Source: Escherichia coli (GTDB lineage Bacteria; Pseudomonadota; Gammaproteobacteria; Enterobacterales; Enterobacteriaceae). From it: a stretch of 64,000 nucleotides of DNA. The notes beneath the pieces are model-generated. The model was not told where the DNA came from. It did not search any database and worked only from the letters and a program-made list of their open reading frames with translations. Of the stretch, positions 1-64,000 are shown one piece after another. How positions within the stretch are numbered: the stretch's first letter is position 1; each line of letters opens with the position of its first letter. The DNA is taken from the NCBI RefSeq assembly GCF_044647545.1, contig NZ_CP172818.1; one strand, 5' to 3'. The position numbers and the translations under genes are program-made.

Positions 1-2
1 TT

Positions 3-140
3 CGCCATCTGAACAGTAAAGACAGTTCGATAAGCATTGCTCTACAGCAGATTCAACCAGAATCATGGCAAGCTATCTGGGACGCCGAAATTGCGCCCCA
101 AATGGAGACGCTGATAAAGAAACCTGGTTACAGCATGTAA
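3..140 (+). CDS. pptA: 3' end of a plus-strand ORF (C-terminal 45 codons, stop TAA 138-140); possibly tautomerase PptA
   Basis: Open frame from window edge to TAA at 138-140, converging tail-to-tail on yddH; identity is from synteny memory and is tentative. Confidence 0.4.
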
Positions 141-143
141 TGC

Positions 144-713
144 TTAACCTGCCGTAACACGCTTGCCGCTGGTAACAAACGTGCCAGCGCCTAAATGATG
201 CAACGTATTGAGCTTATCATCATCAAACTGCCAGCGGCCTTCGACAAATACCCGTGCGTCTGCCGCTGCTGATACCACTTCGCCAAACAGCGTGTCGTAT
301 TTTTCTTGCGCAGAAGTCGCAGGTAGCAGGCGACACTCCATCCACGCCAGACATTTTTCCTCGACCAGCGGCAAACCAAGCACCGGACCTTTCACAACCG
401 GAATACCATAGCAGTTAAACTTATCTTCATCACGCCCCGACACACTTCCCACCGCCCACGTCCAGTTAGTCGCCGCAACGCCTGGGATAACGATGCCAAA
501 TTTACCGTTACGCTCAATCAACTCCCTGGTCCATGTCGATTTATCTACCACAATCGCCACGCGTGGCGGTTCAAACTCTACGGGCATAGACCAGGCTGCT
601 GCCATAATGTTACGCCGCTGGGATTGCTCATCGAAACTGGTGATCATGACAGTTGGGCCATGATTTAACAGACGGCTGGCATGGTGTAATTCGACGGGAA
701 TGAATTGGCTCAC
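144..713 (-). CDS. yddH: flavin reductase-like protein YddH
   Basis: 189-aa ORF; length and sequence match my recollection of K-12 YddH; sits next to nhoA. Confidence 0.8.
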   Translation of the reverse strand: MSQFIPVELHHASRLLNHGPTVMITSFDEQSQRRNIMAAAWSMPVEFEPPRVAIVVDKSTWTRELIERNGKFGIVIPGVAATNWTWAVGSVSGRDEDKFNCYGIPVVKGPVLGLPLVEEKCLAWMECRLLPATSAQEKYDTLFGEVVSAAADARVFVEGRWQFDDDKLNTLHHLGAGTFVTSGKRVTAG

Positions 714-887
714 GATATCGCCTCGCTATGAAGGGTGTTTTAAAAGCGTAGCTCGTAACGCAATAAGTAACGAAATTAACGGGATTGGCGATTTGCGAAC
801 GTGATGCATGTCCGCGATCGCACAAAATAGCCAGTGCGGCGTCTATTCCAGGTTATAAGTTGAGAAAACCACTAAGGGAAACGCCTG

Positions 888-1733
888 ATGACGCCCATTC
901 TGAATCACTATTTTGCCCGTATTAACTGGTTGGGAGCTGCTGCGGCCAATATTGATACGCTGCGTGCATTGCACCTGAAACACAATTGCACCATTCCGTT
1001 TGAAAATCTCGACGTTTTGCTGCCGAGGGAAATACAGCTTGATGATCAATCGCTGGAAGAGAAACTGGTGATAGCCCGTCGTGGCGGTTACTGTTTTGAG
1101 CAGAATGGCGTGTTTGAGCGTGTGTTACGCGAGCTGGGGTTTAACGTTCGCAGCTTGTTAGGGCGCGTAGTGTTATCAAATCCGCCAGCATTACCGCCGC
1201 GCACCCATCGTTTGCTGTTGGTGGAACTGGAAGGGGAAAAATGGATTGCTGATGTCGGTTTCGGTGGGCAGACGCTAACCGCGCCGATTCGTTTAATGCC
1301 GGATATCATGCAAACCACGCCACACGGAGAGTATCGGTTGTTGCAAGAGGGTGATGATTGGGTGTTGCAGTTTAATCATCATCAGCACTGGCAGTCGATG
1401 TACCGTTTTGATCTCTGCGAGCAGCAACAAAGCGATTATGTGATGGGCAATTTCTGGTCGGCGCATTGGCCGCAGTCGCATTTTCGCCATCATTTGCTGA
1501 TGTGTCGCCATTTGCCGGACGGTGGCAAGCTGACACTGACCAATTTTCATTTTACCCATTATGAAAATGGGCACGCAGTTAAGCAGCGAAATCTACCAGA
1601 TGTGGCGTCGTTATATGCCGTGATGCAGGAACAGTTTGGTCTGGGCGTAGATGATGCGAAACATGGCTTTACTGTGGATGAGTTAGCGCTGGTGATGGCG
1701 GCGTTTGATACGCACCCGGAGGCGGGAAAATAA
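888..1733 (+). CDS. nhoA: N-hydroxyarylamine O-acetyltransferase
   Basis: 281-aa ORF, arylamine N-acetyltransferase-like sequence, K-12 synteny. Confidence 0.9.
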   Translation: MTPILNHYFARINWLGAAAANIDTLRALHLKHNCTIPFENLDVLLPREIQLDDQSLEEKLVIARRGGYCFEQNGVFERVLRELGFNVRSLLGRVVLSNPPALPPRTHRLLLVELEGEKWIADVGFGGQTLTAPIRLMPDIMQTTPHGEYRLLQEGDDWVLQFNHHQHWQSMYRFDLCEQQQSDYVMGNFWSAHWPQSHFRHHLLMCRHLPDGGKLTLTNFHFTHYENGHAVKQRNLPDVASLYAVMQEQFGLGVDDAKHGFTVDELALVMAAFDTHPEAGK

Positions 1734-1743
1734 TTTATGTCAG

Positions 1744-1824
1744 GTTGCCGGATGTGGCGTAAATGCCTAATCCGGCATACATTAGTCCGGTTGTAGGCCT
1801 GATAAGCGAAGCGCATCAGGCAAC
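1744..1824. repeat. REP/BIME-type palindromic repeat pair in the nhoA-yddE intergenic region
   Basis: gccggatg...catccggc-like palindrome and gtaggcctgataagcgaagcgcatcaggc, which resemble the E. coli REP consensus. Confidence 0.6.
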
Positions 1825-1828
1825 GGTT

Positions 1829-2722
1829 TCAGAGTTCAATTGCCCATTCGGCATGAAACAAAATCACCGCCGTGCCAGAAATGGTGACTTTCTCCGGTTG
1901 GTTATCACGAATTGTCACCGTCACTTCAATCACGCCTTCACGCCCTAATGCGCGCCCCTGATGGCCTTTAACACGCAACACGTTGCCATCGTGTGGCAAT
2001 ACGTTGTGATGTACTAACCATGCACCCATCGGGCCATTGGCATTGCCAGTCACCGGATCTTCCACAATACCAATCGCAGGCGAGAACATGCGACCATCGG
2101 TTTCGTTTTTGCCTGGGCGGATCTGGAACGGGAAGAAACCATTGCAGCCAATCTGTTTGCTGATTGTGGTCAGCGCAGCAAGGTCAGGCGAAAGGGCGTC
2201 GATATCCACTTCCGGCTTCAGTGGAATCATCACTTTTGAGTGTCCTGTGGTAGCCACCTGGATTGGCAAGCCTTGCAAAATATCGTCTTCAGTGAGATGA
2301 AGCGCGTTGATAATCGCTGCACGTGTTTCACCTTTCAGCGGTGGCTCAAAGCCTGGAGTACCTTGTTCCAGCGAAATACGATAATCATCATTTTGCTTTT
2401 CGATAGTCACACGATGTTTTCCTGCCAGCGACGTTTGCCAGACGGTGCAATTTCCTAAACCTAACACCTTTGCACGTACATAGTGCGCAGCTACTGTCGC
2501 GTGACCACAAATCGGAACTTCAACCGTTGGCGTAAAGTAGCGGATGCGCACATCGCTGTCGTCGCTGTGCAGCAGAAAAGCAGTTTCCGAATGACCTAAC
2601 TCGCGGGCGATAAGCTGCATTTGCGCTTCGCTAAGATTATCGGCGGGGAAAACAACACCGGCAGAATTGCCGCGAAACGGTTGAGAGGTAAAAGCATCGA
2701 CGTGGTAAACCTGCGGTTTCAT
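1829..2722 (-). CDS. yddE: PhzF-family isomerase YddE
   Basis: 297-aa ORF, K-12 synteny. Confidence 0.85.
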   Translation of the reverse strand: MKPQVYHVDAFTSQPFRGNSAGVVFPADNLSEAQMQLIARELGHSETAFLLHSDDSDVRIRYFTPTVEVPICGHATVAAHYVRAKVLGLGNCTVWQTSLAGKHRVTIEKQNDDYRISLEQGTPGFEPPLKGETRAAIINALHLTEDDILQGLPIQVATTGHSKVMIPLKPEVDIDALSPDLAALTTISKQIGCNGFFPFQIRPGKNETDGRMFSPAIGIVEDPVTGNANGPMGAWLVHHNVLPHDGNVLRVKGHQGRALGREGVIEVTVTIRDNQPEKVTISGTAVILFHAEWAIEL

Positions 2723-2801
2723 TAATGTTCTCCTGTGGCTGGAGAACTATCATAGCCTGCAAGTGGCCGGAGAGCGAAGAGCTATCCGGCCCGCGAGAGA
2801 A

Positions 2802-3482
2802 TTAACGCCGCGAACGCACAATCTGATACCGACGAGTAAAGTACTCAAACGGCGCGCTCCAGACATGCACCAGTCGGGTGAACGGGAAGAGCAGAAAGAT
2901 GGTCATTCCAAGCACCAGATGAACGCGGAATATAAAGGCGACACCATCAAGATGCGTAGATGCACCGCCCTGGAAAGTGACAATGCTTTGCGCCCAGCCC
3001 ACCAGCTTCATCATTTCACTGCCGTCCGGATGTTGTGCTGAAAAAGGAATGGTGGTTAACCCAAGAATGCACTGAATTAACAAAATAGCGAGGATCAGGA
3101 TATCCGCACCAGAAGACGTCGCCCTGATACGCGGATTTGTTAAACGACGCACCAGTAGCCCCGCACCGCCAATCAGCGTCAATACCCCGCATATTCCGCC
3201 GAGGATCATCGCCATTAGTTGTTTCGCTGCCACTGGCAAAAACCACGCGTACATCCAGTGCGGCGTTAACATGCCGAACAGGTGCCCGAAGAAAATCCCC
3301 AAAATGCCGATATGGAACAGATTCGACCACAGCACCATACCACGTTTATCCAGCATCTGGCTGGAGGCGGCGCGCCAGGTATACTGCCCGTAATCGTAGC
3401 GCAGCCAGCTTCCAAGGATAAAAACCGTGCCACACAAGTACGGGTAGATATCGTAAAAAAAGACGTTCAGATACTGAATCAT
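2802..3482 (-). CDS. narV: nitrate reductase Z gamma subunit (cytochrome b)
   Basis: 226-aa hydrophobic ORF; overlaps narW by 4 nt; operon order narZYWV. Confidence 0.9.
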
Positions 3483-4174
3483 TTCCCACCTCCCGCACTG
3501 ATGTCGACATACTGCGGCGCGACATCCTGGCTAAAGCGTCGCTGATATTGATTAAGCGGCGAGCTGTCACACGCCGTGGCGTTATCTTCAATAAACTTCA
3601 CCTGTTCTTCTTCCCACACCGCATCCAGCGCCTGGCGGGTGTCGTCACGCTCTTCACTGCGAATCTGTTTTGTGACGCTGTCACTTGACAGAGGGCTTCC
3701 TGCCAGTTGCAACAGGGTGTCAAATAACGCGTACCACGGTGCCTCGCGTTGTTTTAAGCGTCCGCCAAGCAGGGCGAGGATCGGCGCAACGTTGAGCAAG
3801 CCTTCTTTCGCCTGATCGTCCGGCAGTACGCTTAAGTACTCCAGATACAGCGGCAGATAATCGGGCAGTTCTCGACAATCCAACTGCAGACCGACCTTTT
3901 CATACTCCGCCAGCAGGTCCACCATTGCCTGGCCGCGATCGCGGGACTCGGCATGAACATGTTCGAACAGCAGCAGCGATGTGGTACGTCCACGGTCAAA
4001 CACTTCGCACCATTCGGCCTGTTTATCCAGCAGCGGCGCGTTAAGCAGGTTGCGGGTAAAATCCGTAAGCATCGGTGCGTCGCGGCGGATCAACGCCAGC
4101 GCGTCCTCCTTACATTCCCACAACAGCTCGTCCGGATACTCCATCAACAGGCCGATCACTTTGAGGATCTGCAT
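3479..4174 (-). CDS. narW: nitrate reductase Z assembly chaperone
   Basis: 231-aa ORF between narY and narV; 1-nt overlap with narY. Confidence 0.9.
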
Positions 4175-5718
4175 TATTCGCCCTCCGCTTTGTCGCGCAC
4201 TTCGGTGATGTTGATGGCATCGATACGGCTACTGTTGAACAGGTTGAATTTGCTGTCCGAGCCGTGGCAACCGTCGCCAAAGGTAAAACCGCAGCCGTTG
4301 CGTTCTGCGAAGGCATCGCCCGCCATTTCCCGATGGCTTGTCGGGATGACAAAACGGTCTTCATAGTTGGCAATGGCGAGGTAACGATACATCTCTTCGA
4401 CCTGGGCGACGCTCAGACCTACTTCGTCGATGGCACGAGTATCAGTAACGCCTTCCACGGTTTGTGAACGCATATAGTGGCGCATCGCCATCATCCGTTT
4501 CAGCGCCCGCAGTACCGGACCGGTATCACCGGCACTCAACATATTGGCGAGATATTGCACCGGAATACGCAGGCTTTCGATGGCGGGCAGCACGCCTTCG
4601 CTTTTCGGCAAACCTCCCGCATCAGCGTAGGACTGAATCGGTGACAGCGGCGGAACGTACCAGACCATCGGCAGAGTGCGGTATTCAGGGTGCAGCGGTA
4701 GCGCCAGTTTCCAGTCCATTGCCATTTTGTAGACTGGCGAACGCTGGGCAGCGTCAATCACGTTTTGTGGAATACCTTGTTTCAGGGCTTCCTCGATCAC
4801 CGAGGGATCGTGCGGATCGAGGAACACTTCGCACTGGCGTTCATAGAGGTCAACTTCGCGCTCGGTGCTCGCCGCTTCCTCGATGCGGTCGGCGTCGTAA
4901 AGCAGCACGCCCAGATATCGGATGCGACCCACGCAGGTTTCTGAGCACACGGTGGGTTGGCCTGACTCAATTCGTGGGTAACAGAAGATGCATTTTTCTG
5001 ACTTGCCGCTTTTCCAGTTGAAGTAGATTTTTTTGTACGGACAACCGCTAATGCACAAACGCCAGCCACGGCATTTATCCTGATCAATCAGCACAATGCC
5101 GTCTTCTTCACGTTTGTAGATAGCACCGCTTGGGCAGGTCGCCACGCAGCTGGGATTGAGGCAGTGTTCGCACAGGCGCGGCAGGTACATCATGAACGTG
5201 TTTTCAAACTGCCCGTACATCTCCTTTTGCATGGCCTCGAAGTTGCGGTCGCGGGCGCGTTTTTCAAATTCGCCGCCCAACAATTCTTCCCAGTTTGGCC
5301 CCCAGATCACTTTGTCCATCCGTTTGCCGTCAATCAGTGAACGCGGGCGCGCAGTAGGAATATGTTTACCTTCTGGCGCGCTATGCAAATGTTCGTAGTC
5401 GAAGGTGAAAGGTTCGTAGTAATCATCAATCTGCGGCACCACCGGGTTGGCGAAGATTTTGGTAATCACGCCCATCTTGCTGCCCAGACGCGGGCGGATC
5501 TTGCCATTCACATCACGCACCCAGCCGCCTTGCCACTCTTCCTGATCTTCCCAGTTTTTCGGATAACCAATGCCCGGTTTGGTTTCGACGTTGTTAAACC
5601 ATGCGTACTCCATGCCTTCGCGTCTGGTCCAGACGTTTTTACAGGTCACCGAACAGGTATGGCAGCCGATACATTTATCGAGGTTAAGCACCATGCCGAC
5701 TTGCGAACGTATTTTCAT
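4174..5718 (-). CDS. narY: nitrate reductase Z beta subunit (Fe-S)
   Basis: 514-aa ORF with multiple CxxCxxCxxxC ferredoxin-type cysteine clusters. Confidence 0.93.
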   Translation of the reverse strand: MKIRSQVGMVLNLDKCIGCHTCSVTCKNVWTRREGMEYAWFNNVETKPGIGYPKNWEDQEEWQGGWVRDVNGKIRPRLGSKMGVITKIFANPVVPQIDDYYEPFTFDYEHLHSAPEGKHIPTARPRSLIDGKRMDKVIWGPNWEELLGGEFEKRARDRNFEAMQKEMYGQFENTFMMYLPRLCEHCLNPSCVATCPSGAIYKREEDGIVLIDQDKCRGWRLCISGCPYKKIYFNWKSGKSEKCIFCYPRIESGQPTVCSETCVGRIRYLGVLLYDADRIEEAASTEREVDLYERQCEVFLDPHDPSVIEEALKQGIPQNVIDAAQRSPVYKMAMDWKLALPLHPEYRTLPMVWYVPPLSPIQSYADAGGLPKSEGVLPAIESLRIPVQYLANMLSAGDTGPVLRALKRMMAMRHYMRSQTVEGVTDTRAIDEVGLSVAQVEEMYRYLAIANYEDRFVIPTSHREMAGDAFAERNGCGFTFGDGCHGSDSKFNLFNSSRIDAINITEVRDKAEGE

Positions 5719-8700
5719 TTTTTCGCCTCCTGAACCTGATCGCGACCTTCATCATCCAGCCAGTTAACGTTCTTCATCTTGCGGATCATGATGAATTCGT
5801 CGCGGTTCGAGCCGACGGTGCCGTAGTAGTTAAAGCCCCAGGCCAGCTGCGCGTAACCGCCAATCATATGCGTTGGTTTCGGACAAACGCGGGTGACCGA
5901 GTTATGAATGCCGCCGCGCATGCCAGTTACTTCCGAACCAGGAATATTCATAATGCGTTCCTGGGCGTGATACATCATGGTCATGCCCGGCGGTACACGT
6001 TGGCTGACCACCGCGCGGGCCGTCAGCGCGCCGTTGGCGTTAAACACTTCCACCCAGTCGTTATCGACAATGGTCAGTTCACGGGCATCGGTTTCGCTGA
6101 TCCAGACAATTGGTCCACCGCGAGAGAGCGTCAGCATTAGCAGGTTTTCACTGTAGGTTGAGTGAATGCCCCATTTCTGGTGCGGCGTCAGGAAGTTAAG
6201 TGCTTTTTCCGGGAAGCCGTTTGGCGGTATCTGGCGCATTTCACTGACGCTACGGGTGTCGATAGGCGGGCGATAAGCCACCAGGCTTTCACCAAAAGCA
6301 CGCATCCACGGATGATCCTGATAGAGCTGCTGGCGTCCCGACAGCGTGCGCCACGGAATTAACTCATGAACGTTGGTGTATCCCGCGTTATAGGAAACGT
6401 GATCGCTTTCCAGACCGGACCATGTGGGGCTGGAGATAATTTTACGTGGCTGCGCCTGAATATCGCGAAAGCGAATCTTCTCGTCCTCTTTGTGCAGCGC
6501 CAGATGGGTATGTTCGCGTCCGGTGATCTCGCCCAGCGCCTGCCACGCTTTGACTGCAACATGACCGTTGGTTTCCGGTGCCAGCGCCAGAATCACTTCT
6601 GATGCGTCAATGGCGGTGTCAATCAGCGGACGCCCCTGTGCCGGGCCTTCACGCTTGGTGTAGTTGAGTTTGCCGAGGAAATCGATTTCATCCTGGGTAT
6701 TCCACGAAATCCCTTTACCGCCGTTGCCAAGTTTGTCCATCAATGGCCCGAGCGAGGTAAAGCGTTCATAGGTAGCAGGGTAGTCGCGTTCCACCGCCAC
6801 AATATTGGGCGCGGTTTTACCCGGGATCAGATCGCATTCGCCTTTGCGCCAGTCGAGCACTTCACACGGCTGGGAGAGTTCTGCCGGAGAGTCATGTAGC
6901 AGTGGTTGTAATACCACGTCGGTTTCTTTGCCAAGATGACCCACGCACAGTTGCGAAAATGCTTTGGCGATACCTTTGTAGATTTCCCAGTCGCTGCGTG
7001 ATTCCCACGCCGGATCGACCGCCGCAGAAAGCGGATGAATAAACGGATGCATATCCGAGGTGTTCATATCGTCTTTTTCGTACCAGGTGGCGGTGGGCAG
7101 AACGATATCGGAGAACAGGCAGGTACTGGACATACGGAAGTCGAGCGTCACCAGCAGGTCGAGCTTGCCTTCAATCGCCGCAGTTTGCCACTCGACTTCT
7201 TCCGGTTTGATCCCGTCGCTGGCACCGAGTTCCTCGCCCTGAATCCCGCTTTCGGTCCCCAGCAGATACTTCTGCATATACTCGTGGCCTTTGCCGGAGG
7301 AACCAAGCAGGTTAGAACGCCAGACAAACAAATTACGCGGATGATTGCTGCCGCTATCGGGTTGTTCGCAGGCCATACGTAAATCGCCCGATTTCAGCGC
7401 CTGGGCGGTGAATTCTGTGGGAGATAATCCGGCCTTGTCGGCTTCAGCTTTAATCCCGAGCGGATTACGCCCCAACTGCGGCGCAGAAGGTAGCCAGCCC
7501 ATACGTTCGGCGCGAACGTTGAAATCAATCAGATGACCGCTGTACTTACTGGCATCGGCCAGCGGTGAAAGTAACTCCTGAGCAGAGACTTTTTCATAGC
7601 GCCATTGGCTGGAATGATTGTAGAAAAACGAGGTGCTGTTCATCTGGCGCGGTGGTCGGTTCCAGTCGAGCGCAAAGGCCAGTGGCAACCAGCCGGTTTG
7701 CGGGCGCAGTTTTTCCTGACCGACATAGTGTGCCCAGCCGCCACCGCTTTGCCCGACACAACCGCAGAAGATCAGCATGTTGATCATCCCACGGTAATTC
7801 ATGTCCATGTGGTACCAGTGGTTAACACCTGCGCCGAGGATAATCATCGAGCGCCCATGCGTTTTATGGGCAGTATCGGCAAATTCACGAGCGATGGTTT
7901 CAATATACTGGCGCGGCACACCGGTAATTTGCTCACCCCAGGCTGGGGTGTACGGTTTGATTTCAGCGTAATCTTTCGCGCTGTTTTCATCTTCCAGCCC
8001 GCGATCGAGGCCATAATTCGCCAGTACCAAATCATAAACGCTGACCACCGGACAGGTGTTGCCATCGGCTAATGTCAGGTTTTTAACGGGCAATTGGCGC
8101 ACCAGGACCGGATTGTGTTTTACGCTACGAAAATGCGGATTTTCAATGCCGCCAAAGTAGGGGAAGGCCACGCCTGCAACGGCATCATGTTGACCGAGCA
8201 GAGTTAACGACAATTCGGTTTCCGTACCGGCGGCAATGGATTCCAGATTCCATTTGCCTTTTTCTCCCCAGCGAAAACCAATCGAACCGTTCGGCACCAC
8301 CAGTTCACCTGCGGTATTAACCGCCACGGTTTTCCACTGCGGATTATTGCTTTCGCCCAGTCCATCCACCAGGTCAGATGCGCGGACCATGCGCCCGGGA
8401 ACGTAGCTGCCGTCGTCGCGAGGTTCCAGCATTACCAGCATCGGCATGTCGCTGTAGCGGCGGCAGTAGTTGATAAAATAATCGCTGGGATTATCGAGAT
8501 GAAACTCTTTTAAAATGACATGGCCCATTGCCATTGCCAGGGCACTATCAGTGCCTTGTTTTGGTGCCAGCCACTGGTCGCACAATTTGGCCACTTCAGA
8601 GTAGTCAGGGGTAATGGCGATGGTTTTAGTGCCTTTGTAGCGTACTTCGGTAAAGAAATGGGCGTCCGGCGTACGTGTCTGCGGTACGTTAGACCCCCAG

Positions 8701-9455
8701 GCGATGATGTAACTGGAGTTATACCAGTCGGCAGATTCCGGCACGTCGGTTTGTTCGCCCCAGGTCATCGGCGAGGCGGGCGGCAGGTCGCAATACCAGT
8801 CGTAGAAGCTTAAACAGGTGCCACCTAACAGCGACAGATAACGTGTTCCGGCGGCGTAAGAAACCATCGACATCGCCGGGATCGGCGAGAAACCGGCAAC
8901 GCGATCCGGGCCGTAAGTTTTGATGGTCCAGACGTTAGCAGCGGCAATCAGCTGGTTTAGCTCCTGCCAGTTGGAGCGGATAAAGCCGCCGCGTCCACGT
9001 ACTTGTTTGTAGCTCAGGCACTTTTGCGGATCGTTCATAATCGATGCCCACGCCAGTACCGGATCGCTGTGTTGCTTGAGGGCTTCGCGCCACAGTTCAA
9101 TCAGTCGTTTACGAATGAGCGGGTATTTCAGACGGTTAGCGCTGTAGAGATACCAGGAGTAACTTGCGCCACGCGGGCAGCCGCGAGGTTCATGATTGGG
9201 CAGGTCAGGGCGAGTGCGCGGGTAGTCGGTCTGTTGGATTTCCCAGGTCACCAGACCATTTTTAACGTAGATTTTCCAGCTACAGGAGCCTGTACAGTTA
9301 ACACCGTGGGTGGAACGCACGATTTTGTCGAACTGCCAACGCTGGCGATAGCTGTCCTCCCAGTCGCGGTTGCTATGCATCACCTGTCCGTGACCATCGG
9401 CAAAGGTTTCGCCCTTTTGTTTGAAGTAGCGAAAGCGATCCAAAAGTTTACTCAT
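5715..9455 (-). CDS. narZ: nitrate reductase Z alpha subunit (molybdopterin)
   Basis: Track ORF is 1287 aa; trimmed to the ATG at 9455-9453 (cat on plus strand), which has an AGGAG RBS upstream and gives 1246 aa. Confidence 0.9.
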   Translation of the reverse strand: MSKLLDRFRYFKQKGETFADGHGQVMHSNRDWEDSYRQRWQFDKIVRSTHGVNCTGSCSWKIYVKNGLVTWEIQQTDYPRTRPDLPNHEPRGCPRGASYSWYLYSANRLKYPLIRKRLIELWREALKQHSDPVLAWASIMNDPQKCLSYKQVRGRGGFIRSNWQELNQLIAAANVWTIKTYGPDRVAGFSPIPAMSMVSYAAGTRYLSLLGGTCLSFYDWYCDLPPASPMTWGEQTDVPESADWYNSSYIIAWGSNVPQTRTPDAHFFTEVRYKGTKTIAITPDYSEVAKLCDQWLAPKQGTDSALAMAMGHVILKEFHLDNPSDYFINYCRRYSDMPMLVMLEPRDDGSYVPGRMVRASDLVDGLGESNNPQWKTVAVNTAGELVVPNGSIGFRWGEKGKWNLESIAAGTETELSLTLLGQHDAVAGVAFPYFGGIENPHFRSVKHNPVLVRQLPVKNLTLADGNTCPVVSVYDLVLANYGLDRGLEDENSAKDYAEIKPYTPAWGEQITGVPRQYIETIAREFADTAHKTHGRSMIILGAGVNHWYHMDMNYRGMINMLIFCGCVGQSGGGWAHYVGQEKLRPQTGWLPLAFALDWNRPPRQMNSTSFFYNHSSQWRYEKVSAQELLSPLADASKYSGHLIDFNVRAERMGWLPSAPQLGRNPLGIKAEADKAGLSPTEFTAQALKSGDLRMACEQPDSGSNHPRNLFVWRSNLLGSSGKGHEYMQKYLLGTESGIQGEELGASDGIKPEEVEWQTAAIEGKLDLLVTLDFRMSSTCLFSDIVLPTATWYEKDDMNTSDMHPFIHPLSAAVDPAWESRSDWEIYKGIAKAFSQLCVGHLGKETDVVLQPLLHDSPAELSQPCEVLDWRKGECDLIPGKTAPNIVAVERDYPATYERFTSLGPLMDKLGNGGKGISWNTQDEIDFLGKLNYTKREGPAQGRPLIDTAIDASEVILALAPETNGHVAVKAWQALGEITGREHTHLALHKEDEKIRFRDIQAQPRKIISSPTWSGLESDHVSYNAGYTNVHELIPWRTLSGRQQLYQDHPWMRAFGESLVAYRPPIDTRSVSEMRQIPPNGFPEKALNFLTPHQKWGIHSTYSENLLMLTLSRGGPIVWISETDARELTIVDNDWVEVFNANGALTARAVVSQRVPPGMTMMYHAQERIMNIPGSEVTGMRGGIHNSVTRVCPKPTHMIGGYAQLAWGFNYYGTVGSNRDEFIMIRKMKNVNWLDDEGRDQVQEAKK

Positions 9456-9484
9456 GACATAACTCCTGCTCCAGGAATGAATTG

Positions 9485-9540
9485 GGATCTGATGCCTTGT
9501 CGGACGCGACACGGTTGTAGCCTGATAAGACGTGTCAGGC
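9485..9540. repeat. REP-like palindromic element in the narU-narZ intergenic region
   Basis: gtagcctgataagacgtgtcaggcatc resembles the REP consensus. Confidence 0.45.
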
Positions 9541-9549
9541 ATCGATCTC

Positions 9550-10938
9550 TTATTTTTGGCTGAACTTCCGCCGACCATAAACCAGCCAGGTCAGTAGCAC
9601 GCAAACGATGTAGAAGATTAAAAACACTTTCATCGCGCCCACCGGAGAGCCGGTCATATTGAGCGACATGCCAAACGCCTGCGGAATAAAAAAGCCGCCC
9701 ACTGCGCCAATGGCTGAGATAAAGCCCAGAGCGGCTGCCGTTTCGGTGACGGCTTCTCTTTGAGCTTGCTCATCACTACCGCCTTTCATCTTCACCCGAT
9801 AAATGGTTATCTGGCGAAAGATGACGGCGATCATCTGGAAAGTAGAACCACTTCCCAGACCCGCGGTCAGAAACAGCCCCATAAATACGGCGTAAAATGC
9901 GATGAAATTACCGGAGCCTGTGCCCGGTAAGGTAAGGAACAGCAGGGCGCTGAAAATCGCCATAAAAATGAAGTTGATCAACGTCACCCGCACGCCGCCG
10001 AATTTATCGGAAATAGCACCACCAACCGATCGCGCGATGGCACCGATAAATGGGCCAAAGAACGCCAGGCGCAGAATATTCACATCCGGGAACTGGGTTT
10101 TTGCCAGCATGGCAAAACCCGCAGAAAAACCGATAAACGAACCGAAGGTGGCAAGATAAAGCAGGCTCAGTAGCCAGAGATGCAGGCGTTGTAAGACAGG
10201 GAGCTGGTCGGCAATTGAGGCGCGTGAACTGGCGATATCATTCATCCCTGACCAGGCGGCGATCGTGGCAATCGCCAGTAATGGCACCCAAATCCATGCG
10301 GCATTCGCCAGCGACATCACCGAACCGTCGGCCTGCGGTACGCCATTGACGCCGAGAAAGGCAAATACGGGTACAAAAATGACCAGCGGTGCAACCAGCT
10401 GCATCACACTTACACCTAAGTTTCCTAATCCGCCATTAATCCCAAGTGCGCTCCCTTGTTTGGCTTTTGGGAAGAAGAAACTGATATTGCCCATGCTCGA
10501 AGCAAAGTTCGCACCTGCAAAACCGCATAGCAAAGCGATAACGATAAATATCCCAAAAGGAGTATTCGGATTCTGCACGGCAATTCCGAGCCAGACGCAA
10601 GGAATAATCAGGATTGCAGTACTAAAAACCGTCCATCGGCGTCCACCGAATATAGGCACCATAAAGGAGTAGGGGACACGCAATAATGCGCCAGAAACGG
10701 AGGGTAATGCGGTTAATAAAAAGAGTTGATCGGTAGTGAAATTAAAACCGATTTTATTGAGATTAACAGTAACTGCGCTAAATAGCATCCAGACACAGAA
10801 GGCAAGAAGTAGACAACTGACTGATATCCAGAGGTTTCTTCGTGCAATATGCTTTCCTTTATTTTCCCAGAAGGCCGGATTTTCTGGTTTCCAGTCGCGT
10901 AAAAGATAACGACTATTTTTCTCATTTTGCAGTGCCAT
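9550..10938 (-). CDS. narU: nitrate/nitrite transporter (MFS)
   Basis: Track ORF is 476 aa; trimmed to the ATG at 10938-10936 to give 462 aa; polytopic membrane protein. Confidence 0.88.
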   Translation of the reverse strand: MALQNEKNSRYLLRDWKPENPAFWENKGKHIARRNLWISVSCLLLAFCVWMLFSAVTVNLNKIGFNFTTDQLFLLTALPSVSGALLRVPYSFMVPIFGGRRWTVFSTAILIIPCVWLGIAVQNPNTPFGIFIVIALLCGFAGANFASSMGNISFFFPKAKQGSALGINGGLGNLGVSVMQLVAPLVIFVPVFAFLGVNGVPQADGSVMSLANAAWIWVPLLAIATIAAWSGMNDIASSRASIADQLPVLQRLHLWLLSLLYLATFGSFIGFSAGFAMLAKTQFPDVNILRLAFFGPFIGAIARSVGGAISDKFGGVRVTLINFIFMAIFSALLFLTLPGTGSGNFIAFYAVFMGLFLTAGLGSGSTFQMIAVIFRQITIYRVKMKGGSDEQAQREAVTETAAALGFISAIGAVGGFFIPQAFGMSLNMTGSPVGAMKVFLIFYIVCVLLTWLVYGRRKFSQK

Positions 10939-11247
10939 ATTGTTCCTCACATGCACACATTGGTAATGAAAAAAAGACAAAACAGGAGGTAAGGCGCAAT
11001 AGCCAGTTATTAGAATTAAGGATGAATCAGGTGAAGTGCTGATTAGAAGAATAGATAAGAAAGCGTAACTGCGGAGGCAGAATGTGGATTAAACAGACAG
11101 ATATGTGTTACTAAATGTAACCATCAAACGGGGGTTAATCTTTGAACGTATGTCATGTTTCAACCCTTCAGATCGTGAATCTAAAGGGTTGCATATTAAC
11201 TATATTCTCAACAAGACCAGACAATTATAGAATTAGTGATGATTTAT

Positions 11248-22789: not shown

Positions 22790-23133
22790 AGTGATTCTCC
22801 GTGTCTGTGTATTTATGGTGTCTGCTACGGATCGCAGATTTATAAAGCACATTCAGCATGGCAAATATTTGCCGCTTCGTTGTTAAGATTAGTCCTGGTT
22901 GATAATTTTTATATTTTAACCCCATGATATTGATAGGTATTATTATTGTGGTGAGTTGAATGATATTGATGCAATATCTCTTGATATATATATTCCCGGT
23001 AATCTATTGTGGGAATTTAATTTAAGTGCAGAAGTAATATTTTCGCCGGATTTTATTCGGAATAACCTGCTTATCCTCGTGCGGTTTCTCACGTAGTCTA
23101 TAATTTCCTTTTTAAGCCCACAGGAGAGCAACA

Positions 23134-23565
23134 ATGACAATCCATAAGAAAGGTCAGGCACACTGGGAAGGCGATATCAAACGCGGGAAGGGAACTGTAT
23201 CCACCGAGAGCGGCGTGCTGAACCAACAGCCGTATGGATTTAACACGCGTTTTGAAGGCGAAAAAGGAACCAACCCTGAAGAACTGATTGGCGCAGCGCA
23301 TGCCGCATGTTTCTCAATGGCGCTTTCATTAATGCTGGGGGAAGCGGGATTCACGCCAACATCGATTGATACCACCGCCGATGTGTCGCTGGATAAAGTG
23401 GATGCCGGTTTTGCGATTACTAAAATCGCACTGAAGAGCGAAGTTGCGGTGCCGGGTATTGATGCCTCTACTTTTGACGGCATTATCCAGAAAGCAAAAG
23501 CAGGATGCCCGGTTTCTCAGGTACTGAAAGCGGAAATTACGCTGGATTACCAGTTGAAATCGTAA
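23134..23565 (+). CDS. osmC: osmotically inducible peroxiredoxin OsmC
   Basis: 143-aa ORF, OsmC/Ohr family. Confidence 0.93.
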   Translation: MTIHKKGQAHWEGDIKRGKGTVSTESGVLNQQPYGFNTRFEGEKGTNPEELIGAAHAACFSMALSLMLGEAGFTPTSIDTTADVSLDKVDAGFAITKIALKSEVAVPGIDASTFDGIIQKAKAGCPVSQVLKAEITLDYQLKS

Positions 23566-23620
23566 AGCATTGCCGGATGACGCGTCAGGCGCGCGATTGC
23601 CTGATGCGTTGTTAGCGTCT

Positions 23621-24547
23621 CTACAGCGCCCGCCAGCACCGGATCTCACGTCCGTCCTCCCTTATTGTTAATGATTGCCGGACTTTACACCCGTGGGTTG
23701 CCAGAGGGCAACGTTCACGGAAAAAACAGCCTTGTGGCAACGTGCGGTTTCCTGGTAGATCCGTTTTACGTAATGCCCATTCTTCCTCCAGCGGTTTATC
23801 AATGGCGGGGAGGGAATCCAGCAATAATCGGGTGTATGGATGTGCCGGAGCTGTCAGCACCTGTTGCGCGTCTCCTAGTTCCACAATCTGTCCGAGATAC
23901 ATCACCGCCACCCGATCGCTCATATGACGTATCACCGAGACATTGTGTGAAATCAGCACATAAGTCAGCCCGCGATTTTCCTGTAGCGTTACCAGTAAAT
24001 TGAGGATCTGCGCCTGCACGGAGATATCCAGCGCCGAGGTTGGTTCATCAAGCACAATCACGTCAGGCTGCGAAGAGAGTGCTCTGGCAATGGCGATACG
24101 TTGCCGCTGCCCGCCTGAGAACGCATGGGGCAAGCGGTCGAGATACTCCGGACGAATACCCACCTGCACAGCCAGCTCCTCTGCCAACGCTCGCCGCTGT
24201 TGTTCACTACTACGCTTAGCAATCCAGAGCGGTTCCGTGATGATGCGCCACACCGGTAAGCGCGGATTAAGCGAAGAGAGCGGGTCCTGAAACACCATCT
24301 GCATAATGCGTTGTGATCCTGAACGGATGTACTGCCCGTGGCTCGGTTGCAGCATACCCATTAAAAGCTGTGCGAGGGTGCTTTTGCCGCAACCTGACTC
24401 ACCGACGATCCCTAAGGTTTCACCACGACGGATCTGTAAATCAATACCATTGATGGCATGAACATGTTCCGTAGTTTTACCAAGCCAGTTTTTTCGGGCC
24501 GGGAAATTGATATGGACGTCGCGTAACGTTAATAACGTGTCAGACAC
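23621..24547 (-). CDS. ddpF: dipeptide ABC transporter ATP-binding protein
   Basis: Trimmed to the GTG at 24547-24545, which has a GCAGGAGG RBS and overlaps the ddpD stop; 308 aa; Walker A GESGCGKS. Confidence 0.85.
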   Translation of the reverse strand: MSDTLLTLRDVHINFPARKNWLGKTTEHVHAINGIDLQIRRGETLGIVGESGCGKSTLAQLLMGMLQPSHGQYIRSGSQRIMQMVFQDPLSSLNPRLPVWRIITEPLWIAKRSSEQQRRALAEELAVQVGIRPEYLDRLPHAFSGGQRQRIAIARALSSQPDVIVLDEPTSALDISVQAQILNLLVTLQENRGLTYVLISHNVSVIRHMSDRVAVMYLGQIVELGDAQQVLTAPAHPYTRLLLDSLPAIDKPLEEEWALRKTDLPGNRTLPQGCFFRERCPLATHGCKVRQSLTIREDGREIRCWRAL

Positions 24548-25526
24548 TAATGACCTCCTGCTGAGGATACCAACAGGCGCAGCGGTGGTTGTTGTCACCA
24601 CACGCTGTTAGCGCCGGGACGTTTTCACACTGCGCACCTGCCGCATAGCAACGATCGCGAAAAGCGCAGCCGTCAGGCAAATGGGTGAGGTTTGGTACCG
24701 TCCCTGGAATGGCGGGTAATGGCTGGCGCGGTATTCCATGTTCCGGTGCGCATTGCAGCAAACCAATGGTATACGGATGCCGGGGATGATGGATAACGTC
24801 TGCCGTCACGCCGCTTTCAATCACGCTTCCGGCATACATCACGTAAACGCTATCGCACAGTTGCGACACCACGGCCATATCATGGCTGATGAACAGTACC
24901 GCAGTTCCACTGGCGCGGGCTTTATGTTTAAGCAGACGCAGTACCTGCAACTGTACCGTGACGTCCAGCGCCGTAGTCGGTTCGTCGGCAATAATCAATT
25001 GCGGCTCGCAGGAGAATGCCAGCGCAATCATTACCCGCTGGCGCATACCACCTGAAAGCTCAAACGGATAGCGCGACATAACTTCCACGGCATCCGGGAT
25101 TTGCATCTCTTCCAGCAGGGCAATCGCTTTAGCTCTGGCTTCCCGACGACTTATTGGTTGATGATGGCGGATCACGTCCATCATCTGAAGACCTATTCGA
25201 CGTGTCGGATTGAGGGCGGTCATCGGTTCCTGAAAGATCATCGCCACTCGTGCGCCGCGCCACTGACGAAGCTGCTTTTCCCGAGCGTTAAGAACATCTT
25301 CTCCCAGCAGTGAAATATGTCCCCGATGTACGCAATAACTGCCCGTCGGTAGCAGACGCATAATCAACATTGCAGTGACTGATTTACCCGAGCCGGATTC
25401 TCCCACCAGACCGACAATTTCACCGCGGTTGATTTTCAATGACACATTGTTGAGCGCGTGAACGTCGCCGTTAAAACCGGGGAAACTCAAATGCAGTTGT
25501 TGAATGTCCAGAACGGGTTGGGTCAT
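24540..25526 (-). CDS. ddpD: dipeptide ABC transporter ATP-binding protein
   Basis: 328-aa ORF; Walker A GESGSGKS. Confidence 0.9.
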   Translation of the reverse strand: MTQPVLDIQQLHLSFPGFNGDVHALNNVSLKINRGEIVGLVGESGSGKSVTAMLIMRLLPTGSYCVHRGHISLLGEDVLNAREKQLRQWRGARVAMIFQEPMTALNPTRRIGLQMMDVIRHHQPISRREARAKAIALLEEMQIPDAVEVMSRYPFELSGGMRQRVMIALAFSCEPQLIIADEPTTALDVTVQLQVLRLLKHKARASGTAVLFISHDMAVVSQLCDSVYVMYAGSVIESGVTADVIHHPRHPYTIGLLQCAPEHGIPRQPLPAIPGTVPNLTHLPDGCAFRDRCYAAGAQCENVPALTACGDNNHRCACWYPQQEVISV

Positions 25527-26419
25527 GACTGCTTTCCTCCTGCTTTCGGGTCAAGCAGATCGCGAATACCATCGCCAAAGAGATTAAACCCGACGGCGGT
25601 AAGCAAAATCGCTGCCCCCGGAAATGCGCAATACCACCATTGATCGAGCACATAGTTGCGACCATTCGCCACCATCGCCCCCCATTCAGCACTCGGTTGT
25701 TGAGCACCAAGGCCAATAAATCCCAACGTGGCGGCCATTAAAATCGCGCTACCGATATCCAGCGATGCCTGCACAATCAGCGGCGGCAGGGAGTTACGTA
25801 AAATATGCCAGTTGATCAGATGCCAACGCGACGCACCAAAGGTTTTCGCCGCCTGAACATAGGTATACTGGCGAACAACTAATGTTTGCCCCCGCGCCAG
25901 GCGCACATAAAAGGGAATTCGCACAATAGCAATCGCCAGCATGGCGTTAAACAAACTCGGCCCGAGAGCGGCTGCCAGTGCCATTGTCAGTACCAGCGAA
26001 GGAATCGACAGCATAATGTCCATGATGCGCATGATAATCGCGTCTGCGCGTCCGCCAAGCACACCGGATAGACACCCGAGTAGCGACCCCATCATACCTG
26101 CAATGGCGACCACCACTAATCCGGCGAGAATTGATTGCTGACTGCCGACCAGTACGCGGCTGAACAGATCGCGTCCCACTTCATCGGTGCCAAACCAGTG
26201 CGCCGCAGAAGGCGGCAAAAGGCGGGCGGTTAAATCAATGGCGTTGGGATCATGCGTCGCCAGCCACGGTGAAAAAATCATCATCAATAGCATTAATACA
26301 ATGATGACTGCGCCGGTCACGGTGAGCGGGCTGCCTTTCAGCATCGATACCAGTTTTGCACCGTTAAATCGCGTTTGTTTTTGTGGGCGTACGGCGGACG
26401 TTTCCTCGCTTAGCATCAT
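25523..26419 (-). CDS. ddpC: dipeptide ABC transporter permease
   Basis: 298-aa membrane ORF; 4-nt overlaps with neighbours. Confidence 0.9.
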   Translation of the reverse strand: MMLSEETSAVRPQKQTRFNGAKLVSMLKGSPLTVTGAVIIVLMLLMMIFSPWLATHDPNAIDLTARLLPPSAAHWFGTDEVGRDLFSRVLVGSQQSILAGLVVVAIAGMMGSLLGCLSGVLGGRADAIIMRIMDIMLSIPSLVLTMALAAALGPSLFNAMLAIAIVRIPFYVRLARGQTLVVRQYTYVQAAKTFGASRWHLINWHILRNSLPPLIVQASLDIGSAILMAATLGFIGLGAQQPSAEWGAMVANGRNYVLDQWWYCAFPGAAILLTAVGFNLFGDGIRDLLDPKAGGKQS

Positions 26420-27438
26420 TCACCACCTCCACGTCCGATACGCGGATCAATCCACAAATAGAGCAAATCCACCACCAGGTTCACCAGCACATAAGCAAAT
26501 GAAACCACGACGGCAAAGCCCATCACTGCCGGGAAGTCGAGCGCCTGTATTGATGTTACTACCCATGCACCCATTCCGGGCCAGGCAAAAACGGTTTCGG
26601 TGAGCACTGCGCCATACAACAAATCGCCCAGCGCCAGTCCCAATACGGTAATCGAGGGGATCAACGCATTGGGTAGCGCATAACATAAAACGATATACCA
26701 GCCGGGCAAGCCGCTGGCCCGGGCGGTACGAATGTAATCTTCACTCAATTGTTCCAGCATAGCTGAGCGGATCTGGCGGGCGACAATCCCCAGGTGAACG
26801 AACGCCAGCGTTAATGCCGGTAAGATAAGATGTTGCAACGCATTGAAGAAGACCTCACCGTTGCCTTCAAGCAGCGCATCGAGCAGATAAAAGCCGGTAA
26901 CGTGCGTTGGTGGATCCAGCCAGTCATCAAGCCTTCCGCCGCCGGGAAGAATTTGCAGATGACCATAAAACAGCACAATGACGCCCAGCCCAAGCCAGAA
27001 CGCAGGTGTGGAGATTCCGGTAATGGCCATTATTCGCACCAGATGATCCAGCCAGCGATTTCGCCAGACTGCAGAGAGTATGCCCAACGGGATGCCAATC
27101 AGGAGTGCCAGCAGCAGCGCGCAAAATGCCAGTTCCAGCGTCGCCGGGAAAAATATACGCAACTCTTCCAGCACCGGACGCCCGGTACGAATGGATGTTC
27201 CCAGGTCACCCTGAAACAGATCGCTGACGTAGCGGTAAAACTGTACGTACAGTGGCTGGTCCAGCCCCAGTTGCTGGCGAATATTTTCCACGATAGCATC
27301 GCTGGCGCGGTCACCCGCCAGTAACCGCGCCGGATCGCCAGGGATCAGGTGCGAGATAATAAACGTAATCACGCAGACGCCCGCCACCACGAGCACCAGC
27401 CCCCAGCAGCGTTGGCGTAAAATACTCCAGAAGGTCAC
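26416..27438 (-). CDS. ddpB: dipeptide ABC transporter permease
   Basis: 340-aa membrane ORF. Confidence 0.9.
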   Translation of the reverse strand: MTFWSILRQRCWGLVLVVAGVCVITFIISHLIPGDPARLLAGDRASDAIVENIRQQLGLDQPLYVQFYRYVSDLFQGDLGTSIRTGRPVLEELRIFFPATLELAFCALLLALLIGIPLGILSAVWRNRWLDHLVRIMAITGISTPAFWLGLGVIVLFYGHLQILPGGGRLDDWLDPPTHVTGFYLLDALLEGNGEVFFNALQHLILPALTLAFVHLGIVARQIRSAMLEQLSEDYIRTARASGLPGWYIVLCYALPNALIPSITVLGLALGDLLYGAVLTETVFAWPGMGAWVVTSIQALDFPAVMGFAVVVSFAYVLVNLVVDLLYLWIDPRIGRGGGE

Positions 27439-27439
27439 G

Positions 27440-28990
27440 TTATTTACTCATAGTATTGATATTGAAGACCTGTTCCAGCATGGGATTGAACACAAAGCCT
27501 TTCACCTCTTTGTTCATCGCCAGTTGATAGTTTTTCTGGAACAGGTACACATAAGCAGCGTCATCAATGACGATTTTCTGTGCCTGCTGGTAGTCCCGGG
27601 TACGCTGCGTCTGGTCGGTGGTCGCTAGCGCATTGCGCAGTAACTTATCGACCTCACTGTTTTCATAGAACGAGCGGTTACCCGGCAGACCTTTTTTGTC
27701 GGACTCAAACCAGTAATTCATAAACATATACGGGTCGGCAAAATCCGGACTCCAGTTGCCAATCGCGATGTCGTAATCACCTTTACCCACTCTGTCGCGC
27801 ATGGTGGCGTTCGCCAGCTTTTCCAGCTTCACATTGATGCCCAGCTTGTTGAGACTGGATTGTGTCGCCAGAGCAATAGGCTCCCAGTTCGGATCATTAT
27901 CAGAATAGAGAAACGTCAGGCTGGTGGGTTTGCTCGTCACTTTATCCCATTCGGCTTTGGCTTTCGTTTCGTCATGGTTGTATTGCATTGCCGTCGCATC
28001 GTATCCCCACATGCCTTCCGGAATCGGGCCGCGCATTTGTTTTCCGTTACCACTCAGAATGCCGTTAACCATACCCTGATAATCGGTAGACCAGGAAATG
28101 GCCCGACGCAGATCCGCCTGATTAAGTGGCGCTTTGCTGTTATTCAGATACAGATAGGTGACGCGCAGTGACGGATACTCTGCCACGTTGACTTTGTTTT
28201 CCTGCTTCAGGGCGTTGAGTTGATCCACCGGCAGCGCATCGGCAATGTCAATGTCGCCACGGGAGAGCTGCAGGCGACGGGAAGCACTTTCACCGATAAT
28301 TTTTACCGATACCCGTTTGAAATTCGGTTTATTGCCGGGGTAATGCGGATTTGGCACCAGAACTAATTGCTGACCTTTTTGCCAGCTTTTCAGCATAAAC
28401 GGTCCGGAGCCAGCGGTATTTTGCGCGAGGAAACCACGGGCATCATCCGCCGCATGCTCCTTTAAGACCGCCGGATTGATAATGGATGCACCGTCATTCG
28501 CCAGCGTGTAGAGGAACGGTGCGAATGGCTGGCTAAGGGTAAACTTCACCGTATGTTCGTCGGGAGCATCAATCTTTAAATCTTTGGGAAATGCTTCTGC
28601 TGGCCCCTGACCGATTTTTAGTAACCGCTCAAAAGAGAGTTTTACTGCTTCGGCAGTGACGGGTGTGCCATCGGCAAATTTAGCGTCGTTCTTCAGGGTG
28701 AACGTCCACTCTTTTTGATCGTCAGACGCTTTCCAGCTACTCGCCAGATCGCCTTCAACGTCGGTTGAGCCTTTATCACCGTCCGTTTTGTACTGAACCA
28801 GTCGCTGATAAGACGGGTAGGTCACTGTCCAGTCGTTATTATCAATTGTCACCGCTGGGTCGAGGGTTTGTGGGTCGGCAGCTTTACCGATCACCAGCAT
28901 ATCTTTCGGTACGGCGGCGTGCGCAACCGGCATTGTTGTGGCAAGGACGATCGCGAGCAATGTAGGACGAAACGATATCGATCTCTTCAT
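27440..28990 (-). CDS. ddpA: periplasmic D-Ala-D-Ala dipeptide-binding protein
   Basis: Trimmed to MKRSISFRPTLLAIVLATTMPVAHA (ATG at 28990-28988), 516 aa with a signal peptide; the track ORF would overlap ddpX. Confidence 0.9.
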   Translation of the reverse strand: MKRSISFRPTLLAIVLATTMPVAHAAVPKDMLVIGKAADPQTLDPAVTIDNNDWTVTYPSYQRLVQYKTDGDKGSTDVEGDLASSWKASDDQKEWTFTLKNDAKFADGTPVTAEAVKLSFERLLKIGQGPAEAFPKDLKIDAPDEHTVKFTLSQPFAPFLYTLANDGASIINPAVLKEHAADDARGFLAQNTAGSGPFMLKSWQKGQQLVLVPNPHYPGNKPNFKRVSVKIIGESASRRLQLSRGDIDIADALPVDQLNALKQENKVNVAEYPSLRVTYLYLNNSKAPLNQADLRRAISWSTDYQGMVNGILSGNGKQMRGPIPEGMWGYDATAMQYNHDETKAKAEWDKVTSKPTSLTFLYSDNDPNWEPIALATQSSLNKLGINVKLEKLANATMRDRVGKGDYDIAIGNWSPDFADPYMFMNYWFESDKKGLPGNRSFYENSEVDKLLRNALATTDQTQRTRDYQQAQKIVIDDAAYVYLFQKNYQLAMNKEVKGFVFNPMLEQVFNINTMSK

Positions 28991-29003
28991 GACAGTTTCC
29001 TGA

Positions 29004-29585
29004 TTAACTGGCGTGCTGTGTGCCAGGGGATATAAAACAGGTGAATTGATCAGCGAGAAGTGGGTAACTCGCTGCCTGGGGTAATTCGAAGTGCCACCAT
29101 TCGCTCGGGATACCGACAAAGCCACCGCCAGTCATAATCGCATTCAGCAACAGCCGATTGCGCTGAGCAGCTGGCGGGACGGAAGGGTGATAAGCATGGG
29201 AACGTTCGTGCATTTCATCGAACTCTGCACCCATATCCAGTATGTTCCCGTGCTCATCACGAAGCGTCAGGTCGATCGCCGTGCCACGGCTGTGATTAGA
29301 ACCGACCGCCACATCAACAACATATTGCGGGTCTGGGCAGGCTTGCCACAACATCGCCTGTGCTTGTTGTGGGCGATACGCATCGTAAATCACCAGTTGT
29401 AAGCCTGACAGCTGGGCGATACTGATACTTTTCGCCAGCGCGGTAATCGCATCCTTGTGTAACAGACAACGCGCTTGCTGATAAATAGCTTTGCCTGTGA
29501 TGTTATCAGCGCAGGCGTATTTCAATTCGATCTCCAGATCAGGGAAGATCACGGCTAAATCAACCAGTTCGGTGGTATCCGACAT
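29004..29585 (-). CDS. ddpX: D-alanyl-D-alanine dipeptidase (VanX homologue)
   Basis: 193-aa ORF; first gene of ddpXABCDF. Confidence 0.92.
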   Translation of the reverse strand: MSDTTELVDLAVIFPDLEIELKYACADNITGKAIYQQARCLLHKDAITALAKSISIAQLSGLQLVIYDAYRPQQAQAMLWQACPDPQYVVDVAVGSNHSRGTAIDLTLRDEHGNILDMGAEFDEMHERSHAYHPSVPPAAQRNRLLLNAIMTGGGFVGIPSEWWHFELPQAASYPLLADQFTCFISPGTQHAS

Positions 29586-29810
29586 AAACGGTTCCTGTAT
29601 AAGACAAAAATTGCTGCGCTTTCCGCTTATGCAGATCTCATGCCACGCCGGGATAAGCGCCAGAATGCTGGCTTAAAGTTATATTTTTTAACTTTTGATC
29701 AACATTTGTGCAGCGTAGTGCAGTTTTGGTGCAAGAGGGGAAGTTAAGGAAGGAATCTCCCGGAATCGTAGCTGAAATCACAGTATTTAAGTGACAGTGT
29801 CACGTTAAAG

Positions 29811-29830
29811 GAAAACCCGCGAGTGCGGGC
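29811..29830 (-). terminator. putative rho-independent terminator after dosP
   Basis: On the minus strand, cccgcactcgcggg hairpin followed by tttt, just 3' of the dosP stop. Confidence 0.5.
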
Positions 29831-29842
29831 GAGAGGAATTTG

Positions 29843-32242
29843 TCAGATTTTCAGCGGTAACACACTGCTCATCCAGCCTGGAATTTCTTCGGCGGGTAGG
29901 GGGCGGGAAAAGAAATATCCCTGAATAACGCGACAGTGGATCTTGCGTAGCATCTCAAATTGCTCTTTGGTTTCGACGCCTTCCGCCACGACGGTTAAAT
30001 TAAGGCTTTGCCCAATGCTGGTAATGGCTTCAAGTAAGGCAAGGATGCGTTTTTCCGTCAGACAACGATCGACAAAACTTTTGTCAATTTTGATTTCCGT
30101 TACCGGAAGACTGACTAAGCGGGATAATCCGGAAAAGCCCGTGCCAAAATCATCTACCGATAAGCCCACGCCCATATCGCGCAGGATCTGAATGCGCTTA
30201 AAGATTTCGGTATCGTGTTCCATCATCATGCTTTCCGTGATTTCTACCGTCAGCTGGTGGCCGTCAATACCCCAGGCTTGCATTGCATCAGACACCTGAT
30301 TAGGCAGCTGATTACTGCGAAAGTGCAGCGCCGACAAGTTCACGGATAACGCCGGGATATGAATATTCTGGCTACGCCATTCTGCTAACTGACGGCAAGC
30401 TTCCGCGATGACCCAGCGTCCAATATTTTCGATTTCACCGATCTCTTCTGCGAGAGGAATAAACCGTGAAGGGGGCACATGACCATGCAGGGGATCGTGC
30501 CAGCGAGCAAGGGCTTCGATGCCGTACAGTTCACCCGTTTCTGCGAAGATTTGTGGCTGGTAAACCAGTTTCAGTTGGTTATTGCTAATTGCTTCTTTCA
30601 GCGCCGCGCCTAAAACCAAACGCTCTTTTACCATTTCGTTCATCGCCGGGCTGAAGAACTGCCAGCCGTTACCGCCATTTTTGCGAATAAAATCCATTGC
30701 ATTGTGAGCAGTGGAGAGCAGGTAATCGCGGTTTTTACCCACGTCGTAGCTGATGCCAATGCTCAAGGTGAGCGGGAATGGTTTATCGTCAATCATTATC
30801 GGCTTGCTGACCACATTCCGTAGCTCATCGGCGATCTGCGTAATGTTACTGACGTCGTTTTCGAGGCTCACGAGGACAAACTGCGTACCTTCGATACGAC
30901 AGAGATATTGATCCGGTTTGAGTTTTTCACGAAAGCGATTGACCACTTCCAGCAATGCCTGATCGGCCCACGCATAGCCAAGGCTATCAATCACATCCTG
31001 AATATGGTCAACACCGATGAGATACACCACTGGAGAGACGGCTTTGTCGACCAGGTCATCGAGGTAATTGTGCAGGTTATTGCGATTTGGCAGACCGGTC
31101 ATCGGATCAAATTGGATGAGTTGTTCAATATGCTGACGGCTTTTTTCCTGTTCCAGCGCCAGCGCGGCCATATGCTGGCTGATATCTGCCACGCGTTCGA
31201 TAAAGGCGCTGGTTTCTGCTCCTGACGAGGTTTTAATTTGCAGGATCCCCGCCGGCGCGCCATCACGCTGACGAATGGTCGCTGACCAGCTTTGCGCATT
31301 TTGAACTTCTGTACCGTGCGAAGATGACGCCCAGTGTATCGGCATCCCGTTGCGCAGCGCGTACAGCGAAACATGCGATTCGTTGAGTACAGATTCGATG
31401 TTACGACAAATGATTTCCCCCATTTCATGAAATGGCGGGCTGCTGCACATGGCGGCGAGAATATTGCCTTCAAGCTGGCGGATTTGCCGTTCTTCGGTGA
31501 TATCCGAGAAGGTCATTACCAGGTTCTGCAGATGCGCGAGCACGTCATAAACCGGGCTGATAGAGGCTTTAATCCAGATTTTTTCACCGGTGCGCGTCAA
31601 TAGCAGAAATTCGTCCTGATCGCGGGCGGTTTTCCATAGCAACTGTTGTAAACGAATGCGGTTATCGGCAGGGAATTCAGGAATGTTCAGGAGTGTATCG
31701 GGCTGCATACCGCTGGCTTCGCTAATGCAGTAACCAAACATTTCGGTAAATGCGCGATTGCACTGCACAATATGGCGTTCCGGATCGAGGACAATCACCG
31801 GTCGGTCGAGATGGTCAACGGCAATAATCAATTGTCGGGTCTGTTCTTTTTGCGCCATTTCTACGCTGGCATCCCGTACCAGCGCCAGGTAATAAATTTT
31901 ACCCTCGGCGCTCACTTTCGATAGCGCAAAACGGGTCCAGATTTTACTGCCGTCTTTTTTCTCCAGCTGCAGCTCCCGACTCATCCCCTCGACGCGCGCT
32001 TTACCGCCTTCACGGTTATGACGAATATATTCAGGATGCGCAGGACGCAAATCCCGCGGAATCAGCATATCAATGTTATTGCCAATGACTTCTTCACGTT
32101 TGTACCCCCAGAGCTTCTCTGCGGCGGGGTTGAAAAACATCACTTCATCATTTTCGTTAATTAACACCGCACCCATCATATTTTGCTCAAGGGCGGGGAA
32201 AAAAATGCCATCGGCGGCATTATCCGCATCGGTTAGCTTCAT
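29843..32242 (-). CDS. dosP: oxygen-sensing c-di-GMP phosphodiesterase (heme-PAS, GGDEF-like, EAL)
   Basis: Trimmed to MKLTDADNAADG (ATG at 32242-32240), 799 aa. Confidence 0.92.
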   Translation of the reverse strand: MKLTDADNAADGIFFPALEQNMMGAVLINENDEVMFFNPAAEKLWGYKREEVIGNNIDMLIPRDLRPAHPEYIRHNREGGKARVEGMSRELQLEKKDGSKIWTRFALSKVSAEGKIYYLALVRDASVEMAQKEQTRQLIIAVDHLDRPVIVLDPERHIVQCNRAFTEMFGYCISEASGMQPDTLLNIPEFPADNRIRLQQLLWKTARDQDEFLLLTRTGEKIWIKASISPVYDVLAHLQNLVMTFSDITEERQIRQLEGNILAAMCSSPPFHEMGEIICRNIESVLNESHVSLYALRNGMPIHWASSSHGTEVQNAQSWSATIRQRDGAPAGILQIKTSSGAETSAFIERVADISQHMAALALEQEKSRQHIEQLIQFDPMTGLPNRNNLHNYLDDLVDKAVSPVVYLIGVDHIQDVIDSLGYAWADQALLEVVNRFREKLKPDQYLCRIEGTQFVLVSLENDVSNITQIADELRNVVSKPIMIDDKPFPLTLSIGISYDVGKNRDYLLSTAHNAMDFIRKNGGNGWQFFSPAMNEMVKERLVLGAALKEAISNNQLKLVYQPQIFAETGELYGIEALARWHDPLHGHVPPSRFIPLAEEIGEIENIGRWVIAEACRQLAEWRSQNIHIPALSVNLSALHFRSNQLPNQVSDAMQAWGIDGHQLTVEITESMMMEHDTEIFKRIQILRDMGVGLSVDDFGTGFSGLSRLVSLPVTEIKIDKSFVDRCLTEKRILALLEAITSIGQSLNLTVVAEGVETKEQFEMLRKIHCRVIQGYFFSRPLPAEEIPGWMSSVLPLKI

Positions 32243-32266
32243 AATTACCTCTGCATCCTGACGCAT

Positions 32267-33649
32267 CTAAAGACTGGCTTTCCAGAGTTCAACACGGTTT
32301 CTACCTCGTCTTTTGGCGATATACAGAGCTTCATCGGCTATTTGAATGAGGCGCTCATAGTCAGGATGACCATTAAACATGGCGGCACCGATGGAAAGTG
32401 AGAGGGCAATATCCTCGCCGTTTGCGGCTTTCAGTTTGGTTTTCTCCACCCGACTGCGAATACGTTCTGCGGTACGTAACGTTTCGTTTTCCGAAGCTTC
32501 AGTCAAAACAATGATAAATTCATCGCCACCGTAGCGGAAAACATAATCACTACTGCGGACGTTGTCATAAAAGGCCTGAGAGACTTTACGCAGAATTTCA
32601 TCGCCAGTGTTATGGCCCCACGTATCGTTGATCTCTTTGAATTTATCAACGTCAATAATCAGCACTGACAGCGGTGTACCGGTCCGGTTGGCATGGGCAA
32701 TTTCGCGTTTGAAGATCGTCGGCAGGAAACGACGGTTAAGTAATTTCGTCAGGACATCCATACCGACTTCGTGGCGCGATACTTCTTCAAACAATTCACG
32801 CAGCAAGGTAATAATTTGCGATACGGTATTTCTTATCTGTAATAAAAATTTCACCCGTAAACTTCTGTTATTCAAATTCCTGGTGTTACGCATGGTTTGA
32901 TTGAAAATACCGTCGAAATCCTGAATCAGACGGGAGATATGGCCCACTTCGGCAATGCCGCTAAAATAATGTCGACCTTTATGGTTAAACCACAGGCCAA
33001 AATCAGCCTGGCTTAAAGGCAAACTACTGCCTAAATCAGAATCCAGCAGGACTTTATAGATAATATCTATTTCCCATGAAAGTATTGAGGCTATTTGCCG
33101 TTCTTTTTCTTCTTCGGCATTTTCCAGTAACGAGAAGATACGATAGTTTTCATCTTCCTTTGAGGCACTACTGTCACTAAAGGTAAACGCGCGGGTCATC
33201 ACTTCCATAGCGATATCAATACTGTTAATAGAGAAATGGTAGACCTGAAGTTTTTCTGCGGCGGAATAATCCGAAGAGAAGATGACCGGATAGAGGATTT
33301 TTTTCAGCACCCGAAACCCCATCTCGACAATTTCTACCGGAATTCCTATGCGGGCATGCACTTCCGCGACGGTATGCTGGATTTGTATTAGCCTTTCGAC
33401 ATCGTCAACCTGGGCAGAAAGCACGTTAATAATCCAGCGTTCCATCGCACTTTTCAACTGCCGCTCAACTTGTTCATTACTCAAGAATTCTTCGGCATGT
33501 GGGTCGATACGGACAATTCGATAAAACTCAATACTCAGATAATGAGCATGCGCAACGGCAATTTCCGCGGCTTTAGCACGAATGAGCGGATCTGCTTGTT
33601 CGACAAGCCCGGTCCACTCATCTTTCATTCTTTTAAAATACATCTCCAT
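32267..33649 (-). CDS. dosC: oxygen-sensing diguanylate cyclase (globin-coupled sensor, GGDEF)
   Basis: 460-aa ORF with a RYGGDEF motif; 24 nt upstream of dosP. Confidence 0.92.
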   Translation of the reverse strand: MEMYFKRMKDEWTGLVEQADPLIRAKAAEIAVAHAHYLSIEFYRIVRIDPHAEEFLSNEQVERQLKSAMERWIINVLSAQVDDVERLIQIQHTVAEVHARIGIPVEIVEMGFRVLKKILYPVIFSSDYSAAEKLQVYHFSINSIDIAMEVMTRAFTFSDSSASKEDENYRIFSLLENAEEEKERQIASILSWEIDIIYKVLLDSDLGSSLPLSQADFGLWFNHKGRHYFSGIAEVGHISRLIQDFDGIFNQTMRNTRNLNNRSLRVKFLLQIRNTVSQIITLLRELFEEVSRHEVGMDVLTKLLNRRFLPTIFKREIAHANRTGTPLSVLIIDVDKFKEINDTWGHNTGDEILRKVSQAFYDNVRSSDYVFRYGGDEFIIVLTEASENETLRTAERIRSRVEKTKLKAANGEDIALSLSIGAAMFNGHPDYERLIQIADEALYIAKRRGRNRVELWKASL

Positions 33650-34024
33650 AATTCACACCCTTATAAGGCTGGGAAAGCAGACGGAATCAAAACGAAACGC
33701 AACGTGCGAGATCGACTAACTGCACCATACTCTCCTGAAATATGAAGATATACTGAAAACAAATAAGCGACTTAGGACAGTTTCAATCTACGCTACTGTT
33801 CTTCAGAAGAGTATAGCCCATCGTAATTATTTTTCGGTGACAGCGAATATCGTATGTTTTTTCATGTTCATACATTTTTATTAGGGGATTTATGACTGTT
33901 TAACTAAGTGTGGTTAATTGCGTAGTTAATTTGACTTAAGTAAGCATGATTACTAGTGGGATATTTCAAGAGGGTAACAAGCCGGGGGGAAAGCACCGGC
34001 TTGTTACAAAGTAAGAATGGGAGT

Positions 34025-35344
34025 TTAACTGCCCCAACGACTTTGCAGATAGCTGACCGCTTGTTGAGTCTGTGGCTTATTCAGATAGTCCTCACGGAAC
34101 AAGATTGTGCCGCTAATTTCTGGCACGGCATCGTTAAGATCGAGCTGCTTTTTCAGTTCCGGTACGCCGCCGTTAATCATCCAGTCTGGCTCTATCTTTG
34201 AAGGTTCACCCACTTTATAGAAGGCGATACCGATATACAGGCGGGTCCTGGTCGGTTTAACGACATCCGCCCACCATTTTGCCAACACGTCATAACGTGC
34301 GGCACTCCGTGAGAACGGCCAGTAAATTTGGGGAGCAATGTAATCCAGCAACCCTTGTTCCACCCATCGACGGGTATCAGCGTAGGATTCGTCATAGGCT
34401 GCCGCGCCTCGGGTATCGGAACCGAGCGGATCGTGTGATCGGTTACGCCACACGCCTGCCGGGCTAACGCCAAATTCGACTTCCGGCTTAATGCTTTTAA
34501 TGGTGTGCGATACCTTCGCAATTAACTGCTGAGTATTGTTGCGCCGCCAGTCTGCTTTTGACGCAAATGCGCCGCCGTATTTGCGGTACGTTTCGTTATC
34601 ATTTAGCCGTGAAGCTGGTGACTCAGTATAGAAATAGTCGTCAAACTGCACGCCATCTACCGGATAGCGGGAAACCACTTCTGCGACTATTGATGTGATC
34701 CAGTCCTGAACCTCAGGGATGCCCGGGTCGAGGACAAAGCGATCGCCGGACGTTCTGATCCAGTCGCGGTGTTGCACATAGACGCTGGCCGGTTGTTGAG
34801 ACAGGGTGCTATTCAGTTCCCTGATAGTACCGGGCTTCGTATTAACCGATACGCGATAGGGGTTAAACCATGCGTGTACTTTCATCCCACGCTTGTGGGC
34901 TTCGTCGAGCATGAATTGCAGCGGATCGTAACCCGGATTTTCACCAATCTTACCGGTCATAAGATCGGACCACGGCAAAATTTTCGATGGCCACAGGGCG
35001 GTACCATCCGGCTTGACCTGAAAAAAGACCGTGTTTATGCCGAGACGTTGCAGATGATCCAGTTTGTCGATCATCGCCTGTTGTTGTACACGGGCCCGGC
35101 TGGTGGGGTTACTAATGTTAACCGAGGAAAGCGGTGGCCAGTCGAGGCGAGACACCGTGGCCAGCCAGATGCCACGCATCGGTTGTGACGATTGTTGCGT
35201 CGTGGCTGGTGGCTTTGAACCCGCTGGTGGTGTCACCATGGACTCTGGAGGCGTGCTTTTACAACTACACAGTAAAAGTGCCAGTGCAACCAGTATCGCT
35301 GGTCTTCTAATCGCTAATTTCTCGTTTCGGGAGCAGATATCCAT
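34025..35344 (-). CDS. yddW: glycoside-hydrolase-like lipoprotein YddW
   Basis: 439-aa ORF with a lipoprotein signal (LALLLCSC), K-12 synteny. Confidence 0.85.
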   Translation of the reverse strand: MDICSRNEKLAIRRPAILVALALLLCSCKSTPPESMVTPPAGSKPPATTQQSSQPMRGIWLATVSRLDWPPLSSVNISNPTSRARVQQQAMIDKLDHLQRLGINTVFFQVKPDGTALWPSKILPWSDLMTGKIGENPGYDPLQFMLDEAHKRGMKVHAWFNPYRVSVNTKPGTIRELNSTLSQQPASVYVQHRDWIRTSGDRFVLDPGIPEVQDWITSIVAEVVSRYPVDGVQFDDYFYTESPASRLNDNETYRKYGGAFASKADWRRNNTQQLIAKVSHTIKSIKPEVEFGVSPAGVWRNRSHDPLGSDTRGAAAYDESYADTRRWVEQGLLDYIAPQIYWPFSRSAARYDVLAKWWADVVKPTRTRLYIGIAFYKVGEPSKIEPDWMINGGVPELKKQLDLNDAVPEISGTILFREDYLNKPQTQQAVSYLQSRWGS

Positions 35345-35420
35345 ATGTGCTGGTTTCCGGTAAACAGATGTGCGCTCATTCTCGTACTTATCCCGGTTAA
35401 GTCAATACGACAGCAAGCAC

Positions 35421-35450
35421 GAAAAAGGGAGCGATGAATTATCGCTCCCT
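35421..35450 (-). terminator. rho-independent terminator of gadBC
   Basis: Minus-strand RNA forms agggagcgat-aattc-atcgctccct followed by ttttc, directly 3' of gadC. Confidence 0.7.
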
Positions 35451-35474
35451 TATCTTATAACCATTCAGACATGG

Positions 35475-37010
35475 TTAGTGTTTCTTGTCATTCATCACAA
35501 TATAGTGTGGTGAACGTGCACGCGGGTGCAGGAAGAAGTGACCTTTTGGTGCGTTCTGACTGTTGATTGGCTCCAGAGTAACGCCGGTATTCCCTTTGCC
35601 TTTACGATCATGAACAGCATAGAGAATAAAGGGCAGGGCAAGTACCACCAGGAAACTCACGACCAGTAATTCAACATACATATCAGTAGAGTCACCCTGG
35701 ATGTTATCCGGCGGCAGGAAGGAAACAATAAACGCCATAATTGAAGTCAGCAGACCGACAATAGCCACGACCAGTTTCACCCCTTTACCACCAGGGATAT
35801 TAAATGTGCGTTTTAAGTCAGGATGTTTAAGAACCAACACAATGTAGCCAATAAACAGCATGAAATAAGCACACAGATAAATCACCACCGTCAGCGCCAG
35901 TGCGATCAGGAAGGACATGTTGTTACCGCCACCGGTATTGGTGAGGATGATCAACGCGATAGAAGTAATCACCAACTGCGAAATGACCAGCGTTACCGGT
36001 ACGCCATTTTTGTTCATTTTAGCGAATGCCGCTGGCAGCAGGTTTTTCTGCGCTGTGACATACATCCCGCGAGAAGGACCAACAATCCAGGAAGCGATTT
36101 CCGCCAGAACACCCAGCAACAGCAGTGCGGAGATCACGCGAACCGTCCACTCAATTTCCGGTGCCACATGTGACATCAGAACGGTAAAGGTTTGCATTAC
36201 CCCTGCGGAGAGGTTGATTTCATTACCCGGAATGACCATCGCAATAGACAAACCGCCAACAGAGCTTAAGCAGATTGCCGCCACCATCAGCAGTAACATA
36301 GCCAGTGGATAGTCGCGCCCGGGGTTGCTCATTTCATTGACGTGGGTTGCGGAAGCTTCAACGCCCATATAACTCAAAATGAAGGCAACAAATACAACCA
36401 GAGTGCCCACTTTAGAGAAGTCAGGGAAGAAGGTCTTCGCATCCATTTCGATAGCAACGGGGGCACCGGAGTGCAGATAAATAGCCGCTAATGCGATCAA
36501 AATAAATGCAGGTAACAGGATACCGGCGAAGAAGCCAACTTTAGCAATTCGCGCCGTGTATTTCGTGCCACCAAACTGCGTTAATGCCAGCGCCCAAAGA
36601 ATGATGAGTGCTGCAATAGTTTTGGTAATGGGGTCTTCATTCAGCGCTGGCCATTTCAGGATGTAGGAGAGTGCCCCTAACACGAAATAGAGCATCGGAA
36701 TAAAACCAATGGCGATTTGCAGATAGCCAAATGAGATCGCTGCAAATCCCCATCTCGGCCCCAGAGTATTTGATACCCAGGCGAAGACGCCACCTTCTTC
36801 CCAGCCGTCGACGGTAGCCATTTCCGCAGCACAAAGTCCCACGGGAATAAACCATAAAATCCCGCCTAATAGCAGGAAGAAGACTAATGAAAAGCCCGAT
36901 GTTGCGAAGGTAGGGTATTCATAAACAGCCATTACCATCGATGCCGTTATGGCAAAGAATCCGAGTAATGTGAGCTGCTTAGCTTTACCTGTCTGTACTG
37001 ATGTAGCCAT
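35475..37010 (-). CDS. gadC: glutamate:GABA antiporter
   Basis: 511-aa APC-family transporter ORF. Confidence 0.95.
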
Positions 37011-37165
37011 ATTATCCCCCTAAAACGGTATTCCTGTCGGAACCGCACCTGTTTTGTTCTGAAGCGTATTCAGAACAATATTTTCCGTTGCTAATGCCAG
37101 TGAACAGACTTTGGAAATTGTCCCGAAACGGGTGTGTTTCGGGACACCGTTACCGTTAAACGTTA

Positions 37166-38566
37166 TCAGGTATGTTTAAAGCTGTTCTGCTGGGCAATAC
37201 CCTGCAGTTTCGGGTGATCGCTGAGATATTTCAGGGAGGCTTTGTAGTCTTCCAGCAACAGTTCAGCAAAGTCCATTTCGAAGCCGCGACGACACATAAT
37301 GCGCATCACCACGATGTCAGTGGCTTCACCGCCGAGAGTGAAGGCCGGAACCTGCCAGCCGCGCAGACGCAGACGTTCAGAGAGGTCGTAGAGGGTGTAT
37401 CCCGGATCTTCACCATCTTTCAGTTTGAAGCAAACCGCTGGGATGCCTTCGTCCGGGCGACCGGTACAGATGAACTCATACGGCCCCAGTTTGGCGATTT
37501 CATCCGCCAGATAGGCAGCAACCTGGTAGGAAGCGTTCTGTACTTTGGTATAGCCTTCACGACCGAGGCGCAGGAATTCATAGTACTGTGCAATCACCTG
37601 ACCCGCCGGGCGGGAGAAGTTGATGGCGAAAGTCCCAATCTGACCACCGAGATAGTCAACGTTGAACACCAGTTCCTGCGGCAGCGCTTCTTCATCACGC
37701 CAGATAACCCAGCCGCAGCCTAGCGGAGCCAGACCGAATTTATGGCCTGAAGCACTGATCGATTTCACACGCGGCAGGCGGAAGTCCCAGACGATATCCG
37801 GGGCGACGAACGGTGCCAGGAAGCCACCGCTGGCGGCGTCGATGTGCATGTCGATGTCGATACCGGTGTCGGCCTGGAATTTATCCAGCGCATCGTGCAG
37901 CGGCTGCGGGAACTCATAGTTACCGGTATAGGTCACGCCGAAAGTCGGCACCACGCCGATGGTATTTTCGTCGCAGGCTTCAATCATGCGTTTCGGGTCC
38001 ATAAACAACTGACCGGGGCGCATAGGGATCTCACGCAACTCCACATCCCAGTAGCGGGCGAATTTATGCCAGCAGATTTGTACCGGACCGCACACCAGGT
38101 TTGGTTTATCCGTTGGCTTACCTGCAGCTTCCATACGCTTGCGCCAACGCCATTTCATCGCCATCCCGCCAAGCATACAGGCCTCGGAAGAACCAATGGT
38201 GTTGGTGCCAACGGCCTGACCATTTTTCGGTGCAGGCGCATGCCACAGATCGGCAACCATGTTTACGCAACGCAGGTCGATGGCTGCAGATTGCGGATAT
38301 TCTTCTTTGTCGATCCAGTTTTTGTTAATGGATAAATCCATCAACTTGTGGACATTTTCGTCGTCCCAGGTCTGGCAGAAAGTGGCCAGGTTCTGACGAG
38401 CGTTGCCATCAAGATATAATTCGTCATTGATAATCTGAAATGCGACATCGTCGCGCATTTCGTGCAGCGGAAAACGTTTTGATTCTGCGATAGTGGAAAT
38501 AGACTTTGCACCAAAACGTGAATCGAGTAGTTCCGACCTTAAATCCGTTACTTGCTTCTTATCCAT
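37166..38566 (-). CDS. gadB: glutamate decarboxylase B (PLP-dependent)
   Basis: Trimmed to [21 protein letters not shown] (ATG at 38566-38564), 466 aa. Confidence 0.95.
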
Positions 38567-38645
38567 TTTAAACTCCTTAAAATGATTGGATCGCATTAAA
38601 AAAGTAGGATTTATCGATAAAGTAAGCAAGTGCAAAGGACTCGTG

Positions 38646-38665
38646 TTTAAATAACAAAATCCTAA
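38646..38665 (-). promoter_or_regulatory. GAD box (GadE/GadX-RcsB binding site) upstream of gadB
   Basis: Plus-strand tttaaataacaaaatcctaa is the reverse complement of TTAGGATTTTGTTATTTAAA, an exact 20/20 match to the GAD box as I recall it, about 80-100 nt upstream of the gadB ATG. Confidence 0.8.
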
Positions 38666-38995
38666 TGTTATTTATCGTGAGATATTGCGTGAATAATATT
38701 TTTTCATTGAAAAACAATATAGTAGGGAGCTATTGGGTGGTGGCAAGGTGTTTTATGCTGTTATTTTTATGTGCATTCTGTGCCTCCTGAATTATCACGT
38801 AAAAATCAGACCTTAAAATATCATTATTAGTACGCGGTTATTTACTTTGAACGCATTTATAAAATTATTACATAAAAATAGCGAATATTGCTAAAATCCC
38901 CGCCAACGATGTGTTGACGGGGCTGTGATTATTTTGGCAATAATACCCCGGCATAAGTATTTACCGGATGAGAAAGATATTGTTTAACGCGTTAA

Positions 38996-39379
<384 letters not shown>

Positions 39380-41203
39380 AAACCGAGTAATAATGGGATA
39401 TAAGGTAATGGTGAAAAAAGGATAAACGAAAAATAAGAAAGTCTATGTATGAATACGCGCTGGAACCCATGCGGTGGCCTGCCTGCAATTTGCTAAATGT
39501 TGGCTTCAGTTAACTTTATCGTTGAGTAGATAATGTAATTGTCTTGGATAGAAAAATGTGATGTAAATGTCTATATTAAAAAGATTTTAGGATGAAAATA
39601 AACTTGATGATTAAAAAAGGCTAAAAGTAAACTAGAATGAAAATTACCAATGTAACATATAAAAATGGTGAATAAACTGATAAGGTGGGAGGAAGAAAAA
39701 TAATGATAGGAATGTGCTATTCATAAATAATATCGGGTCGGTGAGAATTGATAAATTATATGTATCCGATAGATAAAAAATGATAAACTAAGAGGGTAAT
39801 GGAATTAGTATAATGAGGTAAGTAAAATAATTGATATGATCAGAGTGATGGCTGCTATCATGAAAAGTAGTTACTGAATTATGGTCTGTAAGGTATGTAG
39901 CTCTGGGGGCATAAATTAAATAAAAGAAACTATGTTCTGAGAAAAGAAATTATTATTAATAAAATGCATTGTGTAATGATAAAAATAGTTTTTGGCCTGC
40001 ATAGCGTTGTTGATAGTGAATAATTTAGGAAAAAATAGGCCAGCAGAGTGGGTTCCCTGGTCGCGCTGTCTTTGTTTGATGAACTCTTTCAGAGTGCTGT
40101 CATCATCATTTTTCATGAGTAAACTGCGACTCTTTTCAAGGTAAAAACAGTAATCAATTTGAGATTAATTGAAAACTGGAGGGCTGGCTCCTGCATTCTG
40201 CTCCTGCCGGGCTTTTTGATTTGTTAATTTTGATTTATTGTAGGGTGGCTGGCTGCTGTGATAAACTCTTTAAGCTTGCATCTTTTAACGACCTGCGGAT
40301 TGGGGGGCAAGGTTATTTTTGCTTAGATCGTGTTGTAGATAACTGATGTTTTCTACTGTATAGAAAGGAATAATCGTTTTACGTATAGAATTGGCTTAAG
40401 TCTGTGTTGGGGTTATGCGGGTAATTTGACTGATGGGAAAAATTTGGGTAATTTCAGAATGGAATATTTCTGTAAACAGTGAGAATAAGAGGTTATCAGG
40501 TAGATTTTTATGTGGCTGCTTTTTTATCTGCAACAGGGCAGCAAGGAAACGCCATCAGCTTAAGGTCTTTGGAATGCTGATATGGCTGATAAGAGCTGTA
40601 GGTAAAATCATTGGGAAATAGCTGTATAATTACGGGTGAAGTCACAATAAAATTGGGGTGTGAGTGCGGATAGGTCTGACTTTAAGCCTGCCGAGCGGCA
40701 AGGACATCGATAACGCACATTATGGAGGTAAAGAGAATAATTGTATGATACTGTCCGTCAGTTGTCGAGAATGCGTAACCTGATAAGAATAGGAAGCGTA
40801 GTAGTTACTTACTCAGATAATGCTTTGATTGATCAGGTGAGGATTATTTGGCAGGTCGGAGCTTTAAGCAGGTAGCTTGGCTGGTGTGTGGCGATAGTGT
40901 TGGTGTGCGTGGGGTTGAAGTTGGGTGCCTTGGGGTGTGTTGGTGGGGGTGTCTTGGAAGTAAGAGAGAAAAAGTGGGTGAGTGAAGTAGTAAAAGAGAA
41001 GAGAAGAAGGGAAAAAGTAAAGGTTAAGTAATTGAAAAAATGAATAAAATGAGAAAATGGAATTGAGATAAAATAATATGAAAGGTTATGAAATGATAAA
41101 TATGTGATGAATGTATTATTTATTAATAAATATATCGCCTAAAAACAACGCGGGGCAGGGAATGACTGCATTTAATTTTTAGTAGGGTGCGTGGTGACTC
41201 TCG
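39380..41203. other. ORF-free block with strong strand asymmetry (C-depleted, A/G/T-rich on the plus strand); nature unknown
   Basis: No ORF of 70 aa or more on either strand in about 1.8 kb; positions 40981-41100 contain no C at all. Confidence 0.9.
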
Positions 41204-41974
41204 TTAGCAAATAATCAATCCTAAAGCACTCATCGTGTTGTCCGTGTTCATACCGGTGTGCCTTTGACAACGGTACTCCTTAGAAACTCTCTTTGGACTG
41301 TTGCCGAAATGTTTGCGGAACGCATAAATAAAATAAGATGTACTCGCATAACCACATTGTTCGGCAATTTTATTGACTGAACCTTCTACGCGTATCAAAT
41401 TTTTTGCGTGCTGCATTCTGGCATCTAAAAGAATCTGTGAGAATGTCGTTTGCTCTTGCTTTAGTTTTTTCTTCAACAGGCTTTCACTGATGTACAGGCA
41501 GTCACAAATATCTTTCAGCTTCCATGGGTGCGCCAGCTTCATGTTGACAATATTTCTCACTTTCCCGGAAACGGATAGCACACCGTTAGTTAATAGTGTA
41601 ATGAAACCTTTGCATGCGGCAAAAATAGACAGGCAAGAAAAAAGCAAAAGTTCTGAAAAATTATGATGATTGCGTTCTTCCGAGTTGAGATAAGCAATCA
41701 TTTCATTAAGCAATCCAGTCGGTACATTTGAAGCACGTAAAAACTTCGCAGGAACAGGCACCGTCACTGTCTGAATGTTAGTGCATTGTAGATATTTTTT
41801 AATGGTATTTTCATTAAATCCGATTTCTTTGAAATGCCGCTCATAAGGTTCAAAATGCGTACGAACAGCGTTATCTACCATCAGGATCTCGCCGTCAGAG
41901 AAGGCGTAATCTTTATCTAAAATGTTAGCGTTGAAGGCATGATGAATAAATATAACAGAACAAACGAGCGACAT
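41204..41974 (-). CDS. ydeO: AraC-family acid-resistance regulator
   Basis: 256-aa ORF with a C-terminal AraC-type HTH; immediately downstream of safA. Confidence 0.9.
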   Translation of the reverse strand: MSLVCSVIFIHHAFNANILDKDYAFSDGEILMVDNAVRTHFEPYERHFKEIGFNENTIKKYLQCTNIQTVTVPVPAKFLRASNVPTGLLNEMIAYLNSEERNHHNFSELLLFSCLSIFAACKGFITLLTNGVLSVSGKVRNIVNMKLAHPWKLKDICDCLYISESLLKKKLKQEQTTFSQILLDARMQHAKNLIRVEGSVNKIAEQCGYASTSYFIYAFRKHFGNSPKRVSKEYRCQRHTGMNTDNTMSALGLIIC

Positions 41975-42048
41975 TTTATCTCCTTAAAACAATAAAGTTT
42001 TTATCGATACTTTTTTAACATTTCATATTTATAATTTGCTGTTTATTT

Positions 42049-42246
42049 TCAGTCTTGCAAACTATTGATAATGAAATGTGTAAGATCTCTTGCAATGCGA
42101 CCCATTTCTGAAATACCCAGCTGATCAATTGCCGAAAAAATGGCTATCAACGTAAGTGTCAGTAATAAGACAACCACAATTACAGACATGATTTCTTTAT
42201 AGTTGTCTCTTTGCGTGATTTTGTTTTTCACTGTGGTCGCATGCAT
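42049..42246 (-). CDS. safA: small membrane protein, PhoQ-activating connector SafA
   Basis: 65-aa ORF with a single transmembrane helix. Confidence 0.88.
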   Translation of the reverse strand: MHATTVKNKITQRDNYKEIMSVIVVVLLLTLTLIAIFSAIDQLGISEMGRIARDLTHFIINSLQD

Positions 42247-42357
42247 TTCAAATATGTTTATTTAGCGGATAACGTTAAAAATCGTTAATCAGTATGCTTA
42301 ATATAACAGGCTGGAAAAAAGAGGAAATAGGACTGGTGCTTCAGTACTGAGCGGAGT

Positions 42358-42378
42358 TTCTTACAGCTGTAGGCAGAA
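42358..42378. promoter_or_regulatory. EvgA-box-like inverted repeat upstream of safA-ydeO
   Basis: ttcttacagctgtaggcagaa; near-identical to the motif at 45022-45041 upstream of ydeP. Confidence 0.6.
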
Positions 42379-42493
42379 GTTTATATCTTATAGTATGTAG
42401 TCTAATTTAATCCATGTGAGCAAATTGCGCGATAATAGTCAATGAGGAATTCTTCTGCTGTGCGGATGACAGCAGAAGAAATGAGAAGAGGCA

Positions 42494-44773
42494 TTAATTT
42501 GATGGTTCTAATTCAACCGGAATACTTTTATAGCCAGGAATGCCACTTAATGGATCGTGGTTATCAAGTGTTAGCATGTGATTCGATTCTGGAAAATAGG
42601 TCACCAGTGAGCGGTCAGCCATAGGGTAAATGACCACTTTTAATCTATCCATGCGTCGTGAGCTACGTTTACCGTCTGGCGTGAGTGCAATAAGATTAAC
42701 TCTTTCGCCGTTTTTTACACGGCAAATTTTAGCTTGTTTAGCACTCATAAAGACCACATCTCGTTGACCGAATACACCTCGATAGCGATCATCCATACCA
42801 TAAATCGTCGTGTTGTACTGATCGTGGCTGCGTACTGTCGCCATGACCAGTTTACTGTTAAACGCTGAAGAGGGATCTTCTAACAGCCCTTTGCTGGTAA
42901 TGAAATTAGCCTTACCTGACGGCGTCATCCAGCGCCTTTCAGCAGCTGCGTTTATCAGGTGAAAACCACCAGGATGACGGATGCGCTGGTTATAGTCGGC
43001 AAACTCTGGCAGCACAGCTTCAATGTCATTGCGAATGCGATCATAATCTTCCACCAGATACTCCCAGGCTACCACGCTCTGGGGTAGTGCTGCCTGCGCG
43101 ATTCCCGCGACCACTGCACACTCTGATTTCAGCATTACACCGGCGGGTTTTAACACACCACGCGAGGCATGAATCATCGACATTGAATCTTCAACGGTTA
43201 CCGCCTGCGCACCGCTTTTTTGCATGTCAATCTCGCTACGTCCCAGAACCGGCAGAATATAGCTATGCCGTGCGGTCAGCAGATGAGAGCGGTTAAGCTT
43301 AGTGGCTACGTGTACAGCCAAATCTAATTGCGTTAACGGTACAGCGCTCGCTTCCCGATCTGGCATTGCCAGCGCAAAGTTGCCCCCCATGCAGATCAAT
43401 GCTCGAGCTTGCCCCGTACATATTGCTTGCATGCTGGCAATTGCAGCATGTCCAGGTGCATGAGGTGGGGTGAAACCATAGCGCTCACCCAGGCGAGCCA
43501 GAAACTCTGCAGACGGTTTCTCGGTGATACCGACGGTTCGGTCGCCCTGTACATTAGAGTGACCTCGTAGTGGGCAGATGCCCGCACCAGGCTTGCCAAT
43601 GTTACCTTTCATCAACAGCAGATTGACCAGTTGCTGTACATTCTGGGTACCATGTTCGTGCTGAGTGATCCCCATTCCGTAACAGATAATGGTGCGGTCG
43701 GCAGCGGCATATGCATCAGCCAGTTCGGCGATTTGAGTCTGACTTAGTCCAGAAATACGCTCGATATCTTTCCACTCGGAATTGAGAACGTCACGGCGTA
43801 GCTCGTCAAAGCCGACGGTATGCGTTTGAATAAATTCGTCATCCAGCAATGAGGGCCGACCTGCGGCGCTTGCAGCATCATCGCGCTCAATTAACAGGCG
43901 CATCATCCCCTTGAGCAACGCCATATCACCACCAATGCGCACGTTGTAGTAGGCACTGGCCAACTGAGTCTCAGAGTTCGTCAGCATTTCAAACGGGTTT
44001 TGCGGTGCGGTAAATCGCTCCAGGCCACGTTCCTGTAGAGGATTGATGGCGATCATTTTCGCTCCCCGTTTCACTAAAGCGCGCAACGAACTCAGCATGC
44101 GAGGGTGGTTTGTACCAGGGTTATGCCCAATGCAAATGACTAAATCGCATTTCTCAAAGTCTTCCAGCAACACGGTCCCTTTACCTACACCGATACTCGC
44201 TGCCAAACCCACACTGGTCGGTTCATGGCACATGTTGGAGCAGTCGGGGAAGTTATTGCTCCCGTATTCACGGGCAAAAAGCTGATAAAGAAAGGCAGCT
44301 TCATTGGAAGTGCGGCCCGAAGTATAGAATTCAACCTGATTGGGATCACTATAGCTTTGAAGGCGTTCGCCAATTTCGTCGAAAGCTTGTTGCCAGCTTA
44401 ATGGCTTGTAACAGTCGCTGACGGCATCATATTTCAAAGGCTGGGTGAGACGCCCCGCAGCCTCAAGCTCGTGGTCTCCCCAGGTAAGTAATGATTGAAC
44501 CGTATTCTCAGCAAAGAAAGAGGCGTTTACCTGCTTATCCGTGACTTCCCAGGCGATTGCTTTTGCGCCGTTTTCACAAATGTCGAATGACGCACTGTGC
44601 TTAGGATCTGGCCATGCACAACCCGGACAGTCAAAGCCCTCTGGCTTATTCATGTCAAACATGGCAATAACATCCTGGCGTATATCCATCTGCTTACGTA
44701 CTGCATTCGCTACGGATTTAACAGCACCCCAACCACCGGCAGCCCCCTGGTAGGATTCAATTTTTTTCTTCAT
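42494..44773 (-). CDS. ydeP: molybdopterin oxidoreductase-family acid-resistance protein
   Basis: 759-aa ORF, formate-dehydrogenase-like. Confidence 0.92.
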
Positions 44774-45021
44774 CTACTTATCCTGTGTGGAAATGAATTA
44801 TTAGGATTTGAAATAGCGATGATGCACAGTATATACAAAGGGATTATCGTCAATATGGATATATAAGAGTAGGGGACTACTCTCTTTCTATTTTTAATCT
44901 ATTATCGTTAAATAATAGAATGGTATAAATACGATAAGTTAAGCATCATCTCTCATAGTGTTTAAATTAACATGTTTTTCAATATAAAAAATAAGACTCT
45001 GGCGTTAATTGTGCGCGGATT

Positions 45022-45041
45022 TTCTTACAGGTGTAGGATAA
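45022..45041. promoter_or_regulatory. EvgA-box-like inverted repeat upstream of ydeP
   Basis: ttcttacaggtgtaggataa; shares TTCTTACAG[C/G]TGTAGG with the safA upstream motif. Confidence 0.6.
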
Positions 45042-45111
45042 TAGCCTTCACAAAATAATTATCCGCGCAATTTTCGCGAATGGAGCGCATAGACTAAGGT
45101 CAAAATCACAA

Positions 45112-46026
45112 TTATTCATAGATAAAAGTGACACCAATGACTGACTGGACGGTTCCGGCTGCAACCTTGTTTCCTGTTTGTCCATAGGTTGCGCTTAAAC
45201 CCAGAGGTACTTTGCTTTTATTTACTGTCCCCAGGGAGACATTTTCTCCCGTTGCCAGTATTTTTCCATTACGTATCAGAGAGACACCCACTCCCGATGC
45301 TTTTGTTGCATCAGGTGCCGTGTTAGCAAACACTTGTCGGGCACTGTCAGTGGTGGCACCCGAAAGATAAAATGAGAGCTTTTGTTCGCTTGAGCAATAT
45401 ACGCCAAGGGGTATTTCTGCGCTTCCAGGAAAGTCCGGGAGATCCACGGTGACATTACGACTATCAACAGTGCAGCCGCCTGTTGGCATAACAACACTGT
45501 TATTTGAAATAATATTCCACGTAAAATTACGCGGATTTCCGCTTCCTAACGTGGCAATTTTATACATATGAATACGGGCAATAACTTCCCCGGCTTTTAT
45601 GACAACTCCACCGGCCGCCCCGACTGGGGTAATATAGAGTTTTAACGGTAATGGCATCGGTGTCTTATCACCAATATCCAATACGTTGGTATTTGTCGTC
45701 AACGGGAAGGGGTAGGTCACATTATTCCAGTACAGCGATCCCTTATATGACTGTAGAGAGCCTGCGAAAGCTGAGCCTTGTACCAGGTTTATATGATCAG
45801 TGTCGTACCAGCCGCCGTAATCATTCCAGCAACTTATATGCTGAGACAAGTCTACAACCAGATTCTGGCCCGGCTGTATTACAGGGTCGAGATTAACATA
45901 AACAGAGGTTGTACCAGCTCCAATACTTGACCCGCCATCGACATTACAACTGAAGGCAAAAACTTTACCTGCCATTAATAGAAAATAAATACCGAACAGG
46001 ACCTTTATACTGATTGTTTTACCCAT
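45112..46026 (-). CDS. ydeQ: fimbrial adhesin-like protein (FimH-like)
   Basis: 304-aa ORF with a signal peptide, last gene of the fimbrial cluster. Confidence 0.85.
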
Positions 46027-46085
46027 GATATATCCTAAGGTTAAAAAATTGATTTAAAAAGAAGGCTAAGAAAATCGAATCGACG

Positions 46086-46589
46086 TTATTGCCAGGTGTA
46101 GATCACATTGATTAGCGCCTCGATCGTTCCCTGGCTTGCGTTTCCATTCACCGTGATAGCTCTTGCCTTAAGTGGAAACTGTGCATTACGAGTGATCTCA
46201 TCAACAATAACCGTTTTGCTATCGCCATTTTTTAACGTCGCATCCTGGTCATCCCTCAGCTCTATCTGAATATTTTCGGCAGTACCTTCATTTTTGTAAT
46301 AACCCGTATTGTCAGTTGAACCTGTCACGATTGCCGTCACTGCACTTGTTTCAATCGGACAATCGGTTAATGACAAAGTAATATTGTGCCAGCCAGATGC
46401 AGAACCAGGTTGTTGCAGATTGCGTGTATAAAGATCCCCGAGATTAACGTTAGCTTCTTTGGTTTGAATAGTGCATGGTTTAGCGACTACCCGACCATTA
46501 ACAGTGATAGTGACATCGGCGGCCTGGAGAGTTGCTGTGAATAATGTGCAAAACGTAGCTAACAGGAACCTCTTGTGAAGTCTTTTCAT
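46086..46589 (-). CDS. ydeR: fimbrial minor subunit (FimG-like)
   Basis: 167-aa ORF with a signal peptide. Confidence 0.85.
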   Translation of the reverse strand: MKRLHKRFLLATFCTLFTATLQAADVTITVNGRVVAKPCTIQTKEANVNLGDLYTRNLQQPGSASGWHNITLSLTDCPIETSAVTAIVTGSTDNTGYYKNEGTAENIQIELRDDQDATLKNGDSKTVIVDEITRNAQFPLKARAITVNGNASQGTIEALINVIYTWQ

Positions 46590-46601
46590 ATCTGACTCTG
46601 A

Positions 46602-47132
46602 TTATTGAAATTCAAGGGTAAAGGTTGCCGAAGCGCTCACCAGTCCAGGATTGACGGACTTCTGAGTTGACTTCAAACGAGCGGAGTAAGGCAAAATATT
46701 GTTCTGTTCTGGTACCAATGGGATCCACTGCATCCCGGCATGAAGGTCATTCAATTTCACCGGACGCATATTTCCGTCCAGTATTTCTATACCCAAACCG
46801 GAGGCCGTATTGCTTCCTTCATCCAGTTTCAACAGAGTATTATTTTCTGCATCCTCAATACCGTTAAATGCAACCCGAACTCCCGTTGTCCCTTTGCTGC
46901 ATTCACTTAATGTAATCTGAAAAGGGACGGCTGGACTTGTGCTACCGGTCGTTGGAAATTGTCTGGCACTGTTTTTTTGGAGATCTACGGTAAAATTAAG
47001 CGAATCCGATGAGACTGTGCAGCCATAATCGAGGACGCGCCCGCTAATTTTAATAACGCTATCTGCGGATAAAGCAGAATAGGTGGTTAACCCCAGACAT
47101 AAACCGAGGAAAATAATGTTATTGTATTTCAT
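46602..47132 (-). CDS. ydeS: fimbrial minor subunit (FimF-like)
   Basis: 176-aa ORF with a signal peptide. Confidence 0.85.
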   Translation of the reverse strand: MKYNNIIFLGLCLGLTTYSALSADSVIKISGRVLDYGCTVSSDSLNFTVDLQKNSARQFPTTGSTSPAVPFQITLSECSKGTTGVRVAFNGIEDAENNTLLKLDEGSNTASGLGIEILDGNMRPVKLNDLHAGMQWIPLVPEQNNILPYSARLKSTQKSVNPGLVSASATFTLEFQ

Positions 47133-47145
47133 AATCTATTGTTCC

Positions 47146-48294
47146 TTAGCGACAGATTGCTGTCTGCTGGTTCAGTAAGGTACCAGGAGAAACTTCAGGA
47201 AGCTTGTACTCGACAATACAGTTTGAGTTTTTATCTTTGCCCCATGAAACCTGTAATTTCCCTGACTGTGGAAGTCCAGTCAGATAAACCTGACCGTTTT
47301 CCGCGACAATGCTGCCATTTTTATTCTGTCCATGTGTGACAATTGCACCGAATGGAACGCTCTTATTACCGTACTTCAACGTCATTAATACTTTCCCGCC
47401 GATTTGTGCATTAAATGTTGCTCTGGCAATAGCACCGTGAGTTGGGATGACAGTGACAACGGTTTCATCCAGTTCAACATTATCTGCAAGGGAATTCGCG
47501 TTAAGAGCGACACGATTTTCTCTATATTCTGTCGCAAATGGTAATATGGCATAGCCACGCCAGTCGGTATGAATACCGGTCTGGTTCTCTATTTTGACAT
47601 TATCAGCGCCAGGAGCCTTAACCAGAACCATTGTGTCGCCCAGCGGCTGTCCAAAGGTGATGCCATCAGCATGAGCAATAATGCCACCACTCATTCCGTA
47701 ATAAATCTGGCTGCTGTCACCACTCCGACTGTAACCGATATTCGTATTACCGTAAGCTCCACGATAATTAAGAGAACTGTAACCACTGGTGCCAGACGAT
47801 GTATTACCCCCGTGGGTGTTACCGACCTGAACACTATAATTCAGGTTATTATCCGGCAGCAGAGTGCCATAAACTCCCGATAGATTGGTCATGCCGCCTT
47901 TCAAATCGTTTGACATACTGTAACTGGCGTTTGAGTTACGAAATGTCGACTGACTGTCTGTACGCATCCAATGACTGAAGGGAACATTAAGCGTAAAAGC
48001 AAGTAAATGATCCCGATCGTTTTGCCATATATTATTGGAATAGCTGTAATTCAGCGAAGTCGTAATATCACTAAACGGCACATTTAATCCAAATGATATT
48101 TGCTGGTCGCTGCGTGACGTGTTCCAGTAACTTTGGCGACTGGCACTGAAAAATGTCGTACCGTAATTTCCAAGCTGCTGAGAGATGCTTATTTGTTCCT
48201 GACCACGCTTACTGTAGAACAGATTAAAATAATCAATAAATTGTGTCTGCTCATTGCTGTCTCCGGTAGGAGGCTTGACGGTGTAACCACTCAT
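47146..48294 (-). pseudogene. ydeT: C-terminal fragment of a fimbrial usher (FimD-like), N-terminal half missing
   Basis: 382-aa ORF beginning at an internal Met with no signal peptide; ushers are typically over 800 aa. Confidence 0.8.
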
Positions 48295-48546
48295 TCGACT
48301 GTAGGCACTGTCGGATAAGTTATAAAAACCTTGCGTAGAATAGCGATATCCTGCGACCTGGATATTGGTTCCACAACAAGTTTATTGCAGCACTTGTTGA
48401 AGAGAGTATTTGCAAAGACATTTTATGTCGCTAAATAACATGACGATTTCATTATGCATGTTATTTATAAACCGTGACTAAACAGAATATTATTGCGAAC
48501 AAGGGAAGTGTCAGGAAAGGTCAAGAGCGACCAATGGCTTATATGG

Positions 48547-48975
48547 CTATAAATCATTAGCTATAGTTAATGTTTGCCTGGTGTAACTAACACGGAATTG
48601 CTCTAAACAGATAAGTGCAGGGTTTATTAAAGCTGACCGACAGACTTTCTTAACCTGGTAATATCTCTCAGGTGACTCTCCAAACATCCGCGAATATTCC
48701 CGACAGAAATGGGATAAGCTTTCGTAACCGACAGCATAGGCTGCAGTGGTGACATCGTAATGTTCATTCAGTATCAGTCGCCTGGCTTCATTGAGGCGTA
48801 GCCATTTCTGATACCGGAGTGGACTCATTCCCGCAAGCTGTCTGAAGTGTTGATGGAAAGGGGGGCGTTCATTTGCACGCGGTTTGCCAGCCTGACTCTT
48901 CAACGCAGGGAAGATGCGGCAAACGGCAAACCTGCATACCAGCCAGCCTATATCCGGTATGCACAGGCCAATCAT
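48547..48975 (-). pseudogene. yneL: AraC-family regulator fragment (HTH region only)
   Basis: Short ORF carrying only an AraC-type HTH segment (LAGMSPLRYQKWLRLNEARRLI...). Confidence 0.65.
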
Positions 48976-49159
48976 GAAAGAGGAGAGGCTTTATGTTCTG
49001 GAACCCTGAAGTAATAACGACGACCGGAAAATCGCTTCGCATCACTCAAATCCAATTTAACATAATATACATTATGCGCACCAACATAAACCAAGGAAGA
49101 ATCCAGTCGTTGGCGGTCATGATTGTCCTGCTCATTAACAACGACCAAAACCCCATATC

Positions 49160-50482
49160 TTACTTAATACCGTATTCTCGGCTTAACCGGTCGTGCAACC
49201 TCAACACATTGGTTTCAACTGCCGTCACCACGTTCTCCGGAAAATCTGTCGGTAATGAAGTCTTCACGTTATCCAGTGCTGCTGGAATCATTCTGGCAAA
49301 GTCACTCAGGATTTCATGCATCTGCACTTCCGGGAATCTCAGCACCTTTGCTGTCGCCAAAAAATGTCGCGGATAAATTTTATCGATTGCCGTTTTTTTG
49401 CCTTTGGATGCGTTAAGCCCCATTGCCAGTTTGAGATCGCTGATGTGTATTCCCGTACCGCCAAGGACCGGAAATGCTGAAATGATGTCGTAAAATGGCG
49501 TGAGTCGATAACTGCCGCCAGCCTGAATAAATACGGAGAAGTTTTTTGCATGACCGTCCGTTGCGCCAATCAACCACTGGAAGACCTGGAATTTCATAAA
49601 ATCATAGCGATCTTTCAGCGCCTCGCTGGACCCCATCAAAAAAGCCATGATCCGCGCGATGCCTGGGCCTCCATCTGATTCATATTTCACCGATGAAGGT
49701 AAACCGAATGTCTGACACATATCCTCCTGTGGCAAGCGAAGTAAAACCGTTCGCTCAGCATTCCAACGCCTGTCAAAACGTTCGACCGCTAACGCGCGCA
49801 CATTTCCCGCTTTAATGATTTCTGCGTCCGGAACATTCAACCCAAGTTCTTTCGCCAGCAGCAGACAGTAATACTCATTATCAACGCTTTGGCTGAGATC
49901 GAGCGTCGCATTGGGCTGCCTGATTTCGCCAATCGGTAATTTAATGATGTGCGTCGTCGGCGTTATTCCTTTCGGAATGCACCAGTCATTGCCTATTCTG
50001 AGCAGTGCTGTCTTCTCCTGTGCGCCAGCAACCGAGATGCGAAAGTCATTTTCTTCTCTAATCATGCCTAGCGGGATATCTGCTTTATAAGCCGTTAATA
50101 CTTCTTCAAGTCTGGCTTCAGTAAGCTTTTCCCATGCCATTATCGGATGCGTTACGGTTTCGTCTTCGGGTATTAACGTCACGGCACCAACGCTGTCTCG
50201 CCCTATTTCTGACAATAAATCAAACGGTTGTCTGGATTTGGCATGATAACGTTTAACGATCCGGTCACGTACAATCGGGCTATCGGGTAACAGGTTATCG
50301 AAGAAGTTAAATACGGCATCAGAGGTGATATTCCCCCTCTGCAATGGCAGCGAAAGTGACAACGGTCTGGCATAACGGCTTGCTAACCACTCCGGTGCAT
50401 ACTTAAAGGTGTGCGCGCCGTTGGCTAACTTCGTTAACTCGCCTACCCGCTGGTTGTTCATCCAAGTGACAAGTTTAGGCAT
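49160..50482 (-). CDS. hipA: HipA serine/threonine kinase toxin
   Basis: Trimmed to MPKLVTWMNNQRVGEL (ATG at 50482-50480), 440 aa; overlaps the hipB stop by 1 nt. Confidence 0.95.
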   Translation of the reverse strand: MPKLVTWMNNQRVGELTKLANGAHTFKYAPEWLASRYARPLSLSLPLQRGNITSDAVFNFFDNLLPDSPIVRDRIVKRYHAKSRQPFDLLSEIGRDSVGAVTLIPEDETVTHPIMAWEKLTEARLEEVLTAYKADIPLGMIREENDFRISVAGAQEKTALLRIGNDWCIPKGITPTTHIIKLPIGEIRQPNATLDLSQSVDNEYYCLLLAKELGLNVPDAEIIKAGNVRALAVERFDRRWNAERTVLLRLPQEDMCQTFGLPSSVKYESDGGPGIARIMAFLMGSSEALKDRYDFMKFQVFQWLIGATDGHAKNFSVFIQAGGSYRLTPFYDIISAFPVLGGTGIHISDLKLAMGLNASKGKKTAIDKIYPRHFLATAKVLRFPEVQMHEILSDFARMIPAALDNVKTSLPTDFPENVVTAVETNVLRLHDRLSREYGIK

Positions 50483-50748
50483 TACCACTCCAGATTTTGC
50501 TGTTCTGTTGATTCTGGCGAGGCATTTTTCGCGTCGCATAGCGTCATTGAGAGTTCAAGCGACTGTAAAATCTTAAAAAATGTCGTGAGCGTGGTATTGT
50601 CAGGGTTGTTTTCGAAATTGGAAATCGTCGCCTGCTTAATACCAATTTTTTTCGCCAGCTCGCTCTGCGTCCAGCCATTTTGCTGGCGAACCAGTTTCAT
50701 TGCATTCGCCAATTGCGTTGGGCTATAGATCTTCTGAAAGCTCATCAT
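50482..50748 (-). CDS. hipB: HipB antitoxin (Cro/C1-type HTH)
   Basis: Trimmed to MMSFQKIYSPTQLANAMKLVRQQNGWTQSELAKKIG, 88 aa. Confidence 0.95.
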   Translation of the reverse strand: MMSFQKIYSPTQLANAMKLVRQQNGWTQSELAKKIGIKQATISNFENNPDNTTLTTFFKILQSLELSMTLCDAKNASPESTEQQNLEW

Positions 50749-50769
50749 GTCATACGTCCACAGCAAGTT

Positions 50770-50882
50770 TATCCGCTTAAGGGGATATTATAAGTTTTAT
50801 CCTTTAGTGAGGATAAGTCAATCTGGAAACACATCTTATCCGCTCTACGGGATAAACGCTGCGATATCCGCGATCGCGGATA
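50770..50882. promoter_or_regulatory. four HipB operators (TATCC-N8-GGATA) in the hipBA promoter
   Basis: Exact TATCC-N8-GGATA matches at 50770-50787, 50798-50815, 50837-50854 and 50865-50882. Confidence 0.9.
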
Positions 50883-50957
50883 AAAAGGAGGATTTAAAAG
50901 TCGTTTGAAGTCGGCAATATTAAGCCGCATGCATCTTCGACATGCGGCTTATACGGT

Positions 50958-53900
50958 TTACCAGCTATATTTCACACCCAGCATGCCCTGAGTATCGCTA
51001 TAGCCTTTATCACCTAGTTGCACACCGACATTCCCCCACAGGCTAAGGTTGTTATTTACTTTCGCCTCAACCCCGGTACGTACTTCACCGAGATTACGCG
51101 CACCATCACGGCTTACGGTTTGACCATTCATCTTCACGGCGTAGACTTTGCTGTTGTTGATCCAGTTCGCTTCAATGTAAGGCTGGAACTCACGCTGTTT
51201 ACCATTGTCACGCTGGTGTAGTCGTCAGCAGAACGGTTATCGGAACTGACGCTGTTATCAAACCAGTTATACAGCGCCCAGCTGTCAACATAAGCGCCGG
51301 TCTTATTCGCATCGTTCTGATACCAGGTCGCGTACAGTCCTGCGCTGTAACCGCTGATGCGCCCATCCGATTTATAACCCACATGATTACTCTGAGTATT
51401 ACTGTGCTGATTGGCATAGCCTGCCATGACGCCGAGATGCCAGCGATCCTGCGCGTTGCTACTCCACTGCGCCAAATCGCCGCCCTTGCCATATTAATGG
51501 CAGAGTCGGAACCGAAAGCAATTTCCCCCCCACGATATCCGTCGTACCCTGATACGCCGCGGAATCGTTGTTAAGAGTCAGGATCCCGGTACCCAGTTTT
51601 GTCACATCACCGCTACCGCTGATACTGTGCGTCATCGCCCAGCTACGCTCAGTGGAGATGGTGAGCAGGCCATTATTGATAACGGAAGCATCACCCAGGT
51701 TTTTCTGCTCGTTGACGCTGAGCGCGCTGCCTGTATCAATGTTGAATTGCCCCACAAAGCGGCTATTATCGCCATCCAGCTCTACATCTGTCCTGGCGGT
51801 TGCGCTCACGATACCCTTCCCGCTTATGCCATTGCGCAGTTCGCCAGTCACGTTTTTTAGCGTTAACAGACCGTTATTGGCAATATTTCCGCTGCCTAAC
51901 CCCTGCGTATTATCGAGGCTGACTTCCGCATTTGGGCTAATGCTGGTTAACGCATTGTAGCGTGCATTAAGCCCCTCGATAGCCAGCGTTCCCCCTGTAA
52001 CATTCAGGTTTCCGCCACCTGTCAGTTCACCCTGACTGATCCCACCTTTATTTACCGTCAGCGCCCCCTCTTTGAACAAAACAGTCGAACCCATCTGCCC
52101 GGTGAATGTCTCTACCGTCTGCGTCGATCCATTAAGATCGACGATGGCCGCGTTGCTGATGTTCAGTTCCCGGGTGTTGCCAAGTGCACCATCCGCATCG
52201 GTACGTAATGTCCCCATCTGAACGTAGGTTGCCCCCTGATAGTCGTTCTGAGCGTTGGAAAGCGAAACCTGTCGCACCGTATTGATTGCCAGATCCCCTT
52301 CACCACCGATTTTTGCCGACATATCGGCCGTTGCGCCATAGGCTCCGCCATGTTCGGCTAACGTCAGCTTTTGCCCTCCATGGATGTTCAGCGCTTTCAG
52401 CCCATAGTTAACGTACAAACCATCACCTGGTGCGGTCGTGAGGCGGAATCCATAATCACCCTCGGCGACCACCGTTCCGTTTTGCGCAATGTGTAACGTT
52501 TTGTCCGCTTCCACCTCGTCGCCCTGTAAATCACGTAACGTTAATGAGCCACCCGACCCAATAACCGTTTGCGCCTTCACCAGTTGAACGCCGACATGGC
52601 TATCATCGTGTTCCAGCAAATTGAGCGTCGTCAGAGGGTTATTCGCCATGGGATCATTCCACGGTTTAGGCACGTCGATAAGCACGTCGCCCGTCCCGTT
52701 TACCTTATAGTTACGGCCTTTCCAGGTGTAGTCACTCGCGCCGACAACCAGCGTATCGACGCTGATATATCCCTCTGCAAGCGTCGCAGCAGGAATATCC
52801 GTATCGAAAATGAGCGTACCGCCATTCATGGCCAGTCCACCAATGGATTGCTCTCCCACGTTTACCGATGTGGTATTTTCAATGTCAGACTGCAACATCG
52901 CGTGAGTAAGCGCAGCGGTGTTGTCGCGTTCCAGAGTGAAGGTACTGTCTTTCAGTTGGGCAACACCGGCGAATTCAGTCCCTGTTGCATGGGTAAAGCC
53001 AAACATCTTGTCGGAGGATGACAGCTGCACTCGCATCAAGCCATCGCCTTTGAGCGCATTGGTCAGCGTGTAATCTCCTGCGCTGTTCGTTGATGCGAGA
53101 ATGTCGAGCGTACCGGGGCTTGCAATGGTGACTTCACTCGAACCCATGCCTGTTACCCCATCTGCCGTATGTGACGCAATAGTCAGGAGGCCGTCATTGA
53201 CCAGCGTTTTACCGCTATAAGTATTCCCTGCATTGAACACCGTATGGCCTGCATCATGCATCACTTTTCCGTCTTTATCGTCACCCGTAATCAGCATATC
53301 GACCTGGTAGCCGGCATCACTGTTATTGGTATGATTAAAGACAAAAACGCCTTCGCCAAGACCAAACTCCACTTTCGTCGCATTGGTAATAAACCCGGCA
53401 TCTGCCGCTACCTCACCGTGAGCAGCACCAATGTTTAGCGTTCCTACAGCAGGCTCAAAAACACCTAAGTAAACTTCTCCACCTTCGACATTCAGCGTGC
53501 CGTTATTCGTCAGGGTTAACGTACCTGTGCCAGTCGTCCCTACGTTCATATTGAATGTTTCAAGAAGAGAGTTCTGCCCATCCACCCGCACGTCGCCCTT
53601 ACTTTTGTCATTCAGAGCTATCTGTGTATCACGCGCTTTAACTATACCTCCGGTGGTAATATTCAGTTCACCCGTGCCTAATACACCGACCTGTAGCAAT
53701 TGGGCGTTAGTAGATGACGTTTTTAAATTCCAGAGACTATGCGTTGAAATATTAACTATCCCCTTACCGGAGGCATTTCCTCCGATAAATCCATAGCCCG
53801 TTGAATTAAGGGTGGCACCATTACTGACATTTACGATGCCGCTACCAAAATTACCGACATTGATACCTACAGTATCGAACGATGATGTCGCATCCATCAG

Positions 53901-64000: not shown

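Follow-up and report, generated by a model that had tools for sequence, protein, structure and literature searches.

The region directly upstream of ddpX in the window analysed here (the whole 64-kb stretch of DNA under study, to which all coordinates refer) is, with a probability we put at about 0.9, the sigma-54-dependent, NtrC-activated promoter of the Escherichia coli ddpXABCDF operon. Sequence, together with published ChIP and gel-shift data, establishes that Eσ54 binds a -24/-12 element at 29630-29646 and that NtrC occupies the promoter region in nitrogen-starved cells. Such a promoter is already known at this locus, and the initial annotation, made from the sequence of the window, was real and correctly interpreted; the sole correction concerns the framing of the NtrC sites. 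The surrounding DNA is E. coli chromosome with the gene order dosP-ddpX-ddpA, and a 601-bp query from it finds 100% identity in many RefSeq E. coli genomes, which annotate this DNA as dosP and ddpX. In the list of open reading frames, dosP occupies 29843-32266 and ddpX, the D-alanyl-D-alanine dipeptidase gene that opens ddpXABCDF, occupies 29004-29585, both on the minus strand, with ddpA downstream of ddpX. The DdpX product matches NCBIfam NF007557 (D-alanyl-D-alanine dipeptidase) at 331 bits, the cutoff being 176. The A of the ddpX ATG is at 29585 and is preceded by a short 5' UTR (29586-29618, minus) with a ribosome-binding region, ACAGGAA, at 29592-29598, which in the form TA(T/A)ACAGGAA(C/A)CGT aligns with the stretch preceding ddpX in Citrobacter. 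On the distal side, a terminator scan located a dosP terminator-like hairpin, GCCCGCACTCGCGGGT, followed by a T run (29815-29830, minus), which stands between the ddp promoter region and the upstream dosCP operon and is kept in E. coli strains that have no ddp genes.

The sigma-54 element, GTGGCATGAGATCTGCA, lies on the minus strand at 29630-29646, an assignment that draws on sequence, weight-matrix score, identity to a ChIP-seq site and an orthologous motif in other genera. The stretch TGGCATGAGATCTGCA (29645 to 29630) is found exactly where a minus-strand match had been annotated, and the distance to the ddpX ATG, given there as roughly 45 nt, measures 44 nt. Its GG at 29644-29643 (-25/-24) and its GC at 29632-29631 (-13/-12) are separated by exactly the 12 bp of the TGGCAC-N5-TTGCW frame, the spacing that had been claimed. 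From this geometry the transcription start is predicted at 29619, corresponding to about 1563110 in NC_000913.3 and 34 nt before the ATG (which would then begin at +35), in agreement with the distance of 34 in Table 1 of Bonocora et al.; no mapped start for ddpX was found in the literature examined. A sigma-54 weight matrix built from 41 intergenic ChIP-seq sites of the same authors, with ddpX left out, ranks the element first in the window at 16.15 bits, close to the median of its training sites (16.02 bits) and well within their range (8.75-21.54 bits). For the loose pattern TGGCA-N7-TGCA the window has two occurrences where 1.17 would be expected, and the 16.15-bit score is attained in 16 of 40 dinucleotide-shuffled versions of the 64 kb. 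By sequence statistics the motif is thus not beyond chance in 64 kb, the letters by themselves being suggestive only, and the weight rests on its position near a gene start and on outside evidence. The TGGCATGAGATCTGCA stretch is invariant in four Escherichia sequences; compared with K-12, the window carries G for A directly 5' of TGGCAT (29646) and differs at one base further upstream, and is otherwise the same. Base 29646 is A in K-12 and most relatives, and both G and A variants occur in metagenomic E. coli contigs.

The outside evidence is substantial. Bonocora et al. (2015) list a minus-strand sigma-54 ChIP-seq site, OS16, upstream of b1488 (ddpX) and flag it as previously predicted; its sequence, ATGGCATGAGATCTGCA, is identical to the window element except for the first base, which is A in K-12. 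The same promoter was predicted by Zhao et al. (2010) from arrays with rpoN deletion and overexpression, in which ddpX rose 2.7-fold with sigma-54 overexpression and fell 2.1-fold in the rpoN deletion. An NtrC ChIP-seq peak from nitrogen-starved cells (peak 6) was assigned to ddpXABCDF by Brown et al. (2014), who cite earlier expression analysis, and 'RpoN NtrC' are given as the known regulators of ddpXA by Dong and Schellhorn (2009). Shimada et al. (2021), who treat ddpX as a known NtrC/RpoN target, report that purified NtrC and Eσ54 each shift a ddpX probe and supershift it together, that two or three Eσ54-probe bands form with it, and that ddpX mRNA rises about 104-fold on nitrogen depletion, from which they conclude that RpoN and NtrC are needed; the nitrogen-limitation induction that had been invoked for ddp is thereby borne out. 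Their probe primers map to 29509-29917 of the window, a fragment of 409 bp. The ddpX promoter of K-12, represented by OS16 and NtrC peak 6, is the same locus and sequence as in the window, and nothing of substance differs. Given these ChIP, array and gel-shift data, the sigma-54/NtrC interpretation of this DNA is both correct and already in the literature. The original assignments of ddp nitrogen control are reportedly those of Zimmer et al. 2000 and Reitzer & Schneider 2001.

Locating the NtrC sites themselves is less straightforward. The NtrC peak of Brown et al. (2014) maps to 29586-29666, over the promoter and not over the candidate sites described below; in the same table the glnA peak (4056061-4056141) lies at or below the centre of the glnA sigma-54 motif (4056149), while our scan puts the glnA NtrC sites 80-113 bp upstream. 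Because glnA shows the same displacement, the resolution is too low for the ddpX enhancer to be placed from the peak, and this route was abandoned. The published NtrC consensus is a 17-bp dyad, TGCACCAnnnTGGTGCA, and we collected reference sites by scanning 300 bp upstream of eleven K-12 Ntr promoters, which recovered the expected sites at glnA, glnH, nac, astC, rutA, glnK, yhdW and patA. All of them share a TGC-N11-GCA frame (TGCA spacing of 13 bp), and pairs are often 20-22 bp apart. The initial annotation had proposed two NtrC-like TGCA dyads at 29708-29733. Both plus-strand strings, tgcagcgtagtgca (29709-29722) and tgcagttttggtgca (29719-29733), are indeed there; however, their TGCA spacings are 10 and 11 bp (TGC-N8-GCA and TGC-N9-GCA) against the 13 bp of the reference frame, so that the location holds and the dyads as framed do not.

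No GC-N11-GC frame, and hence no canonical dyad, occurs anywhere in the ddpX enhancer block; in the canonical 17-bp frame the region yields three overlapping matches of 9-10 of the 14 consensus positions. Two of these we designate site A (TGCACCAAAACTGCACT, 29717-29733, minus; centre near -106, 9/14 matches, 7.2 bits) and site B (TGCACAAATGTTGATCA, 29696-29712, minus; centre near -85, 10/14 matches, 5.8 bits). They are 21 bp apart, each with one good and one degenerate half-site; site A combines a perfect distal half, TGCACCA, with a degenerate proximal one, and its left half is conserved across genera. Against a weight matrix trained on 13 K-12 sites, A and B are the best 17-mers inside the gel-shift probe and fall at the place first annotated, yet both score under all 13 reference sites (10.7-20.2 bits), and 33-71 positions in the window score as high or higher. 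A cluster of three TGCAC half-sites on one strand, spanning no more than 30 bp, is unique in the window; of 300 shuffles, 9 contain one. The centres of A and B would lie on the same helical face and at least ~70 bp upstream of the predicted start. Across species the distances from site to promoter, which are not independent of one another, have a periodicity of about 10.8 bp (R = 0.595, reached by 40 of 5000 random sets), a suggestive fit to a face-of-helix requirement. In the literature examined we found neither a footprint or mutational mapping of NtrC on the bases of A and B nor a base-level definition of the ddpX sites, and a full-text search for the enhancer sequence returned no relevant paper. 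A and B are probably the NtrC sites of ddpX, supported mainly by canonical NtrC sites at orthologous positions in other genera.

The enhancer block also contains CTTGCACCAAAACTGCA (29719-29735, minus), the fourth-best sigma-54 weight-matrix match in the window at 12.9 bits. We rejected it as a second sigma-54 site: TG replaces the near-invariant GG, and its -12 part reads TGAA in most genera.

The ddpX arrangement may be compared with established Ntr promoters. At rutAp, astCp, glnKp and patAp two 17-bp NtrC-type sites lie 20-22 bp apart upstream of a sigma-54 promoter, as do the ddpX sites with their 21 bp; in contrast to these, neither ddpX site has the second GC of the TGC-N11-GCA frame, their scores are lower, and their two good half-sites point in the same direction. 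The classic NtrC enhancer, that of glnAp2, comprises in our K-12 scan two strong sites (13/14 and 12/14) and two weak ones, each with one good half, TGGTGC. Half-site-like NtrC sites therefore do occur at a genuine Ntr promoter, although a strong dyad is missing at ddpX, where all the sites are of the weak type. A likeness in layout is also seen with glnHp2, which has clustered, close or overlapping NtrC sites within ~110 bp of the -24 element; those sites, however, are canonical (11-13 of 14 matches), unlike the ones at ddpX. The glnHp2 promoter is also reported to depend on IHF; at ddpX, by contrast, inspection of the stretch between enhancer and promoter gave no convincing match to the IHF consensus. 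That stretch does contain an A/T-rich tract, AAAGTTAAAAAATATAACTTTAA (29673-29695, minus), whose composition would be compatible with an intrinsic bend that aids looping.

The strongest argument for sites A and B comes from other Enterobacterales. A genome search with DdpX returned 80 loci. A sigma-54 motif directly upstream of ddpX, at a comparably short distance, was seen only in Escherichia and one metagenome-assembled genome, with weaker or more distant matches upstream of ddpX in three other genomes. Direct comparison of ddpX-upstream DNA across genera failed because another gene precedes ddpX outside Escherichia: in most other genera (L004-L081, for example L005 at 596-1483 and L017 at 622-1485; metagenome loci L096-L161) an ORF of ~288 aa stands there, encoding a protein of the MurR/RpiR family whose best NCBIfam match, SapR, is under the curated cutoff. 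A sigma-54/NtrC control region homologous to that of E. coli is found in front of this regulator gene. A DNA-pattern scan of metagenomes detected, before the regulator ORF, the same enhancer block, TGCACCAAAA[CG]TG[AC]ACTACGCTGCACAAATGTTGATCA, about 80 nt upstream of a TGGCACGCGTC[CA]TGCA promoter, and the analysis was repeated on loci gathered by DdpX homology, which are free of DNA-pattern bias. More than 60 species of Enterobacterales, ranging from Citrobacter to Serratia, Pantoea, Brenneria and Rahnella, have the regulator gene preceded by a sigma-54 motif of 12.5-18.6 bits at a constant distance of 56-60 nt, or 73 nt in Serratia. When these regions are aligned, conservation is seen in the enhancer block, in the -24/-12 element and, in genera other than Escherichia, in a third element, the palindrome TGTTAAT-N4-TAACA.

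It is at the enhancer positions of this alignment that canonical NtrC sites appear. Aligned with site B in other genera are TGCACAAATGTTGTGCG (13.3 bits), TGCCCAATTGTTGTGCA (13.3), TGCACCGATTTTGTGCA (15.8) and TGCACCTTCATTGTGCA (14.5); sites aligned with A reach 10.4-12.5 bits in Brenneria, Mixta and Lonsdalea; and the sites that the K-12-trained matrix finds at aligned enhancer positions also include TGCACCAACATGGATCG (12.5 bits) together with TGCACAAATTTTGCGCT (11.2 bits). Altogether, sites of 10-18 bits occupy aligned positions in Serratia, Raoultella, Pantoea, Brenneria, Lonsdalea, Mixta and Huaxiibacter, and 28 of 67 sequences have an NtrC site of at least 10 bits, whereas of 63,984 background positions 12 score 10.1 bits or higher. 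Since relatives carry canonical sites there, the E. coli block is best read as two NtrC sites 21 bp apart, the promoter-proximal halves of which appear to have degenerated (TTGATCA versus TTGTGCA in relatives). The middle TGCAC of E. coli reads TGAAC in most genera, so that a set of three repeats is not the conserved unit.

Two alternatives deserve consideration, both improbable. The somewhat better of them accepts the sigma-54 promoter as real and holds that the TGCAC block is bound mainly by another protein, either a different enhancer-binding protein or a local regulator, with NtrC acting through weak contacts or from solution. The poor match of the block to the NtrC matrix would fit this, as would its conservation: about 40 bp, including the ACTACGC between the half-sites, are near-invariant in Escherichia, Citrobacter and Enterobacter, tighter than two degenerate NtrC sites seem to need. 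It is opposed by the canonical NtrC sites that more distant genera carry at aligned positions, by the shift of the ddpX fragment with purified NtrC alone together with the cross-linking of NtrC at the locus in vivo, and by the finding that the gel-shift fragment contains no better NtrC-like sequence; we therefore consider it a poor competitor of NtrC binding at A and B. Less probable again is a model in which most ddpX expression comes from a sigma-S or sigma-70 promoter of this intergenic region, the sigma-54 element being secondary. An RpoS-dependent stationary-phase induction, said to have been described by Lessard et al. 1998, would count in its favour. So would the listing of ddpXA among RpoS-dependent genes of E. 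coli O157:H7 (Dong and Schellhorn 2009) and one published report of ddpX down-regulation in a cya mutant. However, a consensus scan of 29500-29900 found no sigma-70-type promoter, the sole promoter that RpoD gSELEX lists here is internal, between ddpA and ddpB, and the ~100-fold response to nitrogen limitation has been ascribed to RpoN and NtrC; RpoS may exert its effect indirectly. That the -24/-12 match is a functionless chance occurrence, as the shuffles would by themselves allow, is already refuted by the published binding data, with ChIP-seq occupancy, rpoN-dependent expression, the gel shift and a conserved position in more than 60 species all against it.

On the well-established model of NtrC action, the preferred reading, an NtrC-activated sigma-54 promoter, would work as follows. 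Eσ54 would form a closed complex at the -24/-12 element, and under nitrogen limitation phosphorylated NtrC would bind the two weak sites at about -106 and -85, two helical turns apart. There it would oligomerise and reach the closed complex by looping across the A/T-rich tract, and its ATP hydrolysis would open the promoter, with transcription starting near 29619. By annotation the operon encodes an ABC transporter for D,D-dipeptides and a D-Ala-D-Ala dipeptidase; acting together, they would take up D-Ala-D-Ala and cleave it, the dipeptide being in this proposed role a scavenged source of nitrogen and carbon.

Some further features of the intergenic region may be recorded. Dam sites (GATC) are present at 29634-29637, in the spacer of the sigma-54 element, and at 29697-29700, in the degenerate half of site B, in numbers not above expectation. 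An inverted repeat, GCCAG-CATT-CTGGC (29659-29672, minus), lies just upstream of the -24 element, and Enterobacter has a different, GC-rich dyad (GCGGGT-TTTC-ACCCGC) in its place. A conserved hairpin of the GCCAG-N4-CTGGC type at these coordinates was considered and set aside as not robust, the median z-score being -0.8 and only 13 of 67 sequences falling below -2. About 45 bp upstream of site A is an element AATGTGA...ACG.A.TC (29764-29783, minus), conserved with Citrobacter and Enterobacter; it is reminiscent of half a CRP site or of a broader inverted repeat, which in Enterobacter reads GTGAA-N13-TTCAC. Between the dosP terminator and the ddp genes stands a perfect 13-bp palindrome, GTGACACTGTCAC (29791-29803, minus), which shows no variation among four Escherichia sequences and has been kept by strains without ddp.

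The comparison also bears on how the E. coli control region came about. Outside Escherichia the palindrome, in the form TGTTAAT-N4-(G/A)TAACA, lies immediately 3' of the -12 element (for example at ~5623-5640 of L096) and overlaps the predicted start; it is likely the operator at which the RpiR-family protein acts. The E. coli window does not contain it, having TAAGCGGAAAGCGCAGCAAT at 29629-29610, and the regulator gene is absent from E. coli and from the metagenome-assembled genome L037. We looked for a remnant of that gene in the E. coli ddpX 5' UTR and discarded the idea, as only the ribosome-binding region aligns. The ancestral unit may have run from a sigma-54/NtrC promoter through a TGTTAAT-N4-TAACA operator over the start to a gene for a SapR-like member of the MurR/RpiR family and then ddpX. 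We would give an even chance that the E. coli region is a stripped-down descendant of this ancestral Enterobacterales unit, with ddp under nitrogen status alone and with room for a second factor. Without the regulator gene and its operator, ddp in Escherichia would respond only to nitrogen status; and as the NtrC sites of E. coli have decayed to half-sites and are nonetheless invariant, a second factor could read the block.

Within E. coli the promoter appears to share the fate of the operon that it serves. Among 5390 complete E. coli genomes, 1175 (~22%) have a match to no more of the intergenic region than the ~78 nt nearest dosP, and these appear to be without the whole ddp module. In the two ddp-less genomes examined (L093 and L094) dosP is followed directly by osmC, with ~66 bp between them. 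Alignment of these loci to the window by blastn delimits the module, comprising enhancer, promoter and ddpXABCDF, to 23610-29763 (minus). On the upstream side it ends 30 bp past site A, so that enhancer and promoter are present or absent together with the operon, in keeping with the preferred reading. In both of these strains, as compared with 32432-33690 of the window, dosC is only a fragment, annotated as an incomplete diguanylate cyclase, and in one of them dosP is frameshifted.

For E. coli biology these results change nothing: they confirm an Ntr promoter of textbook type. To this they add, modestly, a base-level proposal for two NtrC sites that are weak in E. coli and canonical in other genera. 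The comparative results, namely an RpiR-family regulator and operator missing in Escherichia and the decay of the NtrC dyads, are likewise modest additions. From the perspective of the family, the control of D-Ala-D-Ala dipeptidase genes by sigma-54 and NtrC appears to be of ancient standing in Enterobacterales, and to be accompanied outside Escherichia by a local regulator of the RpiR family.

Follow-up and report, generated by a model that had tools for sequence, protein, structure and literature searches.

A 13-bp palindrome, GTGACAGTGTCAC, lying between dosP and ddpX in Escherichia coli is almost certainly a matS site of the replication-terminus (Ter) macrodomain. It occurs exactly at positions 29791 to 29803 of the stretch of DNA that was analyzed (here called the window; 64,000 nucleotides of E. 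coli contig NZ_CP172818.1), and comparison with the 13-bp matS consensus, GTGACRNYGTCAC, which is the binding site of MatP (PMC6907758, Table 2; PMC3116907), revealed 0 mismatches (GTGAC-A-G-T-GTCAC). Five lines of evidence for this identity were computed here, namely, the fit to the consensus, the position within Ter, the recurrence of the motif nearby, the conservation of the site, and its independence from ddpX; the in vitro binding of MatP to an identical 13-mer and the functions of MatP and matS are taken from published papers. The element is of an already known kind, as descriptions of matS and MatP date back to 2008 and K-12 also carries this copy. The matS sites of E. coli were reportedly the subject of Mercier et al. 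2008 (Cell 135:475).

Using GTGACRNYGTCAC as a query, three exact matches were identified in the window (at 3672, 29791, and 57746), compared with 0.00 in 100 dinucleotide-preserving shuffles, and a search of the window allowing one mismatch returned no further match besides these three exact sites. The matches are spaced 26 to 28 kb apart. Those other than the dosP-ddpX copy are located within narW and lsrR, the open reading frames of which were identified by profile search; thus, matS sites are not restricted to intergenic DNA. A perfect copy of the dif sequence, GGTGCGCATAATGTATATTATGTTAAAT, is present as well, and by this site the window is the center of the Ter region. The features discussed here are listed in Table 1.

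Table 1. Positions in the window of the matS sites, dif, and the genes and elements adjoining the dosP-ddpX copy
Feature	Position	Strand	Basis or remark
matS site GTGACAGTGTCAC	29791..29803	.	dosP-ddpX intergenic; exact GTGACRNYGTCAC match
matS consensus site GTGACGCTGTCAC inside narW	3672..3684	.	exact consensus match; ORF 3479-4174 = NarW
matS consensus site GTGACAACGTCAC inside lsrR	57746..57758	.	exact consensus match; ORF 57562-58515 = LsrR
dif, XerCD chromosome-dimer resolution site	49055..49082	-	exact 28/28 match to GGTGCGCATAATGTATATTATGTTAAAT; 0 expected by chance
dosP intrinsic terminator hairpin, separate from matS	29815..29830	-	terminator scan: GCCCGCACTCGCGGGT then T-rich TTTCCTTTAA; RNA fold shows hairpin
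ddpX sigma-54 promoter (TGGCAT-N5-CTGCA), separate from matS, ~160 bp away	29630..29646	-	read from sequence
dosC	32267-33649	-	
dosP end	29843	-	
ddpX	29585-29004	-	start codon at 29585

In K-12 MG1655 (NC_000913.3), the identical 13-mer is found at 1,563,282 to 1,563,294, flanked by ddpX (1,562,495 to 1,563,076) and dosP (1,563,334 to 1,565,733). The other two sites in the window also have K-12 counterparts. The lsrR copy is identical to a site at 1,600,472, while the narW copy corresponds to GTGACACTGTCAC at 1,536,807 and differs from the GTGACGCTGTCAC of the window solely at the degenerate R position. The distance between the dosP-ddpX copy and dif is 19.3 kb in the window strain versus 27.5 kb in K-12, indicating approximately 8 kb of indels between the two strains in that interval. 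Over tens of kilobases, the window also lacks collinearity with strain FDAARGOS_497.

As a stand-in for the published site table, the K-12 sequence was scanned with GTGACRNYGTCAC from 1,100,001 to 1,950,000 (850 kb), which yielded 20 exact matches against 0.2 expected from base composition. These span 1,136,538 to 1,916,864 (780 kb), a range within which dif lies (found once in the scanned interval, at 1,590,750 to 1,590,777), and the copy at 1,563,282 is the 12th of them. The count agrees with the published picture of 23 matS sites in a Ter of ~800 kb; that matS is absent outside Ter is taken from the literature (PMC3116907). The matS density has been given as ~3 per 100 kb, doubled near dif (Seba et al. 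2024, PMC10945525). The gap between the 20 sites counted and the 23 published is presumably made up of near-consensus sites. Fifteen one-mismatch sequences were seen in the same K-12 interval, where rough arithmetic gives ~6 expected (examples are GTTACAGTGTCAC at 1,665,175 and ATGACACTGTCAC at 1,342,347), and some of these may be extra sites behind the published counts of 23 or 28. An oligonucleotide named for matS19 maps exactly to a different K-12 copy (1,745,148, the 17th in our count), and judged from its position the copy studied here is probably one of matS12 to matS14 in the published numbering. We infer that it belongs to the published matS list.

Positions 29768 to 29900 of the window were aligned with K-12, Escherichia sp. 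E1V33, and eight further E. coli strains selected for their low identity (11 sequences in total); a twelfth sequence, from L006, a divergent E. coli lineage, was compared with the window in an alignment of its own. Variation was present in 21 of the 75 noncoding columns of the 11-sequence alignment, with none falling in 29790 to 29806; the hypergeometric P value for a given clean block of 13 columns is 0.009. In L006 the 13-mer is unchanged and its flanks differ. Overall, the 13-mer is invariant in all 12 Escherichia sequences, including a cryptic-clade species with a 95% identical DosP protein. Metagenome contigs picked by their flanks only carried the same core in 23 of 25 cases, although this is a weak test, as the contigs are near-identical to each other. 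One of the remaining contigs has GTGACAGCGTCAC, in which C replaces T at the degenerate Y of the consensus and the fit is kept, and the other has GTGACAGTGTCGC, in which the consensus is broken; the latter contig contains another singleton difference, and it is possible that its core reflects a sequencing error. Sequence variation respects the consensus in three ways: the 13-mer is invariant among the Escherichia sequences, the metagenome substitution at Y replaces T with C, and the narW copy changes at R only.

Outside this group, a search for DosP orthologs with one genome per species returned only seven loci, four of which have nonhomologous DNA downstream of dosP, making cross-genus footprinting impossible. 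Unrelated DNA follows dosP, and this matS copy is absent, in E. whittamii, E. albertii, Citrobacter amalonaticus, and one divergent "E. coli" lineage; in C. amalonaticus a consensus site is present 2 kb further on. Single matS copies are thus subject to turnover from one species to another, and the system as a whole endures. The dosCP operon itself is decaying in some lineages that have kept the adjoining matS site: strain MS20657 retains only part of dosC (L002, 6504 to 6668), and the annotation of strain EC31 gives dosP as frameshifted (L018, 334 to 410). In a Terrisporobacter petrolearius assembly, a low-coverage contig of 519 bp (NZ_JAHZMO010000128.1, locus L010) encodes a fragment with 96% identity to E. 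coli DosP and is almost certainly E. coli contamination.

A 311-bp query spanning the intergenic region found matches in 5,391 of 5,426 E. coli genomes, and in approximately 1,176 of the 5,391 (roughly 22%) the match extends only from about window position 29764 to 29767 towards dosP. Six such partial-match genomes were opened, and in all six ddpXABCDF is absent, osmC is convergent with dosP, and the palindrome is intact. As the site is intact without the ddp operon, it belongs to the dosP side of the polymorphism and is independent of ddpX.

The whole ddp operon (ddpFDCBAX, window ~23607 to 29767) is a presence/absence polymorphism in E. coli. The ddp-less allele (L002, 3895 to 4004; also L003 and L013 to L016) is no clean deletion, since it contains ~70 bp of unrelated sequence, cagcacaatcacatcaggctgagaagggattgttgtgacatggctatgcgttgtcgttgtccaactaaa, between a REP-like element after osmC and the equivalent of window position 29768. 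In the window, this REP-like palindromic element, gccggatgacgcgtcaggcgcgcgattgcctgatgcg, is at 23568 to 23612 and immediately follows the osmC stop codon. Genomes with and without ddp both carry it, and it marks the left boundary of the polymorphism.

These observations bear on the reading of the palindrome as an operator for a dimeric transcription factor of the NtrC/sigma-54-dependent ddpXABCDF operon. The site is intergenic, its center is ~160 bp upstream of the sigma-54 element, and it is a conserved perfect inverted repeat, all of which would suit an operator. However, the sequence is also kept without change in genomes that lack the ddp operon, where it has no downstream gene, and the homology break places it on the dosP side. 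In addition, matS explains the sequence fully, NtrC and RpoN already account for the control of ddpX, and the expression of Ter genes is reportedly unaffected by MatP. A role as a ddpX operator is therefore very improbable. An earlier note on this DNA, made from the sequence alone, had suggested a dimeric transcription-factor site, and part of this stands, in that the site is one for a dimeric DNA-binding protein (a MatP dimer binds matS); the part that would make it a ddpX operator does not. Conservation across ddpX upstream regions had been proposed there as a check, and the site is indeed conserved, but its conservation follows the dosP side and the terminus location and not ddpX.

The elements that do concern ddpX are separate from the palindrome. 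Its sigma-54 element matches 16 of the 17 bases of ATGGCATGAGATCTGCA, a motif from sigma-54 chromatin immunoprecipitation sequencing (ChIP-seq) that was assigned to ddpX, 34 bp upstream of the gene (PMC4591121), and ddpX is upregulated ~100-fold under nitrogen limitation in an NtrC- and RpoN-dependent manner (PMC8743547). Just 5' of TGGCA, the window strain has G where K-12 has A. Three TGCAC repeats, TGCACCAAAACTGCACTACGCTGCACAAA, were noted on the minus strand at 29706 to 29735, followed by an A/T-rich stretch and then the sigma-54 element; from their sequence, these repeats, ~60 bp from matS, look like a putative NtrC enhancer. A scan of 29500 to 29900 for sigma-70 promoters gave no match.

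A second alternative is that the palindrome is a functionless product of chance. The coordinates and the exactness of the inverted repeat given in the earlier note proved correct when the sequence was reread, and its placement between the dosP terminator and the ddpX promoter, about 200 nt upstream of ddpX, was accurate, as the center is 212 nt upstream of the ddpX start codon and GTGACAGTGTCAC starts 12 nt from the terminator stem. The rarity that the note had implied for such a palindrome was not borne out. Perfect 6-1-6 palindromes number 21 in the window, where 17.6 ± 4.6 are expected from Markov shuffles, and perfect palindromes with other spacers (0 to 8) number 14 to 29 per spacer length. 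As a generic 6-1-6 palindrome, the site belongs to a class with no excess over chance, and this near-expected count is the point in favor of a chance origin; its significance comes from its specific sequence. Against chance stand the three exact matS matches in the window and the 20 in the K-12 Ter, with 0.00 and 0.2 expected, respectively, the invariant block amid variable flanks (P = 0.009), and the metagenome variant at a degenerate consensus position. The probability that the palindrome is functionless is accordingly regarded as negligible. Its perfect symmetry ends at 6+1+6. Allowing one extra base on one side, it could be extended to TTTAA-GTGACAGTGTCAC-gTTAAA (29786 to 29809); this TTTAA/TTAAA extension is not kept in Escherichia sp. 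E1V33 and is probably fortuitous.

The possibility that the site acts as RNA, with the dosCP transcript carrying an additional 3'-terminal hairpin that aids termination or blocks 3' exonucleases, is likewise next to nil: a minus-strand RNA hairpin, UUUAAcGUGAC-ACU-GUCACUUAAA, is predicted directly after the terminator (z = -2.6 for the 86-nt fold), but every palindrome folds on paper, the stem is short (five pairs poor in G/C and a bulged A/U extension), its position downstream of the terminator U-tract means that most transcripts should end earlier, no Rfam family matched, and the A/U extension is lost in Escherichia sp. E1V33, which keeps the 13-mer. The Rfam scan covered 29300 to 30100 at E <= 10 and gave only three chance matches, all to eukaryotic RNAs.

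Several known protein-binding sequences were also compared with the palindrome. The consensus of the cAMP receptor protein (CRP) is TGTGA-N6-TCACA, and the site resembles it in its inverted GTGA and TCAC half-site cores and in being intergenic; a CRP site was rejected because the spacing is 5 instead of 6 and the flanking T and A are absent (aGTGA...TCACg). None of the FNR, LexA, Pho box, NtrC, Nac, GntR-type, and NorR motifs fit on inspection of the sequence. The SlmA-binding sequence (SBS; 12-bp GTGAGTACTCAC) shares with GTGACAGTGTCAC a palindromic structure with outer GTGA...TCAC and is also a signal of chromosome position and not a gene regulator (PMC3116907). However, the SBS is even centered (12 bp, GTGA-N4-TCAC) whereas GTGACAGTGTCAC has 13 bp (GTGA-N5-TCAC), and the inner bases differ. 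Furthermore, Ter is reported to contain no SlmA sites (PMC3116907), while GTGACAGTGTCAC is located 19 kb from dif. The SBS was thus ruled out by length, by center and spacing, and by the location in Ter.

The assignment to matS is consistent with published biochemistry. The substrate matS237, used in gel shifts with MatP, carries the identical 13-mer ("matS site: GTGACAGTGTCAC") within flanks other than those native here (Crozat et al. 2020, PMC7394560), and the "matS19" oligonucleotide, AAAGTGACACTGTCACCTT, has the GTGACAGTGTCAC core on the other strand, again with flanks that are not those here (Monterroso et al. 2019, PMC6538776). Structures of MatP, of MatP with DNA, or of MukBEF-MatP-matS are present in the PDB under entries 4D8J, 3VEA/3VEB, and 7NYW, the last being a cryo-electron microscopy structure of MukBEF-MatP-matS. 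The matP gene, located outside the window, was identified in 5,425 of 5,426 complete E. coli genomes, a count made at the species level. Compared with the E. coli matS/MatP system, the site has an exact GTGACRNYGTCAC fit, a location in Ter near dif, and repeats every few tens of kilobases, and it shares with that system a cognate matP in the species and an identical 13-mer that has been used experimentally. As no difference was detected, the site is considered the same thing and not a variant. We infer that the copy at 29791 to 29803 is occupied by MatP in vivo. In a single ChIP-seq study (PMC4738335), MatP enrichment was missing from at least one site of the consensus type, matS5, so a consensus match is no guarantee of occupancy and a small doubt stays.

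According to published work on the family, both matS half-sites are bound by a MatP dimer. MatP bound at matS sites scattered over the roughly 0.8- to 1-Mb Ter macrodomain compacts Ter, lowers its mobility, and delays its segregation (PMC3116907), and it ties Ter to the division septum and divisome via ZapB (PMC10945525). MatP also displaces or unloads the MukBEF condensin from Ter, an effect that rises as matS sites become more numerous and more densely spaced (PMC4738335; PMC10945525). The copy at 29791 to 29803 would act through its chromosomal position, ~19 kb from dif, and not through the adjoining genes. Its placement between the dosP terminator and the ddpX promoter would then be incidental, the other two sites in the window being intragenic.

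Given how close the site lies to the dosP terminator, the TGCAC repeats, and the sigma-54 element, a local effect in addition to this role can be imagined, with bound MatP acting as a roadblock to dosCP read-through into ddpX or altering enhancer-promoter looping, and if this were true, ddp expression would be coupled to the cell-cycle state of the terminus. Such an effect is considered very unlikely, and none of the present observations favors it; the review according to which MatP does not affect the expression of Ter genes draws on a global survey that was probably not conducted under nitrogen limitation, the condition in which ddpX is induced.

The matS feature is absent from the annotation of the RefSeq records of K-12 and the other genomes examined, and as long as matS is left unmarked there, readers working from sequence only will keep flagging such sites as orphan operators. 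The protein for which this is a predicted site organizes the chromosome and is not a regulator of ddpX. Recognition of the matS motif together with dif marks the window as the chromosome terminus, and the matS identity warns against deducing regulation of ddpX from a palindrome that is conserved for another reason.

What the first reader, a model, noticed from the sequence alone, without database searches (positions are those of the whole stretch)
33974..34007. Perfect 12-bp stem-loop immediately downstream of yddW
gtaacaagccgg-ggggaaagca-ccggcttgttac forms a perfect 12-bp stem with a 10-nt loop and no flanking U-tract. It lies between the yddW stop and the dosC promoter region. It could be a U-tract-less terminator, an RNA stability element or a protein-binding palindrome.
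Basis: seen in the sequence. Interest (0 to 1): 0.2.

Follow-up and report, generated by a model that had tools for sequence, protein, structure and literature searches.

The report
Leaky hairpin ending the digH transcript
This is an ordinary RNA hairpin just after the E. coli cell-wall gene digH (yddW) that most likely marks and protects the end of that gene's messenger RNA and only partly stops transcription from running on into dosC.

Summary
A perfect 12-bp stem with a 10-nt loop lies at 33974-34007, 17 nt after the digH (yddW) stop codon on the minus strand and about 175 nt upstream of the dosC transcription start. Chance does not explain it: the window has 3 such hairpins against 0.05 per shuffle.

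The element is single-copy and present in 5412 of 5426 complete E. coli genomes. In K-12 and most sampled strains it is a 14-bp stem with a 7-nt loop. The window's C-rich loop is a minority variant.

Other Escherichia lineages keep the helix through both-sided changes and G·U pairs that work only in the digH-sense RNA. More distant relatives have unrelated hairpins at the same position, some with clear U-tracts.

K-12 long-read data list digH-only transcripts and digH-dosC read-through transcripts from one start site. Published Term-seq lists show no 3' end at the hairpin and no Rho-termination region nearby.

Best reading: a U-poor gene-end hairpin that forms and protects the digH mRNA 3' end. 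Termination there is leaky, probably weak intrinsic plus Rho-dependent in the C-rich, G-poor stretch that follows. This is a known class. A protein-binding palindrome is unlikely. Interest is low.

The parts
33974..34007 (-). Gene-end RNA hairpin of digH. On the minus strand the 5' arm is 34007-33996 (GUAACAAGCCGG), the loop is 33995-33986 (UGCUUUCCCC), and the 3' arm is 33985-33974 (CCGGCUUGUUAC).
   Evidence: Sequence and inverted-repeat search. Fold of -18.8 kcal/mol with z = -5.9. Single copy in 5412 of 5426 E. coli genomes. Pairing kept in 95% of cells across 13 Escherichia sequences, with 2 pairs changed on both sides.
34008..34024 (-). The 17-nt spacer (ACUCCCAUUCUUACUUU) between the digH stop codon and the hairpin.
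   Evidence: Nearly invariant across Escherichia sequences.
34025..35344 (-). digH (yddW) coding sequence, 439 aa, a GHL10-family lipoprotein. The hairpin closes this gene's transcript.
   Evidence: ORF list. RefSeq annotation of the 100%-identical strain FDAARGOS_497. Homologues carry PF02638.
35371..35405 (-). digH's own promoter (TTGACT-16-GAGAAT at 35405-35378) and its inferred transcription start at about 35371.
   Evidence: Promoter-like site in K-12 at L001 8885-8858. SMRT-Cappable-seq start at 1568850, 7 nt past the -10 element. Mapped onto the window by collinearity.
33894..33973 (-). Untranslated stretch just 3' of the hairpin, C-rich and G-poor (20 C, 7 G in 80 nt). Candidate Rho-loading region.
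   Evidence: Composition count; C minus G ranks in the top 4% of 80-nt windows on this strand. Rho involvement is inferred, not shown.
33799..33816 (-). Downstream context: a sigma-S-like -10 element CTATACT (33816-33810) and the inferred dosC transcription start at about 33799. This marks the end of the 175-nt gap after the hairpin.
   Evidence: K-12 start at 1567290, mapped through alignment A1. CTATACT is also present after the hairpins of L096 and L097. The start lies 11 nt past the element, further than usual, so the promoter assignment is tentative.

Best explanation
The element is the 3'-end hairpin of the digH (yddW) messenger RNA. It is a U-tract-poor, leaky terminator and mRNA-protecting stem-loop.

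Proposed sequence of events:
- RNA polymerase starts at digH's own promoter, about 27 nt upstream of the ATG, and transcribes the hairpin 17 nt after the stop codon.
- Ribosomes have left by then, and the next roughly 80 nt of RNA are untranslated, C-rich and G-poor. I infer that Rho loads there and ends most transcripts within the 175 nt before the dosC start.
- 3'-to-5' exonucleases (PNPase, RNase II) then trim back to the base of the hairpin, which blocks them and leaves a stable monocistronic digH mRNA.
- The GC core (GCCGG(UG)/(CA)CCGGC) followed by UUGUUAC may add a minor share of factor-independent termination.
- The remaining polymerases read through into dosC.

Shown: the structure, its position, its conservation, the strand bias of the natural changes, and the coexistence of digH-only and digH-dosC transcripts in K-12.

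Inferred: that the digH-only transcripts end at this hairpin, that Rho is involved, and that exonucleases trim to it.

I put about 0.8 on the general claim (an RNA hairpin that forms or protects the digH 3' end) and about 0.5 on the specific route of Rho plus trimming with a weak intrinsic component.
For: - Position: the hairpin starts 17 nt after the digH stop, on the sense strand.
- Stability is well beyond chance.
- It is single-copy and near-universal in E. coli, present in 5412 of 5426 genomes.
- Among 13 Escherichia sequences, 95% of pair cells are standard pairs, against 33-52% when the 3' partners are slid by 1-3 columns. Two pairs change on both sides (A-U to G-C, A-U to U·G).
- G·U pairs occur in 8 cells when read in the digH sense, against 2 in the antisense. 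The sense hairpin is the more stable one in the divergent lineages, for example -21.5 against -14.0 kcal/mol in L007.
- In those lineages the U content of the 3' arm falls (GUGUCAU) while pairing is kept. This points to selection on the helix rather than on a U-tract.
- Relatives with 85-86% identical DigH and the same digH-dosC order have unrelated U-poor hairpins 10-13 nt after the stop.
- Across 84 Enterobacterales digH loci, the first 70 nt after the stop fold with a median z of -2.6, and 60% have z below -2. For nt 50-120 the figures are -0.4 and 13%.
- By my own lenient version of the terminator rule, 18 of 86 loci have a consensus terminator there, against 4% of shuffles.
- The 80 nt after the hairpin hold 20 C and 7 G, in the top 4% of windows on this strand. 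[quoted passage not shown]
- SMRT-Cappable-seq in K-12 (PMC6131387, supplementary file 4) lists operon 'b1491' and operon 'b1491|b1490' from the same start at 1568850, plus a separate dosC start at 1567290. Termination between digH and the end of dosC is therefore real but incomplete.
- In the same window, the U-poor hairpin after gadB coincides with a strong Term-seq 3' end in K-12 at 1570594.
Against: - The curated Term-seq 3'-end lists of Adams 2021 (three conditions, files held uncut) have no entry at 15674xx. They do list the neighbouring gadC and gadB 3' ends.
- The same paper's list of Rho-termination regions has nothing at 15670xx-15676xx. Low digH expression may explain both absences, but the result is not positive evidence.
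- The coordinate at which the 'b1491' transcripts end was not in the held text. They could end inside dosC rather than at the hairpin.
- Covariation is thin. There are only 13 sequences; 21 of 500 shuffles reach the observed covariation score, and 153 of 500 reach the observed count of both-side-changed pairs.
- Within E. coli the stem is not clearly better conserved than its flanks.
- The 5' arm is A-rich, which Dar and Sorek associate with intrinsic rather than Rho-dependent ends.
- The downstream stretch is only 25% C.
Confidence: 0.55

Rival explanations
1. It is purely a weak intrinsic (Rho-independent) terminator. The functional unit would be the GC core (7 bp with a 7-nt loop in most E. 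coli) followed by the U-rich distal 3' arm UUGUUAC. The A-rich 5' arm would simply extend the helix, as in many A-tract/U-tract terminators. Termination would be inefficient and precise, with no role for Rho or exonuclease trimming.
For: - The architecture is A-rich, then GC core, then loop, then U-rich.
- Four of the first five bases after the core are U.
- The sra terminator in the same window builds its perfect 12-bp stem the same way, with AAA/UUU ends and a long U-run.
- Several genera have clear consensus terminators at this position.
- Leaky termination is seen in K-12.
Against: - It fails the consensus scan in both the window and K-12: only 4 T in the 8-base tail where 5 are needed, and a 10-nt loop in the window.
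- Other Escherichia lineages lose U's in the tail (GUGUCAU) but keep pairing through compensatory changes.
- The closest non-E. coli relatives have tails without a U-run.
- No Term-seq 3' end is listed there.
Confidence: 0.25
2. It has no selected function. It would be a chance or hitch-hiking palindrome in a slowly diverging spacer, and digH transcripts would end for other reasons.
For: - Within E. coli the stem columns vary about as often as the flanks.
- Mismatch-creating variants are tolerated (A·G in L094 and L005, A·C in L093, loss of the top two pairs in the window lineage).
- No mapped 3' end is listed.
- The covariation statistics are weak.
Against: - A perfect 12-14-bp hairpin is about 60-fold rarer than observed in shuffles.
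- It lies exactly at a gene end.
- Pairing survives in lineages where 5-7 stem positions have changed.
- Unrelated hairpins recur at the same position in most other Enterobacterales.
Confidence: 0.12
3. It is a DNA palindrome bound by a dimeric regulator that controls dosCP or digH.
For: - It is a perfect 12-bp inverted repeat with arm centres 22 bp apart, about two helical turns.
- It lies in the spacer upstream of dosC.
- A genomic-SELEX peak for RpoH holoenzyme was reported somewhere in the yddV-yddW spacer (PMC5493296).
Against: - It is about 175 nt upstream of the dosC start and about 1.4 kb downstream of the digH start.
- The loop/spacer length varies (9-11 nt) and its sequence varies.
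- Natural changes are mostly of the G·U type, which keep RNA pairing in the sense strand but break DNA symmetry (8 cells against 2).
- Relatives replace it with unrelated hairpins rather than a conserved motif.
- There is no match to the matS or Ter motifs beyond chance.
Confidence: 0.04

Closest known systems
Protective 3' stem-loops of Rho-dependent transcripts (Dar and Sorek 2018, NAR; PMC6061677)
   Same: A stable hairpin right after the coding region with no U-rich tail, followed by a stretch with more C than G. That paper also proposes easy evolutionary switching between this type and intrinsic terminators, which fits the mix of hairpin types seen after digH in other genera.
   Different: Rho dependence and exonuclease trimming are not shown for this site. 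No steady-state 3' end has been mapped here. The 5' arm is A-rich, a trait that paper links to intrinsic terminators.
Canonical intrinsic (Rho-independent) terminator
   Same: A GC-rich stem-loop downstream of a gene on the sense strand, with an A-rich 5' side and a U-rich 3' side, and incomplete termination with read-through.
   Different: There is no 7-8-nt U-tract (4 of 8 at best). The window variant has a 10-nt loop. It fails the consensus scans. The U content of the tail is not conserved across Escherichia lineages.
The gadB-gadC intergenic hairpin in the same window (37119-37146)
   Same: A perfect 11-bp hairpin shortly after a stop codon, with a U-poor tail (AAUUUCC) and co-directional genes on both sides.
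   Different: That hairpin has a strong mapped Term-seq 3' end in K-12 (1570594). The digH hairpin has none in the same data set.
REP/BIME extragenic palindromes acting as mRNA stabilisers
   Same: An extragenic palindrome after a gene that could block 3' exonucleases.
   Different: This element is single-copy per genome and shows no similarity to a dispersed repeat family.

Membership tests
Canonical intrinsic terminator | GC-rich stem-loop (stem of at least 5 bp, loop of 3-8 nt) | tested here: inconclusive
   The core GCCGG/CCGGC is all G-C. In the window the loop is 10 nt, outside the usual range. In K-12 and most sampled strains the core is 7 bp with a 7-nt loop, inside the range.
Canonical intrinsic terminator | U-rich tract of about 7-8 nt immediately 3' of the stem | tested here: not met
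   The tail after the full stem is CCUCUUGA (3 U of 8). After the GC core alone it is UUGUUACC (4 of 8). The consensus scans call no terminator in the window or in K-12.
Canonical intrinsic terminator | Precise in vivo 3' end at the U-tract | tested here: inconclusive
   There is no entry at 15674xx in the uncut curated Term-seq lists of Adams 2021, and digH expression may have been too low. SMRT-Cappable-seq shows digH-only transcripts, but their end coordinate is not in the held text.
Canonical intrinsic terminator | Factor-independent termination in vitro | not testable with these tools
   This needs an in vitro transcription assay.
Rho-dependent transcript 3' protective stem-loop (Dar and Sorek 2018) | Energetically stable stem-loop not followed by a U-rich sequence | tested here: met
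   Free energy is -18.8 kcal/mol in the window and -23.1 in K-12; the tail is U-poor.
Rho-dependent transcript 3' protective stem-loop (Dar and Sorek 2018) | C-over-G enrichment (a rut-like region) just downstream | tested here: met
   There are 20 C and 7 G in the first 80 nt, in the top 4% of windows on this strand.
Rho-dependent transcript 3' protective stem-loop (Dar and Sorek 2018) | No A-rich tract upstream of the stem | tested here: not met
   The outer 5' arm is GUAACAA, which is A-rich and pairs with UUGUUAC.
Rho-dependent transcript 3' protective stem-loop (Dar and Sorek 2018) | Bicyclomycin-sensitive read-through, and PNPase/RNase II-dependent trimming to the hairpin | tested here: inconclusive
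   The Adams 2021 list of Rho-termination regions has nothing at 15670xx-15676xx, which is absence of evidence at a weakly expressed gene. Exonuclease dependence cannot be tested here.
REP/BIME or other dispersed palindromic repeats | Many copies per genome | tested here: not met
   A sensitive blastn of the 73-nt region finds a median of 1 place per genome and a maximum of 2. There is no Rfam match.
Bidirectional terminator between convergent genes | Convergent transcription units sharing the hairpin | tested here: not met
   gadC, digH, dosC and dosP are all on the minus strand.
Transcription-factor operator palindrome | Conserved symmetric half-sites at a fixed spacing near a transcription start | tested here: not met
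   The site is about 175 nt from the dosC start. Spacer length and sequence vary. The changes break DNA symmetry but keep sense-strand RNA pairing. Relatives have unrelated hairpins at the position.

The most novel reading that the evidence does not exclude
The hairpin could be a regulated read-through point rather than a passive gene end. Its efficiency would be tuned by growth condition, by Rho or NusA/NusG, or by the PNPase-containing complex with which DosC and DosP have been reported to associate (recalled from the literature, not checked here). Transcription from the digH promoter would then conditionally feed the dosCP oxygen/c-di-GMP module. The variable loop (a C5-C7 run in the window lineage, or the two extra base pairs elsewhere) would set lineage-specific leakiness.
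Probability: 0.06. Interest if true: 0.4.

Novelty: new member of a known kind. Interest (0 to 1): 0.12.

Why it matters
The significance is modest. The hairpin explains how digH, a divisome-associated glycan hydrolase gene, is delimited from the sigma-S-controlled dosCP operon. It also explains why long-read data show both digH-only and digH-dosC transcripts. It adds one clear, evolutionarily tracked example to the class of U-poor gene-end hairpins. It illustrates how related bacteria fill the same gene end with hairpins of different types, some with U-tracts and some without. It opens no new question and would not surprise a specialist in bacterial transcription.

Tried and rejected
- Rfam scan of 33000-35000 at permissive E-values: only chance-level hits to unrelated families.
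- Dispersed-repeat (REP-like) reading: rejected, because the element is single-copy.
- Replication-terminus motifs were checked because the locus lies in the chromosome terminus region. The hairpin flank matches the Ter core only as TTTGTAACAA (2 mismatches), at chance level (35 matches against 42 expected). No matS match overlaps the hairpin.
- Sigma-32 promoter idea, prompted by the RpoH SELEX peak in the spacer and a CTTGAAA next to the hairpin. By eye no -10-like element sits at a workable spacing, and K-12 has CTTAAAC instead. I dropped it; this was judged by inspection, not by a dedicated test.
- CsrA-type GGA loop motif: present only on the antisense strand of the window variant, and absent from the K-12 loop sequence (by inspection).
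- An apparent canonical-terminator allele (GCCGGT-GCT-ACCGGC-AUUUUUA) in strain P276M: it occurs in only 1 of 5426 genomes, in an assembly whose dosC is annotated as frameshifted. It carries no weight.
- My own script called the L007 hairpin a consensus terminator, but the session's scan tool did not. I treat that call as lenient.
- Direct 3'-end evidence in supplements. Dar and Sorek 2018, PMC9023263, PMC8848933 and PMC11890068 have no held supplements. TERMITe and PMC9262186 have no entry. Adams 2021 is held in full but has no 3' end at the site. Yan 2018 gives the operon variants but no end coordinate.
- Literature searches for yddW or digH together with dosC found no description of this hairpin.

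Full report
**Context.** The window is Escherichia coli. The digH-dosC spacer is 100% identical to strain FDAARGOS_497. RefSeq annotation of that strain places gadC, digH (formerly yddW), dosC and dosP all on the minus strand. In window coordinates digH is 34025-35344, dosC is 32267-33649 and dosP is 29843-32266.

Positions 33974-34007 read GTAACAAGCCGG-GGGGAAAGCA-CCGGCTTGTTAC, a perfect 12-bp inverted repeat with a 10-nt gap.
- In the digH-sense RNA the hairpin starts 17 nt after the TAA stop.
- It folds at -18.8 kcal/mol with z = -5.9, and no shuffle of 200 folds as well.
- Perfect 12-bp hairpins with loops of 3-12 nt occur 3 times in the window, against 0.05 per dinucleotide-preserving shuffle.
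- One of the other two is the canonical terminator after sra. The other lies inside yddB.
- The tail after the full stem is U-poor on both strands, and the consensus terminator scan calls nothing.
- No Rfam family matches.

The stem is a GC core (GCCGG/CCGGC) extended by an A-rich 5' arm (GUAACAA) paired with a U-rich 3' arm (UUGUUAC).
- In K-12 the arms are identical, but the loop reads UGCUUUACCCA. Two more pairs form, giving a 14-bp stem with a 7-nt loop at -23.1 kcal/mol.
- Sampled genomes from the two most populous identity bands carry this 14-bp form (L088, L089).
- The window's exact 73-nt version is found in 364 of 5412 genomes.
- In the window's lineage the loop carries a C-run of 5, 6 or 7 (L087, window, L086).

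**Distribution.** A sensitive search with the 73-nt region finds it in 5412 of 5426 complete E. coli genomes, with a median of one place per genome. It is therefore not a dispersed repeat.

**Variation within E. coli.**
- O157 carries a C-to-U change that gives G·U in the sense RNA.
- One lineage (L093) has a G·U plus an A·C.
- Another (L094, L005) has an A·G mismatch.
- Within E. coli the loop varies most, and the stem varies about as much as its flanks. Species-level conservation alone therefore says little.

**Other Escherichia lineages.** A scan of species-representative genomes with a DigH alignment returned 80 loci. Three divergent Escherichia lineages (L006-L008, DigH 94-95% identical) keep a hairpin at the same place.
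- On a 13-sequence alignment, 95% of pair cells are standard pairs, against 33-52% when the 3' partners are slid by 1-3 columns.
- Two pairs change on both sides: A-U to G-C, and A-U to U·G or C-G depending on how a one-base bulge is placed.
- The statistics are thin. The covariation score is reached by 21 of 500 shuffles, and the count of both-side-changed pairs is reached by 153 of 500.
- G·U pairs are strand-informative, and 8 cells are G·U in the digH sense against 2 in the antisense.
- The sense-strand hairpin is the more stable one in the divergent lineages and in O157.
- In those lineages the 3' arm loses U's (GUGUCAU) while pairing is preserved. This argues that the helix, not a U-tract, is what is kept.

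**More distant relatives.**
- Two metagenomic relatives with 85-86% identical DigH and the same digH-dosC order have unrelated U-poor hairpins 10-13 nt after the stop.
- Citrobacter-like loci have a third, unrelated long hairpin.
- Across 84 digH loci, the first 70 nt after the stop fold with a median z of -2.6, and 60% have z below -2. The stretch 50-120 nt after the stop gives -0.4 and 13%.
- By my own lenient version of the consensus rule, 18 of 86 loci have a hairpin followed by a U-tract there, against 4% of shuffles. Clear examples are in Enterobacter, Lelliottia and Rahnella.
- A stable hairpin right after digH is therefore a conserved positional feature whose sequence and type turn over.

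**Experimental data from papers.**
- Yan et al. 2018 (SMRT-Cappable-seq, PMC6131387, supplementary file 4) list three entries for K-12: operon 'b1491' from a start at 1568850 (reverse strand), a 'novel' operon 'b1491|b1490' from the same start, and 'b1490' from a start at 1567290.
- By their method, operon ends are defined termination sites or, failing that, the longest transcript. Two variants from one start therefore mean that some digH transcripts stop before covering dosC and others read through.
- The digH start lies 7 nt past a TTGACT-16-GAGAAT promoter-like site.
- The dosC start maps to about window position 33799, which is 175 nt beyond the hairpin.
- The end coordinate of the short transcripts was not in the held text.
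- Adams et al. 2021 (PMC7815308), whose supplementary files are held uncut, list Term-seq 3' ends at the gadC terminator (1568900) and at the U-poor hairpin after gadB (1570594). They list none near 15674xx, and no Rho-termination region at 15670xx-15676xx.
- This is negative but weak evidence, because digH expression may have been low in those conditions.

**Mechanism.** Dar and Sorek 2018 (PMC6061677) described this kind of element. [quoted passage not shown] These are followed by mild C-over-G enrichment and produced by PNPase/RNase II trimming. The authors note that such hairpins and intrinsic terminators interconvert easily, and that weak intrinsic termination backed by Rho may be a transition state.
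- The 80 nt after the digH hairpin hold 20 C and 7 G, in the top 4% of windows on that strand.
- That stretch is untranslated.
- I therefore favour a U-poor gene-end hairpin that defines and protects the digH mRNA 3' end. Termination would be mostly Rho-dependent in the following stretch, with a minor intrinsic share from the GC core plus UUGUUAC, and with measurable read-through into dosC.
- The A-rich 5' arm and the near-miss U content (4 of 8) keep the purely intrinsic reading alive as the main rival.

**Readings I consider unlikely.**
- A protein-binding palindrome. The site is far from either transcription start. Its spacer varies in length and sequence. The natural changes keep RNA pairing rather than DNA symmetry. 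Relatives have unrelated hairpins instead of a conserved motif.
- Ter or matS sites. The similarity is at chance level or absent.
- A repeat-element origin is excluded.
- An apparent canonical-terminator allele in strain P276M is a singleton in a questionable assembly.

**Verdict.** The feature is real and non-random, and most likely an ordinary gene-end hairpin of a known class. It had not been described individually in the literature I could search. Interest is low. The decisive missing datum is the 3'-end coordinate of the digH-only transcripts.

Noticed in passing
window 33687-33728 (- strand): The 13-codon small ORF yddY ([13 protein letters not shown]) in the dosC 5' leader is intact, with one synonymous difference from K-12. 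The protein was detected experimentally in K-12 (PMC6001520).
   Followed up: partly
window about 33910-33935; K-12 L001 about 7400-7420: A 12-bp copy-number polymorphism of an AATTAAC(T/C)AC-containing direct repeat lies in the digH-dosC spacer. The window has two copies. K-12, L089 and L005 lack one copy.
   Followed up: no
window 33986-33995 (hairpin loop); L086, L087: The C-run in the loop varies in length (C5, C6, C7) among strains of the window's lineage. Compared with the common form, this lineage loses the top two base pairs of the stem.
   Followed up: partly
L003 2990-3000 (E. coli MS20673): An IS1 end abuts the hairpin inside its 3' arm (after CACTGGC). An adjacent deletion removes everything between digH and sra, including dosCP, ddp, osmC and bdm.
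   Followed up: partly
L004 2794-3060 (E. coli MS 57-2; also hits H25-H29): A subset of E. coli genomes carries a deletion that removes most of dosC. It fuses the yddY region to the last 165 nt of dosC and leaves dosP intact.
   Followed up: no
window 37119-37146 (- strand): A perfect 11-bp hairpin lies after gadB with a U-poor tail (AAUUUCC). The K-12 equivalent carries a strong Term-seq 3' end (1570594) labelled 'orphan' in Adams 2021.
   Followed up: partly
window 42450-42480: A perfect 12-bp hairpin with a 7-nt loop (TTCTTCTGCTGT/ACAGCAGAAGAA) lies inside the yddB coding sequence.
   Followed up: no
window 3672-3684, 29791-29803, 57746-57758: There are three perfect matches to the matS consensus GTGACRNYGTCAC (as I recall it), the MatP binding site of the Ter macrodomain. 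With up to 2 mismatches there are 18 matches against 6.8 expected. One perfect site lies just past the dosP stop codon.
   Followed up: no
window 35371-35405 (- strand): The digH promoter-like site TTGACT-16-GAGAAT begins only about 15 nt after the U-tract of the gadC terminator. Its -10 element ends 7 nt before the published K-12 start at 1568850.
   Followed up: partly
digH-dosC spacer (K-12 old coordinate 1565470): Genomic SELEX (Shimada 2017, PMC5493296) reported an RpoH-holoenzyme binding peak in the yddV-yddW spacer and an RpoS-holoenzyme peak inside yddW. By eye I saw no convincing sigma-32 promoter next to the hairpin.
   Followed up: partly

Follow-up and report, generated by a model that had tools for sequence, protein, structure and literature searches.

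The window (the whole 64-kb stretch of DNA that was analyzed) carries the gadBC operon on its minus strand. The open reading frame at 37166–38566 encodes glutamate decarboxylase B (466 residues) and is 100% identical in nucleotide sequence to gadB of NZ_CP008697.1. It is followed on the same strand by gadC at 35475–37010, which encodes the glutamate:GABA antiporter and is co-transcribed with gadB; this gene was identified from its open reading frame and from an annotation that matches at 100% identity. The digH gene, assigned from its open reading frame and the annotated region of NZ_CP008697.1, lies at 34025–35344, also on the minus strand. The arrangement is that of a gadBC operon, with a decarboxylase gene and then gadC, flanked by digH and by the 3′ end of pqqL. 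The decarboxylase gene was assigned as gadB and not gadA because gadC comes next and because the order digH–gadC–gadB matches ST648. Positions 33001–38989 are 100% identical to the annotated digH–gadC–gadB region of the ST648 genome NZ_CP008697.1, the window is identical to this genome again past ∼41250, and the remainder is 99.9–100% identical to it save for a few insertions and deletions. By this comparison, the window is an ordinary ST648-type E. coli chromosome. The hipBA toxin–antitoxin genes at ∼49220–50828 are lacking in NZ_CP008697.1, which is ordinary strain-level variation. The leucine-rich-repeat gene region at ∼12306–12613 is shorter than in the ST648 reference, and the IS2 insertion found in the fimbrial cluster of the reference is missing from the window at ∼48372. 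The gadE and rcsB genes lie outside the 64-kb window and are assumed to be present in the strain.

Characterization of the gadBC GAD box dates back to 2001, and nearly all E. coli genomes carry the box without change. The box was reportedly described in the gadBC promoter of E. coli K-12 by Castanie-Cornet and Foster in 2001 and by Ma et al. in 2003. In the window, the plus-strand letters at 38646–38665 read tttaaataacaaaatcctaa, and the minus strand of these positions carries TTAGGATTTTGTTATTTAAA, the activator site for GadE/RcsB. A pattern search for TTAGGATTTTGTTATTTAAA returned a single exact site in the 64-kb window, with 0 mismatches, at 38646–38665 on the minus strand. No further GAD box with up to 3 mismatches was found in the 64-kb window, for which shuffled sequences predict 0.01 sites. 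The initial annotation had described the reverse complement of these positions as an exact 20-bp GAD box and had proposed an alignment with the gadA and gadB promoters of MG1655 as the check. This description holds: the alignment gives 20/20 matches to each of the two MG1655 boxes with no mismatch, and the site is the same as the GadE site published as TTAGGAttTTgTTATTTAAa (PMC4918353). With no difference at any of the 20 positions, the window box retains the conserved G (mutation M1), a base critical for RcsB/GadE binding. A distance of 79 nt separates the box from the gadB ATG downstream (38566, minus strand), and one of 16 nt separates it from the −35 hexamer TTGCTT. Relative to the gadB transcription start, which was transferred from MG1655, the box spans approximately −72 to −53 with its center at about −62. 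The box is an already known element of gadBC, intact and in its normal position, and its identification is correct but ordinary.

The core promoter elements were located on the minus strand between the box and gadB. The −35 hexamer TTGCTT at 38624–38629 was read directly and is the same in MG1655; the 16-nt gap that separates it from the GAD box occupies 38645–38630. A 17-nt spacer leads from the −35 hexamer to the −10 hexamer TACTTT at 38601–38606, which is invariant in 11 Escherichia gad promoters. A putative RcsB (repressor) box, CGATAAATCC..., abuts the −10 hexamer at ∼38604–38616, where the limits are approximate and the borders deduced. The published RcsB box just upstream of the −10 hexamer is conserved in gadB save that its left end has C instead of G (PMC2887963), and exactly this G/C difference appears at that box's left end when the window is aligned with gadA. 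The gadBC transcription start is predicted at 38593–38594, 27–28 nt upstream of the ATG, by transfer from MG1655 on the basis of sequence identity. Primer gadB+77 (PMC3050690) maps to 38517, which places +1 at 38593, and the ChIP-exo distances (PMC4918353) place the start at 38594, 28 nt before the gadB ATG. The Shine–Dalgarno sequence AAGGAG was read directly at 38573–38578, 6 nt before the ATG, and is invariant across the 11 Escherichia gad promoters. In the alignment, the entire stretch from the box to the ATG is identical between the window and MG1655 gadB. The K-12 gadBC promoter has the same 20-bp box, 79 nt to the ATG, and 16-nt gap to TTGCTT, together with the same −10 hexamer, RcsB box, and Shine–Dalgarno sequence. 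The gadB −35 and −10 hexamers each match the consensus at only 3 of 6 positions. For this reason, a generic consensus promoter scan missed the real gadB promoter; the 3 sites that it listed are no more than shuffled sequences yield. The weak hexamers fit a promoter that depends on an activator.

Previously, the 20-bp GAD box was reported to be centered at −63, with 16 bp between it and the −35 hexamer downstream (PMC2887963, Castanie-Cornet et al. 2010), and the position of the window box agrees with this layout. The gadA promoter in the acid fitness island carries the same 20-mer at the same spacing to the −35 hexamer, the −10 hexamer, and the ATG, and the RcsB/GadE heterodimer was directly shown to bind there, with a footprint from −50 to −76 (PMC2887963). 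A single G-to-C change in the gadA box abolishes both heterodimer binding and activation by GadE (PMC2887963). At gadB of MG1655, the box falls under a GadE ChIP-exo peak that spans 1570144–1570175 (NC_000913.2) at −62.5 relative to the start (PMC4918353, Seo et al. 2015), and it was placed at 1570149–1570168 by counting from the ATG. The mapping is considered checked because the gadA peak, taken from the same table with the same offset, covers the gadA box. Deletion of gadE in MG1655 at pH 5.5 lowers gadB 87-fold (log2 −6.44) and gadC 58-fold (log2 −5.85) (PMC4918353).

Binding of a GadE–RcsB heterodimer is thus supported by in vitro experiments at gadA and, for gadB, by sequence identity together with the MG1655 GadE ChIP-exo peak, so that binding and activation at the window box itself are drawn from the literature. 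An older model, in which GadE alone binds the box as a homodimer and RcsB has no direct role, is very unlikely to hold. A GadE ChIP-exo peak cannot tell whether RcsB is present or absent, and binding by GadE alone was described in earlier reports cited in PMC2887963; however, protection required RcsB, and contamination of the GadE preparations with RcsB explains the earlier results (PMC2887963). At gadA, moreover, GadE purified from an rcsB mutant shifts the promoter fragment only after addition of RcsB. TTAGGA, which forms the left half of the GAD box, resembles an RcsB half-site (PMC2887963); RcsB and RcsAB boxes are sites for response regulators of the LuxR/FixJ type. Unlike the canonical RcsB homodimer or RcsA/RcsB sites, the GAD box lacks symmetry and requires GadE as a partner.

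With the GadE/RcsB heterodimer as the preferred activator, the 20-mer is very probably the gadBC promoter's GAD box in an ordinary ST648-like E. coli chromosome. The heterodimer would bind the box, whose center lies ∼62 nt before the transcription start and whose distance from the weak −35 hexamer TTGCTT is 16 nt. From this position, the bound proteins would recruit or stabilize RNA polymerase (with sigma-S or sigma-70) on a promoter whose hexamers are poor. The genes for glutamate decarboxylase (gadB) and the glutamate/GABA antiporter (gadC) would be switched on in this manner in stationary phase and at low pH. GadX/GadW sites further upstream (∼−184 to −288) would provide extra activation and counter silencing by H-NS.

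The region that would hold these additional sites was mapped on the minus strand, upstream of the box. The equivalents of the MG1655 GadX ChIP-exo peaks at −184, −225, and −268 fall within 38758–38882 (PMC4918353 Supplementary Table 3, mapped via the ATG). The individual equivalents lie at 38758–38798, 38799–38839, and ∼38842–38882 (limits estimated), respectively, and that of the GadX peak at +66 lies at 38508–38548 (all from PMC4918353 ChIP-exo in MG1655). A candidate GadX/GadW-type motif, AGGTCTGATTTTTACGTGAT, at 38794–38813 (∼−220 to −201) has 1 mismatch to the motif AKGKCTGWTWTTWWYMYVAK, the source of which is PMC4918353. No second site of this kind occurs in the window. Taken by itself, the match is weak, as 33 of 100 shuffled sequences also contain one, and the motif gains support because it is located between GadX ChIP-exo peaks. 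GadX/GadW footprints at gadBC were reportedly described by Tramonti et al. in 2002 and 2006. Between approximately −85 and −330, the window has ∼15 differences and one 1-nt indel relative to MG1655 gadBC, all of which are common to ST648-type strains.

The pqqL intrinsic terminator was located by folding at 38893–38922 (minus strand; hairpin at 38922–38898), with a 10-bp GC-rich stem followed by AUUUU. It folds at −21.2 kcal/mol (z = −5.0), and none of 200 shuffled sequences folds equally well. The 3′ remnant of pqqL at 38929–38989 (minus strand) comprises the last 19 codons and the stop codon (codons at 38988–38929). Its translation, VKQYLSHPVNTYAGVLLPK followed by the stop, is identical to the C-terminus of ST648 pqqL. 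A terminator-like site at 38968–38947 was set aside; it lies within the coding remnant of pqqL, and the real pqqL terminator is the 38922–38898 hairpin. A scan of 37000–42500 with Rfam detected no RNA family at E ≤ 1.

An aberrant block at 38990 to ∼41219 occupies the adjoining stretch, outside the gadB control region. Its start is set at 38990 because identity to the reference genomes ends at 38989. The initial annotation had put the box about 330 nt from this block and had considered the gadB promoter core undisturbed; the measured distance is 325 nt (38665 to 38990), and the second statement is borne out by the box-to-ATG identity with MG1655 and by the region upstream of gadB. Positions 38567–38989 match E. 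coli genomes of the ST648 type at 100% identity, and the 424 nt upstream of gadB are 100% identical to at least 77 complete genomes; because of this identity, the promoter is regarded as undisturbed by the block. Every mapped gadBC cis-element lies below 38990, inside the intact region. The block leaves the gadB control region untouched, and, with all of these elements spared, nothing unusual about the regulation of acid resistance is to be concluded from the window.

The block itself replaces 10.25 kb of the ST648 chromosome (pqqL, yddB, yddA, ydeM, and ydeN) with 2.2 kb; upstream of −397 it stands where MG1655 has pqqL. Identity to the reference stops abruptly at 38989/38990 and returns gradually from ∼41030 to 41220, and ST648 matches both flanks at 100% identity. 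Within 38990–39380 there are poly-G runs of 10, 48, 114, and 8 nt, and the GC skew in the block reaches +0.89. For the 169-nt C-rich piece at 39006–39174, no match at E ≤ 1 was found in 5426 complete E. coli genomes. An origin of this piece from degraded pqqL or other local sequence was rejected; the local alignment scores are no higher than those of shuffled sequences, and a semi-global alignment with the pqqL 3′ end is meaningless. The segment from 39380 to ∼40900 follows ydeM/ydeN colinearly, as a copy from which reference bases have been deleted unevenly, with losses of 58% for C, 25% for T, 16% for A, and 12% for G; for C, 237 of the 409 aligned-or-deleted reference positions are missing. 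G/A-rich noise follows at 40900–41030. A fold-back (palindrome) origin of the left junction, TTAACG|CGTTAA, was also rejected, as the complementarity ends after 6 nt and is taken as chance. The open reading frames at 39011–39403, 39126–39425, and 39153–39488 inside the block arise from homopolymer runs.

No complete E. coli genome that covers the block was found, and its absence from related genomes is accompanied by base-specific loss, long homopolymers, and perfectly matching flanks. Because of the last three features, the block is most likely a sequencing or assembly artifact or some other non-biological corruption. Natural deletions of the pqqL–yddB–yddA segment do exist, as in strain Z1323CEC0015. 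It is extremely improbable that the block is real DNA, which would require a strain that has lost pqqL–yddB–yddA and most of ydeM–ydeN and in which G-runs 48 and 114 nt long are present. If it were real, the G-runs could form G-quadruplexes adjoining the gadBC control region. The ydeO gene would then lie at most 2.6 kb from gadB, and H-NS spreading or the GadX-dependent control of gadBC might change. With the block read as an artifact, its errors taper into the last codons of ydeO (41204–41220) and remove the stop codon. The ydeO open reading frame reaches 256 residues for this reason, compared with the annotated 253, and the 3-codon extension is probably unreal. Neither this extension nor the gene content from pqqL to ydeN should be concluded from this assembly.

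The conservation of the box was determined in two sets of genomes. In the first, the 80 nt around the box were found in 5402 of the 5426 complete E. coli genomes. An exact 30-mer with the gadA context occurs in 5284 (97%) of the complete genomes, and the exact gadB-context 30-mer occurs in 3668, so that about one-third are without the latter. In 3 of 6 sampled genomes, the gadB 30-mer differs only by a change of CA to AC or CA to CC just after the box. These variable bases correspond to 38644–38645 of the window, on the minus-strand 3′ side of the box, and the box itself is unchanged there. This change most likely accounts for the shortfall of the gadB 30-mer. Across the 6 sampled genomes, which were selected independently of the box, the box is invariant and its flanks are variable.

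In the second set, a search of 100,044 species representatives gave 11 exact occurrences of the 20-mer. Escherichia accounts for eight of these (E. coli clusters, E. albertii, E. whittamii, and Escherichia sp. E1V33), and in all eight the flanks have diverged strongly and a gadA/gadB-type start codon follows 79–80 nt downstream. The invariance of the box in the Escherichia set is given by construction, because the loci were found via the exact box; the constant position and the diverged flanks are the informative features. The other 3 occurrences are in unrelated metagenome-assembled genomes (Lentisphaeria and Bacteroidales) with no gad gene nearby, and they agree with what chance would yield for an AT-rich 20-mer in 298 Gb.

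These 3 exact matches, and the badly corrupted block 325 nt from the box, could be taken to mean that the 20-mer in the window is a chance AT-rich match, or part of an unreliable sequence hit by the nearby artifact, with no regulatory meaning. The probability of this reading is vanishingly small. The expectation of 0.01 sites per window and the canonical distances to the −35 hexamer and the ATG stand against a chance match, and the identity of the 424 nt upstream of gadB to other complete genomes and the abrupt left edge of the block stand against an unreliable sequence; on these comparisons, the reading is refuted.

The box and much of both the core promoter and the coding sequence are common to gadA and gadB, and such paralogs tend to collapse in assemblies. 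The gadA flanks are unlike those of the window, with C instead of A before the box and TTAAGCC instead of CACGAGT after it; the gadA RcsB box begins with G and that of the window with C, and the upstream region and genomic context also differ. A paralogous gadA promoter, or a gadA/gadB chimera produced by misassembly or gene conversion, has practically no probability and is refuted by synteny and flanking sequence, since the flanks are gadB-type on both sides of the box, the order gadB, gadC, digH is that of the reference, and the 3′ end and terminator of pqqL lie upstream. The initial annotation was accurate in every respect, including the assignment of the box to gadB.

The GadE motif derived from ChIP-exo, TTARGAWWWWAAATA, was also searched. 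It does not recover the GAD box within 2 mismatches and is a poor detector of the GAD box for this reason. A sequence with 1 mismatch to this motif, TTAGGATTTGAAATA, appears at 44801–44815 on the plus strand; TTAGGATTT is common to this sequence and the GAD box's left half. The match could be a chance occurrence, as 3 sites with up to 2 mismatches are expected per window. The site is located 28–42 nt upstream of the ydeP ATG (44773, minus strand) and is inverted relative to ydeP.

Follow-up and report, generated by a model that had tools for sequence, protein, structure and literature searches.

Unpolished long-read patches, which remain in a consensus at a misjoin or at a position of zero coverage, carry errors that are nearly all deletions, with essentially no substitutions; they are sharply bounded between perfect flanks, contain homopolymer junk, destroy conserved genes and are absent from other genomes. 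In two-colour Illumina chemistry, a loss of signal is read as G, which yields long G homopolymers. Templates for in vitro transcription include the G-less cassette, whose opposite strand is C-less and which has a stretch of more than 100 nt without one base. H-DNA mirror repeats have a purine-rich strand.

We analysed a window of 64,000 nucleotides from Escherichia coli (assembly GCF_044647545.1, contig NZ_CP172818.1) in which the DNA 3′ of ydeO is free of cytosine, and compared it with these systems. All the properties of an unpolished long-read patch listed above are shared by this locus, but its base bias (36 of 36 C's lost over 178 nt) and two G runs of 48 and 114 nt exceed the usual description of such errors. 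The long G homopolymers are also common to the two-colour Illumina artefact; that artefact, however, swaps bases for G at a fixed read length, whereas C and T are deleted here over 1.8 kb. With H-DNA mirror repeats the record shares the purine richness of one strand, including 26 nt of uninterrupted purine, but this tract is made by base dropout in the record, native runs being no longer than 13 nt. The G-less cassette also has more than 100 nt without one base, but differs in that the stretch near ydeO follows the native ydeN-ydeO spacer in collinear order, with no plasmid match. In the literature, no specific description of this exact signature, C dropout together with poly-G, was found.

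Base composition of the cytosine-free stretch

Direct base counts gave A78 G58 T41 C3 for positions 40921-41100 and A67 G29 T24 C0 for positions 40981-41100, in agreement with the initial annotation, which had reported three C's in the 180 nt and none in the last 120 nt. The length of 120 nt given there for the C-free part is true as far as it goes and understates the extent: the nearest C's lie at 40928, 40929 and 40953, none follows until 41136, and the full run is 182 nt (40954-41135). With C at its frequency in the window (0.245), the probability that a run of this length begins at a given position is about 6e-23, and about 9e-19 such runs are expected in the window; with C as scarce as in the native spacer, the probability would still be only about 1e-11. 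In the clean part of the window, C-free runs do not exceed 48 nt. Two further compositional claims were reproduced, namely that 40981-41040 is nearly all purine (51 of 60 positions) and that 40880-40960 is GT-rich (69 of 81 positions are G or T), as was the placement of the segment 3′ of the minus-strand gene ydeO.

A scan of base composition, which the initial annotation had proposed, found 120-nt windows with five or fewer of any one base exclusively inside 39120-41150, and at this level of depletion the window holds no further bad patch. The C-free stretch is the right end of a larger anomalous block of about 2.2 kb (38990-41220). Within it, C-depletion spans approximately 39386 to 41135, where the median is 12 C's per 120 nt, against 30 elsewhere.

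Layout of the block and comparison with finished genomes

As reference we used the sister genome E. coli FDAARGOS_497 (NZ_CP033850.1). The block consists of 2,231 nt in place of 10,466 nt in the reference, which carries pqqL, yddB, yddA, ydeM, ydeN and the ydeN-ydeO spacer at this position. The features of the block and of its flanks are collected in Table 1.

Table 1. Features of the anomalous block and its flanks, in window coordinates.
Feature	Position	Strand	Basis or remark
Clean left flank, from gadB through the final 60 nt of pqqL	37096-38989		100% identity to E. coli FDAARGOS_497
GC-rich, A-poor piece	38990-39176		Untraceable; starts at a 12-nt palindrome (TTAACG/CGTTAA) centred on the breakpoint
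Poly-G zone: G48, 26-nt G/T/C spacer, G114	39175-39362	+	Base counts
ydeM remnant (anaerobic sulfatase maturase), frame destroyed	39386-40196	-	Maps to reference locus (L002) 9120-10217; no long ORF
ydeN (sulfatase) 3′-half remnant, bases dropped	40209-40874	-	Alignment to native ydeN
GT-rich untraceable piece	40875-40957		In place of 866 nt (native ydeN 5′ half and upstream); z about 0-1 versus shuffles
ydeN-ydeO intergenic spacer, C's gone	40958-41135		Alignment; equals reference locus (L002) 11984-12268
Tail of error zone, reaching ydeO 3′ end	41136-41220		16 residual differences
ydeO, C-terminus altered	41204-41974	-	ORF of 256 aa versus 253 aa
Clean right flank: ydeO, safA, ydeP	41221-45000		Identical to FDAARGOS_497

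On the left side, no difference was found over 5,990 nt, and the identity extends back to at least 33000. This perfect match, common to many complete E. coli genomes, FDAARGOS_497 among them, stops at 38989, having covered the 3′-terminal 60 nt of pqqL. On the right side, the 31 differences from FDAARGOS_497 are all confined to 41069-41220, across which the error rate declines and then ends; the following 3,780 nt, up to position 45000, contain none. The rest of the window differs from FDAARGOS_497 at about 14 positions in the approximately 57 kb that could be aligned.

A search of 5,426 complete E. coli genomes did not recover the anomalous segment; matches there begin only from position 41048 onward, with 82-84% identity and gaps. 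The native ydeM/ydeN region is near-universal in the same set, being matched in 5,390 of the 5,426 genomes. An exact 45-mer taken from the segment was absent among 100,044 representative genomes, and a search of plasmids and phages gave no match to the segment. The initial annotation had judged the skew to be unlike native chromosomal DNA, a view that proved right, and had proposed that the same sequence downstream of ydeO in finished genomes would make it a natural feature; none of the 5,426 carries it there. Identical flanks beside a massively divergent block, and a sequence reproduced neither in the E. coli genomes nor in the wider representative set, are both marks of an artefact.

Traceable parts of the block

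The segment 39386-40874 can be aligned collinearly with ydeM and the 3′ half of ydeN of the reference; the alignment has 1,455 matches, 543 deletions, 34 insertions and not a single substitution. Over 39659-40874, the loss amounts to 57% of the C's, 22% of the T's and 13% each of the A's and G's; of 215 runs of deleted bases, 188 comprise only one or two nucleotides, and the alignment reads as the native text with single letters missing. G, the complement of C, is spared, and the loss is thus specific to both base and strand. Such a spectrum, made of indels without substitutions and biased by base and by strand, is technical in character. We know of no mutational process that removes 57-100% of the C's of one strand as single-base deletions without substitutions. 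No minus-strand ORF longer than 66 aa is left in the place of ydeM (385 aa) and ydeN (560 aa).

Alignment places the segment 40958-41220 in collinear order on the native ydeN-ydeO spacer. The segment continues without a break into ydeO, and its core (40965-41024) matches the native spacer with z of about 6 against block shuffles. In 40958-41135, 34 of the 36 C's are deleted, the other two are substituted (C>A and C>G) and none is kept; the other losses are 46 of 89 T's, 24 of 114 A's and 5 of 45 G's. The native spacer is already rich in A, G and T on the same strand, with 13% C, and the near-homopurine text of the record arises because pyrimidines have been lost from it. The longest pure purine run is consequently 26 nt in the window (40992-41017) versus 13 nt in the native spacer. 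Two ideas of the initial annotation fall on this alignment: a synthetic origin, since the text is neither synthetic nor foreign but the native spacer minus its C's and many of its T's, and a triplex-forming polypurine tract, since the 26-nt run comes from dropped pyrimidines. The residual differences in the tail of the error zone (41136-41220) comprise nine deleted, one inserted and six substituted bases.

The traceable parts of the block are shown by these alignments to be native ydeM, ydeN and ydeN-ydeO spacer, within the pqqL-to-ydeO interval, with individual bases missing. The order of loss is the same throughout: C is lost most (57% to 100%), then T, and A and G rarely.

The errors also reach into a coding sequence on the right. 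The end of YdeO is changed from SALAI (253 aa) to SALGLIIC (256 aa) by the errors at 41204-41220, a false variant.

Untraceable pieces, poly-G runs and left breakpoint

Two pieces of the block have no recognizable source. The first (38990-39385), 396 nt of GC-rich and poly-G sequence, stands in place of 7,225 native nucleotides, and the second (40875-40957) is GT-rich and stands in place of 866. Searches of E. coli genomes, plasmids and phages gave no match to either, and in alignments with the local reference on either strand both score no better than shuffles. A foreign, vector or phage source was rejected for both on these searches, in which the plasmid collection included few purely synthetic vectors. 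The GC-rich part of the first piece (38990-39176) was also tried as degraded pqqL, yddB or yddA with a deletion-tolerant alignment, which remained at shuffle level and has little power against a 7-kb target.

The homopolymers lie at 39175-39222 (G48) and 39249-39362 (G114). Tracts of this kind are highly unstable and are not maintained in replicating E. coli. They merit a separate flag, as they would give rise to spurious poly-Gly and poly-Pro ORFs, at 39011-39403 on the plus strand and at 39153-39488 on the minus strand.

At the left edge of the block, the breakpoint 38989/38990 is the exact centre of a perfect palindrome of 12 nt, TTAACGCGTTAA (38984-38995). A chimeric read folded back at this palindrome was considered and rejected, as 38990-39176 compared with the reverse complement of the flank gave z = 0.6. 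The palindrome may be a chance occurrence.

Probable origin of the block

The C-free stretch is almost certainly a technical artefact of the sequence record and not a property of the bacterium's DNA. Judged from the sequence, it is to be regarded as no real feature of the chromosome; it belongs to a corrupted patch of the record. The loss, limited to deletions and biased by base and strand, together with the identity of the flanks, points to base-calling failure as the cause, and not to mutation, synthetic DNA or a triplex tract.

The block 38990-41220 resembles a failing raw single-molecule read, and would reflect poor base-calling at a joint of the assembly that polishing did not correct. 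A single aberrant long read, or low-quality read ends, may have bridged or joined contigs at this place, and the patch would then have survived in the consensus, polishing having presumably failed there while the surrounding sequence was corrected. Repair by polishing would not have been possible, as good reads would find nothing to align to in text of this kind. The finished quality of the remaining window fits this picture of an unpolished joint. Two observations go against it. Error severity does not change monotonically, since milder stretches intervene between the worst ones (38990-39385 and 40875-40957), and for that reason a simple decaying read end is an incomplete description. Besides, 38990-39176 and 40875-40957 can be traced to no sequence at all.

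Alternative explanations

Among the alternatives, the one that keeps some weight accepts that the garbling is artefactual and places it over a deletion of some 7.2 kb (pqqL-yddB-yddA) that is real in this strain, the poly-G and GC-rich junk then marking a poorly covered junction. The 396 nt at 38990-39385 indeed represent 7,225 native nucleotides of which none is traceable, the traceable sequence restarts at position 9120 of the reference locus, within ydeM, towards its 3′ end and close to the yddA-ydeM spacer, and the window contains other genuine structural differences from FDAARGOS_497. However, the 866-nt gap at 40875-40957 illustrates that hundreds of bases can be swallowed here without a real deletion, and inside pqqL, where the left breakpoint falls, there is no repeat or IS element that would explain a deletion. 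We regard this mixed explanation as possible, though distinctly less likely than the artefact by itself. A genuine loss of pqqL-yddB-yddA under the patch is the sole non-trivial biology that the evidence leaves, and such a loss is rather doubtful.

That the DNA is real, a decayed ydeM-ydeN region followed downstream of ydeO by a natural polypurine:polypyrimidine tract prone to H-DNA or triplex formation, is extremely improbable. The record does show the 26-nt pure purine run at 40992-41017, with 85% purine over 60 nt, and the native spacer is itself purine-rich on the same strand. Against this, deletions specific to C, without substitutions and beside flanks identical to those of the sister genome, fit no known mutational process, G48 and G114 would be highly unstable in E. 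coli, and nothing similar occurs in the 5,426 genomes. An uninterrupted mirror-symmetric homopurine tract, which H-DNA requires in the DNA of the organism, is absent, as purine runs in the native spacer reach at most 13 nt. The physical presence of the poly-G runs and of the C-free DNA in the cell is practically excluded.

An engineered insert replacing pqqL-ydeN, whether a C-less or G-less cassette, a vector remnant or a knockout scar, could account for the extreme composition and for some 7.2 kb of missing genes, and the string CTCGAGCTC (XhoI/SacI) at 39029-39037 might be taken as a trace of cloning. This string, however, is a single short occurrence in noise. The C-free stretch is collinear with the native spacer (z of about 6 versus shuffles) and continuous into ydeO, and 39386-40874 is native ydeM/ydeN minus bases. 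No phage matched, and neither did any plasmid, in a plasmid collection (PLSDB) that holds few purely synthetic vectors and is not a full vector library, so that the vector test is not exhaustive. We consider such an insert to be scarcely credible.

Removal of the C's by cytosine conversion, bisulfite-like or by a deaminase acting C-to-T, would suit a depletion that is specific to C and limited to one strand, but it can be dismissed: the C's are deleted instead, with 0 substitutions in 39386-40874 and with 34 deletions versus two substitutions (C>A and C>G) in 40958-41135, no C>T occurs in either segment, and T is depleted too, not enriched.

Consequences for the record

Read as an artefact, the patch makes the record misrepresent about 10.5 kb of chromosome: pqqL, yddB, yddA, ydeM and ydeN seem to be lost or destroyed, and the C-terminus of YdeO is false. 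Automated annotation, pan-genome analyses and surveys of gene presence would all be misled by it, as would searches for unusual DNA by composition. A deletion-only spectrum, specific to base and strand and situated between perfect flanks, could be reused as a flag for such patches in public assemblies. The significance of the finding is limited to data hygiene.

Other differences from FDAARGOS_497 in the window

Isolated deletions of 1-4 nt relative to FDAARGOS_497 are present at 18878, 48669, 48860, 50830 and 51483, in otherwise identical surroundings. At least one of them, at 48860, adjoins a homopolymer of G. Either true differences or leftover indel errors of the consensus could account for them.

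Two larger differences were also observed. Around 12296-12621, in the region of a leucine-rich-repeat protein and the yddL porin, two segments of FDAARGOS_497 are absent, of about 0.64 kb and 1.5 kb. The same arrangement is found in other complete genomes as a one-piece match with 96.8% identity, and the difference is therefore ordinary variation in a repeat-containing region. At 48372-50828, about 4.6 kb of FDAARGOS_497 is absent (part of a fimbrial usher, a chaperone and an IS2-interrupted fimbrial gene), and the window carries instead a ydeT-hipA-hipB arrangement with ORFs at 49160-50539 and 50482-50766 on the minus strand. This segment has a near full-length match in other complete genomes, in two pieces and with about 97-98% identity, and the difference looks like ordinary strain variation.

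Follow-up and report, generated by a model that had tools for sequence, protein, structure and literature searches.

The window, by which is meant the entire 64-kb stretch of DNA that was analyzed, is a segment of the Escherichia coli chromosome in which the genes ydeO, safA, ydeP, and ydeQ are arranged in series on the minus strand (Table 1). The identities that had been assigned to safA, ydeP, and ydeO in the original prediction, which was made from the letters of the sequence, match the RefSeq annotation of the corresponding E. coli records. Moreover, the spacer between safA and ydeP is 100% identical to that of FDAARGOS_497 and 98.7% identical to that of K-12. This spacer contains a hairpin just past the ydeP stop codon and upstream of the safA box described below, which yields a favorable RNA fold (-17.5 kcal/mol, z -4.4) and is kept in all alleles compared. 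The hairpin is not called by a terminator scan because it has no T run. It is probably a leaky terminator or a stabilizer between ydeP and safA, and the absence of a U-tract is consistent with partial read-through into safA-ydeO. At a distant location in the window, a SECIS_3 selenocysteine insertion element (Rfam, 84 bits) is found on the plus strand at 14849-14907, presumably in the formate dehydrogenase N gene fdnG.

Table 1. Genes and regulatory features of the ydeO-safA-ydeP-ydeQ region, in window coordinates.
Feature	Coordinates	Strand	Basis or remark
ydeO	41204..41974	-	ORF and annotation; AraC-family activator of gadE, second gene of the operon; PMC4222967
safA	42049..42246	-	65-aa ORF; connector protein activating PhoQ; RefSeq annotation of (near-)identical records
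Shared module, safA copy	42273..42375	-	Box to about +20; ungapped in-register identity, sliding-window extent
Predicted safA-ydeO transcription start (about 42293, an A)	42292..42294	-	-10 position and in-register ydeP alignment
Predicted extended -10, safA promoter, TGtTATATT	42300..42308	-	Sequence reading; in register with the ydeP element
GTCCTA block, safA promoter (about -40 to -35)	42328..42333	-	Resembles EvgA half-site TTCYTA; invariant in 10 alleles and L016
EvgA box, safA-ydeO promoter	42358..42375	.	Inverted repeat, plus strand TTCTTACA-GC-TGTAGGCA; 1 mismatch from TTCYTACANNTGTARGAA
Hairpin 3' of ydeP	42450..42480	-	12-bp perfect inverted repeat, 14 nt past the ydeP stop; without U-tract
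ydeP	42494..44773	-	ORF and annotation; acid-resistance oxidoreductase, regulated from the second box
Shared module, ydeP copy	44937..45039	-	Same alignment; also in L016
Inferred ydeP transcription start	44956	-	Published K-12 leader of -178, plus 5 bases in the window
Extended -10, ydeP promoter, TGtTAATTT	44964..44972	-	Sequence reading; in L016 only the n position is altered
GTCTTA block, ydeP promoter	44992..44997	-	Counterpart of safA GTCCTA
EvgA box, ydeP promoter	45022..45039	.	Plus strand TTCTTACA-GG-TGTAGGAT; 1 mismatch from consensus
ydeQ	45112-46026	-	ORF/annotation

A motif resembling the EvgA box had been predicted about 110 nt upstream of safA, and the sequence at this location is as described. 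The window reads ttcttacagctgtaggcagaa at 42358-42378 and ttcttacaggtgtaggataa at 45022-45041, the latter being upstream of ydeP. The predicted box is present, but its functional unit comprises 18 bp (42358-42375) rather than 21, such that the GAA at 42376-42378 lies outside. Both boxes lie upstream of their genes, and the distance to the ATG is 112 nt for the safA box (TTCTTACAGCTGTAGGCA) and 249 nt for the ydeP box (TTCTTACAGGTGTAGGAT). The string TTCTTACAG[C/G]TGTAGG is held in common at 15 of 16 positions, and the 16 of 17 that had been counted originally is reached when the preceding T (42357 and 45021) is included.

To score such sites, the consensus TTCYTACA-N2-TGTARGAA was used as the EvgA box, and it was checked independently by using the safA 18-mer as a probe. 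Masuda and Church are said to have proposed the EvgA box in 2003 as an 18-bp inverted repeat, TTCPyTACA-N2-TGTAPuGAA. EvgA footprints have reportedly been obtained at ydeP and b1500(safA)-ydeO by Itou and colleagues in 2009, and at emrK by Kato and colleagues in 2000. The resemblance to the EvgA consensus that had been noted for the safA and ydeP motifs holds for both, as each differs from TTCYTACA-N2-TGTARGAA by a single mismatch and sites of the same family are located upstream of other EvgA-induced genes. Read in the direction of transcription, the safA box (minus strand) is TGCCTACA-GC-TGTAAGAA and the ydeP box is ATCCTACA-CC-TGTAAGAA. In both, the promoter-facing half-site is the better one and the asymmetry of the box sits in the distal half. 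Searching the 64 kb for TTCTTACAGSTGTAGG with up to two mismatches yields exactly two matches, the safA and ydeP boxes, where 0.05 are expected. The same two matches are returned by TTCYTACANNTGTARGAA at this threshold, with 0.04 expected and with none of 100 shuffles reaching two. No third site within three mismatches of TTCYTACA-N2-TGTARGAA is present in the 64-kb window.

Boxes were also sought in K-12 upstream of other EvgA-induced genes, namely emrK/evgA, frc, yfdX (two copies), and yegR. The box upstream of frc (TTCTTACAACTGTAAGAA) is perfect and is located 252 nt from the gene, whereas that of yegR (TTCCTACATAAGTAGGAA, 107 nt upstream) carries one mismatch, the one in the emrK-evgA intergenic region (TTCTTACGCCTGTAGGAT) carries two, and the two yfdX boxes carry one and three. 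Within the 22-kb evg region of K-12, four matches are observed versus 0.26 expected, and all four are intergenic. A test that is independent of this consensus employed the safA 18-mer as the probe with its spacer masked. It finds a site with two or three mismatches out of 16 in each of the five other regulatory regions, and no segment below four mismatches among 3000 random 400-nt E. coli segments. In all, about 130 kb of E. coli DNA was scanned for boxes. The hdeD-gadE intergenic region of K-12 contains no EvgA box with three or fewer mismatches, and thus provides no evidence of a canonical EvgA box at gadE. Exact k-mer motif discovery over six regulatory regions returned only AT-rich 6-mers. 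It missed the boxes because these differ from each other at one or two bases each. Separately, an EvgA-box-like sequence with two mismatches (TTCTTACGCATGAAAGAA) is found inside the mdtE coding region of K-12 (L014, 7887-7904); about four such two-mismatch sites are expected per genome by chance.

The claim that both operons are direct targets of EvgA is supported by statements in the literature. Direct binding of EvgA to the safA-ydeO promoter is reported (PMC9496106, citing Itou 2009), and activation of ydeP by EvgA is reported as well (PMC11210196). An EvgA binding site is said to be present in all directly regulated genes, and emrKY and frc/oxc are described as EvgA-regulated (PMC4283999), as are EmrKY, Frc, and YdeO in a 2026 preprint (bioRxiv 10.64898/2026.05.06.723403). 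Indeed, the ydeP and safA promoters serve as standard EvgS/EvgA-dependent reporters (PMC4283999; bioRxiv 10.64898/2026.05.06.723403; PMC11210196).

The boxes were then examined for conservation among diverse E. coli alleles, 10 for safA and 11 for ydeP, with spacer identity down to 89%, a small sample that affords modest power. Variation in the safA box occurs only at the first spacer base and at the outermost base of the distal half, and variation in the ydeP box occurs only at both spacer bases and at position 17. None of these alleles differs in the core TTCTTACA or TGTAGG of either box. A divergent lineage whose YdeP is 96% identical (L016) has indels and scrambled DNA upstream of each box, but the box cores are kept. 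This lineage also retains three blocks downstream of the boxes, AAAnTCCGC, CAGTCYTATTT, and TGnTAWWTT, with the n of TGn altered in both promoters. On a larger scale, among 5426 complete E. coli genomes, 5370 (99.0%) carry a single copy of a 34-mer containing the safA box, and 5319 (98.0%) carry a single copy of the equivalent ydeP 34-mer.

The ydeP box carries a common natural polymorphism at its second-outermost base (window 45038; K-12 L012 8747), which in the direction of transcription reads ATCCTACA in the window versus AGCCTACA in K-12. By exact 34-mer matching, the window type is carried by 1766 and the K-12 type by 1747 of the 5426 complete genomes, or roughly one third each. The allele in the window is nearer to the consensus than that of K-12, whose ydeP box (TTCTTACAGGTGTAGGCT) is two mismatches away.

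Outside of E. coli, no box with two or fewer mismatches was found near the ydeP homologs of Edwardsiella, Yersinia rohdei, Raoultella, Tatumella, Burkholderiaceae, and others in 658 kb of sequence. This absence is in line with PMC5706723, which describes evgAS and safA-ydeO as limited to E. coli. YdeP itself is 84-85% identical in Edwardsiella (L017, L018, L020), which lacks an EvgA box there, and 56-67% identical in other Enterobacterales. On these sequence comparisons, horizontal transfer is suggested for the Edwardsiella ydeP gene. There are also exceptions within the species, as the safA box 34-mer is missing in about 1% of complete E. coli genomes. In E. coli SFE8 (L011, NZ_CP051219.1), an IS1 element and fimbrial genes have taken the place of the safA box, safA, ydeO, and the rest of the DNA that normally follows ydeP, in a manner that recalls the 13-kb safA-ydeO deletion in strain MP1 (PMC5706723). 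Finally, a 13-kb contig from a 'Candidatus Nanosynbacter' metagenome-assembled genome (L015) encodes a YdeP protein that is 100% identical to that of the window and carries the K-12-type ydeP box. This contig is almost certainly E. coli contamination.

Short motifs of this kind can arise by chance in AT-rich intergenic DNA, and the safA and ydeP palindromes might be such accidents with no function. Both are indeed short, with 16 specified positions, and each is imperfect by one mismatch. However, two are seen in 64 kb that should yield 0.04-0.05, related sites are present in five further EvgA-regulated regions and in none of the 3000 random segments, and the cores are invariant in diverse alleles and in the divergent lineage while their flanks vary. 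A chance origin is therefore so improbable that it can be set aside.

Another possibility is that the palindrome acts at the level of RNA, as a hairpin, terminator, or processing site in a ydeP-safA-ydeO read-through transcript. The safA box does lie in the ydeP-safA spacer, which some papers treat as part of a ydeP-safA-ydeO transcript (PMC11052181), and the hairpin after ydeP lacks a U-tract. Nevertheless, the folds of the two boxes with their flanks are no better than those of shuffled sequences (-2.1 and -2.7 kcal/mol, z +0.17 and -0.15), and a 2-nt spacer is too short to form a loop. Furthermore, the ydeP box is upstream of its own transcription start, and the alleles exhibit no compensatory changes that preserve pairing, with variation confined to the spacer and the outer bases. 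Such a role for the RNA is extremely unlikely.

Between each box and its gene lie predicted promoter elements, and these are arranged alike in both cases. The gap between the box and the extended -10 element is exactly 52 nt in the safA and ydeP promoters, and neither has a recognizable -35 element at the right distance, with ATTTCC occupying that place in safA. A sigma-70 consensus scan reports no promoter upstream of safA because the scan requires a -35. For ydeP, the scan candidate TTAACG-16-TATATT at 45008-44981 was rejected, and the extended -10 at 44972-44964 is preferred because it fits both the published -178 leader and the alignment with safA. The safA -10 in the divergent lineage keeps TG and TATATT, with T>C at the n position.

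Transcription start sites can be placed relative to these elements. The 5' leader of K-12 ydeP is taken as -178 to +10 relative to the ATG (PMC11210196, 2024), and the ydeP leader in the window has five extra bases compared to K-12 (a 5-bp indel), giving a 5' UTR of 183 nt. The start implied by the -178 leader lies 8 nt past the extended -10 and puts the box center at -74.5. For safA, the predicted start would give a 5' UTR of about 47 nt and a box center at about -73.5. In MG1655, these starts fall at about 1584006 (safA) and at 1586664 (ydeP). No experimental start sites for safA or ydeP were found in the Cappable-seq or GadEWX supplementary data sets.

Some additional sequence features were encountered near the ydeP promoter. 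A 9-bp perfect inverted repeat, TGCGCGGAT / ATCCGCGCA (window 45012-45020 and 45061-45069), brackets the ydeP box with 40 nt between its arms. A terminator-like hairpin that follows ydeQ (45081-45061, minus strand) includes the upstream arm of this repeat as well, and the promoter-side arm corresponds to the conserved AAAnTCCGC block, which is present in safA too. In addition, the promoters of ydeP (window 44951-44968, minus strand) and K-12 yegR (L013 8343-8359, minus strand) share ATTTAAACACTA(T)GAGAG around the -10 element and start site (local alignment p ~0.003), with an offset of 5 nt relative to the EvgA box.

The near-identity of the safA and ydeP motifs on which the original prediction was built is real, but the likeness is not confined to the box and extends over about 100 nt, down to the transcription start. 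When the two promoters are anchored on their boxes and compared without gaps, identity is 8 of 30 positions upstream, 15 of 18 in the box, and 46 of 78 downstream. The downstream value corresponds to z = 6.6 versus shuffles, whereas the best out-of-register alignment gives 28 and no other position in the window exceeds 37 of 78. In the divergent lineage, the two promoters still agree at 44 of 78 positions. The emrK promoter shares this module weakly (31-33 of 78, p ~0.001-0.006). A gapped local alignment with +2/-3 scoring does not detect the safA/ydeP likeness, whereas ungapped in-register identity does.

This in-register likeness over roughly 100 nt might indicate that one promoter is a recent duplicate of the other, and that the safA box is a relic while safA-ydeO is driven by read-through from the ydeP promoter. 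The hairpin following ydeP is not a canonical terminator, and some authors name a ydeP-safA-ydeO operon (PMC11052181), both of which would accommodate this explanation. Yet the safA copy keeps its TGnTATATT -10, its box core, and GTCCTA under purifying selection, even in the divergent lineage where the surroundings have decayed. In addition, acid and EvgS strongly induce P_safA reporters from which the ydeP promoter is missing (bioRxiv 10.64898/2026.05.06.723403), and direct binding of EvgA to the safA-ydeO promoter has been reported (PMC9496106, citing Itou 2009). A safA box that is merely a relic is accordingly very unlikely.

It must also be considered that the box might be bound mainly by a regulator other than EvgA, such as the NarL/FixJ-family-type RcsB, GadE, or NarL (heptads TAAGAA / TTCCTA-like). 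The half-site TTCYTA / TARGAA resembles the RcsAB box. It also resembles the primary-site heptads of BvgA, TAAGAAATTTCCTA (PMC7250471), and PhoP, YdeO, RcsB, and H-NS have been reported to influence the safA promoter (bioRxiv 10.64898/2026.05.06.723403; PMC11210196). On the other hand, the promoters that bear the box coincide exactly with those that EvgA or constitutive EvgS induces, comprising emrKY, frc/oxc, yfdX, yegR, ydeP, and safA-ydeO. The half-sites face each other across a 2-bp spacer, opposite to the BvgA arrangement, and species with RcsB, NarL, and PhoP but without EvgA lack the box. A different principal regulator is thus highly improbable. The reported repression of safA by PhoP could not be mapped, given that a PhoP-box search at three mismatches is uninformative (170 matches versus 153 expected). 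As a separate observation, one perfect match to the PhoP-box direct repeat KGTTTA-N5-KGTTTA (TGTTTAGTCACGGTTTA) occurs on the minus strand at 48468-48484, and the truncated fimbrial usher ORF ydeT (47146-48294) lies about 174 nt downstream of it. It is the sole match in the window with no mismatches, where an estimated 0.03 would be found by chance, and judged from the letters it could be either a chance match or an undescribed PhoP site.

EvgA therefore remains the regulator of choice, and 42358-42375 is very probably the EvgA operator of safA-ydeO, with 45022-45039 being the equivalent operator of ydeP. The sequence match, the regulon-wide family of sites, the conservation of the boxes, their restriction to one lineage, and the promoter geometry common to safA and ydeP are documented here and all bear on this assignment, while direct EvgA binding and EvgA-dependent induction come from the literature. 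The two boxes are EvgA operators that have already been described, and the regulation they confer is already known. Compared with the EvgA box of the EvgS/EvgA regulon, the sites have the same sequence, length, 2-bp spacer, genes, and organism, with no essential difference, and hence are the same sites.

A plausible sequence of events begins with mildly acidic pH, under which the EvgS kinase would phosphorylate EvgA, a NarL/FixJ-type response regulator. A dimer of phosphorylated EvgA would then bind the 18-bp box, with one helix-turn-helix domain per TTCYTACA half-site. From about 74 bp upstream of the start, a position that depends for safA on the predicted start site, EvgA would activate sigma-70 RNA polymerase at an extended -10 element (TGnTAWWTT) that has no usable -35, presumably through a contact between EvgA and the polymerase across this distance. 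Among the products, SafA would act on PhoQ/PhoP and YdeO on gadE, and these would jointly launch the AR2 acid-resistance cascade. A box center at about -74 is far from the polymerase for an activator that binds as one dimer. Thus, a single dimer leaves the last contact unexplained, and a part of the mechanism is missing.

EvgA can be compared with two characterized relatives. NarL sites are '7-2-7' heptamer pairs, TACYYMT-N2-AKRRGTA. NarL belongs to the same protein family, and its sites likewise have two half-sites and a 2-bp spacer and are bound by a dimer of LuxR-type helix-turn-helix domains. However, the half-site sequence is different, TAC is described as lying inside rather than outside, and NarL sites tend to lie nearer to the promoter or to consist of multiple heptamers. 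The closest characterized homolog of EvgA is BvgA, and both are NarL/FixJ-type regulators of an unorthodox phosphorelay with similar heptad cores, TTCYTA for EvgA and TTTCCTA / TAAGAAA for BvgA. At the Pfha promoter of Bordetella, head-to-head BvgA dimers are spaced 22 bp apart, starting from a strong upstream site and ending at a poor -35 (PMC7250471). The high-affinity inverted repeat of Pfha is located well upstream of this poor -35, and the promoters examined here similarly combine a box at about -74, a poor -35, and a weak, half-site-like TCYTA located 42 bp downstream. There are differences as well, in that the TTC ends of the EvgA box are outside, whereas the TTT ends of BvgA sites meet at the center (TAAGAAATTTCCTA), and in that the EvgA box has a 2-bp spacer. 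Also, Pfha has an array of weaker dimer sites, whereas the candidate secondary EvgA elements here score no more than 2.6 bits.

Several observations pertain to these candidate secondary elements. Counted from the first base of the distal half-site, the GTCCTA block of the safA promoter begins 42 bp further downstream. T-C-Y occupies nucleotides 26-28 past the box in each of the six promoter-proximal cases (safA, ydeP, emrK, frc, yfdX, and yegR), and a position-weight-matrix scan ranks this as the best half-site-like position in register. The best such positions, at distances of 20-21 and 42 bp on the downstream side of the distal half-site, reach at most 2.6 bits, which is weak, with a circular-shift p of 0.018 that was obtained post hoc. 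A perfect 10-bp palindrome, TCAGTACTGA (42338-42347), located 21 bp from the center of the safA box, was considered as a second dimer site and rejected, as it is broken in the divergent lineage.

A possible, if doubtful, extension of the EvgA assignment is that the box marks only the upstream boundary of a roughly 100-nt module shared by safA and ydeP, and more weakly by emrK. The module would include the 52-nt gap, the extended -10, no -35, and a conserved TCYTA at about -38, and this extension would combine BvgA-like nucleation with cassette duplication. The TCYTA at about -38 would lie exactly four helical turns from the distal half-site. Under this arrangement, the inverted repeat at -74 might nucleate one or two further EvgA dimers at sequence-poor sites, aligned along one helical face and extending to the -35 region, and the safA and ydeP promoters might both have arisen from the duplication of a single cassette. 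As a hypothesis formed by analogy, a BvgA-like array of EvgA would fit the geometry of the two promoters.

The EvgS/EvgA acid-resistance cascade is entered at the safA-ydeO box, which controls both of the links that are encoded by this operon. YdeO is the link to GadE and glutamate-dependent acid resistance, and SafA is the link to PhoQ/PhoP. This cascade is a feature of E. coli and Shigella alone, and bears on the passage of these bacteria through the stomach. What the present analysis adds to the known regulation is the identical box-to-(-10) geometry, the likeness of the safA and ydeP promoters beyond the box, and the common natural polymorphism in the ydeP box. These points can be tested experimentally, and bear on how a regulator centered at -74 activates transcription.

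Follow-up and report, generated by a model that had tools for sequence, protein, structure and literature searches.

A predicted EvgA operator upstream of ydeP in Escherichia coli and the long 5' leader of the ydeP transcript

Our analysis indicates that the palindrome located between ydeQ and ydeP is very probably an EvgA operator, which activates the ydeP promoter and directs transcription from a start near position 44956 into a 183-nt structured leader. The original prediction had described the motif as EvgA-box-like, and the assignment as an EvgA box is supported by every sequence criterion that we applied: a 17/18 match to the consensus, recurrence of the same palindrome at other EvgA targets, conservation of the half-sites and a fixed spacing to the -10 hexamer. 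An EvgA site at ydeP is already known, and the prediction is a correct but ordinary observation.

Few E. coli genes are induced by acid as strongly as ydeP, which serves as the standard reporter of EvgS/EvgA activity, and both the docking site of EvgA and the start of the mRNA matter for the building of reporters and for the interpretation of strain differences in acid resistance. For a genome scan the gain is a correct annotation, in which the element is a known operator followed by a long leader and is not taken for a new one. Two minor leads are the fixed extended architecture of six EvgA-box promoters and a conserved structured leader of about 180 nt.

Results

The locus and the position of the motif

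The window is a stretch of 64,000 nt of E. coli DNA (contig NZ_CP172818.1), and its positions 45022-45041 read ttcttacaggtgtaggataa directly in the sequence. Its functional part is an 18-bp palindrome (45022-45039), which does not include the final two bases of the interval. According to the ORF list and to the RefSeq records of other E. coli genomes with identical DNA, the motif is contained in the 338-bp ydeQ-ydeP spacer, and 248 nt lie between it and the ydeP ATG; thus the sequence, the ORF list and the annotation bear out both the intergenic placement and the distance of about 250 nt that had been proposed. All four genes of the neighbourhood, ydeO, safA, ydeP and ydeQ, are encoded on the minus strand (Table 1), and RefSeq annotates ydeP in other E. 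coli genomes as an acid-resistance putative oxidoreductase. The G+C content is 32% in the spacer and 30% in the leader, the value for the window being 49%. A 501-bp query around the site matched several complete genomes at 100% identity, ST648 and FDAARGOS_497 among them, and of the 5426 complete E. coli genomes searched, 5327 contain this region.

Table 1. Features of the ydeP promoter region and EvgA boxes of E. coli K-12 (positions refer to the window)
Feature	Position	Strand	Details
ydeO	41204-41974	-	ORF list; name from K-12
safA	42049-42246	-	ORF list; name from K-12
safA-ydeO promoter EvgA box, first copy	42358-42375	-	TGCCTACAGCTGTAAGAA; 111 nt upstream of safA ATG
ydeP CDS	42494-44773	-	759 aa; regulated gene
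ydeP 5' leader, AT-rich	44774-44956	-	183 nt (178 nt in K-12), 30% G+C, predicted structured
Shine-Dalgarno-like AGGA	44781-44784	-	7 nt upstream of ydeP ATG (44771-44773)
Predicted ydeP transcription start, A of cactATGAGAG	44956 (K-12 1,586,664)	-	-10 offset and published leader 5' end
Predicted -10 hexamer TAATTT	44964-44969	-	52 nt downstream of box; invariant in 11 strains
Alternative sigma-70-like promoter TTAACG-16-TATATT (K-12: TTGAAG-16-TATATT)	44981-45008	-	promoter scan
Alternative promoter, -10 TATATT	44981-44986	-	
Alternative promoter, -35 TTAACG	45003-45008	-	
Invariant TC	44995-44996	-	25-26 nt downstream of box, about -40/-39; within TCTTATT, like half-site core TTCYTA
Invariant CA	45012-45013	-	8-9 nt downstream of box, about -57/-56; 6/6 promoters
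EvgA box, 18-bp imperfect palindrome	45022-45039	-	17/18 match to TTCYTACANNTGTARGAA
Promoter-proximal half-site	45022-45029	-	TGTAAGAA on - strand, TTCTTACA on + strand; perfect consensus match
Central 2-bp spacer of palindrome	45030-45031	.	varies among strains: CC, CT, TC
Distal half-site	45032-45039	-	ATCCTACA here, AGCCTACA in K-12; one mismatch to TTCYTACA
ydeQ	45112-46026	-	fimbrial protein
safA box, K-12			TTCTTACAGCTGTAGGCA
ydeP box, K-12			TTCTTACAGGTGTAGGCT
emrK/evgA divergent spacer box, K-12			TTCTTACGCCTGTAGGAT
frc box, K-12			perfect TTCTTACAACTGTAAGAA; 251 nt to frc ATG
yfdX boxes, K-12			two copies upstream
yegR box, K-12			TTCCTACATAAGTAGGAA

The palindrome and its recurrence at EvgA targets

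Read in the direction of ydeP, the box is ATCCTACA-CC-TGTAAGAA, which departs at a single position from the consensus palindrome TTCYTACA-NN-TGTARGAA. When the pattern TTCYTACANNNGTARGAA was searched with at most one mismatch, only 42358-42375 and 45022-45039 were found in the 64 kb, so that the motif is rightly called a second copy, and the same search returned 0 matches across 100 dinucleotide-preserving shuffles. With three mismatches, or with one 8-mer half-site alone, the number of matches was at the level of chance; therefore the signal resides in the paired inverted half-sites and not in a lone 8-mer. The safA and ydeP sites have 24 nt in common at 92% identity, including 6 nt past the box, and these six further bases are common to ydeP and safA only.

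Three regions of K-12 MG1655 were scanned for the palindrome, with gadE left out, and copies with 0-3 mismatches were found in the upstream regions of safA, ydeP, emrK/evgA, frc, yfdX and yegR (Table 1). A review lists the promoters of ydeP, safA, emrK/evgA, frc, yfdX and yegR, and also that of gadE, as bound by EvgA (PMC8147483). The frc box is perfect and is likewise placed about 250 nt from its ATG, whereas the ydeP site carries one mismatch in the window and two in K-12.

The gene ydeP has been described as a direct EvgA target (PMC8174306, PMC7174508), and its promoter region is bound by EvgA (PMC8147483). The K-12 site is credited to Masuda & Church (2003) and Itou et al. (2009) in the passages of PMC8174306, PMC3720670 and PMC8147483 that deal with it, and the binding of EvgA~P together with the loss of activation upon mutation of the site is attributed to Itou et al. 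(2009) in the corresponding passages of PMC8174306 and PMC8147483.

Conservation among E. coli strains

The spacer was aligned in 11 strains, all of E. coli and among them K-12, O157:H7, ST131 and 536, with 93.8-100% identity to the window. The proximal half-site TGTAAGAA is invariant (11/11), as is the CCTACA of the distal half-site, which is preceded by AT in ten strains and by AG in K-12. Apart from this single half-site difference of K-12, only the two central bases of the box vary. The half-sites are thus more constrained in these strains than the central 2 bp and the nearby hexamers, of which the downstream -35-like one reads TTGAAG, TTAACG or TTGAAA. A variable centre between conserved half-sites is what one would expect of a dimer site at which the protein does not touch the middle. 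Four further blocks of the alignment, AATCCGCGCACAATT, CCAGAGTCTTATTTTTTATATT, ATGTTAATTTAAAC and CTATGAGAGATGATGCTTA, are invariant in the 11 strains.

The K-12 site is orthologous in position and sequence, the two spacers being 98% identical. The window has T at the distal half-site base where K-12 has G, and its allele is the closer one to the consensus; the -35-like hexamer is TTAACG here and TTGAAG in K-12, and the leader of the window carries a 5-bp insertion. Binding of EvgA to the box of this strain is predicted for an allele that these changes in the distal half-site and the -35-like hexamer set apart from K-12.

E. coli 536 carries a truncated ydeQ with a pseudogene annotation (aligned to window positions of about 45069-45125); the similarity to other strains resumes just upstream of GCGCGGAT, so that the ydeP promoter is retained in full, together with its box.

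When a genome set of 100,044 species was scanned with a degenerate pattern of the YdeP N-terminus, one contig only was returned, a contaminant identical to K-12, and the representative genome of E. coli was absent from the results. This contig, JARKOR010000108.1 (13 kb, from a 'Candidatus Nanosynbacter' MAG), holds in its 1950-2400 region a ydeQ-ydeP spacer identical to that of E. coli K-12, and the presence of this DNA in the MAG is almost certainly due to contamination of the bin.

Promoter geometry and the transcription start

Six K-12 promoters (ydeP, safA, emrK, frc, yfdX-proximal and yegR) were anchored on the box, and offsets were counted from the first base past it in the direction of the gene. 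Common to all six are CA at offset 8-9, TC at offset 25-26 and TANNNT at offset 52 or 53, while ATT at offset 29-31 is found in five of the six. Among 5000 shuffles there were 0 sets with 6/6 either for a common TANNNT window or for any common dinucleotide. TCYTA is found in 3/6 promoters; as signs of secondary low-affinity half-sites between the box and the -35 region, the invariant TC and CA have an apparent support that is inflated by the paralogy of ydeP with safA and of frc with yfdX. The other K-12 boxes (safA-ydeO, emrKY/evgAS, frc, yfdX and yegR) therefore resemble that of ydeP both in the inverted repeat and in the distances to CA, TC and TANNNT.

The conserved -10 hexamer sits at a fixed offset from the box, and this points to a ydeP start near 44956. 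In a study from 2024 the ydeP leader RNA was made with the primer T7+ATGAGAGATGATGC, its 5' end being -178 in K-12 (PMC11210196), and the 5' A of this RNA corresponds to 44956 of the window, coinciding with the predicted start. For gadA, gadB and evgA, the same paper states that the first transcribed base (+1) is where its T7 fusion templates begin (PMC11210196). The 5' end of the ydeP RNA was therefore probably also chosen as the annotated start; the paper is not explicit on this point. Thus we infer the exact start from the -10 geometry together with the primer design of another paper, and a full-text literature search for ydeP and TSS gave nothing relevant as a published report of the start site. 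With +1 at 44956 the box would span about -83 to -66 and be centred at about -74.5, which is compatible with activation from this position, as the original prediction presupposes.

Across the predicted start, the promoters of ydeP (44950-44967, minus strand) and yegR (8338-8354 of the K-12 locus L003, minus strand) have in common the 12-mer ATTTAAACACTA with (T)GAGAG after it (blastn-short, E=0.002); in yegR this stretch lies 5 nt further from the box.

A second possibility is that the same EvgA operator drives a sigma-70-like promoter situated 18 nt further upstream, with a start near 44974, which would centre the box at about -56.5 and make the leader about 200 nt long, and we regard this as unlikely. 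Its hexamers, TTAACG-16-TATATT, are the best consensus promoter match in the spacer, TATATT is invariant in the 11 strains, and the hexamers of K-12 are listed for ydeP, with an H-NS flag, in the catalogue of RNA-polymerase-only ('constitutive') promoters by Shimada 2014 (PMC3946193). However, the -35-like hexamer is the varying one described above, the offset of the -10 (35) is not common to the other EvgA promoters in the way that 52/53 is common to 6/6, and the published leader RNA begins at 44956 and not at 44974; for these reasons the start at 44974 is ranked second. Additionally, the basal activity is reported to be 'very low', which is not what one would expect of a constitutive promoter close to the consensus.

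Of the two options that the original prediction had offered for the long distance to the ATG, a long 5' UTR is the better supported one, since the leader would measure 180-200 nt under either start and 183 nt from the start at 44956. For the other option, an additional promoter, no extra conserved promoter was found in the spacer nearer to the ATG. A promoter-like match at 44901-44929 was rejected in this role, its -35 adjoining a 5-bp indel and reading TTTAAT in K-12 versus TTTATA here.

Discussion

The proposed mechanism of ydeP activation

Our data are consistent with a mechanism in which EvgS senses mild acidity and phosphorylates EvgA, a response regulator of the NarL/FixJ type. A dimer of EvgA~P would then bind the two inverted TTCYTACA half-sites, the centre of which lies about 74.5 bp upstream of the start, and the bound EvgA would recruit or stabilise sigma-70 RNA polymerase at a weak promoter with the -10 TAATTT and no recognisable -35. 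This promoter would sit in AT-rich DNA bound by H-NS, and transcription from near 44956 would yield an mRNA with the 183-nt structured leader ahead of the ydeP ATG. Competitive gel shifts have shown a preferential binding of H-NS to the ydeP promoter fragment (PMC2984483), and ydeP has been reported as an H-NS-modulated gene. The class-I-like mode of activation, as well as any role of the leader, is something we infer.

The closest characterised homologue of EvgA is BvgA of Bordetella, a dimer of the NarL/FixJ type whose target, an inverted repeat of TTTCCTA-like heptads, lies far upstream of a weak promoter. The ydeP EvgA box resembles the BvgA promoters in this placement of an inverted-repeat dimer site far upstream of a weak promoter, and the conserved TCYTATT at about -40 could, by analogy, match the secondary low-affinity sites of BvgA that reach the -35 region. 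Unlike BvgA, EvgA has half-sites 8 bp long that differ at the 3' end (ACA), and its primary site is at a single fixed position.

A tentative and rather doubtful extension of this comparison is that EvgA promoters follow a rigid 75-bp architecture, consisting of the box, 8 nt, CA, 15 nt, TC-NN-ATT, 20 nt and TANNNT, in which the TC of TCYTATT, located at about -40, would provide a second contact of low affinity that overlaps with the -35 region and is read either by another EvgA dimer, in the manner of BvgA, or by RcsB. Such a contact, if true, would account for the lack of a -35 hexamer as well as for the dependence on RcsB. An earlier description of the shared extended architecture is possible.

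Other readings of the palindrome

One could argue that the site, or one overlapping it, is read by another regulator of the NarL/FixJ family, namely RcsB alone or as a heterodimer, and we consider this improbable. The consensus of the RcsAB box is TAAGAATATTCCTA, which shares with the EvgA box the protein family that reads it and the words TAAGAA and TTCCTA, similar words being present in the EvgA half-site. However, the half-sites of the RcsAB box face the opposite way, the arrangement at ydeP is that of the EvgA targets, and no 14-bp RcsAB-like box was found at up to three mismatches between 44774 and 45111 in the ydeQ-ydeP spacer. In favour of RcsB, its loss abolishes the acid induction of ydeP according to the passage of PMC7174508 that cites Burton 2010 and Johnson 2014.

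Even less probable, in our judgement, is a mainly structural role of the palindrome at the level of RNA or DNA, in which it would belong to a compound hairpin that ends the transcripts of ydeQ (fimbrial operon) and would not be a site for a protein. In favour of this, the box is enclosed by the two arms of a GC-rich inverted repeat (45012-45020 / 45061-45069; 9 bp, perfect), a property that sets ydeP apart from the other EvgA boxes, and the 3' region of ydeQ (44985-45107, minus strand) folds into a long compound hairpin (z -2.2), the 3' arm of which, CAGAGUC, is directly followed by UUAUUUUUUAUAUU. Nevertheless, a purely structural role leaves unexplained both the 18-bp consensus at five other promoters that have no such flanks and the conserved half-sites around a variable centre. 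A role in termination could coexist with the binding of EvgA, and the hairpin with its U-tract could be a ydeQ terminator that overlaps the ydeP promoter. Such an overlap was rejected as a feature common to ydeP and safA, as the upstream region of safA does not fold likewise (z -0.97).

Finally, lone half-sites do occur at chance frequency, yet a chance palindrome without function is effectively refuted by the shuffles (0/100 with a site at up to one mismatch), the recurrence throughout the regulon, the selective conservation and the fixed geometry.

The ydeP leader

The EvgA-driven transcript that we favour would begin with a leader which folds with a minimum free energy of -35.5 kcal/mol (z -2.5) into two predicted local hairpins, 44898-44919 and 44865-44884, and a predicted long-range pairing of GAUGAUGC with GCAUCAUC (44943-44950 / 44818-44825). 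The hairpin at 44865-44884 and the 5' arm (GAUGAUGC) of the long-range pairing are invariant in the 11 strains. A 5-bp indel (ATACC/ATACT) at about 44922-44926 is present here and in B2-type strains (ST131, 536) and is absent in K-12, O157:H7 and others. No match to a cis-regulatory RNA was obtained from Rfam at E<=1 in 44600-45200, CsrA does not bind the ydeP leader (PMC11210196), and the literature that we examined contained no description of a leader function.

The hairpin AGAGTAG-GGGA-CTACTCT (44866-44883) scores on the plus strand as an intrinsic terminator, being followed there by CTTTCTATTT, and could stop transcripts antisense to ydeP; on the ydeP strand it is preceded by an A-tract.

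The leader also contains a reading frame (44770-44853, minus strand) of 27-28 codons, which is open in all 11 strains and whose TGA stop overlaps the ydeP ATG (ATGA), a stop-start overlap as in the evgL-evgA coupling (PMC11210196). Its start is ATG in nine of the 11 strains; the window has ATA in this place and only a TTG. The frame was rejected as a leader peptide: it has no Shine-Dalgarno sequence, its substitutions are mostly non-synonymous and the ATG is missing here.

At the other end of the gene, a strong hairpin, UUCUUCUGCUGU-CAUCCG-CACAGCAGAAGAA, lies directly past the ydeP stop codon (42440-42480, minus strand). It is probably the ydeP terminator, and as such it bears on whether ydeP-safA-ydeO forms one operon, as some papers write.

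Follow-up and report, generated by a model that had tools for sequence, protein, structure and literature searches.

A probable K-12-type remnant of the F9 chaperone-usher operon in an Escherichia coli sequence whose assembly is probably chimeric or reference-guided

The window, that is, the whole 64-kb stretch of E. coli DNA analysed here, very probably carries a K-12-type remnant of the F9 chaperone-usher operon, linked to its promoter and produced by one 3,279-bp deletion, next to an older and unrelated truncation in yneL' (Table 1). The locus lies between ydeP and the hipBA/autotransporter region, as judged from the ORF map and annotated relatives, and the same chromosomal placement of f9 has been described (Wurpel 2014, PMC3966885). 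The F9 (Fml/Yde) operon is the closest paralogue of the type 1 (fim) fimbriae. Its layout parallels that of fimAICDFGH, with YdeS, YdeR, YdeQ and YdeT' corresponding to FimF, FimG, FimH and FimD, although it occupies another locus and equivalents of fimA, fimI and fimC are absent from the window. Published accounts assign galactosides to FmlH as receptors and mannose to FimH.

The same gene order (ydeQ-ydeR-ydeS-ydeT'-yneL'), the same flanks (ydeP, hipBA) and a nucleotide-exact junction are found in K-12 MG1655, where the usher remnant measures 1,227 bp, as it does in the window. Both sequences differ, however, by 2–5% in their flanks, with 95.6% identity over 4.4 kb, those of the window being ST648-like, and the small indels in yneL' are the window's own. 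With the intact F9/Fml operon (CFT073 c1931–c1936; O157:H7) the window has in common the promoter, the 72-nt leader start, 408 usher codons, the adaptors and the adhesin; missing from it are the chaperone and major-subunit genes, usher codons 1–475 and ~179 nt of the leader.

Table 1. Features of the F9 remnant and its surroundings (window coordinates)
Feature	Position	Strand	Basis or remark
Terminator-like hairpin and T-run	45061..45081	-	Consensus scan; 31 bp past ydeQ stop
ydeQ = fmlH, two-domain tip adhesin of F9/Fml fimbriae	45112..46026	-	304 aa, intact
ydeR, FimG-like minor/adaptor subunit	46086..46589	-	167 aa, intact
ydeS, FimF-like adaptor subunit	46602..47132	-	176 aa, intact
ydeT', usher remnant, codons 476–883 of 883	47146..48372	-	tblastn, FimD alignment, NCBIfam
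Deletion junction ggttcc/acaacaag	48372..48373	.	Alignments to intact loci and K-12
First 72 nt of the 251-nt f9 5' leader, fused to usher codon 476	48373..48444	-	Projected start site
Putative f9 promoter: -35 TAGTCA, 18-bp spacer, -10 CATAAT	48451..48480	-	Sequence reading and promoter scan
yneL' ORF with AraC-family C-terminal helix-turn-helix fragment	48547..48975	-	NCBIfam, homology ~48664–48864

The three minus-strand ORFs ydeQ, ydeR and ydeS are whole, as an earlier sequence-only reading of the region had listed them, and each of the encoded proteins is 100% identical to its counterpart in strain 500010, a comparison strain with full usher and chaperone. Over residues 25–184, YdeQ is identical at 160 of 160 positions to the lectin domain in the crystal structures of FmlH (6AOW and related entries); it also carries a pilin domain and aligns over its whole length to FimH (E = 4e-81). 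YdeR and YdeS scored above the cutoffs of the NCBIfam FimG and FimF equivalog models (256 bits with a cutoff of 220, and 239 bits with a cutoff of 200, respectively). The hairpin downstream of ydeQ probably marks the end of the operon, but is to be read as suggestive, the count of terminator-like sites in the region being not above chance. No RNA family was returned by an Rfam scan of positions 44700–49300. Searches by tblastn with the 236-aa F9 chaperone and the 187-aa F9 major (rod) subunit gave no match in the whole 64-kb window, in line with the absence of both genes previously noted.

When an 883-aa usher was used as tblastn query, the sole match covered its residues 476–883 (window 48372–47149), as expected from the earlier description of an usher remnant without its N-terminal half; the finding named beforehand as one that would refute the earlier reading, a full-length usher and a chaperone in the region, was thus not made, the search returning this piece and no chaperone. 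The ydeT' frame keeps 408 codons (46%), with 475 missing, aligns to residues 426–833 of mature FimD (E about 1e-163) and matches NCBIfam usher models at profile positions 470–877 of 877. With domain limits taken from published FimD structures, ydeT' falls short of a full-length usher, in which a signal peptide and an N-terminal domain are accompanied by a 24-strand barrel with its plug and by C-terminal domains: it retains the second half of the beta-barrel and both C-terminal domains, and is without the signal peptide, the N-terminal domain, the plug and the barrel's first half. Four codons upstream of the junction the frame is closed by a TAA, and the first usable start is an internal ATG at 48294; the 382-aa ORF initiated there (47146–48294) is the portion of the usher frame past this first available start.

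The junction was placed by alignment to four intact loci (L001, L002, L003 and L035) and to that of K-12 (L004), and comparison with the intact orthologous operon, a check proposed earlier, defines a deletion of 3,279 bp relative to the intact O157:H7 locus, with its breakpoint at 48372/48373. The junction is identical to those of K-12, Z142-1 and Res13. The sequence-only reading had taken the whole gap between ydeT and yneL (48295–48546) for a deletion junction; the junction does fall inside it, but as one clean breakpoint, with 78 bp (48295–48372) of in-frame usher on one side and 174 bp (48373–48546) of f9 promoter and leader region on the other. Microhomology at the breakpoint amounts to 1 bp (C) and no IS scar is present, and a repeat or IS was discarded as the cause of the deletion or of its recurrence. 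A 12/19 similarity located 20–40 bp from the breakpoints is weak and was judged to be due to chance. A single illegitimate deletion very probably took the ~179 nt at the end of the leader, the major subunit, the chaperone and usher codons 1–475, joining leader position +72 to usher codon 476.

In CFT073 the f9 transcription start has been mapped by 5'-RACE to a G located 251 nt upstream of the major-subunit ATG, with TAGTCG-18-CATAAT as the published promoter (PMC3966885). This G projects to G 48444 of the window in gap-free alignments with two of the intact loci (L003, L035). The identity of the promoter listed in Table 1 rests on this projection, with a -35 box that differs by one base from the published hexamer, and promoter-like matches in the region are no commoner than in shuffled sequence. 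The deletion appears to have spared the f9 promoter together with 72 nt of leader, which now face ydeT'-ydeS-ydeR-ydeQ. Because this promoter survives upstream of the junction, a ydeT'-ydeS-ydeR-ydeQ transcript would still be possible, which supports the earlier suggestion that expression of the adhesin genes might persist. The native f9 promoter has been described as repressed by H-NS and more active at low temperature (Wurpel 2014, PMC3966885), and it is to this H-NS-silenced promoter that the tip genes would remain wired.

The fragment of an AraC-type regulator upstream, described in the sequence-only reading as part of the decayed cluster, is real, but it does not belong to the fimbrial deletion. 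Residues ~40–110 of the yneL' ORF match the last ~70 profile positions of NCBIfam AraC-family models (RhaS, AraC and RclR-type). Longer relatives align over 48864–48664 only, with ~67 homologous residues, and one 191-aa relative does so over its residues 113–179 only. The ORF shares the C-terminal helix-turn-helix segment with AraC/XylS regulators, but lacks the first helix-turn-helix motif and the N-terminal domain, so that neither a complete ~100-aa two-helix-turn-helix domain nor an N-terminal sensing/dimerisation domain is encoded. In a search for a full-length ancestor among 5.8 billion proteins, the close relatives listed were of 193 aa or less and none was a complete AraC-type protein. 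An N-terminally truncated pseudogene ('missing N-terminus') is also annotated in 500010, O157:H7, GPEC60 and strain 48, of which the former two have a full f9 usher and chaperone and the latter two most of the operon. As yneL' is already fragmentary in strains with an intact operon, it falls outside the fimbrial deletion, and its truncation is a separate, older and unrelated event. Relative to all the strains compared, the window copy carries a 2-bp and a 1-bp deletion of its own. Wurpel 2014 (PMC3966885) states that evidence for a regulation of f9 by yneL' is lacking.

Of 5,426 complete E. coli genomes, 1,372 (about 25%), K-12 included, matched a 400-bp query spanning the junction without interruption. 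Other strains have lost parts of the operon in other ways: in SCU-172 the deletion is another one, with microhomology of 6 bp, and both IS2 and IS4 have inserted; GPEC60 is without the chaperone; the usher of strain 48 is damaged internally; and an IS2 interrupts the major subunit gene in strain 500010. Fusion ORFs of yneL' with the major subunit are also encoded in some genomes. Since other lineages broke the same operon differently, the f9 locus is a recurrent target of decay.

Whether the deletion belongs to the organism that was sequenced is doubtful, as the assembly of the window is probably chimeric or guided by a reference. The reading towards which we lean is that ST648-like reads were laid on a K-12-like structure, the f9 deletion being an artefact of this, and the true organism may well carry an ST648-type f9 with full usher and chaperone, perhaps with an IS2 in the major subunit. 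Where aligned, the whole window is 99.96–100% identical to the ST648-like strain 500010 (NZ_CM129041), compared with about 97% to K-12, but at four large structural differences, the f9 junction among them, it shows the K-12 state. Stretches of 643 bp and 1,539 bp are absent near 12296–12621, as in K-12, and hipBA (49221–50827), which is absent in 500010, is present; between 49213 and at least 50700 the window shows no mismatch to K-12. Most of the few base differences from 500010 outside the corrupted stretch described below lie within ~30 bp of these boundaries and are K-12 alleles, as at 12615, 12618, 18879, 48400, 50831 and 51484. Moreover, the window's own junction haplotype (A at +17, A at +28, G at +45) was found in none of ~1,370 junction-bearing complete genomes, the best of which is 98.5% identical to the window junction query, and in none of the 23 metagenome contigs fetched by a junction-spanning pattern, all of which carry the K-12-type T, A and A at these positions. 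When the 63-nt haplotype around the junction was searched for exactly in metagenomes, 0 matches were likewise obtained, and an exact look-up of the 382-aa YdeT' ORF gave no recorded entry. The flank of natural junction-bearing genomes (T, A and A at +17, +28 and +45 in K-12, Z142 and Res13) is therefore not the one present in the window. In addition, positions 38989–41220 are corrupted, with poly-G runs at about 39166–39375, about 2 kb in place of the expected 10.3 kb (pqqL through ydeN), and ydeM-ydeN at 76–79% identity with heavy base dropout.

Some observations do not fit an artefact of a simple kind. K-12-specific segments of 323, 233 and 786 bp are absent from the window, as in 500010, and a divergent 125-bp stretch (48834–48959) also follows 500010, which rules out a plain K-12-referenced consensus. 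At the junction, +17 and +45 carry the 500010 allele but +28 that of K-12, a pattern that simple read clipping fails to explain, and the yneL' frame of the window matches some independent database proteins. A natural mosaic, in which the K-12-type deletion and hipBA recombined into an ST648-like background, or in which the deletion arose twice, is an unlikely but conceivable source of such a sequence. Natural genomes with the junction already differ in its left flank, as K-12 and Res13 do at -69 and -116, and therefore natural recombination near the junction does occur; real genomes carry the junction on several left-flank haplotypes, and decay events have struck the f9 locus independently and often enough to make it a hot spot. 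A natural origin would nevertheless have to account for haplotype switches that coincide with at least four structural breakpoints, within 8–70 bp, and for a haplotype seen in no other genome or metagenome contig, and with 1 bp of microhomology there is no reason why the same breakpoint should arise again. In any case, structural calls made from the window, such as the f9 deletion and the presence of hipBA, are not safely attributable to the source strain.

Judged from its gene content, the locus would be unable to build a pilus by itself, since chaperone and rod subunit are absent and the usher is neither complete nor exportable. Subunits of chaperone-usher pili fold by donor-strand complementation, an established mechanism. 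Any exported YdeS, YdeR and YdeQ would lack their cognate chaperone and, by this mechanism, should misfold and undergo degradation. The earlier view of a probably non-functional cluster is upheld by these data, a deletion-decayed operon without chaperone, major subunit or functional usher, and agrees with published work (PMC3966885). The intactness of ydeQRS is uninformative on function, since the frame of the dead usher has survived just as well: in 13 of 13 contigs with the junction this frame is open, as are ydeQRS, and dN/dS is ~0.1 for every piece. Intact ydeQRS in deletion-bearing genomes are thus no sign of selection. As the dead usher piece gives the same value, the differences predate the deletion.

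We regard it as very unlikely that the remnant is alive, with FimC/FimD folding a ydeS-ydeR-fmlH tip module onto type 1 rods to give galactoside-specific hybrid pili. Such a role would draw on the retained f9 promoter, on three intact ORFs with a lectin domain identical to that of functional FmlH, and on the likeness of YdeR and YdeS to FimG and FimF, above the equivalog cutoffs, and of YdeQ to FimH from end to end. Type 1 and F1C fimbriae are also reported to exchange minor subunits. The open frames and low dN/dS do not argue for it, being shared by the usher piece, and experimental cross-assembly was not found in the literature searched.

Disruption of f9 in K-12 MG1655 and in all phylogroup A strains has already been published (Wurpel 2014, PMC3966885), and the annotation of ydeT and yneL as pseudogenes is standard, while counts of the 12 chaperone-usher operons of MG1655 routinely include 'ydeQRST' (PMC8174762). 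The biological weight of the finding is small and the locus is ordinary; what is added is the exact breakpoint, the f9 promoter on the retained side, the frequency of the junction and the warning of a chimeric assembly. That the orphan tip module is still folded and displayed by FimC/FimD or other gamma-type machinery, at low temperature or under H-NS-relieved conditions, is highly improbable; if true, the module, which is present in roughly one quarter of the complete E. coli genomes, would give hybrid pili with the galactoside specificity of FmlH.

The minus strand across 42494–50766 carries, in the ORF map, ydeP, ydeQ, ydeR, ydeS, a 382-aa ORF, a 142-aa ORF, hipA and hipB in that order, and the ydeP-ydeQRST-hipBA locus was the placement found by megablast in essentially every one of 5,426 complete E. 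coli genomes, in agreement with the coordinates and gene calls of the sequence-only reading. Residues 25–184 of YdeQ were identical (160/160) to the crystallised lectin domain of FmlH, the F9 pilus adhesin (PDB 6AOW and related entries), and FimH aligned to YdeQ end to end over its full length (E=4e-81). YdeR and YdeS scored above the curated NCBIfam cutoffs for FimG (256 vs 220 bits) and FimF (239 vs 200 bits), respectively. The three genes had been called intact, and their products indeed gave 100% tblastn matches to the corresponding proteins of strain 500010, which has a full usher and chaperone. Farther along, at 50958–55361, an ECSE_1600-family autotransporter (K-12 yneO/ydeK-ydeU locus) is split into a 1,300-aa ORF and short C-terminal ORFs; all relatives examined (K-12, 500010, Res13 and O157:H7) have it annotated as frameshifted, and in the window it has the structure of strain 500010, without the 233-bp and 786-bp segments of K-12.

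Features of the F9 fimbrial locus and its surroundings (window positions)
Feature	Position	Strand	Length	Source
ydeP	within 42494-50766	-	759 aa	ORF map
ydeQ	45112-46026	-	304 aa	ORF map
ydeR	46086-46589	-	167 aa	ORF map
ydeS	46602-47132	-	176 aa	ORF map
382-aa ORF (part of ydeT')	47146-48294	-		ORF map
142-aa ORF (yneL')	48547-48975	-		ORF map
hipA, hipB	49221-50827	-		ORF map
Terminator-like hairpin 3' of ydeQ	45081-45061	-		sequence scan

Upstream of the 382-aa ORF the usher frame continues to 48372, giving 408 codons that correspond to positions 470–877 of the 877-position usher profile and to residues 426–833 of mature FimD. Judged by published FimD structures, this span covers the latter half of the barrel and both C-terminal domains; what is missing is the signal peptide, the N-terminal domain, the plug and the first barrel half. 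The entire 64-kb window was then searched by tblastn with an usher (883 aa), a chaperone (236 aa) and a major subunit (187 aa) from strains carrying them. Only usher residues 476–883 were matched (48372–47149), and the chaperone and major subunit gave no match anywhere in the window. The cluster is thus truly truncated in this sequence: an usher remnant without its N-terminal half, and neither chaperone nor major subunit gene, as had been claimed, with no full-length usher present. The usher frame has a TAA stop four codons upstream of the junction described below and, after it, no start codon before the ATG at 48294, ahead of which direct reading found no obvious Shine-Dalgarno sequence; a YdeT' product, if made, would be a fragment confined to the cytoplasm, lacking a signal peptide.

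To define the deletion, the window was aligned with four loci in which the missing DNA is still present (GPEC60, strain 48, 500010 and O157:H7). Left homology stops at 48372 and right homology begins there, with a 1-bp overlap (ggttcc/acaacaag, junction 48372/48373), and apart from that single C neither a repeat nor an IS remnant was seen at the breakpoints in these alignments. Compared with O157:H7, 3,279 bp are absent (9069–12347 of its locus, L035), comprising usher codons 1–475, the chaperone gene, the major subunit gene and ~179 nt directly upstream of the major-subunit ATG. K-12 has the identical junction and an identical 1,227-bp usher remnant length. The ydeT-yneL gap (48295–48546) had been read as the deletion junction; the junction does lie inside it, but the gap consists of 78 bp of in-frame usher and then 174 bp that belong to the DNA upstream of the major subunit gene.

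The origin of this sequence required consideration. The window is not K-12, sharing with it 95.6% identity over the 4.4-kb locus and about 97% over the rest, and is 99.96–100% identical to the ST648-like strain 500010 (NZ_CM129041) across the 64 kb where aligned. Strain 500010 and its relatives have a full usher and chaperone and no hipBA, and at four large insertion/deletion differences the K-12 state is what the window shows, with two insertions missing, the f9 junction, and hipBA present. Near 12296–12621, 643-bp and 1,539-bp segments of 500010 are missing, as in K-12; this is the yddL/leucine-rich-repeat region, where the missing 500010 DNA includes an ompC-like porin gene and the arrangement matches the decayed yddL' of K-12. 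hipBA agrees with K-12 at every base from 49213 at least as far as 50700, and its immediate flanks return to 500010 sequence; the DNA around hipBA differs from K-12 by 2–5%, and the near-identical strain 500010 lacks these genes. The window departs from 500010 at few bases, and most of these are K-12 alleles lying at most ~30 bp from structural boundaries (~12296–12621, 48372/48373, 49220/49221 and 50827/50828). The haplotype following the junction (A, A and G at +17, +28 and +45) was absent from all junction-bearing complete genomes (best match 98.5%) and from all 23 metagenome contigs, which uniformly read T, A, A. In addition, 38989–41220 is corrupted, in a way that suggests an error of sequencing or assembly and not biology: long poly-G runs at about 39166–39375 are followed by a C-depleted ydeM-ydeN copy with 76–79% identity and systematic single-base dropout, and ~2 kb stand in place of an expected 10.3 kb (pqqL, yddB, yddA, ydeM and ydeN in K-12 and 500010 alike).

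Haplotype switches falling exactly at no fewer than four structural breakpoints are as expected of a chimeric or reference-guided assembly, which they suggest the window to be; in a natural recombinant such switches would be very improbable. On the other hand, three smaller K-12-specific segments are absent from the window, and the left flank of the junction varies among natural junction-bearing genomes. On balance the deletion in the window is probably, though by no means certainly, scaffold-derived. The description of the window's sequence content is unaffected by this doubt.

In CFT073, 5' RACE placed the f9 transcription start at a G lying 251 nt before the ATG of the major subunit gene, behind a promoter with -10 CATAAT, -35 TAGTCG and an 18-bp spacer, and H-NS binding and repression were shown, as was expression at 20 °C (Wurpel et al. 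2014, PMC3966885). As the right breakpoint lies at -179 relative to this ATG, the f9 promoter is on the retained side, and the minus strand of the window has TAGTCA (48480–48475), an 18-nt spacer and CATAAT (48456–48451). The -251 position projects onto G 48444 in a gap-free alignment, so the deletion puts usher codon 476 directly after leader position +72. Of the six putative H-NS motifs (PMC3966885), the five at -111 to +57 are retained and the one at +89 is lost. Given the retained promoter and the hairpin after ydeQ, a transcript running from the f9 promoter through ydeT'-ydeS-ydeR-ydeQ would be plausible.

Under the established mechanism of donor-strand complementation, pilus subunits depend on their periplasmic chaperone for folding and on a complete usher for polymerisation. 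Because it has no chaperone, complete usher or rod subunit, the locus by itself would be incapable of producing F9 pili, and the earlier view of a probably non-functional cluster holds on these requirements and the gene content. Function could come only through cross-assembly by a paralogous system, for example FimC plus FimD, which sequence similarity permits and nothing here supports. In pairwise comparisons of K-12 with strains whose operon is intact, dN/dS was ~0.1 for ydeQ, ydeR and ydeS and equally for the dead usher piece; the differences are thus older than the deletion. On junction-bearing contigs ydeQRS were intact in 9–11 of 9–11 copies and the usher-remnant frame was open in 13/13. 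Intactness of ydeQRS was rejected as a sign of function, since the dead usher frame is just as open and dN/dS is alike; the time since deletion is too short for decay to be informative. The truncated operon is confirmed, and its interpretation as decayed fimbriae is supported with refinements.

One refinement concerns yneL', whose match to the AraC-family profile is confined to the last ~70 positions. The upstream regulator thus survives as a helix-turn-helix fragment, as first read, but not as a product of the fimbrial deletion: the same AraC gene, likewise annotated as missing its N-terminus, is found in 500010 and O157:H7, with full usher and chaperone, and in GPEC60 and strain 48, with most of the operon. 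Because it is already short in these strains, yneL' falls outside the deletion event, and its truncation appears to be separate. Relatives among the matches listed from 5.8 billion proteins were all short (≤193 aa), the longest aligning to the window only over 48864–48664. The window copy carries a private 2-bp and a private 1-bp deletion (at 48670 and 48861) relative to all compared strains; the former restores an AraC-like C-terminal motif, FGESPERY, and yields a frame that some database proteins (P0001, P0002, P0010) also use. The f9 5' region is variable, with hypothetical regulators and no evidence tying them to f9 control (Wurpel et al. 2014, PMC3966885).

A 400-bp query with the junction at its centre was contiguous in 1,372 of the 5,426 complete genomes (~25%), K-12, DH5alpha and W3110 included, its two halves mapping apart in the remainder. 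The truncated f9 operon is an already known feature: Wurpel et al. (2014) list MG1655 and every phylogroup A strain as f9-disrupted, and 'ydeQRST' of MG1655 is routinely counted among the 12 chaperone-usher operons of that strain (PMC8174762). SCU-172 and MSB1_4I have another, independent deletion, with 6-bp microhomology and 214 bp more usher kept; in SCU-172 (NZ_CP054353, 4769–5541), the one of the two that was examined, this usher-to-leader deletion is accompanied by insertions of IS2 (usher) and IS4 (ydeQ). The operon of GPEC60 is without a chaperone, the usher of strain 48 is internally damaged, and the major subunit gene of 500010 is interrupted by IS2. Some other E. coli carry fusion ORFs of the yneL' helix-turn-helix fragment with the C-terminal part of the F9 major subunit (P0041, P0045). 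The f9 locus is a recurrent target of decay.

What the first reader, a model, noticed from the sequence alone, without database searches (positions are those of the whole stretch)
49160..50882. hipBA toxin-antitoxin module with four intact operators
hipB and hipA overlap by 1 nt (hipB stop 50482-50484, hipA start 50482-50480). Four exact TATCC-N8-GGATA operators lie upstream at 50770-50787, 50798-50815, 50837-50854 and 50865-50882. This is the classic persistence locus in apparently complete form.
Basis: partly seen in the sequence, partly recalled or inferred. Interest (0 to 1): 0.4.

Follow-up and report, generated by a model that had tools for sequence, protein, structure and literature searches.

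The report
Intact E. coli hipBA toxin-antitoxin locus
This is the ordinary, textbook hipBA persistence (toxin-antitoxin) operon of Escherichia coli, intact and wild type, with its four known repressor-binding sites; nothing about it is new.

Summary
hipA is 49160..50482 (-), 440 aa. hipB is 50482..50748 (-), 88 aa. They overlap by 1 nt (TAATG). Four exact TATCC-N8-GGATA palindromes lie at 50770, 50798, 50837 and 50865; 5 occur in the window against 0.06 expected. Window 49213..50897, which holds most of hipA, all of hipB and all four operators, is 100% identical to E. coli K-12 MG1655. HipB equals the crystallised K-12 protein. HipA differs only by S424T, G431D and S439I, at naturally polymorphic C-terminal positions. 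G22, P86, D88, S150, K181, D291, D309 and D332 are wild type, so this is not a hipA7-type high-persister allele. Three side notes. The K-12-type core sits in a background about 3% diverged from K-12, and the closest complete RefSeq relatives (IMT16316-like) have deleted exactly this segment. Natural de novo assemblies support both junctions, so the mosaic is most likely real recombination. A 13-nt block that gives K-12 an IHF-consensus-like site upstream of the operators is absent here, which is a common polymorphism. The source assembly contains obvious junk (poly-G runs) about 10 kb away.

The parts
49160..50482 (-). hipA: Ser/Thr kinase toxin, 440 aa plus stop
   Evidence: phmmer against PDB gives 2wiu_A at E=9e-298, identical except S424T, G431D and S439I. 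Pfam hits are HipA_C (176 bits) and Couple_hipA (96 bits). G22, P86, D88, S150, K181, D291, D309, H311, N314 and D332 are all present.
50482..50748 (-). hipB: Xre/Cro-type HTH antitoxin and repressor, 88 aa plus stop. The stop TAA overlaps the hipA ATG by 1 nt (TAATG).
   Evidence: 100% identical to PDB 2wiu_B/3dnv/3hzi HipB. The NCBIfam equivalog NF007271 (HipB) scores 183.5 bits against a cutoff of 79. The sequence includes the C-terminal tail 73-88 (AKNASPESTEQQNLEW), shown to be the Lon degron (PMC3376134).
50488..50491 (-). GGAG Shine-Dalgarno for hipA, 5 nt before its ATG, inside the hipB 3' end
   Evidence: Read directly from the sequence. Its function is inferred.
50770..50787 (.). HipB operator, hipB-proximal: TATCCGCTTAAGGGGATA. 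Its last base overlaps the -10 hexamer.
   Evidence: Exact match; identical to K-12.
50787..50792 (-). Perfect -10 hexamer TATAAT on the hipB sense strand
   Evidence: Read from the sequence. It lies between the two proximal operators. It is assigned by position and consensus, not by transcript mapping here.
50798..50815 (.). HipB operator 2: TATCCTTTAGTGAGGATA. It covers the position where a -35 element at 16-18 nt spacing would lie.
   Evidence: Exact match; layout.
50816..50821 (-). TTGACT hexamer abutting operator 2, 23 nt upstream of TATAAT. This spacing is non-canonical, so its role as the -35 is uncertain.
   Evidence: The strict sigma-70 scan found no site with 16-18 nt spacing.
50837..50854 (.). 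HipB operator 3: TATCCGCTCTACGGGATA
   Evidence: Exact match.
50865..50882 (.). HipB operator 4, distal: TATCCGCGATCGCGGATA
   Evidence: Exact match. Centre-to-centre spacings are 28, 39 and 28 bp.
50898..50899 (.). Site of a 13-nt deletion relative to K-12. In K-12 the block creates CATCAACGCCTTA on the sense strand, which resembles the IHF consensus.
   Evidence: Alignments. The exact window junction is present in many RefSeq E. coli genomes.
50921..50951 (-). GC-rich hairpin directly after the stop of the upstream autotransporter gene. It is a likely terminator that insulates hipBA from read-through.
   Evidence: RNA fold gives -18.9 kcal/mol, z = -3.6, and 0 of 200 shuffles fold as well. 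There is no clean U-tract, so its function is inferred.

Best explanation
This is the chromosomal hipBA type II toxin-antitoxin operon of Escherichia coli, intact and wild type. hipB and hipA are co-transcribed from a promoter whose perfect -10 (TATAAT, 50792..50787) lies between the two hipB-proximal operators. They are translationally coupled through the TAATG overlap. HipB dimers (Xre/Cro-type HTH) bind cooperatively to the four TATCC-N8-GGATA palindromes, with HipA as co-repressor, and shut off the operon. In the HipA-HipB-DNA assemblies HipA is held inactive. When HipB is degraded by Lon through its disordered C-terminal tail, free HipA phosphorylates glutamyl-tRNA synthetase GltX at Ser239. 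Uncharged tRNA-Glu then triggers RelA and (p)ppGpp, and the cell arrests growth and becomes multidrug tolerant. HipA switches itself off by autophosphorylating Ser150. Shown here: gene structure, operators, sequence identity to the characterised K-12 proteins and DNA, and conservation of every residue known to matter. Inferred from the literature and not tested here: expression, kinase activity and the phenotype. The core of the locus is a K-12-type (phylogroup A) allele inside a non-A genome. This is best explained by past homologous recombination, and sister strains have since deleted the segment.
For: Four exact operators, against 0.06 expected per window. TAATG overlap. 1685 nt identical to MG1655 over 49213-50897. 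RefSeq annotates the same stretch as hipA/hipB in more than 4,500 genomes. HipB is 88/88 and HipA 437/440 identical to the crystallised proteins. Pfam HipA_C + Couple_hipA and HTH_3, and the NCBIfam HipB equivalog above its cutoff. G22, P86, D88, S150, K181, D291, D309, H311, N314 and D332 are present and invariant in 14 natural HipA sequences, whereas 424, 431 and 439 vary. The exact HipA protein occurs in two GenBank chromosomes and five independent metagenome/Logan contigs, next to an 88-aa HTH gene. Mechanism from the literature: operators, cooperativity and co-repression (PMC3920265, PMC3376134); Lon degron (PMC3376134); GltX Ser239, Ser150 and hipA7/P86L/D88N (PMC7758455).
Against: Nothing contradicts the assignment. 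Several caveats apply. The strict sigma-70 scan reports no promoter, because the TTGACT hexamer is 23 nt from TATAAT and a -35 at canonical spacing would be weak (TTATCC). The 13-nt IHF-consensus-like block of K-12 is missing. None of 5,426 complete RefSeq E. coli genomes has this exact combination of flanks and core; the best full-length match is 98.2%. The source assembly has junk sequence at 38990-41059. A hipBA deletion has no phenotype in K-12 (PMC8725577), so physiological importance is modest.
Confidence: 0.93

Rival explanations
1. The hipBA core (about 49221-50827) is not native to the sequenced strain. On this view it was introduced into the assembly from K-12-type DNA, through reference-assisted gap filling or contaminating lab-strain reads. 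The real strain would then carry the 1.6-kb deletion seen in its closest complete relatives.
For: The K-12-identical run 49213-50897 almost coincides with the segment missing in IMT16316 (49221-50827), and the rest of the window is 99.4-100% IMT16316-like. No record with the IMT-like downstream flank at >=99% extended into hipA. The window contains poly-G runs and a read-error-like stretch. The two GenBank chromosomes that share the arrangement contain many Ns.
Against: The Ns in CP092815/CP092703 fall at CCWGG motifs and homopolymers, not at K-12 variant sites. That indicates de novo nanopore assemblies, whose reads would span hipBA. Both junctions exist independently. The K-12-type core joined to the window-type hipA tail is seen in de novo contigs L008 and L011. 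The K-12-type operator stub joined to the 13-nt-deleted upstream region is seen in IMT16316 itself, at informative sites 50858 and 50862 relative to 2014C-3075. Other deletions relative to K-12 (13, 232 and 785 nt) are not filled in. The window's private differences are not K-12 alleles.
Confidence: 0.06
2. The locus is a high-persistence (hipA7-like or clinical gain-of-function) allele rather than wild type.
For: HipA is not identical to K-12; it has three substitutions.
Against: G22, D291, P86 and D88 are wild type. The three changes (S424T, G431D, S439I) lie in the extreme C-terminus, away from the N-terminal dimer interface where the known high-persister mutations map (PMC7758455). They sit at positions that vary among natural HipA proteins, for example R431 in strain 2014C-3075.
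Confidence: 0.02
3. The locus is structurally intact but regulated differently from K-12, because the upstream IHF-consensus-like block is deleted.
For: K-12 has CATCAACGCCTTA, 12 of 13 matches to WATCAANNNNTTR (consensus quoted from general knowledge), 15 nt upstream of the distal operator. The window lacks it. [quoted passage not shown]
Against: I could not verify that the block is the published IHF site, because Black et al. 1994 and Schumacher et al. 2015 are not held. The deletion allele is common in natural E. coli, including strains with intact hipBA such as 2014C-3075. All four operators and the -10 are unchanged.
Confidence: 0.15

Closest known systems
E. coli K-12 hipBA (b1507/b1508; HipA-HipB-DNA structures 3DNV, 3HZI, 4YG7)
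   Same: Gene order, 1-nt overlap, HipB 100% identical, HipA 99.3% identical, and all four operators and their 28/39/28-bp spacing identical. The DNA is identical over 1685 nt. The genomic neighbours are also the same: the ECSE_1600/yneO autotransporter upstream, and the yneL-like HTH pseudogene and truncated ydeT usher downstream.
   Different: HipA has S424T, G431D and S439I. The last 52 nt of hipA and everything downstream are a different allele, with 6 differences in 52 nt and then strong divergence. There is a 13-nt deletion just upstream of the distal operator.
hipA7 high-persister allele (G22S, D291A) and clinical P86L/D88N variants
   Same: Same gene.
   Different: All four positions are wild type here.
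hipBA-deleted locus of IMT16316-like E. coli (NZ_CP023815.1)
   Same: The flanks are 99.4-99.9% identical. The hipA 3' remnant is the same, as are the two distal operators and the 13-nt upstream deletion.
   Different: IMT16316 lacks 49221-50827: the promoter, the two proximal operators, hipB and codons 1 to about 420 of hipA. The window has them.
Split HipBST systems (HipS/HipT; PDB 7vkb, 8ezr) and YjjJ/HipH
   Same: Distant homology of the kinase core (E about 1e-7).
   Different: HipA here is a single 440-aa chain with its own N-terminal Couple_hipA domain. The YjjJ equivalog scores 27 bits against a cutoff of 401.

Membership tests
HipBA type II toxin-antitoxin system (E. coli K-12 type) | Toxin is a full-length HipA kinase (N-terminal Couple_hipA domain plus HipA_C kinase domain) | tested here: met
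   Pfam PF13657 at 95.8 bits and PF07804 at 176.4 bits, both above their cutoffs. 437/440 identity to PDB HipA.
HipBA type II toxin-antitoxin system (E. coli K-12 type) | Catalytic and regulatory residues intact (K181, D309, H311, N314, D332; autophosphorylation site S150) | tested here: met
   All are present and invariant among 14 natural HipA sequences. The role of S150 is from PMC7758455; the roles of the other residues are from my knowledge of the HipA structures.
HipBA type II toxin-antitoxin system (E. coli K-12 type) | Antitoxin is an Xre/Cro-type HTH HipB with a disordered C-terminal Lon degron ending in W88 | tested here: met
   88/88 identical to 2wiu_B. NCBIfam NF007271 scores 183.5 bits against a cutoff of 79. 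Degron from PMC3376134.
HipBA type II toxin-antitoxin system (E. coli K-12 type) | Operon order is antitoxin then toxin, with overlapping stop and start codons | tested here: met
   TAATG at 50484..50480.
HipBA type II toxin-antitoxin system (E. coli K-12 type) | Four TATCC-N8-GGATA operators in the promoter region | tested here: met
   Four exact matches within 113 bp directly upstream of hipB. The consensus is from PMC3376134 and PMC3920265.
HipBA type II toxin-antitoxin system (E. coli K-12 type) | HipA phosphorylates GltX and arrests growth; HipB neutralises it and represses the operon | not testable with these tools
   Inferred from near-identity to the characterised proteins.
hipA7-type high-persistence allele | G22S and D291A (or P86L / D88N) | tested here: not met
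   G22, D291, P86 and D88 are all wild type.
HipBST tripartite system | Kinase split into HipS (N-terminal-like) and HipT (C-terminal-like) | tested here: not met
   A single 440-aa ORF carries both domains.

The most novel reading that the evidence does not exclude
The hipBA cassette behaves as a discrete unit of exchange and loss within E. coli. Here a phylogroup-A (K-12-identical) core, with breakpoints inside the last ~20 codons of hipA and inside or next to the outermost operator, sits in a genome about 3% diverged from K-12. Sister strains have since deleted almost exactly that segment, leaving two orphan operators. If this is general, it would point to recurrent recombination and deletion focused on the module's boundaries.
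Probability: 0.4. Interest if true: 0.2.

Novelty: already known. Interest (0 to 1): 0.08.

Why it matters
It matters little. hipBA is the first-described persistence locus and is present intact in about 84% of complete E. coli genomes. The useful outcome is negative: this copy is wild type, not a hipA7-like high-persister allele, and needs no further attention. The presence/absence polymorphism and allele mosaicism around hipBA are minor population-genetic observations.

Tried and rejected
(1) The strict sigma-70 and terminator scan of 48800-51100 found no promoter, and the one terminator-like site is inside hipA on the wrong strand. I therefore read the promoter by hand.

(2) An Rfam scan of 47000-53000 at E<=1 found nothing.

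(3) The RNA fold downstream of hipA (49040-49165) is no better than shuffles (z = -0.84), so no clear intrinsic terminator was identified for the operon.

(4) Attempts to read Schumacher 2009, Schumacher 2015 and Black 1994 failed because they are not held. Operator numbering O1-O4, the mapped transcription start and the published IHF site position therefore could not be verified.

(5) I considered that the K-12-identical core is a K-12-templated assembly artefact. The N positions in CP092815/CP092703 track CCWGG motifs and homopolymers rather than K-12 variants, and the window's private differences are not K-12 alleles. I largely rejected this reading.

(6) I considered the fifth palindrome at 48347 as an extra HipB site. 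It lies in usher coding sequence 2.4 kb away, and one extra match is within chance for a genome-scale view, so I did not pursue it.

Full report
**Observation**

On the minus strand, 50484..50480 reads TAATG. The hipB stop (TAA, 50484..50482) and the hipA start (ATG, 50482..50480) therefore share one base. hipA runs 50482..49160 (440 codons plus TAA). hipB runs 50748..50482 (88 codons plus TAA).

An exact search for TATCC-N8-GGATA returns the four stated sites (50770, 50798, 50837, 50865) and one more at 48347. The expected number is 0.06 per 64-kb window, and no shuffle out of 100 gave more than one. The 459-aa ORF in the mechanical ORF list (49160..50539) is only an in-frame upstream extension. 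The 440-aa form is the one crystallised and annotated.

**What it is**

The 2-kb stretch matches hipA and hipB annotations in 5,421 of 5,426 complete E. coli genomes. Against MG1655 the window is identical at every base from 49213 to 50897. That covers hipA codons 1 to about 423, all of hipB, the promoter and all four operators.

HipB is 88/88 identical to the HipB of PDB 2wiu/3dnv/3hzi. HipA is 437/440 identical to PDB HipA, differing only at S424T, G431D and S439I. Pfam finds Couple_hipA and HipA_C in the toxin and HTH_3 in the antitoxin. NCBIfam's HipB equivalog scores 183.5 bits against a cutoff of 79.

The clinical high-persister positions P86 and D88 are also wild type. So are the autophosphorylation site S150 and the active-site residues K181, D309, H311, N314 and D332. 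In an alignment of 14 natural HipA proteins all of these are invariant, whereas positions 424, 431 and 439 vary; strain 2014C-3075, for example, has R431. The exact HipA sequence is on record in two GenBank chromosomes and five independent metagenome or Logan contigs, each time after an 88-aa HTH gene.

**Regulatory region**

Read on the hipB sense strand, the order is as follows:
- distal operator (50882..50865)
- 10 bp
- operator (50854..50837)
- 21 bp ending in TTGACT (50821..50816)
- operator (50815..50798)
- AAACT
- TATAAT (50792..50787), whose last T is the first base of the proximal operator (50787..50770)
- 21 nt
- ATG of hipB

Centre-to-centre spacings are 28, 39 and 28 bp. TTGACT is 23 nt from TATAAT, which is why the strict scanner reports no promoter. 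At canonical spacing the -35 would fall inside the second operator. Either way, the two proximal operators cover the core promoter, as expected for a repressor. A GGAG lies 5 nt before the hipA ATG. A strong hairpin (50951..50921, -18.9 kcal/mol, z = -3.6) directly follows the stop of the upstream autotransporter gene. I could not read the primary papers on the mapped start site and operator numbering, so those assignments rest on the sequence.

**Mechanism**

The mechanism comes from the literature and is applied here by near-identity. HipB binds the four operators cooperatively, and HipA acts as co-repressor (PMC3920265, PMC3376134). HipB's disordered residues 73-88 are a Lon degron, protected while HipB is bound to HipA or DNA (PMC3376134). 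Free HipA phosphorylates GltX Ser239, which triggers RelA-dependent (p)ppGpp synthesis and persistence. Ser150 autophosphorylation inactivates HipA. G22S/D291A, P86L and D88N weaken the inactivating HipA dimer (PMC7758455). Every sequence element these steps need is present. None of the activities was or could be tested here.

**Provenance and mosaicism (outside the original finding)**

The rest of the window is not K-12-like. It is 96.3-97.5% identical to MG1655, and the longest other perfect run is 368 nt. It is 99.4-100% identical to E. coli IMT16316 and relatives.

IMT16316 lacks window 49221..50827. It keeps only the last 61 nt of hipA and the two distal operators. No complete RefSeq genome combines these flanks with hipBA; the best full-length match is 98.2%. 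That raised the possibility that the K-12-identical core is an assembly fill-in, especially because the window contains poly-G runs and a 72%-identity, heavily gapped copy of ydeM/ydeN at 38990-41059.

The evidence argues against a fill-in:
- The two GenBank chromosomes that share the arrangement (CP092815.1, CP092703.1) carry Ns at CCWGG motifs and homopolymers. That is typical of masked nanopore errors in de novo assemblies, and the Ns are not at K-12 variant sites.
- De novo contigs L008 and L011 show the same junction between a K-12-identical core and the window-type hipA tail.
- IMT16316's operator stub agrees with K-12 and the window at the two sites (50858, 50862) where the nearest intact relative, 2014C-3075, differs.
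- Other deletions relative to K-12 are not filled in.
- The window's private differences are not K-12 alleles.

The likeliest history is this. A phylogroup-A-type hipBA core was present in this lineage through recombination, with breakpoints near 49191-49212 and 50863-50897. Part of the lineage then lost it through a 1.6-kb deletion. About a quarter of RefSeq genomes carry a core 100% identical to K-12, and the others are 96.4-98.3% identical.

**The 13-nt indel**

K-12 has 13 extra bases between window positions 50898 and 50899. On the sense strand they create CATCAACGCCTTA, a 12/13 match to the IHF consensus WATCAANNNNTTR (consensus quoted from general knowledge). [quoted passage not shown] The window, IMT16316 and 2014C-3075 all lack the block. 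The exact window junction occurs in several hundred complete genomes, so it is a common polymorphism.

**Fifth palindrome**

The site at 48347-48364 lies in the remnant of the ydeT usher pseudogene. It is conserved in K-12 and falls inside the intact usher gene of 2014C-3075. HipB-type palindromes upstream of 33 other genes have been reported (PMC3920263, citing Lin et al. 2013). One isolated match in coding sequence 2.4 kb away is not evidence of function.

**Verdict**

This is an already known, wild-type hipBA locus of low interest.

Noticed in passing
window 38990-41059: Long poly-G runs (about 39000-39400) are followed by a 72%-identity copy of ydeM/ydeN with 142 gaps. K-12 and IMT16316 have about 10 kb here (pqqL-yddB-yddA-ydeM-ydeN). 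It looks like raw-read or technical junk incorporated into the source assembly, not biology.
   Followed up: partly
window 49213-50897 versus flanks: The hipBA core is 100% identical to K-12 over 1685 nt, in a window otherwise about 3% diverged from K-12 (next longest perfect run 368 nt). The closest intact relative with the same upstream allele (2014C-3075) differs at 45 core sites. This implies an inter-lineage recombination mosaic, with breakpoints in the hipA 3' end and at the distal operator.
   Followed up: yes
L002 (E. coli IMT16316) 7485-7488, equivalent to window 49221-50827: The closest complete RefSeq relatives carry a 1.6-kb deletion that removes the hip promoter, the two proximal operators, hipB and most of hipA. 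It leaves two orphan operators and a 61-nt hipA 3' remnant. About 16% of complete E. coli genomes lack a full-length core.
   Followed up: partly
window 50898/50899: A 13-nt deletion relative to K-12 removes an IHF-consensus-like block (CATCAACGCCTTA on the hipB sense strand) 15 nt upstream of the distal operator. It is shared by IMT16316, 2014C-3075 and many other genomes.
   Followed up: partly
window 48347-48364: A fifth exact TATCC-N8-GGATA (TATCCTGCGACCTGGATA) lies in the ydeT usher pseudogene remnant. It is conserved in K-12 and lies inside the intact usher CDS of 2014C-3075. It is probably coincidental.
   Followed up: partly
window 50958-55361 and beyond: The upstream ECSE_1600-family (yneO/ydeK-like) autotransporter lacks 232 nt and 785 nt relative to K-12, and its reading frame breaks near 51459-51485. 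It is a pseudogene here, as in K-12 and IMT16316, whereas some metagenome contigs (L008, L009) encode an intact 1806-aa protein.
   Followed up: no
window 48372: The ydeT usher is truncated at the same junction as in K-12, although the flanking sequence is IMT16316-like. IMT16316 itself has about 4 kb more here: chaperone, usher 5' part, and fimbrial subunit fragments interrupted by IS1.
   Followed up: no
L005/L006 (CP092815.1, CP092703.1): These GenBank chromosomes, the only complete records found with the same arrangement, contain scattered Ns at CCWGG (Dcm) motifs and homopolymers. This is consistent with masked nanopore errors.
   Followed up: yes
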